NCBI RefSeq assembly: GCF_031769215.1
Contig: NW_026782798.1
Location: 186,001 to 250,000 of the forward strand
Direction: 5' to 3'
DNA length: 64,000 bases
Origin: Ylistrum balloti
Lineage: Eukaryota
The notes below the pieces were generated by a model that searched no databases, was not told the origin of the DNA, and saw only the letters and a program-made list of their open reading frames with translations. Shown here piece after piece: positions 1 to 64,000 of this stretch. Each line of letters opens with the position of its first letter. The first letter of the stretch is position 1. The position numbers were made by a program, and so were the translations under genes.

Positions 1-282
1 ATATACAGAACTGTTCTTTCCCAGAACAAAAAAAAATCTTAAAGAGATGCTAATTGATGGTGAGAGTTTATTTTGAAGTTGGCTATCTGTCTCCTCTGAG
101 ATCTAACCTTCATTCTGATTCTAGAGTTACATGGAATTTGTGAACTGTCAATGAAAGTTGTAAACTGTAGATTGGTAAATCCCCTGTAGGTAAAAAATCT
201 GCTGAATCAGCATCGATAGGAAGACCCTGTATCAAGAGACCAAATATATTAAATTCTGTAAGGAAAACTGTGTTGATATTAG

Positions 283-760
283 GTGGTCTCTCTTATTACA
301 GGTGGTTTATCTTTACAGGTGGTCTCTCCTTACAGGTTCTCTAATGGGACAGTTGGTCTCTAACAGGGCACATGATTTCTCAGGACTGGAGGTTTTCTGT
401 ATATAGTAAGTTTAACAAAGCATATTCTCTCTCAGAACAGGTGGTCTCTTTTGATACCTGGTCTCAAAGGACAGGTTATCTCTATGGATACATGGTCTCT
501 CAGAACAGGTGGTCTCTTTGGATACCTGGTCTCAAAGGACAGGTTATCTCTTTGGATACATGGTCTCTCAGGACAGGTGGTCTCTTTGGATACATGGTCT
601 CTAAAAACAGGTGGTCTTGTTCTATACATGGTCTCACAGGACATGTCAAATTTTTTAACATGTTGTCTCTCATGACAGGTTGTCTTACAGAAAAGAAGGA
701 TTATTTTGACAAGTGGTCTCTCTGGACAGGATTCTCTGGATAGACAGACAGTCAGGAGAG
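283..760. repeat. 34-bp minisatellite (two 17-bp subunits; A/B alternation gives a 68-bp period) with degenerate flanks
   Basis: acagg anchors at 437, 471, 505, 539, 573 and 607; unit acaggtggtctctttggatacatggtctctcagg. Explains ORFs 372-743, 432-860 and 451-675. Confidence 0.9.
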
Positions 761-3700
761 AAACGTGTCTCTTTTTGTGAATTGCGTCCCTCATGACATC
801 TCTAAGAACAGGTGGGCTCCCGATACAGAACATACATTGCTCTGTTACCACCGTGGCCATAGAGACAACCTTTATCCTGACATAATGTCTGCATTATATT
901 GAACATCTCTATCACGTAACCTGCAGGTTAAGGTGACCCCATACCCTAATTTTGTCCCCTTGTTTATGAGAATTTGACTAGAAAATAACTCTAGTGTCTG
1001 AGTAATAGTGATGTACATTCCACCTTCAACCTCCCAAGTGTGTGTTTACATGCAGGAATTTATCCAATTAATTGCGTGGATACCTCAGCATTATTTTGGC
1101 TTTGGCCCAGAGCAAGATTCCGGCAGGTATCAACATTTACATGTAGTAATGAGGGTTTACATATCCAATTTGAGTAATTACCTCCCCTTGCTTATTCTAG
1201 TCACAGTCTGTCAGGTGAGAGGTCAGTCCTTGTCAGGCACACAGCCAAACCATTGATTTACCATGGTGACCCAGAGGTAGAAAGTAGAATGTCAGGTAAA
1301 CAAAAGATACATGGATGTTATTAAGGTCACAAATTGAAAGAAAACCAACCTTAACAGGGACTTCAAACTCTTACTGGGCACAACCACACTCTCACCAATG
1401 CTTGGTCCCATCGGCAAAAGCTTTTATTGATTAAAATTAAAAGATATAAGCCCAATTCCCCCCCCCACCACCTAATCTTTATCTCTCCCATCACCTTTAC
1501 CACCTATTGTCCTCTCTCCTTGACTGATGTTTTTACAAAAGACAAACATAATTTGTCAGAACTTTTGTCTCGACAGCATCTGAAGTAGTAGGTCAAATTC
1601 ACAGTAAGTGAATTCTTCATTAAGATTTCGACTTTCTGGAATATTTAATAAACTATGATTTTTAAAACACAAACCAATTGCAATGTAAACAAGACAGTCA
1701 TTTAGGAATTGACAATAGCTGAAACCCACAGATCTTAACATCTCTCAGTTAAACAAGTTCCAGAAAATCCAGGTCAAACTTCTAACTTAGAAGTCATCAT
1801 ATGTCAAAATGATAAATAAAAAAAAAGTGTCTGCTGAAAATCATCTTCTTTACAAAAGGAATAATCTGCACCTAGGGAGACCAATTTTGACCAATTACCC
1901 TTATTCTTGTCCTAACTGTGGCCAATTTGGCCCTCAATAGACCCCTGTGGTTAACTGGTATGGTCAGTTTTGACCACCCAGCTTAAAGTAATGACAGGTC
2001 TATCATCTGACCAATGAAGCTCTGTCTTCCCAACTGGAATTTTGCTGACCAGTGTCTAAGAAAGAAAGAACCCAACCCCTTTTCTGTTGACAAGTTTTTT
2101 CTTAATGCTTGACCATGTAAAAGTAGTGACCCTACTTGTAATGCCAAGTTAGATATTGAAAGGCAGCCCCTTTTCCACTTTAATTCAATTGTTGTTGTGT
2201 CTATCCAAGTGAAAGGGTGTCCATCCCATCAGCTTGTCTAGTTAACTTCAATAGACATATGAAAAGGAAGGCACCCTTGACCAGTGCCTGTAAAGCATGT
2301 CCAGGTGAAAGGGACCATCTGACCAGTTTAAAGCAAAGATGACATGTACATGTCTACAGCTCTGACATGTTCATCTTCAAAATCTCTTCGTGACTCCTAT
2401 GTTCATACACTTTAGAAATGAACATTTGTCCAGTCATTGTGGTCTTGATTTCTATCTGACCAGAGTACAATGATCAGTGTCTAGGTCATCCCTTCAGATA
2501 GCTTTCATACTGGATTGATATAAATTTTTGTAGAAAGAACATGTATCACGATAGATCATTAAAGTACCTGTCGAAAGTGTTCCTCAATCAATCTGTCTTA
2601 AATGCATCACTTTTACAAAAGGAACATCAGCCAATCCTTCCTTATTGTGATCTTTTAAAACATTACCATCAAAAATATTAACAGAAACAAATGCCTCCAA
2701 AACATGAATATTGTAAATGTGTAGTAATCTATTGTATAATGCTTTCTATAACTAAAATCAGACTTAATTCTTGGTAAAAAGGGATCACCTCCAATTTGAG
2801 AGCAATGTTAAATGGAATCACCTGTCTTCACAGGTGGTAAATCCAACAATATTGGAAACATGGATCATTGTAAATGTGATCAATTTAGTTCTTTATCATT
2901 AATTTTAAAGATCATTTCCCCATACAGATATTTTCCACAAGCAATCTGTTTTCAACTACATTGGAGATTGTTCTTCACAGCAGAAGAGATTGCATCTCAG
3001 AATACTTTCATCTGTCTCAAATCTCAAAAATATCTAATTCTTTTTAATCATCATTATCAGTTATTTTGGCTTCAAGAAATGGTATTTCTATATATAGTAA
3101 ATAAAAGTTTGATTGTAAGACCAGTTCTCTCCAACTATATGATTTAATCCTTACAGTTAAATCTCTAATGGTATTCCCTGAAACTAGGTCATGGACATTT
3201 CTCATGTCATAGACACACATTCTCAATGAAATGCAGATGGTTGTTAGATTTCAAACTCACACAGTCTGACTGTTTAGGGATGAAATCAATTACACTATTG
3301 AATGAAATGGATGATATTCCAAACATTCTATCTGATATTCAATTGCGAGATGAAAAATCATTAGCATCCATGCATGAAAATTTCATACATACCAAGAAAA
3401 TGTTATGTGAGAAATTTGTAATAAAATTTCTTTTATGATATGTATGACATGCCATCTAATTAAAATATGAAAGACCAAATGCATATATCATACCGATTGC
3501 AAATTTCTTTAGATGTACATAAATTTTGTTAAAAATTCAATATATCTCCGACACTTGTACGAATGCAGTAATTACTTTTTCCTGTACAAGCAGAGGATAG
3601 CTTGCTCTTAATATGAATCTTTCCACCGTGTGATTGAATTTTATGAAGGACGTTGCTTATTCATTGGTGATGAATTCGGCACATAAATCAGGTCGTAATT

Positions 3701-5959
3701 TCCTTATACTGCGGCCTTTCATAAATCTGGTCATAAATAAAAACAAGTTGATTTTATTGGTAATTCTTTTTATTACTGCAGGCTCTGCCAACTGATCAAG
3801 TTTATGCTTTCTGCTGCAACGTTTTCTCAGTGAAGGATCAGAATTTGTGTAAAGTTCCAGCATGTGACAGGCGATTGGCCAGGCCCGGCTGAATCACTGC
3901 CGGAAAAGATTGTAACAGATCTATTGCCTAGTAAACTCTGTAACAATCAATTTCTACTGTAAATTCTCTCTTGGGAGAAGAGAAAATCCCTCCAACGGAT
4001 GAATGAGAAAAAAAAGGGGAGGGGGAGAAGTGAGATGTTTCGGGGATGCAATGTAAGATTGTGGGCTGGTTTGAAGAGTTTTTATTGTCTTGGAAAAAGA
4101 CATAATCCTTGAAGGTTTTTATGACCACGTCGGTCAGCTCTAGTGGTCATCTCCTCAAAGGTTCAGTGGTCACCTCCTCAGGGTAACAATCTACCATGTC
4201 TGGAAATGTGTGTAATGTTGTAAAACAATGTCTGAATATCACCAATGATTTGTCAAGTTTAACTGAAGCCAGAATCTAACTTGACTCATTTATATAAATA
4301 ATTAGCTGAGTGACCAAAGTTTTACATTCAAAACATATTAGTTATTGATGAATATATTCACAGATGTAAAATCAAAATGATATATTTTTAGGTTACAAAG
4401 TACTGCAATATGGTATTTTGATTCATTATCCTCAGTTCAAACAGGTAAAAAGATTTCAGAAATTTATATCTTTTTCAGCCATTATGCTTCGTTAATGAGA
4501 AAAGCTATCATATGTACAAAATACCTCAATAAATACAGCAGTGCACACAAACTTTTATCTTTACACAGCCTGGTAATGTAGAATAAGTTCTTCAAAGTTC
4601 ATTTATAAACAACAATTAAACGCATCAGTAATCATTCAGGAAGTTACATTTAGCCAAACACAGAGATCTATAATTGAAATTACAGTAAAAAAAGACAATG
4701 TGGAACGTAATGTTATTTCTGTACTGACAGGTTCATCTAACAAGTAAACGGTTTGTTGGATCACGTCTCTGTCTTAATTAATGACCTTGGATCAGGGACC
4801 TTAGTACAAACTGATTCACTGTCTTCTAAAAGTATACATAATGTCTATACCATCTGTACTTTTAATATTTGTCTCAGGAGTCTGTTCATTTCTGTTCATT
4901 TCTGTTCATCTCCCATCTGTAGAGCTCTCTAAGTGAGTGAGTTAAGAAAACAAATGCTGGAAGCACCTGTGTTGGAAGGTCACCTCTTTCTCCCCAACCT
5001 CTTGTAATTGAGAAAACAGCATAATGACCAAAGTAACCACTAATATATCAAACATTATAACCACATCAGCCAGGAGATATCATGGTGATCACATCCACCG
5101 ATTACTACAAACATTCTGAACACCTCTGCTTGTTACAGAGACATTTTGGTATTACACTGACAATAGAAGTCTACATAATGCACATCATGTGGAAATGTGT
5201 GGCATCTTTTTCTCAGTAATCTCTGAAATCACTTCCAGAATGCAGAGACCCTGGGCAGTGACGATGAGATAGACACCCTGTGTGATGTGCTGCTTGTGTG
5301 TGTGTTATGTTCTAGCTTGAGGGAAGCTTCTCAACTCCTTAGAGAGATAAGGGGACAAATGAGACTTGATATATTTATGGCTAAGAGATCAGGTCAAGTC
5401 ATCACCAGTATGATAATGAAAGATATTCCTAGTTTGCCAAGCCTGAGGGGGACGAAGAGAAAAGGGGGTAAGGGAGGGAAGCAGAGAAGAAGAGGGATAT
5501 AAAGAAGAATAACTAAATGGGAAGGAGTTGGAGGAGGTGAAGGAGAGAGGGTGGGGATGAGAGAGTAATGTGATCAGAATCATACTTCAACACCCCATAC
5601 ACATAGATTTGATAGTGCCAACACCCCACTGTATGCCTACTGATAGGAGATGCCCTTTCTATTGTAGGTATACCGCCATGGCCATGGTCGACTATCTCTC
5701 TTTGATAAAACCTTCCCAACACTACAGTTTATCTAGCTGTATAAACAGATAAAGGATTTCACACCTCCTTTAGTAGATAGAATACTATAGGGATAAACCA
5801 TTCCAATGAGATGAGTCTCATCAAAGGTCACAGTAACCTGTCATGTCTGACCTCTACAACCCTGTCAAGTCAGACCACCCCTGTAAAAAGATCATTCACA
5901 AAACAGTCTTAAGTGACCACTTGTTTTGTAGGACCACTACAGATAAACTTGTCTAATGT

Positions 5960-6365
5960 GACCACTAGTCATAGAATACCACTACAAACCTGTCAAATGT
6001 GACCACTTGTCATAGAATACCACTACAAACCTGTCAAATGTGACCACTTGTCATAGTACACCACTACAAACCTGTCAAATGTGACCACTTGTCATAGAAT
6101 ACCACTACAAACCTGTCAAATGTGACCACTTGTCATAGAATACCACTACAAACCTGTCAAATGTGACCACTTGTCATAGAATACCACTACAAACCTGTCA
6201 AATGTGACCACTTGTCATAGTACACCACTACAAACCTGTCAAATGTGACCACTTGTCATAGAATACCACTACAAACCTGTCAAATGTGACCACTTGTCAT
6301 AGTACACCACTACAAACCTGTCAAATGTGACCACTTGTCATAGAATACCACTACAAACCTGTCTT
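5960..6365. repeat. 41-bp tandem repeat, ~10 copies
   Basis: Unit gaccacttgtcatagaataccactacaaacctgtcaaatgt recurs at 5960, 6001, 6042 ... 6329. Confidence 0.95.
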
Positions 6366-6396
6366 TTATGACCACAATGATTACAATTTTTTTTAT

Positions 6397-6716
6397 GTGA
6401 CCACTTGTTGTAAGACAATTACAAACAAACTTGTCTGATGTGACCGTCTGTCTTGTAAGACCATTATAAACAAACTTGTCTAATGTGACCGTCTGTCTTG
6501 TAAGACCATTATAAACAAACTTGTCTAATGTGACCGTCTGTCTTGTAAGACCATTACAAACAAACTTGTCTAATGTGACCGTCTGTCTTGTAAGACCATT
6601 ACAAACAAACTTGTCTAATGTGACCGTCTGTCTTGTAAGACCATTACAAACAAACTTGTCTAATGTGACCGTCTGTCTTGTAAGACCATTACAAACAAAC
6701 TTGTCTAATGTGACCA
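6397..6716. repeat. 45-bp tandem repeat, ~7 copies
   Basis: Unit gaccgtctgtcttgtaagaccattacaaacaaacttgtctaatgt recurs at 6442, 6487 ... 6667. Explains the 15-aa-periodic ORFs 6310-6723 and 6521-6745. Confidence 0.95.
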
Positions 6717-9284
6717 CAATCATTTCTATTATTTTTCCTTTCTAATATCACAACTTGTAAGACTTAGATGGCCAACAGCTAGATTTACATAACATTTTTC
6801 AATGAAAAAGCATACTTATCTGATGTAAATGAAACCATTTCAAATTTTTGCATCTGTCTGAAAAGAGCTGATTTGATTGACATTAGGTTACAATACTTAA
6901 TTAGCATATTATCAAGTCACTTACTCATCTGGATCATGTCAGCATTGATGATAATCTTTAAATGAGCTCCAAATTTTTCACCTGCTGAAAGTTAAACCTT
7001 ATCACCAAGAGGAATGGAACAGAAACAAATTGAGTGTCATTTTGTGTAATTTTGAAATATTTTAGCAGTTTGTTATCTGTTTCCTATGTAAAGTGCCACC
7101 ACACATAATCTCTAAGAAAATATTCCCTGATAAGAGTTCTATTTCAATTGCCTAACTCTAAGACAACAGATATCCTCAATTGCCTAACTCAATGACAGGA
7201 AACTGATAACAGTGATCTTTTAATTGCCTAATTCATGTCAAAGTAGAAATAATTTCCAATAAATTTCAAACCAAGTATCTTTTACTCTGATAAAATATTT
7301 ACATTACAGGTTAAAGAACAGCCCTCGATGTTTTGTAGTGACAGTTTGGTGATACAAGACAGCTATTGCCATATCTATATCACAGAGGTTAGAGACCACT
7401 TAATGTGTTTTTGACAAAGATTGACAAAACATTAACACATCTTCATTGATTCCGTCATCATGGCTATCACACTTTAAAATCTAGTTGTCTCCCCTTCTTT
7501 AATGATTTACGAAAATTTCTATACCTCTGCAACTAAATGATGAAAAATTATTCCATTTACCAGAATTTGTGCATACACTACTCCAATAATTGAAAGCAAT
7601 TCTTCATTGCTACTTTGGTACATATTGTAGTGAATCAAAATTATTAAGGAAAAATCATGGGAGTCTATTTAAAAAAGAAACCCAGTGTTGTAAAAATACC
7701 ATTAAAAGAACATCAGTATTTCAAGAATTCATAGAGAAGCTGCAAATTTTACAAATGAGATTGAAAAAAAAAAAAAAATCGGAATACTAGCAGATTAGAA
7801 ATTCCAAGAGGAACAGATGGAACAAGTTTTGGACATCAGATTAATATGTAAAGGCACAAAGTCAGTTATTTCCAATATAGCCATGTCTCTATCCCTACAT
7901 AATTGAATATCTTTAACTATAATTTAATTAAGATGTGTAATCCATTTTAATTTGGTCCTGTTGTGTCCCGTCCCAATTTCAGCCCGATGGCTAGCCTCAA
8001 GATGAGCCACTCTGTGGCTACACACTGTAAACGCCACCGAATTAATCATTTAATCAGTTGTTCTGTAGCCAAACAGGGCATTTCATAATGAATATGGAAA
8101 TTCATGAATCACATATTTCAATAAAAAAAAGTTTTGAATTTCAAACTTCTGTTATCGTTATATGTCGCTACCACATTGTATTTTGTTACACTTCTGTGGT
8201 ATACTCCTGGGTTTCATTTCTGCCACAGTTAACATGTCAATAACACATTACAGAAAACTTAAAAGGAAAACAGAAATTGGTAAGCATATCATACAAATAT
8301 CATATTTCCAATATTTAGGTCAGACATGACGACTCATCTCCAACTTACGAATGCCAAATTAATTTTTCATGGTAAAGTTTTCACACCTAGTGGTTATGTA
8401 AAAACGAACTATGAGCAATGCACAAATCGTAGAATGGAGACTATAGATTTCGTATCATGTTCCACAGAATTATGATACAAATAATTACATTTTTATGTGT
8501 TTTCACACCTCTTTAATTATCTAGATCTACAAACGTGTCTGGTAGTCAAGTATGGCAGCTGATTTATCACTACAATAGGATGTTAGATTTTCTGATGACA
8601 AATGATTTTATCTTAACAAAAAATTGACATAATTATATTCATCTTCAGTATTAAATATTAATGTGTTTTAAAAACAATGCATCCATGAGTAATATATATA
8701 TGTATTATTAATGACAGCGAAAATATATTTGGACGAGAAAATATTTTCTACTCTCATATCAAGGAACAACTGTAAACATGAAATACTTACAAGAACTCTG
8801 ACCTTTATGAAGGTCAATGATGTCCACAAGAAAGCTGATAAATCAATCTCATCAACACATTTTATGGACCAATAGTAAAACTGCAGAATGTAAGATTTTA
8901 AAGAATTTCTTCATCATTCCATTTCCTTTCCAATATCTCCAAAAACAGCCATGCGCATACATATACTTTCGTAATTCCTGTTTTTTATGAACCACACACA
9001 CAATAAAAATCCACTTTTTTCCTATAGTGTTGAACTGTGCGCTTTACCTCCAATGATCCATACCATTAAGATGCCTTTTGTACATAGCTAGCAGATACAA
9101 TCCAATTATTGCAGCGACAGCACACAAACACAATAAAGAAATCACACAATTCACTGATCAAACCTCACTAAGACTTGGATGTCACCTCCAGTACCAGCCT
9201 GGGTGGTTTTACTTCCTAACAAAATTCTTTTTTTCTCTCTCCAGTATATGGATTTATTACTAAAGGTGAATACCGGCCTCACAT

Positions 9285-9410
9285 AGCTTTGGCCTCAGTG
9301 GGTCCAGAGGACACTAGTGTCTTTCAGCAAGGCAACACCATTATACACACCGCCTGTGCTGGGACTCCAGAGATCATTAGGAACGAGACACCACATAATG
9401 ACCCCCTCCC
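9285..9410 (+). mobile_element. Possible decayed molluscan SINE body fragment
   Basis: tctttcagcaaggcaacaccattata...gagacaccacataat resembles the TTCAGTGAGGCAGCACTATA...GAGACAC motif I recall from molluscan SINEs; unverified. Confidence 0.25.
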
Positions 9411-10265
9411 GATAACACAGCTTGGGTAAACCAATCCAGCTTCTCTTGTAGTCAAAGTCAGTGGACCATGGCTAATTTTCCAACAAATTTACTCCTAAGT
9501 AGCTAAGACACTAAAGCAGTGCATTTCTAACGTGGTCAGTTTGTGTTCCAGTAGTTGGGTTTAAACAGATACCAAACGTGTTACAGGATACAGACAAGAC
9601 TTTGTATGAACATGAGGGTCAGTTTCATACAGAAAGGTTTTAGTTGTTTGTGACGATTTCGGGTTTAACACAATGATTCGGTGATAAAATGGGAAGGTGA
9701 GTGACACTGATGGGAGATATGTGGGAGGAGGGGGCATTTGGGGGAACATGATACCCCTGACTAGGCGACAAAGGCACCACTCTGGGGGTTATCTACTCCA
9801 AGGAGATGTGTGTGTACGATATAGAAGGGGGGATAGTGTGACCTCCTGAACAGCTGGCGATTGGGTCGAGTGGGGGAGTGAGGTGGGAGTTGGCAGCTTT
9901 AATCATCAGATTCATCTCAAATAGCACCTATAGGCCTAACACTACAGTGTAATATATTGACAATGATAGGAACTGTTACTAGGAAGGAAAGTGAAAGGTA
10001 ATGGAGCATACGGGTCAAGTTGGAAGTGGACACTGCTATATACCATAATACGCATTAGATACTGCTCTACTCTAGTACATTAACTGTCTGGTTTACAATC
10101 AGTCAAATTTAGACATTAAATAGCTAGTGTAATGTTGCTATGCAGGCATGTGTGCAAGCAATGATGAGGGCACTTTTGTGAGGACTAGGCATTTCTGATG
10201 ACTAGGCACAATCAGAGAACTGGGCAAACTGAGGCAGGGTTATACAACCTGGAGGGGAAGGGTAC

Positions 10266-10284
10266 TGTTGTTGTTGTTGTTGTT
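10266..10284. repeat. (TTG)n microsatellite
   Basis: About six TTG units read directly. Confidence 0.9.
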
Positions 10285-10296
10285 TGGAAGATAATT

Positions 10297-10312
10297 CACC
10301 AGAGGGCACTAG
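10297..10312 (+). promoter_or_regulatory. CTCF-like motif CACCAGAGGGCACTAG
   Basis: Match to the CTCF core in the same orientation as 13483. Confidence 0.35.
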
Positions 10313-13073
10313 TACTTGGCCCCATGCAGTAATTACCATCAATCACCGTTCTGTCTCCCATGTACTACTATCAAGTAAGGGTGCCCCATCCATCAATACA
10401 GGAGCCTTTATACAGAAAAGGAAAAGGCAGCCTGTGTGACAGTGTCTTAATTGAATAGTTTTTATCATTTTGAGGAAGTGAAAATGCTACACAATGCTTA
10501 GAATTGTGACATTTGTTGAGATTGTGATGACAATTTTTATCTAGAGCCAAAAAATATTTCAAACTTGTACAAAATTCATGATTTTGAAAGAAATCAATTC
10601 CACATTTTGAACTATAAATGTAGAAAGTACAATACAAATTAGAGCTACCATTTATAAAATGTTTTCTGTTTGGGGTCTTAGGTCCATATCTTTTAAAGTC
10701 CTCAAAACACATTGATTTTCATGAAGATTTTACACTTGAAAGTAACTCTGTAGCTGATTATCTGTGAGTACAAAATATGTATCTTTTTGCCTCTTTCACT
10801 AGAACAGAAAAGAGAAGGTTTTGCAGAGTTGTCAGTGATATGCACAAAGAATATGTTTTAAAGAGAAAACAGTAAAATGCAAGCTTACAGAAATTTACAC
10901 AGAAATCTACACTGAAATTGATTCAGAAATTTATGTTGGTATCAATCACATTTTATTGCTGACATCAACAAATGGTGATTAATTGAATTGTTATGTCAAT
11001 TTGAATGAGTTAGACCGAGCAACACAGTATCGATGTTCCCTGATAACTAAGGGATATAATACGTTTTTAAAATTTAACATACACATATATCAAAGTCAAA
11101 CTTACCAGTATATAAGAGGTGACATCAAGTGGTAAGGTAAGACAGCGTTGTCTAAAATTTACATCATCCATTGCTGTCTCCAACAAATACAATATATTTC
11201 AAATGATACAGACTTCTGATTGACACCGCATCATGAAAACAACCTGCACTTTAGATTTTCATCGCAGTGAAATAACTACAATATGACATTCACAGAAAAA
11301 CAGGATGGCATGTAAAATAATATGATTGGGGTTAGAAATGAGCTGACATATTGAGAGGAAATTAGTTGTTAAGAGAAGTAGAATATCCCCTGAGTAATGG
11401 TGTAAATACCCGGTTTTATAGACTCAAGTGTATGTAGTATCATATCTCACACCAACCTAAACATAGCAGCCACTTTATTTAAATACAAATACATGAGACG
11501 TGTCACAGGAAAATCTTGTTGAACTTCTCTACTTAAAGCCATCCGAAGGCTAATTTTAACTCTTTGTGTTTTATGTAATAGCTTCTGTCTCGTTTACCGA
11601 CATACTAGTTTGTTTAACCCTGATATTGTTGTGGTGTGAATTTGTATAATTAATTATCTTTCATTCTAATTAGTAGTGTTAGTCTGTAGTTAATGTCTTA
11701 ACTATACCTAGCTTCGTCATCCATCTTATTTACAAAATATTGGGATATTTAGGTAAAAATTAATGAAGCAGATTTGATTTGAGTCAAAATTTTGAAAGAT
11801 TTATTTTCCTTCAAAAACCAACCAACAAATTGTTATTGGAGATCATAAATCTAATTAATTTGGATACAATGCTGAGTTTCATAAACTAATTTCTATGATG
11901 CAAAACTAATTCATCTTCATTGGAAACTTTTTAAGCTAGCCGTCAATTTTTTTTTTATTTAAGGCTTGTTGTCACTGAATGGTAAAAGTGCATGGGCTTT
12001 AGTGAACCCGCTTGTTATTTGACTACGAATTCACAGAAAAATGAAAATCTGTCAAAAAACGTCAGCTGGATAGTGGAATAATGGCATAAGTGATGATTTG
12101 ATAAACAAGATTTGACTATATTTGATATTCTGGTGAGCGCGTCAGTTTGCATGTGCATTACATTCAAAATGATCACCGCACTATAAAAGAGGTCAGCTGA
12201 TCAGATCAATAGCTATCTCTTAAGACTTCATAGTCCAAGGACATAAATAGAATTAATTCACTGACCATCATCAAACCACTGACCGACTGCCCGATCACGC
12301 TAGACTGACCAGAGGTCTGAGAATGTCCAGTACCTGTGGATCAATTGAGTAGCTACAATTAACCAGCCACTAACTCAAGTGTTTTAGAAAGGCATCCAAC
12401 ATTTAGATGACTCGGAGGGGATCTGGGATATGTTTGAATCGGTCCTAACTACTTTATAAGTGACAAGCATGTTTGGGACTTGGAGCTAACATCAGAAGAT
12501 TCCACCACGAATGGTAAAGCCTCTGTAGTTTATCAATAATATCTCTATGTTTCTAATTATCATGGATTCCCAGCAGCAACATGTGTTTTGCAGTGAGATT
12601 AGATTTAAAGAAAATCAATATTGATAAAAAGATTGAAAATTAGCCAAAATATTTCTTGATCAACTCTGAGAATTTGATTCCAAGAAAAATGAGTGTGAGG
12701 ATTTTTTACATTGTTTAAGCATTAACCAATTGAAAATAAAGGTCAGGCTGGTGTTGATTATTACATTAAGTTTGATAATAAAAGTAACAACAGGATCAAG
12801 AATGAAAATACAATTAAACAAGACTGGGATTTGAACCTATCAACTCCAAAATATCGAAATATGCCACAACTACATGAACCATGCAGTTACAACTGTTAAT
12901 TTTATTAAAAAATGAAAAAAAGAAGGGGGAGGTGTTAAGTTATTTTCTTTTACAGACAAATGAAATATTTATACAGAGGACCTCAATTCCACTAGCTGTT
13001 GGAGCAATGGGAGATAGAGTTGATTTTTCAGAAGATCAGAATAGAGAAGGAGGAAGAACAGAAAGGGGAGAAA

Positions 13074-13110
13074 GAGGAGGAGGAGGAGGAGGAGGAGGCA
13101 GAGGAGGAGG
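13074..13110. repeat. (GGA)n microsatellite
   Basis: Run of GGA units; source of the poly-Gly in ORF 12881-13129. Confidence 0.9.
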
Positions 13111-13482
13111 GAGAAACTTATTAAAGTAATAAACAGCTGTACACCACTAAGTCAACACCCTACACAAATCTGTTACCATCCAATCAAATCTAATTTAGCA
13201 GAGAACCATGGGGTTCATTAGCTCTCTGTAGAAGCTAAAGAGAAAGAGAAAACCTGTGAGTATATTTTGATTTACAGGAGGGTGCTGTTTACATTATAAG
13301 GGTAATTCATCTAATGATTGTTTCATTTAACCACAAATCAACCACTGCAGCAATCAAAATCTGATCTTGCACAAAAATATGGAGGCCTTGTAATTTTTGT
13401 CTGAAATCATTTTGATGTGTTGTCAGAGTAAGGGGAAGGGAATAGTGGCTTGGGACCATCAGCTGTGTGATTCTGTTAATTA

Positions 13483-13497
13483 CCACTAGATGGCGCT
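13483..13497 (+). promoter_or_regulatory. CTCF-like motif CCACTAGATGGCGCT
   Basis: Close match to the CTCF core CCAC(C/T)AG(G/A)(G/T)GGCGC. Confidence 0.5.
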
Positions 13498-14635
13498 GAT
13501 ACCAGGAGAGGGGCTAATCAACTTCAGGAGGGGGCACATCCTGATACAGACTTATATGACAGATTTGATTAGCTTAATATCCATGCTAAGTAATATTTTA
13601 CTGTTTTTCTTAATCAATGTTAGGTTCTGTTTCTGTAACAGATAAGTTGCCACATACACAAGTCAAGTAATATTTCATGTGAAGGAGGTCATTCTCTGAA
13701 TTAATATTAATTTTGCTTTTAATCTTGGAATGTTAGCTCAAGCTAAGTAACACTGTTAAAATTGTACTGTACACAGGAATTAATGCTAATTTAGCAGGGT
13801 GGTGAAATGCCATTTGGAGGCAGTAGGGGACATGTATGTTAATTTTGTGGTTCGCTGAGGTGTTGATAACTTTCACATCTTATCTGGGTTCGGACTGCCA
13901 GACACAAGACCACACTGGGAGAGTCAGGTGATTCAGAAAAAAAAAGAAAAATACAGGACCTTCCCTTAATACTAACAGTTACAAAAGTATATCAAGCTTT
14001 CAAGCTAACAACAAAACTGAAATGTAAAGTTTCTATCCATGTTATAATAGAATTCCTGAGAAAATTTTCCTATAGAACCTAATTTTATCACCATAACAAG
14101 ATCTTTGGCCAAAAAATTATTTGCAGGAAGCATTTGATAATAACTTGTTTGTTTTCTTTTATTTTAACGTTTCAAAGTGTCTTTAAAAGCTAACAATGCT
14201 TTTTAAGTTTGATAGATGTGAAACACCTTCACTATCTAATGATAATTATTATGTTAATGAGTGTTTGGGGAGGTATGATAACCTTATCACATATTTTCAT
14301 GTTTACCTGTTAGTGTCCTTTGAGGAGGGGTGTGTGTAGAGGGGGTGGGGAGGGGTTGTAACTCAGGGGAAGGATTAATGAAGCAGAGAAAGGGGTGCAC
14401 AATTTGGACAACACACTGACAAGTCAGAGACAGTACATAGTAGTAGCACTGAATTCGAGAGGAACACTCAAACACAGAGAATTAACAATATCTAAAATCA
14501 TTTCGACATTTTTTAAAATCAAAATTCATACATGTCTGGCTATGGGACATATTTGACAATTATTGGAGTCCCTGGTTTTGCATTTCATTAATCTAAGTTA
14601 AAGGGAACTATTACAGCAATGAATACCTAAGTATT

Positions 14636-14699
14636 ATGAAACCTGTCCAATCTGACATCCTGTCAGACACACAGCTAAGACAGATTAGACAGGATGTCA
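14636..14699. mobile_element. MITE-like terminal/inverted-repeat remnant
   Basis: aaacctgtccaatctgacatcctgtc...cagattagacaggatgtca, with a 12-bp inverted repeat (14653-14664 / 14688-14699). Related strings occur at ~45352, ~45535, ~47294 and ~5827. Confidence 0.45.
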
Positions 14700-17600
14700 A
14701 AATAAAAAGGGATTATTCAAAAGTATTTTTGACAAGGATGGGGTTAAAAGTATGGTGTTTGATTTTGAAAACATGTCTTGATACTTAGGGTTCAGAATGG
14801 ACAAATTGCTGGATAGCTTAATATAAGGAATAGAAAAGCACACTATTCCAGGATGTCACTTTCACATGATACATCCCTAACCATTACACTGCTAGAGATA
14901 GAAAATTGATAGAAGTCTCCGTAATAATCTTCTATGTAAATTTTGAATGTATGCTAACACCATAACATTGGCAACAGTTACAACATATCGCCCCTTGGCT
15001 GAAATCAAATCAATATGATAAAATTGTATATGGATGGGAAGTACGTTGCATTAGTCATGCTGCTAAGAGGTGGAGCTCTTTTGTGTTTAAGTACACGTTG
15101 GTGTAAATGTACTTGGAAAGTAACCGACAGGCAGAGTTGACAATGTGATTCCTTTTGTACAGCCACAAACATTCCGGTACATTAAACTTAAGTAAAAAAA
15201 CATCACAGATTATATGGATAAGTATTGGTGACCAGATGGTCAATCGTCAAGACGATCAAGCCATGTGCACTGGAATTCCAGTAATGGTGGGAGCCATTTT
15301 GACCAGAAGGTGAGAAACAGGCCATTAGATTACGGACTCGTCTCCAGTGCTCAATCAAACAGAAACAATGGATAAAGACAGACCAAACTTTTCACCAAAT
15401 TCTGAGAAAAAACTCATTATTTTCTTATGCACCATTGAAGGTAGACCATCAATATCCGGAGTCCATTAGGCCTAAAAAAAAAAAACAAGACTCCTTAAAT
15501 GCTCCTGTCCCTCAAGCCAGACCAGGTCTCATACCCCTTCCATTGTTAAAGGTTCCAATTTTCTGATCTCTAATTTTTCCTTGTGGATCACTGGACTGAT
15601 GGCCTCTCTTTTGCATTGTGAGTTGTTGGTGATCCTTCTGGGTCCCACGGGGACTGTTGTCAGGAGCTTTGATTGGCAGGTCAGCCTCAGAAGTATTGTG
15701 CAATCTATTAGTACCAGGTCGCTGATGTCACCAAACCCTAACCCACAATGGTTTCTGAGGATTTGTCCAAATTCATTTTTCTTGCTATTTTCTTTGAGTC
15801 AATCGCCAATGTAAATAAACACAAACACTGCAGATGACACAGACAAACATTATGCAATAAAGACACAGACGGAAAACCAGTCAACCCGCCACATAATCAT
15901 TAAATAAACAAGCCTACAATTTGTACAGCCGCTGCTAAAGGGAAACTTTGTCCGTTATCCTCAGGATGCAAGGATTTCCAACAAAATAGATATAAAAGAA
16001 CCCTAAAATGGATTATCAGAGAAGCTGAAAATTGACTTGTACAGGTTCCATGTTTGGAATTGAGTTATTACCAAAGGACTTCCTAAAGAATAATTAATTT
16101 TGAAAGCTTTCAGGGTGATTACAGATGACGGAGTTCACATACACAAATCTGAGGACAATAAGCATTTGTGATGAGATGACATCAAATGAAACTTTTAAAT
16201 TATTTCAATAACTTTATGAGGGTATGTTAGGTGGAAAATTGATTTTTTATTGGCCATATTTGAGCAAAAAAACCTGAAACTTTGTACAAAATAAAAAGCT
16301 TTCGGAAATTGATTCACCAGTTTTCATGTTCAAGTTAATGGAACTTCAGTAAAGAGGCATTATCATTTGACATGGGCAGACATTAGCTAATGAGATAGTG
16401 ACATGGTCGAAAATAATCGCTCTGCATCATATAGGGGAGAATTTCACAAGGTCAGCTGAAGAAAAGCAGGTTCTAACGTTGTCATTCGATAGGTCATCAT
16501 CTAATGATGTTATCTAGGAAATTACAGGGAAACATGGAAGAAACGACTATAATATTAATTATTCAATGTCATTTCTCCCTCATTAAACAAGATGGAAGCA
16601 TTTATCCTTTGACTTGGGAAGTCCAATTATACTTTATGGGGGTAATGCGACGAAATATATTATATTTTTTTCCTTTTATTTCAATGATGGTGGAATGGGA
16701 CCTTAAACAACAAAGGGACATAATTCTGAGATAAATGAATCTCAGACGAAGAAAAAAAATCAATTTGTCGCATTTTCAAGAAAATACTCTTGGCTAGAAG
16801 GTTATTGGTACAATGTAGAAATTAGGAAATGGTTACACATAAAATTCATTGGATAAAATATGTATCCTGTTACAATATCCAAGGTCTTTTACGACCTAAT
16901 GGGATCCTCTCGCGACTATTAGATACTTCCATCAAGTCCCTTTGTCACATTATCTCCTTCTTTTAATTCTGTACCCAACTGATGGGTTTTTTTTTTTCGT
17001 TTTTTGACTCCAACTCTATTGTAACATTTACATATTCATATTTCAACAATTACAAATGCTTTGCAGAACTTTTGTATGGCAAAAAATTGTACATTACTGA
17101 AATAATTAATTCTATGAGGAAGATTTAACTGAACTTCTGTTAATTCTAGTAAAATTATGTTTATATTGGTGATAAAGATTTGACAGGCAGTTATTCTATT
17201 CAAAATCTGCAATTTCAAATATTCTCAAAAATTGAACTGCAAAATCTTAATGAAAGCTCCAACTGAAAGTGTTCAAAATGGATGTATATTGTTTATAAGA
17301 ATTCTGTGTTTAGGACAGGTAATGTTAAAACCAAAGCATCTTTGAAGTAAAAATTCTTTCAAACAGGTACATATTTAGACAGGTACTATTTTTGAGGTGA
17401 AGGCCACAAATAGTAAAGTAGAAAATGTGAAAGAAAGCATGGTTTTTAATCTTAAGACGTCAGAGATACGGAGGCTGACAAGAAACGTCATAATACATTT
17501 TCTACACTAATATAATGAGGAGCTGTTACAGTTACACCTCACTCCAATTGGTGACAAACACACAGCCGACCCTGATGGATGGTCGGGTGTGGAAATCTTA

Positions 17601-18179
17601 TTACCATACATGGGCGATTGTCATTGAATTTAAAAGAAGCAAGCTTTAAATGAAGGAAAAGAATAGGGTTTAATTTCATTTAAGTGATGAATAACAGGCC
17701 CCAAGGAAATGTAATTATTCTGCAATGCAATTTCAACTTTGATGGAGGAAAAGAATGCGACCACCTCTGCCAAAATTCGGGTCATATTGGTCCAAGGCCA
17801 TTGACATCAATCAGTACCTGGTCTTTTAGTGGGGGACTTCTGATGGCAGATGGGGAGGGGGATTGTCTAGTCACCAAGGTCAAAAGTATTGGTGGGGAGG
17901 GGACTCTTGTTTATGAAGGGGGACACTCTGTCAAGTGTAGTATAGGGGTCCCCATGAACATTACTGTACAGGAATCTCCTAAACGGCTAGTTGCTGTCTG
18001 TTAATTCCCACCTCAAAAAGGCAAATGGAATGCATAGCCTGGAGTTGATGTAATTAGTATTTTGTTTAAAAAATTTGAAAAATAAAGCAAAAAAAAAAAA
18101 AAAATTCTTTATACGCAAGAAAAGCATGAGGTATAAAGCAGGTCAACAGAGTTTTCGTTAGTTTTTAGACCAATGCCTA

Positions 18180-18600
18180 AAATCAAGCTTTCAGACCTGT
18201 ATCAGAAAATTATGATTTCAGTACCCTGATATTAAGCTATCAAAGCTAGATGCCTGATATCAAACTTTAGCCATGTCCTTAAATAAAGTTTTCAGACATT
18301 TGTCTAAAGTTATAATTATAGTATCCTACAATTAAGCTATCAAATGTAAGTATCTGATATGAAATTTGAAGTCTGTCCTGAAATTAAGTTTCTTCACCTT
18401 CCTCTGAAATTATGATTTCAGTGTTAAATAAGTATATGTTTTCAAACCTAGGTTTCTGATATCAAACTTTAAACCTGTCCTGAAATTAATTTTTCAGACC
18501 TTTGTCTGAAATTATGATTCAGTGTCCTACAATCCAGCTTTCAAACCTAGGTATCTGAAATCAAACTTAAAATTTAAGTTTGCAGACCTGTGTCTAGCAT
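18180..18600. repeat. Degenerate ~100-bp tandem repeat, ~4 copies
   Basis: Anchor aa(a/g)ttat(g/a)att..agt at 18207, 18307, 18407 and 18509, followed each time by a ...ctga(t/a)at(c/g)aaa(c/t)tt block. Confidence 0.75.
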
Positions 18601-19031
18601 AACATATATTTTAATGTAGAATTACATCTATCAAAATTGTTGAAAGATTTTCAAAGTTGATTAACTTGATACGCCAGCATTCACAAGAACAGAACAAAAC
18701 AAACAAAATCTGTTGTGTAAATTACCCATGGTTTTGTGATCATCTAATGTTAACGATAGTTTTCTATAGAGGCTAATGCAATTTCAATGTATTTCAATTA
18801 AATGCCATAGGATCAAAAAAAAAAAAAAGAAAAAAAGTTTCAAGTATTTCTTTCCAAAGCGCATTAGAAAAATGTGTTGACTAAACAGCTGTCGTTGCCC
18901 ATTTTATTAGAACTGACTGAATTACAAAAACACCTAGGAGACTTTGAAAAGGTTGCTAGGAGAGTGGTGTATTCAGAAGTGCAAACACTACAAAAGCTAG
19001 TACCTCTGTATCTAATACACCAAGGAGATTT

Positions 19032-19265
19032 TCACAGATAAAAGGAAATCTGGAGCACTAATCGATGGCTACAATTCCAAAGCAATGATTCGATTCTCAT
19101 AATGGTTGAAATGACCACATCATAAATTATACAACTACTCTTCAAAAAGCCATATGTGGCTTGCATGCCAGTATCGGCTGGAACCCTGTGTAAGCTTAAG
19201 CCATCAGCCTTGGTATTGGAGCCACAACTTGTTCTGTTAAGTGTCGATTCCTTGTAGAAGACTGG
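19032..19265 (-). pseudogene. Possible decayed THAP-domain fragment (transposase-related)
   Basis: 77 codons without a stop after acceptor-like ttttatttccacag, encoding ...NRTSCGSNTKADGLSLHRVPADTG..., reminiscent of the THAP N-terminal C..GCSN...G.S(L/F)HRFP.D. The invariant Trp and the CSxHF motif are not cleanly present. Confidence 0.3.
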
Positions 19266-20755
19266 CTGTGGAAATAAAATTTTCTATGATTGCTTCCGTG
19301 TTCTTCACATGCAACAGGCCTCCCTTAATAGTAAGACAAATATAGTGAGTCACCGAAATGCGCAGTTATAATCATATTTCTGTCCCGTGAAGGAACTTGA
19401 TGTGTTGCAGTTCAAAGGAGAGCAACAGTTGTCAATGACGTATATCCAATCAGATTGCCCGATACAAATGGACTTTTCTGGACAATTAATATTATGCGAT
19501 ATTGGACACAAGCTAAAAAGGATTTGATTAATGTTGTTAGCATGGTCGTGTACGCTACTGAATACAAATTTGATATCCCAAGGACGCTGATGTTTGTGGT
19601 ATTCAATGTAGCAATACTTCCTGAGTTTGAACATTAATTTTTGCAGAGTAACAATATCGATCTAAGTACGATTGGTTAGGGATTCTTTAACGATGACAAA
19701 TTTAATTTGTTATAATGTGAAGGATACGAGTTCCACAATTACGGAAAATTGAGTGATATTGAAGTGCTTTTAAAATCACAACTTCCAGAATGTGTTACAA
19801 ATCAAAATGGCAACCAACGTCTCGGAGCAAGCATTCGGATCATATTAACAGATCATGAGATGTATATATTTTAAAAATAAAAAGTCACCAAATGTAACAT
19901 GTAATTGAAGCAAAGATATAAGAAACAAGTGATATCAAGTTTACATGTGGTAGATCGATTGGCCAAGATATAAGAAGAAATAACATCCAAAGATTTAATT
20001 TTTACGAATACCATATAAGAATTTGCAACACAATGACAAGCCACTATGCACCTGCATTTAGATACACATCTCACAGTGTAATATCATTTTCCAATAAATC
20101 CTACTTAAAACGGATCTTGTAATGAAATAAAAGTCAGCTAACTTCGTGTTACTATATAATCATGGAGAAACATAGACTTTTTACCTCACAATTAGAAGTA
20201 ACATTAGGCCTTAACGGTGACGACCTTTCTAAATCTTTATCAACATTTCTTATCATTTAGTATTTTCTAACAAAGTTATTACATCATTTATAGCCCAATC
20301 CTATATAAAAAGCTTTGACTTTTGACATTTTCAAAACATTACATTACCAAGCTGTATAAGATTTGTTGCAAATTTCATAATACTTTGTATCACCAGACAC
20401 TTAAGATTAAAAAAACTTAAGTGACATATATCACCTGACTGAAGTTATTGTCATTCTTTTACAAATAATAAAGTTCATTTTCAGTTACTACATTAAACAA
20501 ATATGTAAATCCTCTTTCATATTTAACAATAATTTCTTATGAGATCACCAACATTTAAAACAATCTTATCTGAAGAGACTACCTCTAATCACTTACCCTC
20601 TTTTACAAGGGTCATCTGTGGGCCTCGCAAATGAAGCAACCACCTCACAGAACAATCTTTACTAACAGACCACCCCAGTTACCAATTTCTTCTTAAAGAG
20701 ACCACCCTCCATTGTACAGAATAACATGTCTCAAAAGACCAAAACAGTTAATAAC

Positions 20756-20970
20756 CCCCTCCTTACAAGACCATTCCACTCTCCTCCTTACAAGACCATT
20801 CCACTCCCCTCCTTACAAGACCATTCCACTGAACAATCCCCTCCTTACAAGACCATTCCACTCCCCTCCTTACAAGACCATTCCACTCCCCTCCATACAA
20901 GACCATTCCACTAACCCTCCTTACAAGACCATTCCACTGAACAATCCCTTCCTTACAAGACCTTTCCACT
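20756..20970. repeat. 25/32-bp minisatellite (ccttacaagaccattccactcccct, some units with a gaacaat insert), ~8 units
   Basis: Units at 20761, 20786, 20811, 20843, 20868 ...; preceded by degenerate gaccacc motifs (20570-20710). Explains ORFs 20712-21047, 20726-20914 and 20763-20969. Confidence 0.9.
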
Positions 20971-23900
20971 TAACAATGGAAAAAATATATTTATCTTTTC
21001 TAACTCAATCATACTATGGCAAAAAAATTGTATTGGACTTTTCTTAAATTGGTATTCTTGATCATTTTCTCTTACCAATTACTAACACATTGATCCTAAT
21101 TTGAAAATGGACATGAACAAAATCAAAGGAGATCACTCAACACAAACCATGTTTGAGGTGAAGGTAACATTATATCCTCAATCAAGCCAAATCTTAGCTA
21201 CTGTACATCAGTGTTAAATAATTGGCACCTAATTTCAGAGCAGACAATCAGTTTTGCCTTAATAAACTTATATGTAGAACAGCCAAATGCTCCGTCAAAT
21301 TCAATTTTATGAAGGTATGACCAGAAAAACATTTGCTTTATTCATTAACTTTAAAACCAGAAAATAAATTTGTGAGTGTACTGCCAAATTCGATTAAATT
21401 TTTTTATCAGAAATACTGTTGAAGCTTGATATTTTTCACTGTATCACTGGTTTTCAGTAAACATATTAGTAGTTTAAGCCGTTAGTGTATAATTGCTGAG
21501 GATTGCATGAGAACTGCCGAGAGCGTGAAGAAAACACCGCTGTGGTAATGCAGCCTCTCTCTGGCATGCATTGGCATGCGTTTTACATGCGTAAGATAGG
21601 GAATGAATTGTGATATCAGATGTCACTGATTGCAGCAATTGACAAAAATTAACCATGAAAGCAGAAATGTGCCCCAGCGTGCACTGTGCGTTTGTTGTGA
21701 ATTACCTCCTGCTATGGTAACAGCAGTCTTCCGTTTATCCTTTTATTTGTTTATTCTTTTATCGCTACAAAACTCGGAGTGTTGTTGTGGATGCACACTG
21801 ACAGATCTGATACAACATTACGAGGTGCATGACTTTGGTACATAGTTACTACAGCCCCTAGAGCATAGCTCGGAATGATTGCTATGTGTGATGGAAGAAT
21901 GCTACGTTTTGCTTTTACATTGTCTAAAGAGATGGCATGTGCGGGCAGGTAAATAGTTCCACATAACGACAGGGAAGGAAATATGTGACCCCGACATATT
22001 GTGTATCTCAGATATGCTGCATATATCACAAGCTAAACTAAACAGTTTCAATATCTGTGAATGGAGCTGGTATCTATTTCCACAGTGTGCAGACATTTTT
22101 TGCAAAGTCAGTAAAAAGTCGGATATACAGATGTTTTTCATAATCTATGAAAAATTGTATAGAAATTGCTATAAATCCTTAGCTGACTACTTCTCTGGCA
22201 TTGAGAAAAGCTTGAAAAATCATCAAAATATGAAAATTCACAGAACTGACACCATGATTTTAAAGATAAATAAATCAATGCCAGTTTATCCAGCTGACCA
22301 GTTCAACAAACACTTCGGTGTTCTTCACTAAATTATTTACTAATAATCTTGATTTTTTGTTGGTTTATTACTTCATGGACAGACAGGATCATCTTGAGGC
22401 AGGGTCTTCCTGATGTAGGTGGTGACAACTTCAGTGAACACCATACAAAAGGCCCGTCACATCCACATCCAGATGTCTTGCCCATGGACACAATCATGAC
22501 AGCACAGACCAGTATGTTTCTCAGGTTCTTGAGACCATGAACTGCCATTGGTAGGTTGCATCAAGCCAAGACTTCAGATCTTAACCTGAGATTTCCACCT
22601 ATTGCAGCTTATTCATAAATTAATGTTGAAATTCATATGCAATCATATACAAATAACCATTAATAATTTGCTGTTCTGGTTAATCTTATCATAAAACTAA
22701 TGCAAATTAATTAAACTCTTACAACAACTATAAACTTAATGCACAATTCTACTATAGACTGTTGAAAATGAACACTCCACCAAAACTCCTCGCTTAATTG
22801 TCTCAAATAGAACTCCTGCCAATGAAACACCTGCATTAGTTGTAAATTGCCTCATCGGCAATAGTACAACAGCATAGTAATAACAACGATAATTAACGGT
22901 TACATAATTTGACAATTTGTCACCTACAACTGCGACTAAATATATCTATTGTAGCTACTTTTACTGCAACAATGACAAAAAAATGTCTTCAACATATAAA
23001 TTAACACATATCAACATATATTGAATGACGAACTAATGACAAATTATGGATCTATTTAAGAATTTGTCACGTACATGACATCCAAGTACCAGGTAAAATT
23101 AGTACTTTCTGTCTTCTAGCCCTGATTAATTCTTTCATATTTCATGAAGAAAATTACCACTAATTAAATCTTAACATATCTATTTTTGAAATTTCAACAT
23201 TCCCTTTAATAAAATATGCAAATGCAATTTGAAAAATTTTTGGTTTTTAAATGAGAACTTCTGCCTCTGTGTTTTAATCACTTTGAATGGTGTTTTGTCA
23301 TGTTGTACAACACTGATAGTACAATATCATCATCTCGTGGCCAGTCTTTTGACCAGCAGTTTTGAACTTTGATCACTCTAATTAACGGGTCAAATGCAAT
23401 AAATATTCATTAACAGTAACACTGTTTATCAAGAAAGCCATATTTTTATTGATAAGTCTTTTTATCTTCTTTTTCAATCTAAATGATATACATGTATCTT
23501 GTCATTTGATATAAGTAAATTCTCAACAATGATCTGATACTGAAGTCTGATTCAGCTAAGTAAGGCAGGGGTTTTGATTACTCTAGAATCCTTTAAGAAC
23601 AAGTTAGAGAATATGTAGGTTCAGGATAAAGAGATATAGTTACTTCAAATTCTCATATGTTGCAAAAGACAGGAATTACATTGAAGTATGCTGATCCTGC
23701 ACCACCAGGCAATCACCAGAGGCCAATACATTACTACTCAAAGCCAGAGGTATATTACCATAAAAATATCATTAATTGACCATATTTGGAAATTTCTTTG
23801 AACCAAAACAGATATGGCAGATGGGCTTATATCCAAACACAGCTTCTTGCCAAATAAAGGTAAGATTAAATCAAGAATAAATTTGGTCAGATCTGTATAG

Positions 23901-26475
23901 TTGCTGATGAACATCGCTTTCAGATTTGGCAAATGCACATTCTACCATAGTAAACTTGAACCAAAGTCTCATAGACATATTATTTTTTTAACAGGTTGGT
24001 AAATTACAAGGATTCAGGTAAAACAGGTTTCACATAAAACCCTGAGTACCATTTTGGGCTTTATGTTTGAGAATTGTCTAGTTCTGGCTGTCTGTAAGCA
24101 AAATGTAATCCAAGGAAAGGCTTAACAAGGCCTAGGGACTGTCAGCAACATATCATGTGGCATAGGGCAAGTAATCCAACACTTAAGTCTAGAAGAAAAT
24201 CCTTGTTCTTAATGTCTACCTAATATAATTAGACCACTCTGTACAGTTGTGTTTATATCTGTTCAGTGGAAATCCTGGGGCATTATGGGGCACTTCTTTA
24301 ATACAGTTGGAAACATTTATTTGCATAAAACGGATTAAATATATTTATTTGTCTGGGAATAAATGACCAGAATTTTCTGAAACAAATCATTTTGTTTTTG
24401 AAAAAAAAATTTCTTCTGTTTATCAGTGAAAGGCATTGTAAGAAGGAAAATTTGTAATCTGGTAATTGATTTCAAGGGTTTGCCAAACAACACCCCTGGA
24501 GAAAGAAACTGGTCATTTCATGACCATAACTGGAGTATATGTATCAGCCAAGCAGTTTGTCTCCCTCTAGGGAGGAGCCCATGTGTCACCTTGGACAAAG
24601 CTTTCTGATTTAATGACCAGACTTTTCTTGTTCATGACTGTGGTCAAGCCTTAAGCGTTGAACAGCTTGACCATACATGCAGTCTCCCCAACAATGCATG
24701 CTGTCCACCTACAAGATTTATACCGGTCAGTTTATGGTTGAGTAAACAATAGCCACAATCAACATGTGGTGACAGAGATATTAAAATAAATTCCTATTTT
24801 CTACCAGGTGCCTTATTTCAAGATGAGTCTGTATGATAGGCCAAATGAAAAAGGTCAAAGGTTATGTTTGGACAATACTTTCACCTGGTCCCATCAAACA
24901 AGGTAAACATATTCTCATGAATAATTCCATAAGGTTTTTATGATAGATTCAATTAAAATGTAATTTGGATATAGAATACCCTATAAACGTGGGCTTAACA
25001 CACTGTCTTTCGATCTCGCTAAGATACCATATCTCATGGGAAATAGACTCACTACAAACTATAATATCGTCACACAGTATCTGTTTCCTCCTAAGGTGTT
25101 TAAAAATCAAATTTACCAGCATTGCATCAGTTTGACATCAATGATATTATTTACAGATAATATTTCATAATCTTTTGATAAGTTTCACTATGTTGTTAAA
25201 CTTGACATGCTTCAATCCATCAAACACATAGTAATGCTTATATAAAACTAATACAGATGTTTTTTCTTTTTTCTCGAATGTTGGAGGAGAATGGATGCTG
25301 CTTGTAAAGAAATATTCATAAGAACTTGAAAGAAGTGTACATGAAGAAGTCACATTTCATGAACAAGTGATGTCATATTTCATATCATTGAATAGGTGTC
25401 AGATTTCACATCCAAAGGATGTCATATTTCAAAACACTCTATATGATTTTACATCCTTTTTTTTAATACATCAAAGATCATTTCTATGTGTCTGTGGGTG
25501 TGTGTGTGTTTTTTAAAATTAAAAGTACACATATTTGGCTTATATACTTCAAATGTTCATATTTGTAAATCATACAGTTTCAGGGCATAGTCAAGCCTCG
25601 TTAATTCAGTTGCCAAAAATCCAGATGTCCCACTAACCCACTCATGTTTTACATAAAACTTCTTTACTATTCAACAGCTTCAGCAAAATATAAAAACAAA
25701 TAGATTGTAAATCAAGATAAGTGCTTTTTCAGCGACAAAAAAAAACAAATGTTAAAATGCATCCTGAAACAAGTTTTCAATTTTTTCAATTTGACTGATG
25801 CATGTCTGGACATGGAACAAGGTCTGACCTTGTGGTCACCTTTTATAGAAATAAGTGGACACCCCGCTATTGTTTGGGCGTATGTTTTGGGGCAAGGATT
25901 ATCACTAAGGCATAATAACAGACATCTTTACGCCAAGCACAGGTGCCCTGGGTATAAATCGCCATGCGAAAACATGCCTGAATGTGATTATCACTAAAGC
26001 CAAGGATGGATCTTTGTCAATTTCAATGGACAGATCGCCCGAAAATTAAGTGGTAGATAACCGTTTACCTGCAGGCCCTTTCTTATTAAAATCTAATTTT
26101 GAAAATGTTAACGAACCAAGATCTTGCTATTTATCAAAGAGATCTTTATACACAAGGGCTAAAATTAAAAAGCATAACAATACTTGAACGAACATGTGTG
26201 TCCAGTAATTGTTTAAAACCAATTTCCAGTAAATAAAATTCTAAATAACATAAAAGTGTTTCGGGTGGGTATAATGATAATGCAGTAGAGATTGTATTGG
26301 GAGAGGGTGATCATTTAGCCTACAGAGGTGGTCGGTGCCAGGTACAGGACCAACAATATAAACACAACACCTGTCCAACATAATGGGATGACACTCATCA
26401 GGAACAGGTATTAATAGTTAAAGTACAAACTAGAAACACCTTCATTGTATTTGGCCTATAAGCTCCTCAGAGTCA

Positions 26476-27147
26476 CACCCCATATTACTGGGTATTAGGA
26501 CGGTGAAGACAGATAGTGTCACACACCATATAACCGGGTATTAGGATGGTGAAGACAGCTAGTGTCACACACCATATAACTGGGGATTGGGACGGTGTAG
26601 ATATCTAGTGTCACACACCATATAACTAGGGGTTGGGATGGTGAAGACAGCTAGTGTCACACACCATATAACTGGGTATTAGGATGGTGTAGACAGCTAA
26701 TGTCACACACCATGTAATGGGGGTTGAGATGGTGAAGACAGCTAGTGTCACACTCCATATAATTGGGTATTAGGAACGTGAAGACAGCTAGTGTCACATG
26801 CAATATTACTGGGTATTAGGACGGTGAAGACAGTTAGTGTCACACCCTATATTACTGGATATTAGGACAGTGAAGACAGCTAGGGTCACATCCTATATTA
26901 CTGGGTATTAGGACAGTGAAGACAGTTAGTGTCATGTCACACACCATGTAATATGGTGAAGACAGCTAGTGTCACATATTAGGTATGGTGAAGACAAGAC
27001 AGCAATATTACTGGGTATTCACACCCTATATTACTGGATATTAGGACAGTGAAGACAGCTAGGGTCACATCCTATATTACTGGGTATTAGGACAGTGAAG
27101 ACAGTTAGTGTCACACCCCATATTACTGGGTAGTAGGACAGTGAAGA
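26476..27147. repeat. 46-bp minisatellite, diverged copies
   Basis: Unit actgggtattaggacggtgaagacagctagtgtcacacaccatata; anchors at 26487, 26533, 26579 ... Confidence 0.9.
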
Positions 27148-27596
27148 CTTTGGTCCCACCACATGACACGAGTTTTCAGGACCATAATGCTGGGTATTGG
27201 GACGGTGAAGACTGTGGTCCCACCACATGACACGAGTTTTCAGGACCATAATACTGAGTATTGGGACGGTGAAGACTGTGGTCCCACCACATGACATGAG
27301 TTTTTAGGACCATAATACTGGGTATTGGGACGGTGAAGACTGTGGTCCCACCACATGACATGAGTTTTTAGGACCATAATACTGGGTATTGGGACGGTGA
27401 AGACTGTGGTCCCACCACATGACACGAGTTTTCAGGACCATAATACTGGGTATTGGGACGGTGAAGACTGTGGTCCCACCACATGACACGAGTTTTCAGG
27501 ACCATAATACTGGGTATTGGGACGGTGAAGACTGTGGTCCCACCACATGACACGAGTTTTCAGGACCATAATACTGGGTATTGGGATGGTAGAGAC
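27148..27596. repeat. 64-bp minisatellite, ~7 near-identical copies
   Basis: Unit actgggtattgggacggtgaagactgtggtcccaccacatgacacgagttttcaggaccataat. The ORF track shows near-identical 61-aa ORFs offset by exactly 64 bp. Confidence 0.95.
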
Positions 27597-28377
27597 ACAG
27601 AAGATGAGTTCAATCATTTTTTTCCTTCTTTAAATCCAATGAAAGCAAAGAACCTACTATTCAGATCGATTTAAACAGAATGTTTTGGGGACATCTAAAG
27701 ATATCCAAATTTTCTTGACAAGGTTAGTTACGAGATCTTAAAATAATTTTTAAAAGGTGTCAATTTGGACTGAAAACAAATTTTTTAATTACAAAGTGTA
27801 GTATTTTCCATCCTCATGTAGTTCATTAAGGCTTGAGCACTCCTATATATTTTTTTGAAAAGAGAAAATCTGAAAGGTTTCACAATAGAAATACCAGTGC
27901 AATGTGTACTGTTTAATAACAATTTTCAAAGCTCTGCTATATTAACATTTTCTATGTATAGATGAAAGCAGTTCTGCCTAACAAATATGAAGAGAAACAC
28001 CAAATGTTAGCAGTAATTATATTAAAACACGTTAAGCTGTAAAACCACAGATTACTTTATATATTTGATGAATCTTTATGGCTTCCTTTCTTACCACAAT
28101 GTTTCAAGTGTACCAATTAACCAAACATGTTCTTTTAGTGTCAGATTTATTGCCACTCAAACCTATATACGTAGTATGTCATTTATATAATACAGCTAAC
28201 GAAAAAGTATCACTAGCAATTTGATACCTTTTAATTTGTAACCACAGAAATTTTCTCTTCTTTGTACTGTTTACTTTTAAAAGTCTGGCCTGTCAACACA
28301 ATATTTCTGCATCTTGTCAAAAACCACAAACAAGTATATATCCTATGTAGGTATAAAGATGACAAGCACTCGCTCAC

Positions 28378-28478
28378 CAACGATCCGAACCATCACTCAT
28401 TTTCTCGCCATCCCAAGTACCGAATCCTCCCATGACACGTTCATGACTGATACGACTTTCAATGCGATTCAACAACAT
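28378..28478 (-). CDS. Candidate alternative first exon (MLLNRIESRISHERVMGGFGTWDGEKMSDGSDR, ends phase 2)
   Basis: ATG-initiated open frame ending at TTG|GTGAGC, in a locally CpG-rich stretch (~28360-28900). No homology recognised. Confidence 0.25.
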
Positions 28479-31126
28479 GCATAACTATTAACGACAGTTG
28501 CCCCAAAACTGCTTTTCATTCATCGTTTTGAAATGTTGAACATAATTGACTTCAAAACAAATTAGTCAAGCAGATTTTGATAGATACCATTTTATTAATA
28601 TATATAAAATGCCATGCTTCAGTGTTTCTGACGACCGTGAACACGTCATCCAAAAGAATTTCCTTGCCAACACTCCTTCACTTTCATATGAGTTATAAGT
28701 ATAAAAGTCGTGAACCGTGAACATTCATGGTTGCCTTGTGAATTGCTTTTTCAAATTCTGTACGTAAAAATTCGTTTTTTCTATTCATCGTAAATTGACT
28801 AGTATACGATAACGGCCCTATTTGATGTCTGTCAGCCTATGAAAAAATTCGGCTTGGACAAAACGAAAGGATCACGAGGCTCTTGAAACTGCAATTTACT
28901 ACACAAAAGGCATGATTTTATGAATGAAATTTGTGAAGAAAAATGTTCATAAAAGATGTTTAAAGTGATTTCTTACCCATTGATTAAAAAGGACTCAAAA
29001 GTATGGCAACACTGTCTATAAATTAGCTGATACAGACCTAATATTACTCACCAAGGAAACTAAACTATAAGAGGTAGCATAATCGTGTAGTCATTTTCAT
29101 CCCCATCAAACACTTCTTTCACAAATTACTGCCTGTTTACAATGTCTGTCGTGATAGCCCAAGGCCTGGTAGTCTTTAAACTGCTTTAAAGTATACATAG
29201 CTATTGCAGAGCATCCATTGATCTTTGATTGGGTAGTTTTTCCCAATCACCAATCATTGTATTGCCTTTATTACTCTAGGGTTTGGCAAATGAGCCGAAG
29301 CAGAAAATGAAGTTTATAAGTACAATTTAGAAGTTCATCAATGGTGTATTAAGAATCTATATCTGTTTGAACAGTATCTTAATCAGAGCTTCACATTGAG
29401 ATGATCATTGAGATGTATTTTCGAGATATTCACAAAGTTAATTTTATCTGTGTAGGATGTCAAACTTTGCTGTACAGCTAAAACCAACACAATGACATTG
29501 TAAAAGTAACAAAATAGCAAGTATGACAAGACATCATCTGCATGAGCACAAAATTTCTTGATGTATATATATGAACTCACAGTCAAATCAGTTAATGCTT
29601 TGTTCCTGTTAAAGTAAATATACTGAAATTGAAGTAAGTAAACTTGTGTCATTGTGATTGTTAGGTTTCATAAGATGAAATCTAACAGTCACAAAGATAT
29701 ATCAGTACACATCGTCAATTTCAACACCTTGAAACTATCTGTGAATGAAAATCTCAACCTACGATAGAAAACCTTTGACAGTGCAAGCTGTCAATTCATT
29801 TTTTAATCTTGGGTTCAAAGTAAGGTACAGTCCATTTTTTACCAGTCTTCAGAGCTATTCAAAAGCTTAGAAAGAGAGACAAACCACACATACAGTTCAA
29901 AAACATCATTGCACTGATGTATAATTTAATTCCCTGAAGACACGTACAGAACAGACAAATAGTCAGCAGGTCAGTTCATTCCCTATCATATGTCTGGCTT
30001 AAGACCTCAGGGATAGGGTTCAAACTCAATACTGACCCCTCCTTTTTCAAGAGATGTCTACTCAAAGAAGAGCAAAGACCAGAGAGTATATTTTGAAGTA
30101 CAAGTAGTTTTGACAAATCTAGATTGACTAACATTTTGTGAAACTCCGGAAGATCGTTTAAGACACAAAGAGTTTGAAATATTGAAAAGTATCACAGCCT
30201 TGAATGCTATTTTAAGAAACGACAGGACCATTTCATGAAAAATGAATAAGCCTCTTAGAGTGTTCTAAATTTGAACCAGAAAGAACAATGATTACTTCAA
30301 GTGGTCTCCCCTGAAATGAGACTCCATTGTGCTAATTAAGGGACAAGCAAAGGCAGTCAATTACCCATGACCCAGCCTTAATTCATAGAAGGCTGGTTTA
30401 ATTTTTGCTGAAACTGCAAATGTGTGTGGGCTTATTACCAGACAGGGGCTTATTACTAAACATGGGCTTATTGCAAGATAAATCTAGTAACTGATAAAAT
30501 AGGCACACCTGCAAAATGTAATAAAACAAGAAAACGACAATTATGATAATATACCACCTACAATGGACAATAAAACTACTCTGTACAACAAAGTCCACGG
30601 CTAGTAAGAAAACTATACACAATATGTCAACGTTAGTAATAATGACAGTACTATTAGGAAGTACAGCTGTTCATCTATCAGAAATATGGAAGACGACGAA
30701 GAAAATGCCAAGAAAGTGACTGATCCCCTCAGGTGACCTTGTGTGACAATAAGAACAGCTGAATACTAATACCTGTATATCCAACAGTCGTTAATTACAA
30801 GTTACCTGAGTACATAGGTACAACTTAGAGTCACGTCTGTTTGTACACCTGAAGCCAGAATTGTCTATACAGCTTCCTAAAGTACATGGAAACCTTTCAG
30901 ATGGAAAATCATTTAATCTTCTTATTACTGTGAAATTGACTGACAAAAATATCATCAATTTTTTTCCATAATTTTGAATGTTTTCCTGAATTTCCAAGTT
31001 TGTAATTATGTCAACAAATGTGTCCTAAGTTTGTCTTAAGTTTCTGAATGGCCACAGCCTTTAGCTGAAATCAATAAGTAAGGCTGCGTTTCTAATCTTG
31101 TCGTAATGTTCAAAAGTATTTTCCTG

Positions 31127-31132
31127 ACTTAC
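31127..31132 (-). other. Splice donor of the KIF26-like exon
   Basis: AAG|GTAAGT is a perfect consensus. Composition drops back to AT-rich just downstream. Confidence 0.85.
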
Positions 31133-32080
31133 CTTGATAACAGGGCTGATTCGATTTCCCTCTGGGCAGAGCAAACGGAAGGCTTGGCGCTTAAAGTGGA
31201 TCAGACAGTTATTACAATGTTGACAGTACCCTCCTCCGCGGGGACCTGACCTCTCCCCTCGCCCCGTTGGGGGTAGGTGAACCACAACCCTGTCATATAT
31301 CCCTGGGGCATATTTAGAGCTGACTCCTTTACCCGACGGTGGGGTTGAACACACAAATGAATTCTCATAGACTCCACTTGGACGTTTGGCTGGGGTCACA
31401 TCTGAAGATGGGGACAAGGCACGTCTCTCCTGAGACGGAGGTGAGCGACAACGGGAGGGGCCACGATCACTTAAGGGTGACATTCCCCTTTGTGGGCCCC
31501 TGTCTTTGGGAGGAGATTTACACCTTTGGGGATCATTATCACTTTCAGGTGATAAACACCTTTGTTGATATTTCCCACTAGGTGGCGACATGCACCTTTG
31601 TAGACCTCTTTCGTGCGGAGGAGATTTACACCTTTGGGGGTTGCGATCACTTTCAGGCGACAGACATCTTTGTTGATTCCTCGCACTTGGTGGAGACATA
31701 CACCTTTGCATACTCCGATCACTGACTGGAGATGCAGGCCGACCAAAAACAAACGACAACTCTGTCGCAGATTCATCTGTAAACTTAACCTGGCCTCCGT
31801 CAGTAAGTGGCGAGAATGTTCCACGAATGGGATAATCCATGATATCGTGATCCTGGGGGGCTGAGTAATCCATACAAATATCCTCACCGTTGTGGAGTGA
31901 TGGCCCCCCTCGTTTGACCCAATCTGATCCTTCTTTAATGGCTCGAAGCTCTTTCACTGTAGCAGATTTTTGGGATCTTTCTGGAGACGGTGTTGGTAAC
32001 TTTCGGATTTTTGCCTCCCCACCAAACATGTGTACCGCAGTCTTTACACTAACTGTCTCTGTGTAACCATCTTTGTCATT
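31133..32080 (-). CDS. KIF26: Internal coding exon (316 aa, phase 0/0) of a kinesin-11 / KIF26-like gene; N-terminal non-motor region
   Basis: Open frame from acceptor ttttttcgtttcttttgtaatttcag|AAT GAC AAA (NDKDGYTETVSVKTAVHMFGG...) to donor ATC AAG|GTAAGT (...RISPVIK), with GC content well above the flanks. It ends with YCQHCNNCLIHFKRQAFRLLCPEG, resembling the N-terminal motifs I recall for human KIF26A (CRHCHTKLVELKRQAWKL) and KIF26B (CENCNARLVELKRQALRLLLP). No motor-domain exon was found in the window, so the identity rests on this one motif. Confidence 0.75.
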
Positions 32081-32106
32081 CTGAAATTACAAAAGAAACG
32101 AAAAAA
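32081..32106 (-). other. Splice acceptor of the KIF26-like exon
   Basis: Minus strand reads ttttttcgtttcttttgtaatttcag, a long pyrimidine tract ending in CAG, directly upstream of the open frame. Confidence 0.8.
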
Positions 32107-35100
32107 ATTTAAAAGTGTAACCTCGCACCTTCATTTCAAATATTTGAATATATTACATATGATTGAAGTAATACTTGCTACTTGCCATCTGTCAGGTAAG
32201 GATCTGGCATTTTAAAGAGGACTGGTATAATTGACTAATGGAAATATTAACTGGTAAAGGGAAATGAGTGTTGTTGTAACATTAGGGGTGAGTACATCAC
32301 TGATCAAGGGCATTAACTCACAATAGTGCGTAATGAATTCGCCAATAAAATATCAAAACTCAAAATTTGATATTAATCAAGTTTATACAATTAGGTGAAT
32401 TTTGATTGTAAATCACATCAAGGTAGTTCCAAAACAAAATTTAGTTTCAGTTATTTCTTATTATGTGAATTAAGAAGAAGAATATGGGAAAAAATATTGA
32501 AATTTGTACTATATGGCCAAAGTCTTTTTCATGTAGGTAATTTGTCTTTCTGACACCCTGATTTAACAGACATCTTGTCAAGTGAGGTGTCACTGTCTCA
32601 CCTGAGAAATGTCACCTGTATTCATTATGAAGAAATATATACTTGGGCCCATTATATATCACGGTATAAAAAATAAAAACTGACATTCTGGTTTTGACAA
32701 TGTTTGTTTTGGAGGGAAAAGCACTGTTTATATTCCAAACAGCAAGGTGTCAAATCTGTAAGGACCTGCTTGTTTTTATGGGGATTTTACATGTATGTAT
32801 TTACCAGTATGGTTTAAATTGTCATTAAAGCCACATATATATCATGAATAAAAACTCATCTCTCATAACTGCACTAAATTCTGAAGCATTTCAAAAGATA
32901 ATGACAATGACTATTTCAACATTCTTTTAATTATTTTTTATTTAATTCCTATCTGACAAGTTCTTCAAATGCTATAGAAAATACATTCATTGTAAATCTA
33001 TTTTGAAATAATTCACAATATCACCCACTTAAGTCCTGATAGATCAAACTATTGTATTGTTTTATAATTTAATTAACGTAGTGTTCATATTTGATTTAAT
33101 TGTTACCCATGTAAATAAATATTTTTAAAAATTTGATCTTTTAAAACATATGAATTGACTGTCACAGCATTGTTTTCATCAAACATCCAACCCCTTAATG
33201 AAATTCCACAATTAAACAAAAAACATCGTTAACATGTTTGAACTAATTATCTGATGGACATTATGAGCTGATAAATCCTATGATCCATGAAGTTATGAAG
33301 CGACTCTGTTAACTAACTTACGTAATTACGGTATTGTGTGGGGTAATCTATTTCACTGATCTCCCCGATCAAGTCCCTGTAGTTTGGAATGTCTGAACCT
33401 TTTTTTCTAATCATACATACACTGGTTTCAGATTTTAAAAATGTCAAAGTCTATATATATCTATATATACCTCGTACATGGATACAGGCTATAGCACATG
33501 GGGAGTGGACTGGAAAATCTTTACATGGCATCATTTTTTGGGGTTATTAAGGAACTTGACAGAATCCATTTAAACAAGAAGTTTTATTTAGAAGGGATAT
33601 GCACCGTGGGCTTAGTTAACAATAATAGCATGTATTTAAAACTAATAAGGGGTAAATGATATTGTGAAACAGTGTTGAAATGATATATCTACATCAATTG
33701 TTTTGCAATAGACAACACCCGGTGGAGTCAGATAAGACAGACAATCACACAGACATAGGGCGAAGTCTGGGCACTGATAAGTGTTTAGTTCAGGTATACA
33801 ACGTACTTTAAGGTTACAAGGGTCTCCAAACACATCATTCAAAATTGCACCCAAAATGCATTCATTGCTTTAAATACATTGTGTATATCTGACAGAAGGA
33901 TCAATGCAATCGGTTACACGTACAAAAAAAGTTAAACAATATAATATAAGACATTGCAATTTCGGTAAACTTTGACTGTGCCAAATTGCCAAATCTGCTG
34001 AGCTTTGCGAAATTTAATTGGCAGAAGTATTTTTGCGTATTTTTTTCTTTTTTTTTTCCAAATCAAAATGTGGCAAGAAATTTTAATGAATTTTCTTAAT
34101 CATATAATTTTCTAATAGAGTGCATCGAAACCCATTAAAGTACAACTGCTTTTTATATGGTGTCAATATCAAATGCAGTCATTTCACAAGTTTGAAGGAA
34201 ATTGATCAAATTACGAATCTTAGATAGCCGATTTGGCTACTGACTGTTATTAGGAAACATTACAGATTTGTTATCCCCGGACTTGAGTACAATCAGCCAT
34301 TTACTGTAACAAAGGAAAATCCTACGGCTTAAATTCACATCAGCGAACATTTATCATAGTAGATCATTACGCCTAGCCTTTCTCATCAACATTGGACCAA
34401 AAAGCCACAATACCAGCAATCTATTTTTTGTATACGACCATTTTCCTCTGTTAATCTTCAAGCTGGGAGTCATTAATGAATATCTTCATCAGTAATTTCA
34501 TTTTCTTCAATGTACTTTAATTTGTCGCAATGATTACTTGCCGGTTTCACACCTCAGTTCCGATAATTAAAAGAAATCTACAATCTGCCATCTCGGTATA
34601 ATTGGTTGGGTCATATTCGTTCTATCACGTTTTTTTGGTCAAAACCATACCGTCACCTATCCTAACATTGTAGCCCAGAGGCTTGGTTTAGCACCTTTAA
34701 CGTCAAAACCCATCTGCATCGCCAATTCAAAACAATATTTTCCATTCGAGCAATTCAGCGATTTGTCTCATAAATCTGTTTGTGTTGTGTTCCTTGTTAC
34801 TGTTTATGTCCAAGTTTTCACCAGGGCGATTGTTCCATGCTGTACATCACTTAGTAAAACCATCCCCTCCAGATGTATCCATGTACTTTAATACTTAAAA
34901 CTGATTAATTTATCAAAAATGAATTAGAAAATTTAAATGTGCTAATTAATTGTTCAACATCATAATGAAATCCTGCTAATTTATAATTTAATGCCAAAAT
35001 TAGAAATTTCCATTACTTTTTGAGACAATGAAATGAGTTATTCTTTATAATTCTTTGAAGAAACTGATTTTGAAAAGTACATGTGAGGAAGTTTTTCTGT

Positions 35101-35310
35101 CCAAACAGTTTACTTTATTTCAGATTTAAAGCAGAGTGTTTTTTTAAATCAATCAAACTTTCAATATTGTCTTGTTTACCACAATCCATTGTCTTTTATA
35201 AGTAAACTAATTCTTCAAAAGGAAAATAAAAGCCATCAGTAAAAGGAGATATCAATGATACAGAAAATAGATAGAATAGTGTAGGGACAAGAAAAGACCG
35301 CATTGATTGA

Positions 35311-35334
35311 GGGGGAGGGAGGATGGGGAGGGGG
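35311..35334 (+). other. Canonical G-quadruplex-forming sequence
   Basis: GGGGG A GGG AGGAT GGGG A GGGGG: four G-tracts with short loops. A weaker candidate lies at 14326-14369. Confidence 0.6.
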
Positions 35335-38245
35335 ATATCAACAATATGTAGATATTGTATTATATAGGTCACTACAAAGTGTCTCTGTATTGTGAAATTA
35401 TTTCTTTGTAACTTGATTCCCACTCAGAGACCTACAACTTCAAACTCTTTCAACATCTATATTTATGATATCTGTGAATCTTCATTCTAACACAACACCA
35501 CCTTGTGTATATACTATGATACATCAAAGCCATCATGAAACACAGATTCTGGTCCTAACTGGATTTTCTTTGCTGATATATACCATATTGAACTATTATC
35601 TTACTGTTCAGGTCAACTTGAGGAGATTTGATAAAAACACCCGACCCTAATTGTTTAATCTTGAATGTCAAACGTTCACAGGACTAAGACATTAGACATT
35701 TCGCGTTACATCAGAGGTTTTGTTTGCAGTCTGTCTGATGTTATGGAGTGTCTGTCTGAAGTCCTCATCGAACCACTTAACCAACTTCATTTGAAATCTA
35801 ATCTACCCTTCTGTGTGCCATAGAACAAAGAAAACATTAATTGTTGGTCAACAAATTACATTTTATAATCAGAGAATAAATAGATGTATATCATTTACTT
35901 ACCTAAGGCCTGAAGTGTTATCATACCTATATAGACAAGTACGCCCTAACTACACACATATATCCATTCTTTACAAGTCTTTCATCTTCCCTGAGCTGAT
36001 AACTATGATCTAGGTCAAAGAGATGCTTCTTTCATTAGGACTAAGATTACTATGGAAAACAAAGCGATATCAAACCACATAGCATTTGTTTTACACAAGA
36101 ATAATAGAGTCTTACATGTCATAAACAACACGCATGCAGTTATCTGGCCAGCCTCAAACAGTTTATTTGATAGATGATTTATTTCCGTATTAGCTATCAA
36201 TGCAAAGAGTTGTATCGAACAAGATGGTCATATTCTCCAATCAGAATTTGTTATACATCAGTTACGTATTTGAAGAAAAATAAATATCCACATTTTATGT
36301 ATATTTCGATTCTATTAGAAATATGTATCCATTCCAGTTGCCTTTTGATTTTTACCCATCATGCCAAGAGCCAAAACCATTACCTTCAGAATCATAACAT
36401 TCGACAGTTCTAATATGCTTTCGAACAAATTTCTAAAGAATACAAAACATACTTGAAACCAAATATCACAGAAAAAAAGAAGAAAAAAAATTAATGTTTC
36501 ATCAATTAGCTTTAGAGAATTTAGAAGTACAACCTATAATTATACAAGGGTTAATTTGTGAGTGGAGATCTCTAATGATCCCAAAATAGTCTACTTAGGA
36601 TTTTAACGAAATTTTAGTCAGAAAGAAAATGTCATTTATAAAAAGTGATAGCTAATGCCTAATGTATCAGGATCTTCTGTCAGTAGAATTCAAATATTCT
36701 CAACATTTTCGATTAATCAATGTCTGCCATTATAATGCGAGTCTCTAAATTCCCTCTCAGGTTTTTAGGGTCTGAGTTCTCATTCCCTAATACATAGGGA
36801 AATAAACACCCTGTGTCCCCTTTCAGGGAACACCTACTGAGCCCCACTAATGCCTTAAACATCTTTCGGGTTAAACCCCTACCCGTTTGTAAAGTCACAA
36901 TAAACCGCTATTACTTGTCAAGATGTTTCCAAATCACCATTACAACATGAGTAATTACTTCGGCACATGATGATTACAAATTTTTTTTGTACTCCTCCTA
37001 TCATCGAAAAAGGGAGAAAGCATTCCAACCGATGAAATCTCCAATATTTTTATTGATGTTTTCAGACAGACAGCAAATCACTCAACACAAGGCTGCCTCA
37101 TATAAGCTGCGAATACAATTTATGTTAAATTTTCCTGACATGCCACGTAATTTTTAATACATATATACAAAGAAAAATTTCAATTAATGAAAAACTGTGC
37201 TAACAAAAGTACTGAAAAGTGTCTGAGAATCTTATATCCTCTCTAATCTGGCAAAATTGTTATACTTTTTCAAATGGATCACTATAAAATGAGACTTGTG
37301 TATTCTGACAACCTTTGTATTCATACAACTATTTTGTATTCAGATGTATGTCAGATAAAACAGTTTAAATGAACAAGAAAATCTTCCTTACATTAAACCG
37401 ATATTTTTCATATTGTGATATGAGACAGATGGACAGAAAGACAGATGTAAATCAGATACAGATTCATAGAAATAGTTTGTTTTAAGAGAAAAAACAGGAG
37501 TTGCAATTCATACAAGTATGAAAAATATCGAATTTGTTTCAATAAAACAATCAATATATTTGGAGTACTTTATACAAACTTAAGGATAACTAATGTTAGA
37601 TTGAGAGGATTTGTATCCTAGCTACAACAAGCTCTAAAGTATGTAATTTTATGTCTTTTTCTTGTCAACTTACATGTAAAACTCAGGCATAATTTATTCT
37701 AAACATTCATTAGTAAAAATCATAAAACCTCGTTTACTTATCCATAAAAAATTCAGATTTCTTGACACTTTATTAACTTGTAACACCCTACACCAGGGCA
37801 TGTTGTTGACACCATAGTTATTTATGTATGTTAATCTTACTGAGAAGTATATTATACAATACTGTATAAAAATCATAGTTTTATTCAAATGTAAGAGTGC
37901 TATTATTTTCCTCTTGTCATCTGATTGATATATAAAGTCTACAATTTCATTTTACCTGCTAAAAGTGTCAAATGACCCCATTCTGGTGTCACTTGTTTGG
38001 GTCAAGATCACATGATTACAGTGTATGACAAGGTGAAGGTCAACTAATATACAATGTTTATTTATAAACACAAAAATGTCTAGTTGCTGAAGTGGTGCTA
38101 AACAATGAAGTTTTTGTTGTTACTGATAATGCAATCTCACTTCAAAATTAAAACCTTTCCTTTAATTTTAGATCAAATTGTTTGCAATTTTGGGAGTTTT
38201 TTTTTCAGAATTTCCTGAAAAATAAAAAGTGGGGGGTAGGGGGGG

Positions 38246-38497
38246 GGGCTAGTATAGTTCAGTCAGAGCACTGGCCTCTATAATTTCAGATGGTGGTTCA
38301 ATTGTCCCTACCCATGGCAGAGTGAGTTTCTTAAGAAGCCAAAAAACAGACCAGTCTATGCTGGTGTGGTTGTGTACTTGGCCAAGACACTTAACCCTAA
38401 TTGCTTTGAAAGGCCTCCCATATATTGTTCAGTGAAGTAGCCACCATCTACTAATATAAGATTCTTATGTTCATGAAGTGATAAACCCAACAAACAG
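38246..38497 (+). mobile_element. tRNA-derived SINE with a CORE-like central domain (decayed)
   Basis: A-box-like tagttcagtcagagca (38255-38270), B-box-like ggttcaatt (38295-38303), central gtgtacttggccaagacacttaaccctaattgc (38372-38404, similar to CORE-SINE GTG.CCTTGGGCAAG.CACTTAACC), and tail aaacccaacaaaca. Confidence 0.65.
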
Positions 38498-39199
38498 AGA
38501 AATAATCCAGAAATGCAAATTTTGGGGATTTTTCACCAAAACAATTTCAATTAAACATTCAAAATTTCAATGGGACTGTTGAATCCCAACACAACTTTTC
38601 ATTTTTGTTTCAACATACTAGTAATTGAATTTTTCAACCAAGATTTCCATAACAACTGAACCAAAACATAGTTGATTAGATTTCAAAATTAACAAATAAT
38701 ACAATGTGAATGCATCCCAATAGTTACACCATTAGTGTTTATATAAGTCTCAAAGAGCAAGTTGTGGTCTGTAGTTATAGAATCTGGAGCCTTTAGGCCA
38801 AACACTGTCATTCAACATCAATGTCATTGTATTCGTTTAAAGGAGTCTTTCCCAATCAGGTTTTGTCCATTTCAGAATTTATAGTTATAGGGCCTATGCT
38901 CACATCCAATTTTTGTGATTCTTTGTTCCCCGCTTTAATCCTGTTCCATTAATTACCATTGGAAATCTTTTGTTTCCTCCACAAAATCCTGAAACCACAT
39001 CACAGATATATGACCCCCCCCCCTAAATGGACAAGTCATTCCAAACAAACTGCCACTAAAAACACAACAAACATCTAGCTTTTAATCAGGTCTCAGGAGG
39101 GTTCAGTCATAGTCGACCAACTGGCATGTATTATGTTATACTTTTGAAAAAAGGCTTAAATATTGCAAAACAAAATACTATCTATCTTTCACTTTACCA

Positions 39200-39755
39200 T
39201 TTACCCTTATTCCCTCCTTCTTCCCTTTTATATTCATCCCCTTCCTTCTTCTCACCCTTTAACCTTCCTTCCCTCCTTCTTCCCTTTTATATTCATCCCC
39301 TTCCTTCTTCTCACCCTTTAACCTTCCTTCCCTCCTTCTTTCCTTTTATATTCATCCCCTTCCCTCTTCTTTCCCTTTAACCTTCCTTCCCTCCTCCTTC
39401 CCTTTTATGTTCATCCCCTTCTCTTCACCTTTTACCTTTCTCCCCTCCTTCCCTTTTATGTTCATCCCTTTCTCTTCACCTTTTACCTTTCTCCCCTCCT
39501 TCCCTTGTATGTTCATCCCCTTCTCTTCACCTTTTACCTTTCTCCCCTCCTTCCCTTTTATGTTCATCCCTTTCTCTTCACCTTTTACCTTTCTCCCCTC
39601 CTTCCCTTTTATGTTCATCCCTTTCTCTTCACCTTTTACCTTTCTCCCCTCCTTCCCTTGTATGTTCATCCCCTTCTCTTCACCTTTTACCTTTCTCCCC
39701 TCCTTCCCTTTTATGTTCATCCCTTTCTCTTCACCTTTTACCTTCCTTCCCTCCT
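39200..39755. repeat. 51-bp polypyrimidine/polypurine minisatellite, ~10 copies
   Basis: Unit ttcccttttatgttcatccctttctcttcaccttttacctttctcccctcc. Source of the 17-aa-periodic ORFs 39352-39720, 39407-39823 and 39505-39819. Confidence 0.95.
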
Positions 39756-42736
39756 TCTACCCTCACAGCCTCACAGCTGTGGTATTACAACAAAGCAGAC
39801 TAAGTGGTCAGAAAAATAAATAAAATGAAAATACATTGCTCAAATCTGATTGGAAATTGAATTCTTGTAGCCAAAAAATGACAAAATTGGAAAAATACTT
39901 AATATGGTTGAAAGTGAGATTTGTAAAAAGATTTGACTACTGAAATTTTGGCCCAAAAACATCAAGACTGGGGAGAGTCTCATATAGTAAGTATTGTCAA
40001 AGGTTTCTGAAAACAACAAAGATGCCTGACTGGACATTGACCTCTAAAGTCACGAAAAAAAATTCTGAGCATCATCTGTGTGTGACATCTGAGCATAAAT
40101 AACACCTTTATCATGATCTGGCTAGCTCAGACACCACATAGCTCACATTTCATATAATTTCATTTCATCAGATAAAGTGAAATGAAAACACAACATCCTA
40201 TTTCCTCTCTGGGGTGGTAGAGTTGTGTCCATGGTTGCGGTGCTGACCGGACAGACTTAAAACCTGTCTCTATCCCACTGCTAACAGATCTAATCTCACT
40301 ATCAAGTATTATCCAAAATTTTCATTTTTTTTCACCCCATAATTGAAATCATTTACAGAAAAATTGTTTCATGCTGTGAAACTTTTGGTGACATTATGAC
40401 AGCATTTGCCCATATGTTTAAAGGTAATGAAAGTGTCGGATATAAAAACTGATGTTTTACAGATTTTTGATAATTGGTTAAAAGTAGTTTGTACATATAA
40501 AAATAATTTCTAAAATCTAAACTTAAGAAACTGTAATTTACAATGCACCACGTTTATTTCAAAAACTGAAAACAAACTTGAATGTTGAATACATGTGCAT
40601 TGATAAAATCAAAATGTCCTCATTTTTTTGTTTAATAGCAAAATCATCGTCTTTCCAATTTAACCTGCAAATTCTTACATGTTTATACTCAGTATCATCA
40701 GTAACTATTTTTGACTTTTAAGATGTGCCTTTCTTGTACCCAATACAACTATATATAACAGACATTTATAGATTGAAAACAATTATTACAATCTCACACC
40801 GAAGCTTGGCCAAAAACTTACGCTGTAACAATAATAATCCTACATGCCATCTCACCTGGCAAGGTAAAAAAAACCCAGTTATCGTCAGCAACAGCTTACC
40901 TGGTATTCATCTCACCTGTCTAGTGGTAGTGTCACCTCCCCAACAAACAGACGCCCAATGAAACTCTTCCCATAGGCTTTCTAGCTTTTAACAGATGACC
41001 CGAAACTTGTGCATTCATAATGTCACATGAAACACATATTATCCTCAATTTATAGCTTGGCCTGGTTCATGAAACACTTGATTCTTGTCGAGTTCTTTGA
41101 AGATTTTTAATATGAATTGGTATGTAGGTAAACTTGTTATGTTTATATCTACCTTCAGAAGGTCAACAGCATTAATAAAATTCCCCAAGTAAATTAGGAT
41201 TGTATCAGATCATTTTTCACCTCTTAGTATCCAAACAGTTTCTTACAAATTTTATACCCATCTTTTTGCAGGCATTAAGCTTTATCATCAATTTCATTCT
41301 TTTCAAAACCTTTGTTCGTTTTACCCTGTCATTGCCTACCCCCTTCTATCCCCCTCCCCCTCTCCTCTCCCTCCCTTCTCTTAACTCCTGACTCTCTCAA
41401 CAGATTTGTGAATGCTATAACTTATACAGCCCCCTGATATTAAGTGTACCTAGTGTATAGACACAACTATTATTGTAGACTATAAACTCAATTTTATGCG
41501 TTTAGATATAAGGCAGACAATTTAATCCAACAAATCTTAAAGAAAACTGAAAATGACACTTAAACCAAGGGGGATGTTAGCTTTGATAATTCTAAGCAGG
41601 AAAAATGAAACAAAATTTTCTCATGTCATAGAATTGAATAAAATCTTTCAAAAAGGGTAAAAAGAAATTTACATAAAATACATAAAAGATTTAAATTGTG
41701 TTTAATGTTGAAATTCCATTTTTAAAATGAAGGAAACTTGAAAGCAACGACAGTTAAAGTTAGTTTAATGGTTTCAAGATACTTTTTACATATATAACTG
41801 AAGAAGGCAAGGCAGACACATAGGATAAGAATAAAAAGTATATTTTTAAGATATATTTTTGCACCAGAATGTTTCATATAGTACTTAGATCTATCAATAT
41901 AACAGAAAATTAGGACTCTATGAAAAAGTCACTAGGATGAACCATTTTCTGTTTATCTGTAACTTACTTTTAAGTTTTCTTAATTCTGACATTCCATTTC
42001 AATTGCTTAATTTTTTTTTTTTTTTGCTACAATTGAAATTCAGAATAAATTCAAACATGGCAATTAATCACTGACATGCTTGCAAAAACAAAACCCACAA
42101 ACCTTGACCGCATTCGCCGACGGCCTTCTGTCAAAGTTCACGCCATGTGGAAATGGCGAATTACATTACCCAGAATCCTTTGCCACGGACAGTGTGTAAA
42201 ACCCCACCCCTGGTTTTGATTATTAGTAGAGATTTAACTCTGATCGGGGACAGAGAACATTATATGAAAACAGCTGTGATTCTCCATTCCTTTGTCCAGC
42301 ATAAGCCAATATCAGCTACCTGCTTATAAATGGACACTTGCGGCCATCTTAGTCACTTATAATGGGCACTCCTTAGCATCTCATTGTTCAAGCTTTTGTT
42401 GTCCGAGGTCACTCTGAACAGGGAATGCATGTGATGCTTTGTACAAAAGAAAGCAAAATCCCGCATGAATTATTACAATAATCAGAAACATAAAAGGTTT
42501 CTATCTTCAACCGCTGTCTGCACGCTTTATTTTATCCTTGAAATTAATTCCGATCTCACATCCTTGTGACAAAATTCATCCATTTTTTGTTTGACCCTTT
42601 TCTCCTTTAAATCACAAGTATTAATGTGAAAAAGACATATTTAAACACATGCATTTGTCATTTTGCCTTTTAAGTTTGTCTGGCAAAAATAAATTAATCT
42701 GTTTCCATTTCTCCTTCATCTCTCCCTCCCTCCCTC

Positions 42737-42769
<33 letters not shown>

Positions 42770-42777
42770 ACATACAC
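42737..42777. repeat. (CA)n microsatellite
   Basis: About 20 CA units with TA interruptions. Confidence 0.95.
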
Positions 42778-45349
42778 TTCTATATCTTAAAAAACACATC
42801 AACTAATTAAAAATAAAAAACAAAAATATTTATTTATCTTAATTTTAGGAAAAGTACACTTTGTTGAACTTTAAAATCCTTGTGTTTCTAAGGTCTCAAT
42901 TTTTTTTATTTGTAAGAGACTTCAACCTTCTGTAGCTGTGATTTAACTAATCTATACACAGCCTCTTTGTCATTATTAATACCTGCCACAGGGTATGTGT
43001 CCTTCACAGCAGTAAAGAAAATCCTTGTGGCAACTGATGTTAAAGCAAAACAGATTAGGTGAACTAAAGCAAGACCATCCATATCTATTATAGAAGTTTG
43101 TAGGAATAAAATGTAGTACTTTTTCCTACGAGGCTTATATCCACACGTTTTTGTCCCTTCATCTTAATTTAGAAAAGTATAATCGCAGGTAAATTTTAGC
43201 TGCAATAATTAAAAATTTGACACTTTCAAAACATTTTGAAGTTTTTCAGAGACATTTTGATGAAGAAAGTAATTTAATTAACATGTGCAAAGACTTCCAT
43301 TTTTTCTTTTTGCATCTTTTGTAAATGGTAAAATTATGATATGGAGTTTAATATTGTCTATCAATTTATACTCTTATTGCCTTGAGGACAGGAAATCATG
43401 TGTTAAATAATGTGATAATTTGTAAGATAAAGTTATGACAATTGTACATAATCATGTTTATGAAGTGCAATGTAATTTGTCATATGACATATTAATGTTC
43501 AAATTAATTGAGATTCTGTCATTCCATCTATGATTTGAAATATGATTTTTTTCAGATCATTAAATTGCACAATTTGTAAAATCAGAAAGAGAAAATAGCC
43601 CTGAAATGAGTTTGTGAAATAGGAATAGACACAATCGCTCAATTTGATACAAATCAACGCCAGACGGGTCTTGATGCTAATGTTACTGGCCAATTATACT
43701 GAAAGAGATATCATGGCAATGTTTGTAGAAAGGGCAGAGTACCCAAGATAAATGTTTCTGTGTCTTAACATCAAATCTCCAGCCACGTGCCATTTTAGAT
43801 GACAATATTTTATGCCAAATTATTTGTGTTTGTACAGAGTCAAGCAACATACAGTTTACCATTCAAGACAATTTGTCATCTAAAATTAGTGTGTCACACA
43901 TCAACATTAATATTAAGGTCAAGCATCGAAAGGCAAGATGAAGTTAATCTGAAGATAATCATACCATGAAATGAAATTACCAATAGGATCTATTTAGACT
44001 TTCTAATCTATTTAACGTGTAATTCTATATCGTATCCATCTATTCAATAGCTTGTGATTCAGTAGGATTTGTGTTTCTTTTCTCCATCTATCTTTCTGTC
44101 AGTGTATGTTGACACACTGCAGGGTGCAAACAAGGCGGAACTCTGGATCTGCCACTTTCATGGGGGGAGAAATATCAGAAAGAAAAAGCAAAGGGCACAG
44201 GGAATATCCCTGACAAAGCCCCTTCATTGGTATCTCCATCTTGGTGACATCTGCTTGTTAAAAATGCTCCGTTTTTCCACCAATCATATTATCATAATTA
44301 GCTTAGACATTTTTATTCTAAATATTACACCATACAGCTAATGACCTAACTAGTGCAGCATAGATGCTGTGTTAACTTTCTTAAGAAGCCATCTCAGTAC
44401 AAATTATGGAAATAATACAGGAAAAAAATTAATCTGCGTCACAGCAGGAACTCTCGCAATACCGCAAATGTCAGCTCTATTAGATTTTCTAGCAAATCTA
44501 CAGCTTCTATTGTGATATCCTTCGGGCCAAAAAATGATAAATGCATTTCGGTCTTAGTTCAGTAATTGATGTCCCAGTGTCCAATTTGTTGGGTAGCATG
44601 TACTACTAATCCAACTTTTTTACCAATTACCATTTCTCTATCACTGTTTACGAGCCGTTTCATCGTAAACATTTAGCTACATATTTATCAACCTACACTT
44701 CATTAAACTCTCGCTTGGTAAATCGTAAATAAAGAGAATTTAATCCATATCTCAAATTAACAAACCCATTCATCACCAAAATGATTTTCTTTACAACATA
44801 AAACACCATCTAACTTTGTTTACATTAATTTTAATTAGAATATTTTAAAATTAAATTGCTGCTCATTAGAAGTACATTCAGCAGATTTTTTTATCAGAGC
44901 AGAAGAGAATTTTGAAACATGCCGTATAATTTTTTGTTTAACAATAGAAATAGCGATGAATACATTCAATTAAAACTACAGTGATGTCATCAGTAACATG
45001 CTTTTAAAAAAAAATAATTCAGGTCATGAAACATATCTCCATCAAGTACAATATATAAACAGCTGACTTGTTAAGATCGTTCAGAACGAGTATATTTCTT
45101 TTGACCAATCAATTCATTCACTCCTTATGAAGAGGAAATCTTAAGTAGTAGATGTCAGTGACCTAATAGTCTCTAAGTCCAAATTTTAATTTAGGTTCCC
45201 GATGTAAATTGAACATGAAACTTTAATTTCAAAATGTACTTTTATCAAGATTCTCCTCGGTAATATAAGAAATGATATATCCGGGAAAATCATTCAAAAG
45301 CAGTTCTCTCTTAACTCTAATAAGTTTTTAAAGAAAGGAAAATTAATGG

Positions 45350-45610
45350 ACTGTGAAGCTTGTCTAATCTGACGTCTTGTTCAATACAGGATATTGGCGA
45401 GTCAAGACAGGTTATCAGTATACTCATATCAAAAACATATTTCAGTAATTACAATTAGAAATGGACTAAACATGATTTATACAGGATGTTAGAATGATTT
45501 AAGGTCAGATTACACAGGGATATGCCCACACATACTAGAACCTGCTTAATCTGACATCCTGTTGGGTCTAGGAAAAGGTTTAGGTTTGCCATGACAGGGT
45601 ATCAGTATAG
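45350..45610. mobile_element. Two tandem MITE-like remnants of the same family as 14636
   Basis: gcttgtctaatctgacgtcttgtt...gacaggttatcagtata and acctgcttaatctgacatcctgtt...gacagggtatcagtata, about 185 bp apart. Confidence 0.45.
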
Positions 45611-47094
45611 AAAATTTAACATGTTTAACAGATGCAACCATAACATTATGATAGTTTATTTCATTCATTTTTCGATACTTGAAATTTGTCAGAAACCATG
45701 TACTAGAATTTACAATCCCTAAACCAACTCACAGATTCAAAGTAGAATTCCAGTGGAACACCTACCCCTTCCCCTCTCTCTCCTTCTACAAGAAATGTCT
45801 AGCTTGATAGCCATCATCTAGTATTCAGTTTGTATTACAGCCAAAATGATTTATTAAAGCCTTCATGTAGACAATCAAATCTACATACTATAATTATAAC
45901 TCTGTCAGATCCTGGTGGTGACCGAGAACACAGTCAGGAGATTTTTGTCATAAAGTGCAGCTAATTTGTAGAGACCCAGACCTTTACAGGTTTTTATAAA
46001 CATTCATTGCCGGAAAAAAAAATGTCACTTTTCGTAAAAGACTTGAACCGTGAATAGATACATACATAAACTTGTGTACACATATTCAAATAAATGTCTA
46101 CATTTTCTTTAATGTATGGTAATGTATGTAGGCAAAGCCTGGATAACGATCTTCCAAACTTATAGAGCTGACAAAGATCAAAATAAGACTAGGGCAGATT
46201 TTTATCTTTCAAATGACGCTTTCTTCACAGCAAAAAATTACAAATGAGAAACTCAAATTACACATTTTCTTTTTCAATTTCTTAAAATTAAATAATATGC
46301 TCTGATGAGCAGACGACACTTTGTATATAAATGTTAGTTGATAGTCTAAATAACGTAACAAATATTCATGAAAGGAATAAGTTACGAAAATAAACATGTC
46401 TTCATGTCTCCTCAAAGCAGAATACTCAAATGGCCCCATCTATGATTAAAATAAAACCAGCGATATAACGATAAATACAGCATGAAGACATTTTTTCTCC
46501 TACAATTTTGCTTTCATTGCATCATTTGTCATACAATTAAGAGATTGACCCCAGAGTGTCCTTGCCAACCGCGATATGAATCGGAGCAAAACATTGGCAT
46601 AAAAAGGTTACAAGACTTCCTGTAGTGATTTGTCACCCTATAGATATATCTCAGCGGACTCTCAATATACTTGCAAACTTTCAGTCAATAACACTTACGT
46701 TACCATGGAGATAACAATCTAGCAATGTTACAACATTGTGTCTGTCGTGGGGCCATTTTTATTTAATATACAATGTACATCGTATTTAACGATCAGTATA
46801 CGACTGTTTATATACAAGGTATCATGGGAATGATGTAAGTAAAACACTGTCGTACTTTCATTACTTAGATAAGTATCAAAAAAACGTCAATGTCTTTTCT
46901 CATCAAAGGCGGAGATAATTGATGTGATAATATCATGATTGGAACTCTCCTGTGTGTAATTGTTGTTGACAGAAAATTACATTTTTCTCATAAAAGGCTG
47001 CGATCATGACCATCATGACGGGAGAGGATGAATGATGATCAAAGAGGCCAAACCATTTGTGTATTGGCACTTCGATGTTATAATACTCATACAC

Positions 47095-47128
47095 ACTTAC
47101 CTTACGGAGAAAAATCTCGACAAAAAAT
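47095..47128 (-). other. Pyrimidine tract abutting AG|GTAAGT (strong donor; possible recursive splice site)
   Basis: Minus strand: ttttttgtcgagatttttctccgtaag|gtaagtgt. Confidence 0.25.
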
Positions 47129-49092
47129 CTGATTATCTCAATTGATGTATTTAGTTGACGGTAATATCTCTCAAGAATCCTATAACATCCACAGGTGTAA
47201 ACAGGTGTGTATTATATGTGCATGAAGTAATTATCAGTAATGTAATTTGTTTTGAGATGATATATACGATGTTGAAAAAAGACATAACTACTAAAACCTG
47301 TCTTATCTGACATGTAACATCAGCATATTCATCACATGAACCTGCCTATATTGAAAACAAGACAGAATATTAGAGAATACAGGTCTTCCTTGATAATTTC
47401 CTTCAGAAGAGTATAGCAGATTTTTCTTGGAATGGACAAGATGTCAGAATATTACACAGAATCTGAGAAATTATAAGGTTTTAAAGTGTAGATTACATCT
47501 GAACTAGAGCCCAGTTCATTAACGACCCAGCTTAAACTAAGCCCTGGAATTCCTAACATTTTCTAAACATTTTCCAGAATTCTACTGATATGTGATATCC
47601 TATACAAGCACAAGCTTTCATGCCAAATATGGAAATGTATTTGTAAGCCTTAACTTTATATCTGTGAACTGACTTGCATCATTAACGAGAAAATCATCCT
47701 CAAAATTTAAAAACCCAGTTCTTTATATTCAACAAAACTACATTAAACTGATAACAGACTACAACTAATGGTTAGAATCACCTATCCTGAGCAACACTTA
47801 ACAAAAAAAGCCGGTTTCCCAAAACTGACTCCTGTTTGTCGGACGTATCTGGTTTACACACAAACTGTGCAGAATTTTTCGACATATATTTCAAACTGTC
47901 CAGTTTTTCAGATTTTCAAGATAAATCACAAAAAATGATTCAAGACCAAGACTGAATTCTCAAGAGCATCAACTTTTGGAGGAGTATCAAGGATACAGCT
48001 GATGGGTTCAACAATTAATGACAGCAATGCTTGGAATGTCTGCAACATTGCTGCACATAAATCAATTGAATACTAATTACATAAAACAGGTTGTTTAACA
48101 TGGACAGAGTTTCAATTACTACACACATCAATGTTGCTTGTCTCTGTGGCCCGTCATCTGTCAATGTATCAAAGAAAAGACTTCCGCCTGTTACAGAAGA
48201 CCAAGGCCCATAACCTCCTGAGGAGAATTCAACTTTCAAAGTGAGCAATGAAGACAACATCCATGTCAGTTTATGTATGTCAGAGCTGTTGAAAGTGTAG
48301 GTGGTATTTTTGAAACAAGATACATTGTTGAGTGACATTTCGTGTGTCCATGACATGCATCATGTACATGAATTACCCCCATAAGTCTATATTTCGTCAA
48401 GATATTTAAATTCAAATGACAGATTGACATTAAAATATATCTGAAGACAATGCCTAATTAGCATACCTGGCTGAATCATGAAGTTATTATGAGATTGGGG
48501 CTATTCAAAATCTGCTACACTAAGATAGTAAATCATACCGTGAACTGACATATATTGTCGATAAACTTATTTTAGCACATGTCACGCTAGAAATATTGGG
48601 TAAAATATGGCTATTGCAGTTTCTAGATGTCCTTAATATGGAAATTATTTTGAATGCATCATTACGTTTATTTGTCCACAATTGCTATTGTGCTAAGATT
48701 AAAGTCATCACATGGTGTTGGTTTCTTATGGTCCTTAATGATCACATAATTAGTTTTTTCCAATCTCTGGGCAATTCGTTGTATATGCCATGAACTTCCA
48801 AAAACCTTTAGTTGTTCATTTAATTAACCTTCCCAGGACCATGTGCTGTTCTTGTCATTAACCTCCCCTAACACATAGGTTGGTCCTCAAGTATCCCTCT
48901 TCACACTTGTAGATCATACTGCCATACCAAAATTCAACTGATACCACTGTTAGTCAGTTTTTATTGTGATAGAGAGCAAGAACAAATAGGTTATGACCAC
49001 ATATAAGTAGGCAACAACCCATGTCCGGTAATTAGCCATCCACGTGTATTGCATTATCAGAATAAATGGCTGCCCACCACCCTACTATAAGG

Positions 49093-49925
49093 GAGAGTTT
49101 ATGTGTAGGTAGAGTCTATATGTTGGTAGAGTTTAAGTGTTGTTAGAGTCTATGTGTTGGTAGTGTCTATGTGTTGGTAGAGTCTATGTGTTGGTAGAGT
49201 CTATATGTTGGTAGTGTCTATATGTTGGTAGTCTATGTGTTGGTAGTGTCTATATGTTGGTAGTCTATGTGTTGGTAGTGTCTATATGTTGGTATATGTT
49301 GGTAGAGTTTATGTGTTGGTAGAGTCTATGTGTTGGTAGAGTCTATGTGTTGGTAGAGTCTATGTGTTGGTAGAGTTTATGTGTTGGTAGAGTTTGTGTG
49401 TAGGTAGAGTCTATATGTTGATAGAGTTTATGGTAGAGTCTATGGTAGAGTCTATGTGTTGGTAGAGTTTATGTGTTGGTAGAGTTTGCGTGTTGGTAGA
49501 GTCAATGTGTTGGTAGAGTTTATGTGTTGGTAGAGTCTATATGTTGGTAGAGTCTATGTGTTGGTAGAGTCTATATGTTGGTAGTGTCTATGTGTTGGTA
49601 GAGTCAATGTGTTGGTAGAGTTTATGTGTTGGTAGAGTCAATGTGTTGGTAGAGTCAATGTGTTGGTAGAGTTTATGTGTTGGTAGAGTCTATATGTTGG
49701 TAGAGTTTATATGTTGGTAGTGTCTATGTGTTGGTAGAGTCAATGTGTTGGTAGAGTTCATGTGTTGGTAGAGTCAATGTGTTGGTAGAGTTTATGTGTT
49801 GATAGAGTCTATATGTTGGTAGAGTTTATGTGTTGGTAGAGTCTATATGTTGGTAGTGTCTATGTGTTGGTAGAGTCAATGTGTTGGTAGAGTTTATGTG
49901 TTGGTAGAGTCTATAAGTTGGTATT
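49093..49925. repeat. 17-bp minisatellite (tatgtgttggtagagtc), roughly 48 copies
   Basis: Period of 17 read directly (49151, 49168 ...), with single-base variants. Confidence 0.95.
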
Positions 49926-52900
49926 CTCTAAGTATTAATCTGTAATTAAAGCAAGGCTAAAAGTCACTGAAAAAAGTAAATACTAATTAAGGTTTATTTC
50001 AAGTTCTTGTTTGATAGTGAAAAAATAATGAATGATCTTTAACAGAAAATCAGAGAAAGCCATGAAGCTAGAGTAATCAGAAATTTCCCAATCCTCCTAT
50101 GCGAATTCGTTCCCTGCAGGGAAGTGAATTTAGCTACTGTTTCTTATATATTGATTCAAATCTTTGATCAGTTTAAAAGCAAAATCATGATTTGTCATCA
50201 TATATGTTAGTGTATAACAAAGAGCTACAGGTGTAGAATGGTATCAACGAGATCAGGTATGGTAACGAGATACCTGTACTTTACCTGCTCAGGTATACCT
50301 GTAAACACCTATATAGGTGTTTGATCTTCCATAATATTGTAATTAGAACATAATTAACCGTACCATTTTACCTAAAATGTTGCCAAACTTCAATGACAGT
50401 AGCCAATTTAGACTCATCAGTCACTTGGAAAAACTGGCCAACGGTGTCTGTTTAATGTTTAACTAAGGATTTGAGCTCAGGGTTGGGATACGCATTCATT
50501 TACAGCTTGTTCGTTCAAGACTCATGAACAAAGTAAGAATCACACCATTAATCATTGGATTTGAAGTGAAATTCACATAAGCATGAAAGTGCAGTCATGT
50601 TTTTTTCATGAACGTTAAAGAAAATGCTCCCCTCTTCAAAGTCTACATTGAAGTGAATTTGCCTATGAACTTTATGCGTGTGCGTGGGTGGTCTTCGCGA
50701 AATCCATTGACAATCCGTAACTTTACTTTCAGTAGGTTTTTATTTTTTTTTTAAATTATGACGATGAAGTGTCACCTTGTTGTCAGTATCACATTACTAT
50801 GGCAACTTTCACCCAATTTGTTTGGCACTACGTTTATACTCACTAGTGTAAAATGGTGGTCGGATTAAAGAACACTATATACATTACAAGTAAATAGACA
50901 TCATTCTTATAAATCTGACAGCCAAGTGTCACTTGAATAAGATCAGTTTCCCATACATCTGTCACAAATTGAAATCAACACACTATTGTCATACCACCTC
51001 ACTCCCCATTCATTTTAATTCAGGTTTGAATTTTTTTTGTTAACTTCATCATTCAGAAAATCCAGCTCTTGTTTACAGTTTCATATACTAATTGTGGAAG
51101 TGATTCTTGATTATCACTGCATGTCAAAACGACTTTGTGACAGAAAGATGTCAACAGATAGTAAAAAACAGAAAATGACATTCCTTTAATTCTACAAGCG
51201 AGGGATCAAGTGCAGTTAAAGAACTTTAGTTTTTTTTCTCTAGTGCATTGAGGAGAAACATGTTCTAACCAGTTTCTTGGGAATTTTGAAATAAAACCAG
51301 AATTTAAGATGATTCTCGATACGTTGTATTTGGTGAAAAAATACATTTTCCATTAAATTCTAAAACTTTCATCATTCTTTGATATTTCAAAAAAAAAATT
51401 ATTGTCCCAAAACCAGCAATTCCTGAGTGACTTTGGGAAATCAAAACTCTTGAGAAACTTGCTACAAGTACAAGTCAACCATTCTGAAATATCATATTTA
51501 GCTTAACAATCCATTCAGGTAAAATACTTTGTACAATATTTTTAACATTAGAGAAATTTCTTGGTGAAAAAATCTTACATATGCATCGAAGCAAGGATTT
51601 GAAAATATCATTGTACAATTTTTTGTACATTTAAAGATAAACTGAAAAGTTTATTTTCATTTCAAAGTAATGATGATGTGCTAACAATGCTTTAGAAATC
51701 TACTGCTGAAGTACACTTCCAAGCAATCTTTCTCAATAGTTTATATAAGGGTATTGATTCCGTCAAATCGTTTCCTCAATGAAACAGCTCTTTTTTTCTT
51801 AACTTTTGCACCTGTATGATTTAAGTGTGTTGTTTTATTAACATAATGTGTTTACTTTAGAGTGCATTAACGCATGTGTGTTCAACAACCGAAACGCTGC
51901 ACCTACGACCTTCACATGACCTTCAACAATCGTAGCCTGTTTGAAGTATACCAACACGTAGTCTTTCAACTTTAAGAGAAAAAGAGAAAATTGCAACGTA
52001 ATTTGTTATGACAAACTGCAATTTACCGGTTAAGGGTATTTTTTAACAAAAATTAATGTTATCTTTAATGATCAATGTTTTCAGCATAATTACATTTTAA
52101 TTGAGAAACAAGCACGTACTTCCTGTCCAAGAGTTTACGTCACTAAAGAGTTGATACTAACCTCTAGCGAAGATATTAAGTTTCTGACACAGAGTACTCC
52201 CCCTCCCAAAACAATTGTCATTTTTACACAAGTATGTAACAAGATCCTCCCCAACCCCTGAGAGTCAACCAGTTTGAGGTGAGCTCCCACAAAGACAATT
52301 GTCCTGACCCCAAGTGGCCAAAGGGAACACTAGACAACCCCCACCCGTAATTCACACCTGTAAACAAGTAAGTTATTGTTTACTGGACATAACCCGACCC
52401 ATTCAATAACAATTGAACGTCACAGGTGTAACAATAGTCAAGTTAAGGGATGTAGAATTGAGCAATTTGAAAGCTGACAGATCAGTATCACGATGTTATT
52501 TTCTGACACGACAATCGTAATTGTACCGTTGGAATGCCGCTATGATACCAAGAACCAGGATACAAGCTTATATACATATATATACTGACATATGCCTCCC
52601 AGTGGACAAATACAATCTACCATAAAGTATACCCTTACAACTGACAGTTTTATCGGACAAAACATACGTCATACGTCGTGTTGGGACATCCTAACGAAAC
52701 ACACATAAACCACAATGAACTAACCCGTAATTAAATTATGCTGTGTGACCCAATGTTACACACGGAGTATGACAGACATTTTTGTTACAATTTTGTTCCA
52801 AATGTCAACGTCTTTTGATTTGCTGATCCCAAATGGGTTTGTACCTAAAGACGCCATTGTTGCCAAGTTGTTTTATAGGCTATAGACAACCAGTTGTCAA

Positions 52901-54419
52901 TTTCTGTCAATCATTTGTGTACAGCCGAGATCACCCATACATATGCATCAGTGAATTTTCTGACCAACTAGACACACTTCTAACTCATTTAATTGGTTTT
53001 GCAACTCATAAATAAAAATGTATTTTTCAATATTTACTGCTCTAAAGGCATCTTTGTACTCATCAGAATGGGCAATTCAGTGCCAAGATTTATCATACAA
53101 GTCGCAAACAGATCATAAGAGTTCTCTTTCATACATCAGTGCAACCTTTCTGAATGAGGAAAAAAATTATTGTATAAGAAAAGGATTAAACGTATTCATG
53201 GTTTTTAATTTTTGTGGACCTTGAGTCGTAACAACAGGAAATTTGTACATTATAACAATATTTATTAAAGTCAAAACTCTTGTAAAACCTTAACTTTTCC
53301 AAAGATAAGAACAAAAACAAAAGGAAAGCTAACACATTATACAATTTTAATCTTCACTACAAGAAAGTCCATCATTTCTTTTTAATTATTTTAATTAATT
53401 TTTTTAACATCAAATTGCTGTTTGAAGATGCTGATGCAATTATAACAATTTAACATTTAATATTTGAACACAAAATAAGGGTAATTATTATGTAAAAGTG
53501 GAAGTACTCTTTAAACATTCAAATCCTTGTAGAAGTGTTTCTGGGTACAAAATCTGGCATTTCTCAGAGAATAGGCAGTTCTATTGTACAAACTTCTGAG
53601 TAATTATATTTGGCATTAGTCATCACTATAATCTATATTAACAATTAATCAATCCCTTTAAATGTGTTTAAAAGTTGATAATTATCATAATATTTACTCT
53701 AATTGGTTTTTATGCAATTCAAAATTGGAACTCTCCTCAATAGAAGATCAATTTAGTGTGGGTAGCTGATGCCCTAATTTTCTGTCAAGTGCTTGTGAGA
53801 TAGTATTGGGTTGACATTGGGCTCCGACACATGGCTAAACAAAAACGTTAATGAAATTTGGACAATATCAACAATGAGAATCTCTATTTGACCGAAAAAT
53901 TTGTTGTGACTGACGAAGCACAGGGTGACACAATGTCATGTTCCATTGTACAGAACTACAGGACGCAAGGAAATACGATACGAAACACGACACTCAACAC
54001 AACAATGGATGGTTAGCTGAGACGATTGTATATCTGATGACAACGTTTACACTGAGTATAATTGATAGAGCAGTATATTTAACTATTGAGTCAAACTATT
54101 ACAATAACACTGTTTATTGATTTTGTATTAACAGTTTGTATTGTTTTAAGGAAATTTTATTTTCAGAACAGATGCACTTCTCATTACATCACACCACACT
54201 TGGTTTTTTTCAAACATAATGAACTAAGTTCCATATGGATTGCGAAATGTTCGATAAGAGTGAAAAGAACTTGCTTTGACTTAACAAGTTTTTATATAGA
54301 AAGCTACAGCCTGTGCTGAGACCTGTCTTAATGACCATCAATATACCTTGGGTATCCCTGAGTGTTATGAGAGACCCTCTATCTCTTAATAAATGTTTTT
54401 TTATAGATTTATTATGAGA

Positions 54420-55458
54420 ACCTCTTTAGACATACTTATAATAAAACAATACCTGTTCTAAGATCATGATCTATAGAAAAATACTGTCTGTATTGAGACC
54501 TGTCATGAATTACAACCATGCTGTATGGAGAAACCGGTCGTGAATAACACCCAAGCTGTATTAAGAGACAAGTCATAAATGACAACCTAGCTATATCGAA
54601 GGACCTGTCACAATTAACAACCAAGCTGTATTGAAAGACAGGTCATGAATTACACTCTGTAATGAGAGACCAGGCATAAATGGTGACCTGTATTAAGAGA
54701 AATGTTCTGAATGACAACCTGTACTGTGAGACTTATCATGAATGGTGATCTGTATTGAGAGACTTGTCATGAATGACAACCTGTATCAAGAGACTTGTTG
54801 TGAATGACAACCTGTATTGAGAGATTTGTTGTGAATGACAACCTGTATTGAGAGACTGGGCATGAATGACAACCTGTATCGCGAGACTTGTCATGAATGA
54901 CAACCTGTATTGAGAGACTTGTCATGAATGACGACCTGTATCAAGAGACTTGTCATGAATGACAACCTCTATCGAGACTTGTTGTGAATGACAACCTGTA
55001 TCGCGAGACTTGTCATGAATGACAACCTGTATCACGAGACTTGTCATGAATGACAACCTGCATCGAGACTTGTTGTGAATGACAACCTGTATCGAGAGAC
55101 TTATCATGAATGACAACCTGTATTGAGAGACTGGGCATGAATGACAACCTGTATCAAGACTTGTGAATGACAACCTGTATCGAGACTTGTTGTGAATGAC
55201 AACCTGTATCGCGAGACTTGTCATGAATGACAACCTGTATCGAGAGACTTATCATGAATGACAACCTGTATCGGGAGACTTGTCATGAATGACAACCTGT
55301 ATCGAGAGACTTGTCATGAATGACAACCTGTATCACGAGACTTGTCATGAATGACAACCTGTATCGCGAGACTTGTCATGAATGACAACTTGTATTGAGA
55401 GATTTGTTGTGAATGACAACCTGTATCGAGACTTGTCATGAATGACAACCTGTATTGA
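54420..55458. repeat. 29-31-bp minisatellite (atgaatgacaacctgtatcgagagacttgtc); degenerate at the left end, homogeneous over ~54700-55455
   Basis: Repeated gaatgacaacctgtat core; explains ORF 54922-55233. Confidence 0.95.
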
Positions 55459-56046
55459 AGGATCAAATATCTATGACAGACTTGAAAATATTTCTTGAAA
55501 TACCAGTTACAATAAAGAAACCATGTTATACGGAATTTTAAACCACTTATTTTCTTAAGAAACCATCTGTCCTAAAAGATCAGGACATATCAGACAGAAC
55601 CCTTATATTTATAGAACCATAACACTATCACTAATTCATATCTTCATTTTTAACTATTTTTATTTATTTCATGGCAAACACAAAATTATTTAGAAACTTA
55701 GTTCAGTTACTGAGATATACACATGCAGACCTCAAGTTATATTTTCACATTAACTGATTACACAATGTATCAAAAACTCCCAAATATTCATTTCTCGAAC
55801 CATGAATTACTAAACGCATATTAAAATGGACTCACTTAACAGCCAAACAAAGAACAGTACATAGAAAGGCTAGCTATCTAGTGATATCTACTGTTTGCAC
55901 TGTTTGTTCAAGTCAAGTTTTGACTCATTCTAATATCTTATGCACAAATTTGACAAATTTACATAAAAAAGGTATTATTGTATAAAATTACAAAAAAGTA
56001 AAGTATACTTTTAAATATGACATTATCTTGTATAAATCTAACTTAC

Positions 56047-56068
56047 CATGTTGACCCCATGCTTTTAT
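56047..56068 (-). CDS. Candidate upstream exon ending in the start codon (ATG|GTAAGT), which would give M-NDKDGY... when spliced to 32080
   Basis: Minus strand: cccctcctacacag ataaaagcatggggtcaacATG|gtaagt. The donor is perfect, there is an A at -3 of the ATG, and phase 0 matches the large exon. The exon's 5' boundary is uncertain. Confidence 0.3.
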
Positions 56069-59000
56069 CTGTGTAGGAGGGGCGCAAACTCAACACGGCA
56101 TTAATGACAAGACGACAACAAGAAGCAGATCTCTGACCCTTAACTTCAACAATACCAATTGTTTGTTCCCTACCACACTCTCCCAAAGAGAATTACGCCC
56201 TTTTCTGAATTTAATGTGACAATCATGACCCAAAGTAAGGTCATTTATGGGCATAAAGTTTGCTTATACGTCTAAATATAAAATTTTCATGCCTGTTGTT
56301 CTAAAAAATATACATTTATAACTGTTTCACACAGTCGGGTTGGGACTTTTTTTTTATTATTTTTATGGATGTTTTCCTAGACAGCGGACAGACAGTTATT
56401 GTTTGTATTATCAAAATGTTTTAACAATAGTTGACCTCAGTGTATAACCTCGTGCCACTGTCAACCGGCACAATACATGTCAAATTTCAACATTGACAAG
56501 GTTTGTCAACTTTTCAGCACCTCGCGATGCAAACTGAATAACATTTAAAAAAGACGTATTGTAAGGATAGGAGTTTCCGGATGTCATGGCCAAACTTGCT
56601 TATTGACATATACCTTACATACGTAAGTAAATAACTACTTACGTACATAAAGCTAAGTAGAATAAAGCATTGTTAGTTTGAAGATTGTATATTCATTACA
56701 TTTTTCATAGAACTGGTCTATTTCACATATCAAAAATTATTGCTATATCACTATAGTTTTAAATAACTATTTAGAAGTTTAAAAGTTATACCTATGGTAT
56801 AATTTTTCCTTTTCAATAAATACCTGTGAAGAATTTGTAGAATTTTGCTATCAAGTTGATGATACTTTTAACACCTGCACTTGACGTGGGGATTTTGTAA
56901 TGCTAAACCACAAAACATGCAAAACTTAAGTAAATGTTTACAACCAAACAAAAATTAAAAGTGCATTTTCATTTTTTCCCAAACACAGATTTTTGGCTTA
57001 GTTATAATGTATTCTTTATGTGGGCTGATAATCCGACTCCAGTATGAATGTAAAATATGACGATCTTAAGATTTCACAGTCTTTCCCATTCATATTTTGT
57101 TACCACAGTTTTCATAATAAACACCCTCAATATTAACACTCAAATCTTTCACGACAAGAACTGATCAGTCAGAAAGGTGTAAAATATTATAAGTGATTTT
57201 TTTTAAAATTTTTCATTTTGTCATTTTATTTTTTTTATTCTATTTCGTCGAGAAAATTTACATTTCCCATGTTAAAATGTAAACATTCATGTTTCAAAAT
57301 ATCTTAATTCGACATAATCCAACCTGATACTCGAGATTTAAATGGAGAAAATGTTCAAAAAGCAATTCAATTGTTCATTTTTCCATCAAATAGTGAAAAA
57401 AATACAAATGGAAGAACATTTATTTGACCAAATATGATAAACACTAAACCTTCTGACATATGTCAAATATGAAAAAATTATGACTATGCAAATTCCAAGA
57501 GAATGAAATAGGAATTAAGTCATTCCTATATACTTATATTTTGACTAATCACTGCCAATACCTTTTGTAAAAAGGGATTGTTAAATCTTCAAATCCAAAT
57601 GTCTCAAGTGAATTGGCACATTACACAGATTACGAGTAGGGATAGCCAAATGCCATTACGCCCAAACATGGAGGTGTTTATTTGTCATGGTAGTTTATTG
57701 TATATTTCATTCTCACCTATTGACCTTTCTTTGAAAATGTAAACATTTTCAAATCAATCATATTCTAAATTACAATCTCTTATTTTTGAAAAGTACACCA
57801 GCCTTCTTAGATTTACTTCCCAGTATATTCATTCCTGTTCGTACTGCTAGGTAGACTAGATCAAATCGTAAGGTACATGTATTCACAGGACCTTGCAGCT
57901 AACTCTGAACAATTCAGATAATATTCTTTACCTTAAAACTAATTTTTGTCATTTTTGTAGGAATAGCTTTATTGTCGATGACATGAATATCTTCCGTGCA
58001 TGCTTTGTCATTCTATAGTGATGGTGCACCCACCACAAAATTGACTATATACTGTGTGGTGTTTCAGATGTCATCATGTCAAAGAAATCCAAACGGTGTT
58101 GGACGACTAGTAAACTGAATAGAGTATCTCTACACCAGAAGTAAACAACAATCAAAACCAGAAAAAGATCATGTGACATGTCAATGATATATATATATTT
58201 GTCTCATTTGTTTGGTATGCTACATCTACCGAACAAATATTGACTTGATGGGCCCAGTGAGTCTCTCACTACATCAATAACATGATCTGACGACAACTGA
58301 ATTACGATTGTTGAGTCAAACGGCCCAAGCCATTGACCATTAATAAATTTCACCAGCCACTATTTAATTTTTCTAATGACACGTGGAAAAGCATGTCGTC
58401 TGCTGTGGGCGTTGGTTTACCCTGCAGGGGTTCTATGTTTCTGAATTGGCAAGAAAACGCTATTGCTTCATCAAGTAAAATCTTCAGCCATTCATTTATA
58501 ACTGCGGGTCATTTGGGTAGCAATTCTTGTGATTCAATCACGTAAATCATTGTTAAAGGGACAGATTTTATGTCGGACCAAAGGTCCGGTCATTATTTTC
58601 CTCATTATCAACAATTATGATGAATGGTTCAGCTATTAGGTTCATGCAGGAGTGGGGTCAAATTGGACATGAGAGGTCATTTTTATTGAACTGACCCTCA
58701 GATAATTGTACTAACAATGCTGTCGGCCATGATGAAGTCACAGAACTTCCTTCAAAGTACTTCAGATGCTATAATTCAGAATTAAATTGGTGTTTTCCCT
58801 GTGAAATATTGTCCGTTTCAGACAGCTGGCTACACGCGTCCTTTAGTAACGTAGTCTTTGTCTCTGTGAAGAACACTTGTACCACTTCATGATCCTACCA
58901 ACACTGAGAACAAACTAATCAATTTCTCGTCGTTAAATCAATTTCTAAAAATGACATAAAAAAGATAATTCTGTATAACTATCCTATCACATCACTTAAT

Positions 59001-60975
59001 TATCAATTTCTATGAAGATATCATTTCAGAAAACAGTTATGTACTTTAATGAGAATAGGAACTAAGCAGATTAATGATATAATGCTACTTACTCAAATAT
59101 ATTCTATTAATGAATCATTTTGAATCTGATGAAATGATATTTTTAGGAACAGATTGCTATATCATGCTCCCAGTATTTGGCATCATACTTTTTTGTTATC
59201 AAATAATTATATTTTTCTATGAGAACACCTTGGTGATATCTACATTATAGGTATCAAACCTTTGTAACATTATCTTCATTCCTTGACAACATGAAGTAAT
59301 GTCGCCACACAAAGGTATACGTGTCATTGAAGTAATTTAATGACAGCTATAAAAATCTGCTGATGTGGCATAATTTTAGGCTAGACACAAGAACAACCAT
59401 GACACCATGTTTTTATTGTTGTAATTATCACAAAATATTTTGATCAAACCAAAAACAAAATTCTATTCTCTATGAACATTGTTGAGAATTTCACACTTTG
59501 TATGCTAAAGATTCAGTGAGATCAAGTGAAATGGAAATTGATGTATGATATCCCAAATACAAGTTACAGTGGGGAACTAGAATTCTTACAAATACTCAAA
59601 CCAATTAATCCAGACTTCAAACTAGAAGGATTCACAAAATCTCCTTTGTGGTCAAAAATTTAATTTCAGAATAAATCATTATTCATACCATTTTCTTAAT
59701 AAGCATACAATATCCTTAAAATTACATTGTCCTGAAGACATATTACCTAAAATCAATATTCATAAGACAAATCTAACACAAGATTTTCCAGTCCTACACA
59801 CTCCATTGAACAGTTACCATGGCAACCAATCTCAGACATATTACCAAAAATTACTAACTCTTATCTGATTTTGGACCAAAATCAAATCTGTTTCCTAGAA
59901 TGATGTTTTTCAATGATTCACGACTTTCCTTTTTAATCTTCCGGATATTAATTTGTCTCCTATTTTATCGGGTTATGTCAAAGGTGACACAGATTTTGAC
60001 CTTGTGTTCATAACAATTAGTAGTCAGACAGATGTAAAAGAAGGAAAAAAATCTGCAATACTGATTACTTTTTTTTGGTGTTGGATTGGTTTAAAATCTG
60101 TATTTCATCAGCGCTCATAAGTTCTTAATATTTTTCAGGTCTGCAACTTATTCAGCAGCAGACCATAAGATATCCGCGTAAATCATTATAATTTTGTAAA
60201 GAGCATTCACACTTCAGTGGTTATTTTCAATGGAACCATGACAAGGAAACAAAATACGAGATAATTAATTGAACATGTCTTGTTATCGTCACAGAAAAAG
60301 AAATTGCAATAACGTTTTTTCTTTGATAATGTGAGAAATTAATGAGGTTTATTGGAGGTATTTACATTTGAATGTTGGGAACAAAATTAATAGCATTAAT
60401 TCAGGATCTAACAGAACACGATCATAATATGTGATCATGCAATTTGCATGTCAACAAAAGTGAGAAAATGATTAAGGTGTAGTAAAATTTACATAAATCG
60501 TGACCTTTACCCCCTATCCACCATTCATATTCATTACATATTACATTCTGGAAGAGTCTGAAAGTGGAATTATCAATTATGATTTTTGGTATCTCAGAGC
60601 TTATCTGATTCAACCTCAAGAGAAAACATTATGAGATTGGGATCTGGGACAATCTGTTTTTCAGTTGTTGACAAGCTAATTGATGTCTCCAGTATCAGAT
60701 ATGTGAAATCTTCATGAATATTCATAAAATTCATTGAAATTTATCTGAAGGAAATACAATTTCTAACCTAGTTTTCATATACTGCACATTCAGGAATGCC
60801 TGTAGAATGGTACATGGGCTTGCTTTAATGAAGTGCTGTTTATTTCCTAGTAAATTTGTACCCAAACTATGCAATATACAACTCTATGATGGACAGGATT
60901 ACAGAATTACACAAACAGATACCATCTAACCATTGGGTGGAACTGCAAATAGCTATCTCTACTGTTCAACATATA

Positions 60976-61052
60976 GGAGGATTTGAACTCTGATCCTTAT
61001 GCTGTGCACAGCAGTCATTGGACCAATGCTACAGCACTCACTATGTCCACAG
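60976..61052 (-). mobile_element. Decayed tRNA-like SINE head
   Basis: Minus strand: tggacatagtgagtgc...gagttcaaatcctcc (A-box-like and B-box GTTCAAATCC); no intact cloverleaf. Confidence 0.35.
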
Positions 61053-63603
61053 AGTCTCAAAGAAAGACAATTAATGCAGTGAGCTCATTAACACGGAAAG
61101 TGATAAAGATAATTCCTATTTAATAATAATTTTGGAAAGTGTCAAATATATTCTGATTTACTAAAATTTTTTTAAAATTCCTTTCAAAATTCAAATAAAG
61201 ATGTTTACTTCAATGCATACTTAGATTCTCCAAGCACTTTATGTACAGTTTGTTAATGAACTTAATATTTATCTAGGTATACCTCAGTACTTGCAAACAC
61301 AAATCCTAGCTCATCAATTCAAAGAATATATTTTTGACAATAGAAATTAACATGTCCTTTTTGGAAGGATACCAGCATGTGATATAGATTCTTCTCTCTC
61401 AAATAATATTACACCACAAGGCTGTCTGAATAGGTAGACAAAAATATCTTAATTATCTGCCCCTCAGGGATCACAAAGATGCTTGACATGCAGGCACAAA
61501 AACTCTGCAATATATAACAACACCCAAGAAAAATTTGTAAACATAAGGTCAGAGGGCACTTGATCTCTTGTCTACAAATCAGTCAAAACGAGTTATTCTG
61601 TCGTGAATACCTTGTTAAGTAGTTACAGTAAAGTGTGTGCCAATGCATTGATTTTGTTTTCAGAATACTTGCATTCATTTTTGAGGACTGAACATGAAGA
61701 ACACCTTAATTTCAAATTGTTGCCTTCTTTTTTTTAATTTAGTAATTTAGTAAAAAAATACTCTGGCAGTTGCTAATTATGTAATTCTCCCTTTCATAGA
61801 TGCTTGGTTTTTCACAGTTCAACAATAAAACACATTTTCAAAAATCAGATCTACAATATCTAAATGTGCTTGTTCCTTTAGGAAGAGACAATAAAGGATT
61901 TTAAAGTGAAATACAATCTTCAATAATATGGTACAAGGGCAAAAAAAAAACCTTCTGTGCTTTACTCGAGTTTCTTTGTTTTGTAATGAAGACAAATTAT
62001 CGAAGTTTTAAAAAAAGATTATTTAAGAAAATGAAAGAAACTGAATGAAAACAGAAGTTTCCACTATTTTTTTAACAGACTAATTTAGAGACATTTCCAA
62101 AGTTCTGCCAATTTTTCTAAGAAAGAACAAAAGGGTTTGACTGACAATGGAAATTAGAAATGATTGAAAGATGTTATTTTTTTTATTTGTCTCCCTTTTA
62201 GACTTTTAGATAATCCAAAAAGCATTACTAGAGGTGATTAAAGCACGTTTACAACAATGACAAACCTACAAAAAAAATGCTTGTCAGATTATTCAATTGG
62301 ACACAAAAACTCAAAATTTATGCCAACATATCTTTTTCTTTTTTTGTCAATTTTCACCAAGACAAAGCACTAATATCATTAGAACATCTCTGGTGCTAAG
62401 CCAAATGTCATTTTCACTTCTTGGACAACGTCCAGACAATAAGATTAGGTTTATTCGCAAATTGCTCCCTAAGACTTGTCCTACAAGCACTCATCATACA
62501 CTCAAAAACGAACTGATTACTGCCGTAATCGAACTTGATCATGGTTCAGTAAATCGCAAATGAACATCCATTGTAACGAGGGAATATGTACGGCTGTGAT
62601 CGGAAATTCTCTCTCCGGTTAAACGACCCCAGAAAATCCCAACTGTGAAGGTCAAAGATTTTTGCCTTTAGTTTGCAATACGTAATACGATCAGATATTG
62701 ACTTTAGAGCAGTAGAGAGCAGAAAACACAGATGTCAAACAGGAATATTTCACAGAAGATTTGAATGATAACGAAAATTAGATCCAAGCTAGAGTGAAAG
62801 TGCCAACAGATAACCAATCACATTATGATCTCAAGTCCAGGCGATAGTTGGAACTAATTTGCTGTTTATACATTTCAAAAAATAATATTACTTTAATGAG
62901 ATTCTGAAATGATGTTTAAAACAGAAATTAATGACATGGATTTATAAATTTGTGTTTTTTTTACTGAAATGTATACTATCATTTTTCCTGTATTTTTCAT
63001 CTAACACAAAACTATAGATATAGCAGGTTAATATAACATCTTACTGAATAATCTATCTTAAATTATTGAAAAAAAATGTAGCCATGAAATGGTCACAGAA
63101 TTTATGAATCAACCTCTATATAAAGAGCAACTGCACATAAAGGCCACTTTTCTCTGCTCCACTGAGTTACATTCAAAGACAACTGTACACTAGGTTTCTC
63201 ATTAATTTTTTGTAGAAAAACATGAAAATTATATCTTTTTTAACTAATTATGGGAGTTTAATAATTTTTACTTTTCAACCAACAGGATTTTTTGTGATGA
63301 AAATTCTCATCATTTTTTTTATTCATAGTTTATGTAACTTTCAGATAAAAGTGAAACACTGAATGAATCAAATGGAAAATTTTAGTTCCGTATCATACAT
63401 ATCTACATGTTGTACACAAAAAAAGTAGTTCACAAATGTAACAGTTTATGGGTTTGGATTAATTCCCCCTTCATTCTTGAAAATGAGAATCATATGTAAT
63501 AATCCTACCTTCTAGATATAAGTGAACCTGAGGCCCTCCCAAACATCACAGGCAGGAAGAGTTGAAGGGACGTTTGAAGGACAGGTAGATAGTCAACACT
63601 TAC

Positions 63604-63617
63604 CTTTGATGTCACAC
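63604..63617 (-). other. Candidate 14-nt microexon or recursive-splice element
   Basis: Minus strand: ttttacctgtctttag|GTGTGACATCAAAG|gtaagt, an acceptor and a perfect donor 14 nt apart. Confidence 0.2.
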
Positions 63618-64000
63618 CTAAAGACAGGTAAAACTTGTTTGTTCCAGGTACATTATTAACAGGTAAACATTTTTTGATGCGTTATGATGAATGAGATATT
63701 AAAAACAGGACTTAGTCTACAAACATTAAATATCTCCACACTGCTACAACTCTGTGTATCAAATCACTTGTATTATAAAGTTATCTTTTTTAGATCCAAA
63801 TCTTTAATAAAGATCTTGAGAAAATAAACACTTTAGCCTGCAGTTCCTAAGAAATTGGAATCTAAAGGGATTTAAAGAATTATCAAGATGAGATATACTT
63901 CATTTAAACACAGTTTAAGGGTCATATGATAGATATTGTATTGTGAATGGTACACTGTATATAGTGTATATAGATTACTAGTAATCCCTACTTACACAAA

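Follow-up and report, generated by a model that had tools for sequence, protein, structure and literature searches.

The question raised by this locus of Ylistrum balloti is how an exon from the N-terminal region of a KIF26-like kinesin came to carry ten Arg-x-x-Ser-Pro (RxxSP) motifs in nearly strict 12-residue register, and whether the array so formed is maintained for a function or is only tolerated. Kinesin-11 proteins (KIF26A/B, VAB-8) are non-motile motors with degenerate nucleotide-binding motifs, and members of the KIF26 group have scaffolding roles in signalling through Wnt5a-Ror and planar polarity as well as in the development of kidney and neurons. Coordinates given here refer to the window, that is, the whole 64,000-nucleotide stretch of DNA that was analysed (C941:186001-250000, with C941 being contig NW_026782798.1), unless they carry the contig prefix. 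The array is contained in one exon, with the following landmarks.

31133..32080, minus strand: coding exon of the N-terminal region of a KIF26-like kinesin-11 (948 nt, 316 aa, open frame)
31988..32014, minus strand: conserved N-terminal motif AKIRKLPTP, which holds a T-P site (invariant columns of alignment A1)
31805..31840, minus strand: conserved motif MDYPIRGTFSPL, which holds an S-P site (invariant columns of alignment A1)
31169..31225, minus strand: CxxCxxC helix with which PF23081, the tri-helical domain of KIF26A/B, begins (Pfam and AlphaFold2)

The exon is in phase 0 at each end and is delimited on the minus strand by a polypyrimidine tract with AG at 32081-32082 as the acceptor and by GTAAGT at 31127-31132 as the donor, the GT being at 31131-31132. 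Homologous exons of other molluscs align with it over its entire length; the MDYPIRGTFSPL motif recurs in gastropod orthologues, and the N-terminal motifs of the exon are common to the bivalve Mactra. In Pfam, the exon gave no repeat family and only a weak start of PF23081 (domain positions 1-24 at the exon end; E 0.022, 15.4 bits, below the cut-off when taken alone). Domain positions 38-83 were found on the next exon of the same strand (C941:171608-171739; 27.2 bits, at the curated cut-off), which contains a CxxC and lies ~45 kb further on, beyond an intron of ~45 kb (C941:171758-217132). PF23081 is present in every homologue of the exon that was obtained by word search. Pieces of the kinesin motor (PF00225) were located on the same strand at C941:82218-82412 and 67780-67926, and the KIF26-like protein P0065 of Patella caerulea gave thirteen colinear same-strand matches that descend from C941:218 kb to 62.7 kb. 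The tri-helical domain, the motor pieces and the colinearity with P0065 therefore define a kinesin-11 gene with very long introns, spanning at least 155 kb for roughly 1800 coding codons, as judged from exons searched singly; the assignment to a KIF26-like kinesin, made earlier from the letters of the DNA, is thus upheld. Rfam returned no match in the 64-kb window. The Ylistrum balloti genome has a single KIF26-like locus. In Patella caerulea, two KIF26-like genes, P0040 (SNE40_010389) and P0065 (SNE40_010388), lie next to each other on a single scaffold, and the exon with RPxSP, RCxSP and RPLSP is present in only one annotated product of this pair.

One might suppose that one is not dealing with expressed coding sequence here, but with a mispredicted exon or the fragment of a pseudogene, and the run search made with the exon is compatible with this idea, as it found the exon in five DNA runs and in no RNA run. 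The idea is extremely unlikely, however, considering the 316-codon open frame with its consensus splice sites, the end-to-end alignment with exons from mollusc genes annotated as KIF26B, the intact and colinear remainder of the gene, and a divergence pattern, described further below, that is typical of coding sequence under selection.

Translation of the minus strand confirms the coordinates and the order of the ten RxxSP motifs as they had been claimed in the sequence-only reading, together with their spacing, nine being exactly 12 aa apart and the tenth following after 10 aa, and with the Cys that comes directly after Arg in seven of the ten. The individual motifs are these.

31409..31741, minus strand: full set of ten RxxSP motifs (minus-strand translation, as for each motif below)
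31741-31727, minus strand: motif 1, RPASP
31705-31691, minus strand: motif 2, RCMSP
31669-31655, minus strand: motif 3, RCLSP
31633-31619, minus strand: motif 4, RCKSP
31597-31583, minus strand: motif 5, RCMSP
31561-31547, minus strand: motif 6, RCLSP
31525-31511, minus strand: motif 7, RCKSP
31489-31475, minus strand: motif 8, RGMSP
31453-31439, minus strand: motif 9, RCRSP
31423-31409, minus strand: motif 10, RALSP

Chance does not account for this number: in 20,000 shuffled versions of the exon sequence, RxxSP averaged 0.45 occurrences, with five as the maximum.

The origin of the array is clarified by comparison with orthologues. A profile that combined the exon with six homologues of exon size, searched against 1.84 billion representative proteins, recovered 36 proteins, of which all the named ones are from molluscs (Aplysia, Elysia, Nucella, Patella and the bivalve Mactra); Gigantopelta, Physella and bird KIF26B came from a further homologue search. 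When the linker, taken as the stretch from the FVFGRP anchor to the CxxCxxC helix, was compared among 26 other distinct mollusc sequences, a shared plan emerged in which RPxSP is followed 12-13 residues on by RCxSP, often in the form RCxSPP, and 9-10 residues later by a site of RxLSP type. The linker begins with RP in all 26 orthologues and with RPx[ST]P in 21; RC.SP is present in 22 and C.SP in 24 of them. Among the 26 are linkers from Aplysia, Physella, Patella, Elysia, Nucella, Gigantopelta and Mactra, and gastropod linkers have an extra RVLSPP site. In the closest points of reference, the KIF26-like N-termini of Aplysia (XP_035824100), Physella (KIF26B isoform X2) and Patella (SNE40_010388), the same exon carries the same flanking motifs and the same order of RPxSP, RCxSP(P) and RxLSP ahead of the PF23081 CxxCxxC helix, yet there are only one to five RxxSP and there is no 36-aa higher-order repeat of the kind seen in Ylistrum balloti. 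Across the 26 other molluscs, a linker of 54-146 aa holds one to five RxxSP and at most two RCxSP units (0-2; two in Aplysia and in P0001), compared to 172 aa, ten RxxSP and seven RCxSP, amid eight amplified units, in the present case. None of the orthologues recovered has an array of comparable size, which agrees with the earlier claim that the array is unusual. Since the first and the last motif correspond to ancestral sites 1 and 3, it is the eight units in the middle that represent an amplification of site 2, and the whole is described by the following elements.

31727..31756, minus strand: ancestral site 1, the SFVFGRPASP anchor (FVFGRP invariant in the 7-sequence alignment)
31424..31711, minus strand: eight tandem 12-aa units of the type x-Q-R-C-x-S-P-x-S-x-x-x (amplified ancestral site 2, RCxSP(P))
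31604..31711, minus strand: higher-order repeat copy 1, with M, L and K units, 36 aa (108-nt period in Tandem Repeats Finder)
31496..31603, minus strand: higher-order repeat copy 2, 36 aa (Tandem Repeats Finder and comparison with copy 1)
31424..31495, minus strand: two further units, RGMSP and RCRSP (unit comparison)
31391..31423, minus strand: ancestral site 3, RALSPSSDVTP (orthologous to mollusc R[PA][LMR]SP, found in 21 of 26)

Tandem Repeats Finder detected a period of 108 nt, corresponding to 36 aa, with 75-82% matches at 31509-31733, and the higher-order unit is a triplet of 12-aa units (M, L, K) present in two full copies plus two extra units. The units of copy 1 are 75-83% identical to the matching units of copy 2. 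From the 108-nt period it follows that the strict spacing derives from tandem duplication; the regular 12-aa step is therefore explained by duplication and need not matter functionally, and spacings of 12 aa and 10 aa occur in single-copy relatives as well. The RCRSP unit, with RALSP 10 aa on, looks like the copy in ancestral position, and the relative P0002 has RCRSPP and then RALSP, likewise at 10-aa spacing. One ancestral unit gave rise to three (M, L, K), and the 36-aa block was then duplicated to arrive at eight units, which now sit, with the older RPxSP and RxLSP sites on either side, between the N-terminal motifs and the tri-helical domain. On the evidence of these alignments, a lineage-specific expansion of the ancestral RCxSP(P) motif is well supported. 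The sequence-only reading, which had envisaged a lineage-specific module added to the kinesin, was correct as regards the lineage-specific expansion; the module was not added, however, in that RCxSP(P) was already in place in 22 of the 26 mollusc orthologues. A word search with the array alone, in a 5.8-billion-protein collection and covering proteins of 174-553 aa, with records near this genome possibly withheld, gave nothing at E 0.01 or better, which speaks only weakly for absence, and a feature search of the ESM Atlas with the array gave no usable match.

The same position has been enlarged elsewhere. In KIF26B of Gigantopelta aegis (P0066), an unrelated 8-aa tandem repeat of SHSE(K/R)Q type occupies residues ~225-295 of the protein, at the same linker position and right after its single RCLSP motif, so the linker position tolerates expansion, and the linker appears to be prone to independent expansions. 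One is thus led to ask if the extra copies in Ylistrum balloti are a low-complexity expansion by slippage or unequal crossing-over, tolerated without a function of its own, in which case conservation would reflect merely the avoidance of harmful residues. The repeat grown independently in Gigantopelta, the paired RCxSP units of Aplysia and P0001, the variable linker length in other molluscs and the abundance of minisatellites in the window would all be in keeping with such an origin. The minisatellites lie in intron or flank at 5945-6715, 26472-27590, 39216-39757, 49094-49923 and 54622-55458; the units of window minisatellites measure 41, 45, 46, 64, 51, 17 and 31 nt, with up to 49 copies that are mostly 82-98% identical, and some of them give long spurious open reading frames on both strands.

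The pattern of divergence within the array speaks against mere tolerance. Between the two higher-order copies, over 36 codons, 13.5 of 21.8 synonymous sites differ (pS 0.62, or ~1.3 after correction) as opposed to 10.5 of 86.2 non-synonymous sites (pN 0.12), an excess of synonymous change with P ~2e-4; synonymous divergence is hence near saturation and the protein has been kept (pN/pS ~0.2). All of the non-synonymous changes, about ten in number, fall outside Q-R-C-x-S-P (P ~0.004). When every pair among the eight units is compared, pN/pS comes to 0.14 within the motif and 0.68 in the spacers; motif residues are thus far better conserved than spacers, the point that the sequence-only reading had wanted checked. 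Several different codons are used for Arg, Ser and Pro from one unit to the next; the retention of motif residues through varied codons is what long-standing constraint at the level of protein yields. Contigs from four other DNA samples, belonging to two studies, cover the array at ~99% identity without any indel, and the variants they have within it are three synonymous SNPs and one spacer change of R to Q. The coding units are 53-83% identical to one another, compared to 90-98% for the units of nearby intronic minisatellites. Given that pS greatly exceeds pN, that Q-R-C-x-S-P is untouched and that the length is constant, the expansion is old and constrained: measured against present polymorphism the array is old, its length does not vary in the sampled DNA, and it is under purifying selection, most strongly on Q-R-C-x-S-P. 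Both the synonymous excess and the lack of length polymorphism characterize it as a coding repeat under selection, distinct from a neutral minisatellite. Tolerated expansion by itself is accordingly unlikely, and because of the divergence pattern between units it is less likely than the phosphorylation cluster discussed in the following. Outside the array, the other samples show Pro to Ala at 31903 (exon residue 60; four of four samples) and Thr to Met at 31266 (exon residue 272; one sample).

In terms of structure, an AlphaFold2 run on the seven-sequence alignment placed the array at pLDDT ~40-50 without secondary structure, the only confident element being a helix of residues 288-305 (pLDDT up to 89) at the PF23081 start. 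The array consists to 78% of P/S/R/Q/E/K/G/D/N and to 11% of hydrophobic residues, and it has a net charge of +11. The low pLDDT together with this composition makes a disordered state likely, and the array is thus predicted to form a disordered linker.

As to what a constrained and probably disordered array of this kind could do, a cue is provided by the residues that are kept. The RxxSP motif had been read as a DYRK-type consensus, and the literature supports this, DYRK1A showing preference for Arg at P-3 and Pro at P+1, with variation among DYRK substrates (PMC3677093). The pattern of Arg P-3 and Pro P+1 is matched, at the level of consensus, by all ten sites. In comparison, the full CDK consensus with K/R at +3 occurs in just one of the ten, the second RCKSPPK unit, and a MAPK pattern with Pro at -2 likewise in one. 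Ser is found at +3 in seven of the nine periodic sites (eight of ten overall), a feature not conserved in other molluscs. With Arg -3 and Pro +1 fitting throughout and few matches to CDK and MAPK, a phosphorylation cluster is favoured: we consider it somewhat short of an even chance, yet the leading interpretation of the motif content, that the array is a multisite cluster for proline-directed phosphorylation whose valency has been raised. The units would be the places at which a proline-directed kinase with selectivity for Arg at -3, of the DYRK, HIPK or CLK type, docks and phosphorylates, and the Ser at +3 might become open to CK1 once the S-P site has been primed. Going from three to ten sites would increase the valency and possibly make the phosphorylation-dependent control of the kinesin N-terminal region steeper, candidate targets of such control being protein stability, partner binding or autoinhibition. 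The conserved Cys would probably be part of the recognition by reader or kinase, or else the site of a second modification.

This last residue is central to a different view, according to which the units are a multivalent motif whose recognition does not depend on phosphorylation, or which acts via its cysteines, with the S-P doing no more than keeping the chain extended; the seven evenly spaced Cys could be used for S-palmitoylation, for metal binding near the CxxCxxC helix, or for redox-sensitive disulfides. To our knowledge, Cys at -2 is not part of any common consensus for proline-directed kinases, and this Cys is conserved to the degree of Ser-Pro, being invariant in alignment A1, part of the C.SP in 24 of 26 linkers, and lost from only one of the eight amplified units (RGMSP). 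The linker furthermore ends in a Cys-rich helix, with a CxxC on the next exon. Against the cysteine-based view, Arg, Ser and Pro are equally invariant and jointly fit a kinase preference, the AlphaFold2 fold brings no cysteines together, and disulfides are uncommon in the cytosol. On balance we find it rather unlikely that the cysteines alone, or a motif read in the unmodified state, explain the array.

Alternatively, the phosphorylated units might bind 14-3-3 proteins, or basophilic kinases or CDK/MAPK might be employed in place of a DYRK-type enzyme. Both 14-3-3 proteins and basophilic kinases disfavour Pro at +1, a residue that stands in all ten sites; a 14-3-3 mode I site free of Pro +1 is found nowhere in the array. 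Five of the ten sites do have Arg -3 with Pro +2 and so resemble mode I, and the minimal S-P of CDK and MAPK is contained in every site. Vertebrate KIF26B is moreover a substrate of CDK, at C-terminal sites (PMC3387196). With Pro +1 throughout, and with K/R +3 and Pro -2 confined to one site each, 14-3-3 binding or the use of these other kinases is judged very unlikely.

Comparison with vertebrates adds a further dimension to the phosphorylation cluster as the preferred reading. Bird KIF26B lacks RxxSP before the motor domain. The sequence-only reading, which listed no such array for vertebrate KIF26A/B, needs amendment in that four bird KIF26B sequences (P0069, P0075, P0079, P0082) have an identical run of eight S-P sites at residues 70-120 with a step of ~7 aa (spacings of 7, 7, 5, 7, 7, 7 and 10 residues within a Gly/Ser/Pro run), which directly precedes the homologous CxHC helix at residue 129. 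Molluscs are therefore not alone in having an SP cluster at this place. The bird run, exemplified by P0069 and P0075, resembles the array in being a quasi-periodic, apparently low-complexity S-P cluster in front of the same Cys-helix, and it differs by its step of ~7 aa, its richness in Gly, and its lack of Arg -3 and of Cys. There is no sequence similarity between the two, so they probably arose independently. For the N-terminal S-P run of vertebrate KIF26B, no described function was found in the literature. CDK phosphorylation in the C-terminal part of KIF26B leads to NEDD4 binding (PMC3387196), the WNT5A-responsive degradation domain is C-terminal, and the N-terminal region is named without being assigned a function (PMC5924538). 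Mouse Kif26b is represented by many phosphopeptides (PMC5590807). The phospho-regulation known for vertebrate KIF26B is thus C-terminal, not N-terminal, which counts against the N-terminal reading.

A bolder proposal would combine the two chemistries, the array then being a multivalent switch that joins proline-directed phosphorylation with a Cys modification (lipid, metal or redox) on a kinesin-11 scaffold, and the vertebrate SP arrays pointing to an overlooked control element common to KIF26 proteins. This we regard as quite unlikely; if true, the activity or stability of the protein would respond steeply to both kinase and redox state.

The importance of the locus lies in the observation that molluscs conserve a group of Ser-Pro motifs in the KIF26 N-terminal region, one of which was amplified and then held by selection. 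The mollusc motif set and the unrelated SP run of birds point to a putative regulatory element common to the KIF26 family. The array is to be understood as a well-documented evolutionary observation, not as a demonstrated mechanism, and it might be a convenient natural substrate, considering that its Arg/Lys-bounded units would yield short, distinct tryptic peptides.

A lookalike elsewhere in the genome, at C128:1094800-1096243 (L013, L014), was considered as a related array and rejected, for its DNA matches that of the array at 14-16 of 36 bases, as do shuffled controls (mean 15). It is a 36-nt satellite of near-identical units, translated with a 12-aa period of QRMSSPVSTE type, and other frames of it are open too. 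The protein identity to the array is ~40%, the best of many low-complexity matches in a protein search of the genome.

Among well-known systems, the regulatory domain of NFAT has SP motifs that are primed by DYRK and extended by CK1/GSK3. The array is comparable in forming a cluster of R-x-x-S-P type in a disordered regulatory region where priming is conceivable; it is unlike NFAT in that there is no homology and the mechanism in the present case is a proposal based on sequence. The KSP repeats of neurofilament H/M and the heptads of the RNA polymerase II CTD are disordered tandem S-P arrays, of which the phosphorylation has been shown experimentally, the copy number differs between lineages, and the reading is done by proline-directed kinases. 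With these the array shares tandem S-P sites in disordered regions of large proteins, and it is distinguished from them by motif and unit length, having Arg at -3 and Cys at -2. Apart from the conserved Cys, which is its unexplained feature, the array of Ylistrum balloti is a tandem S-P motif array of the sort familiar from disordered cytoskeletal and scaffold proteins.
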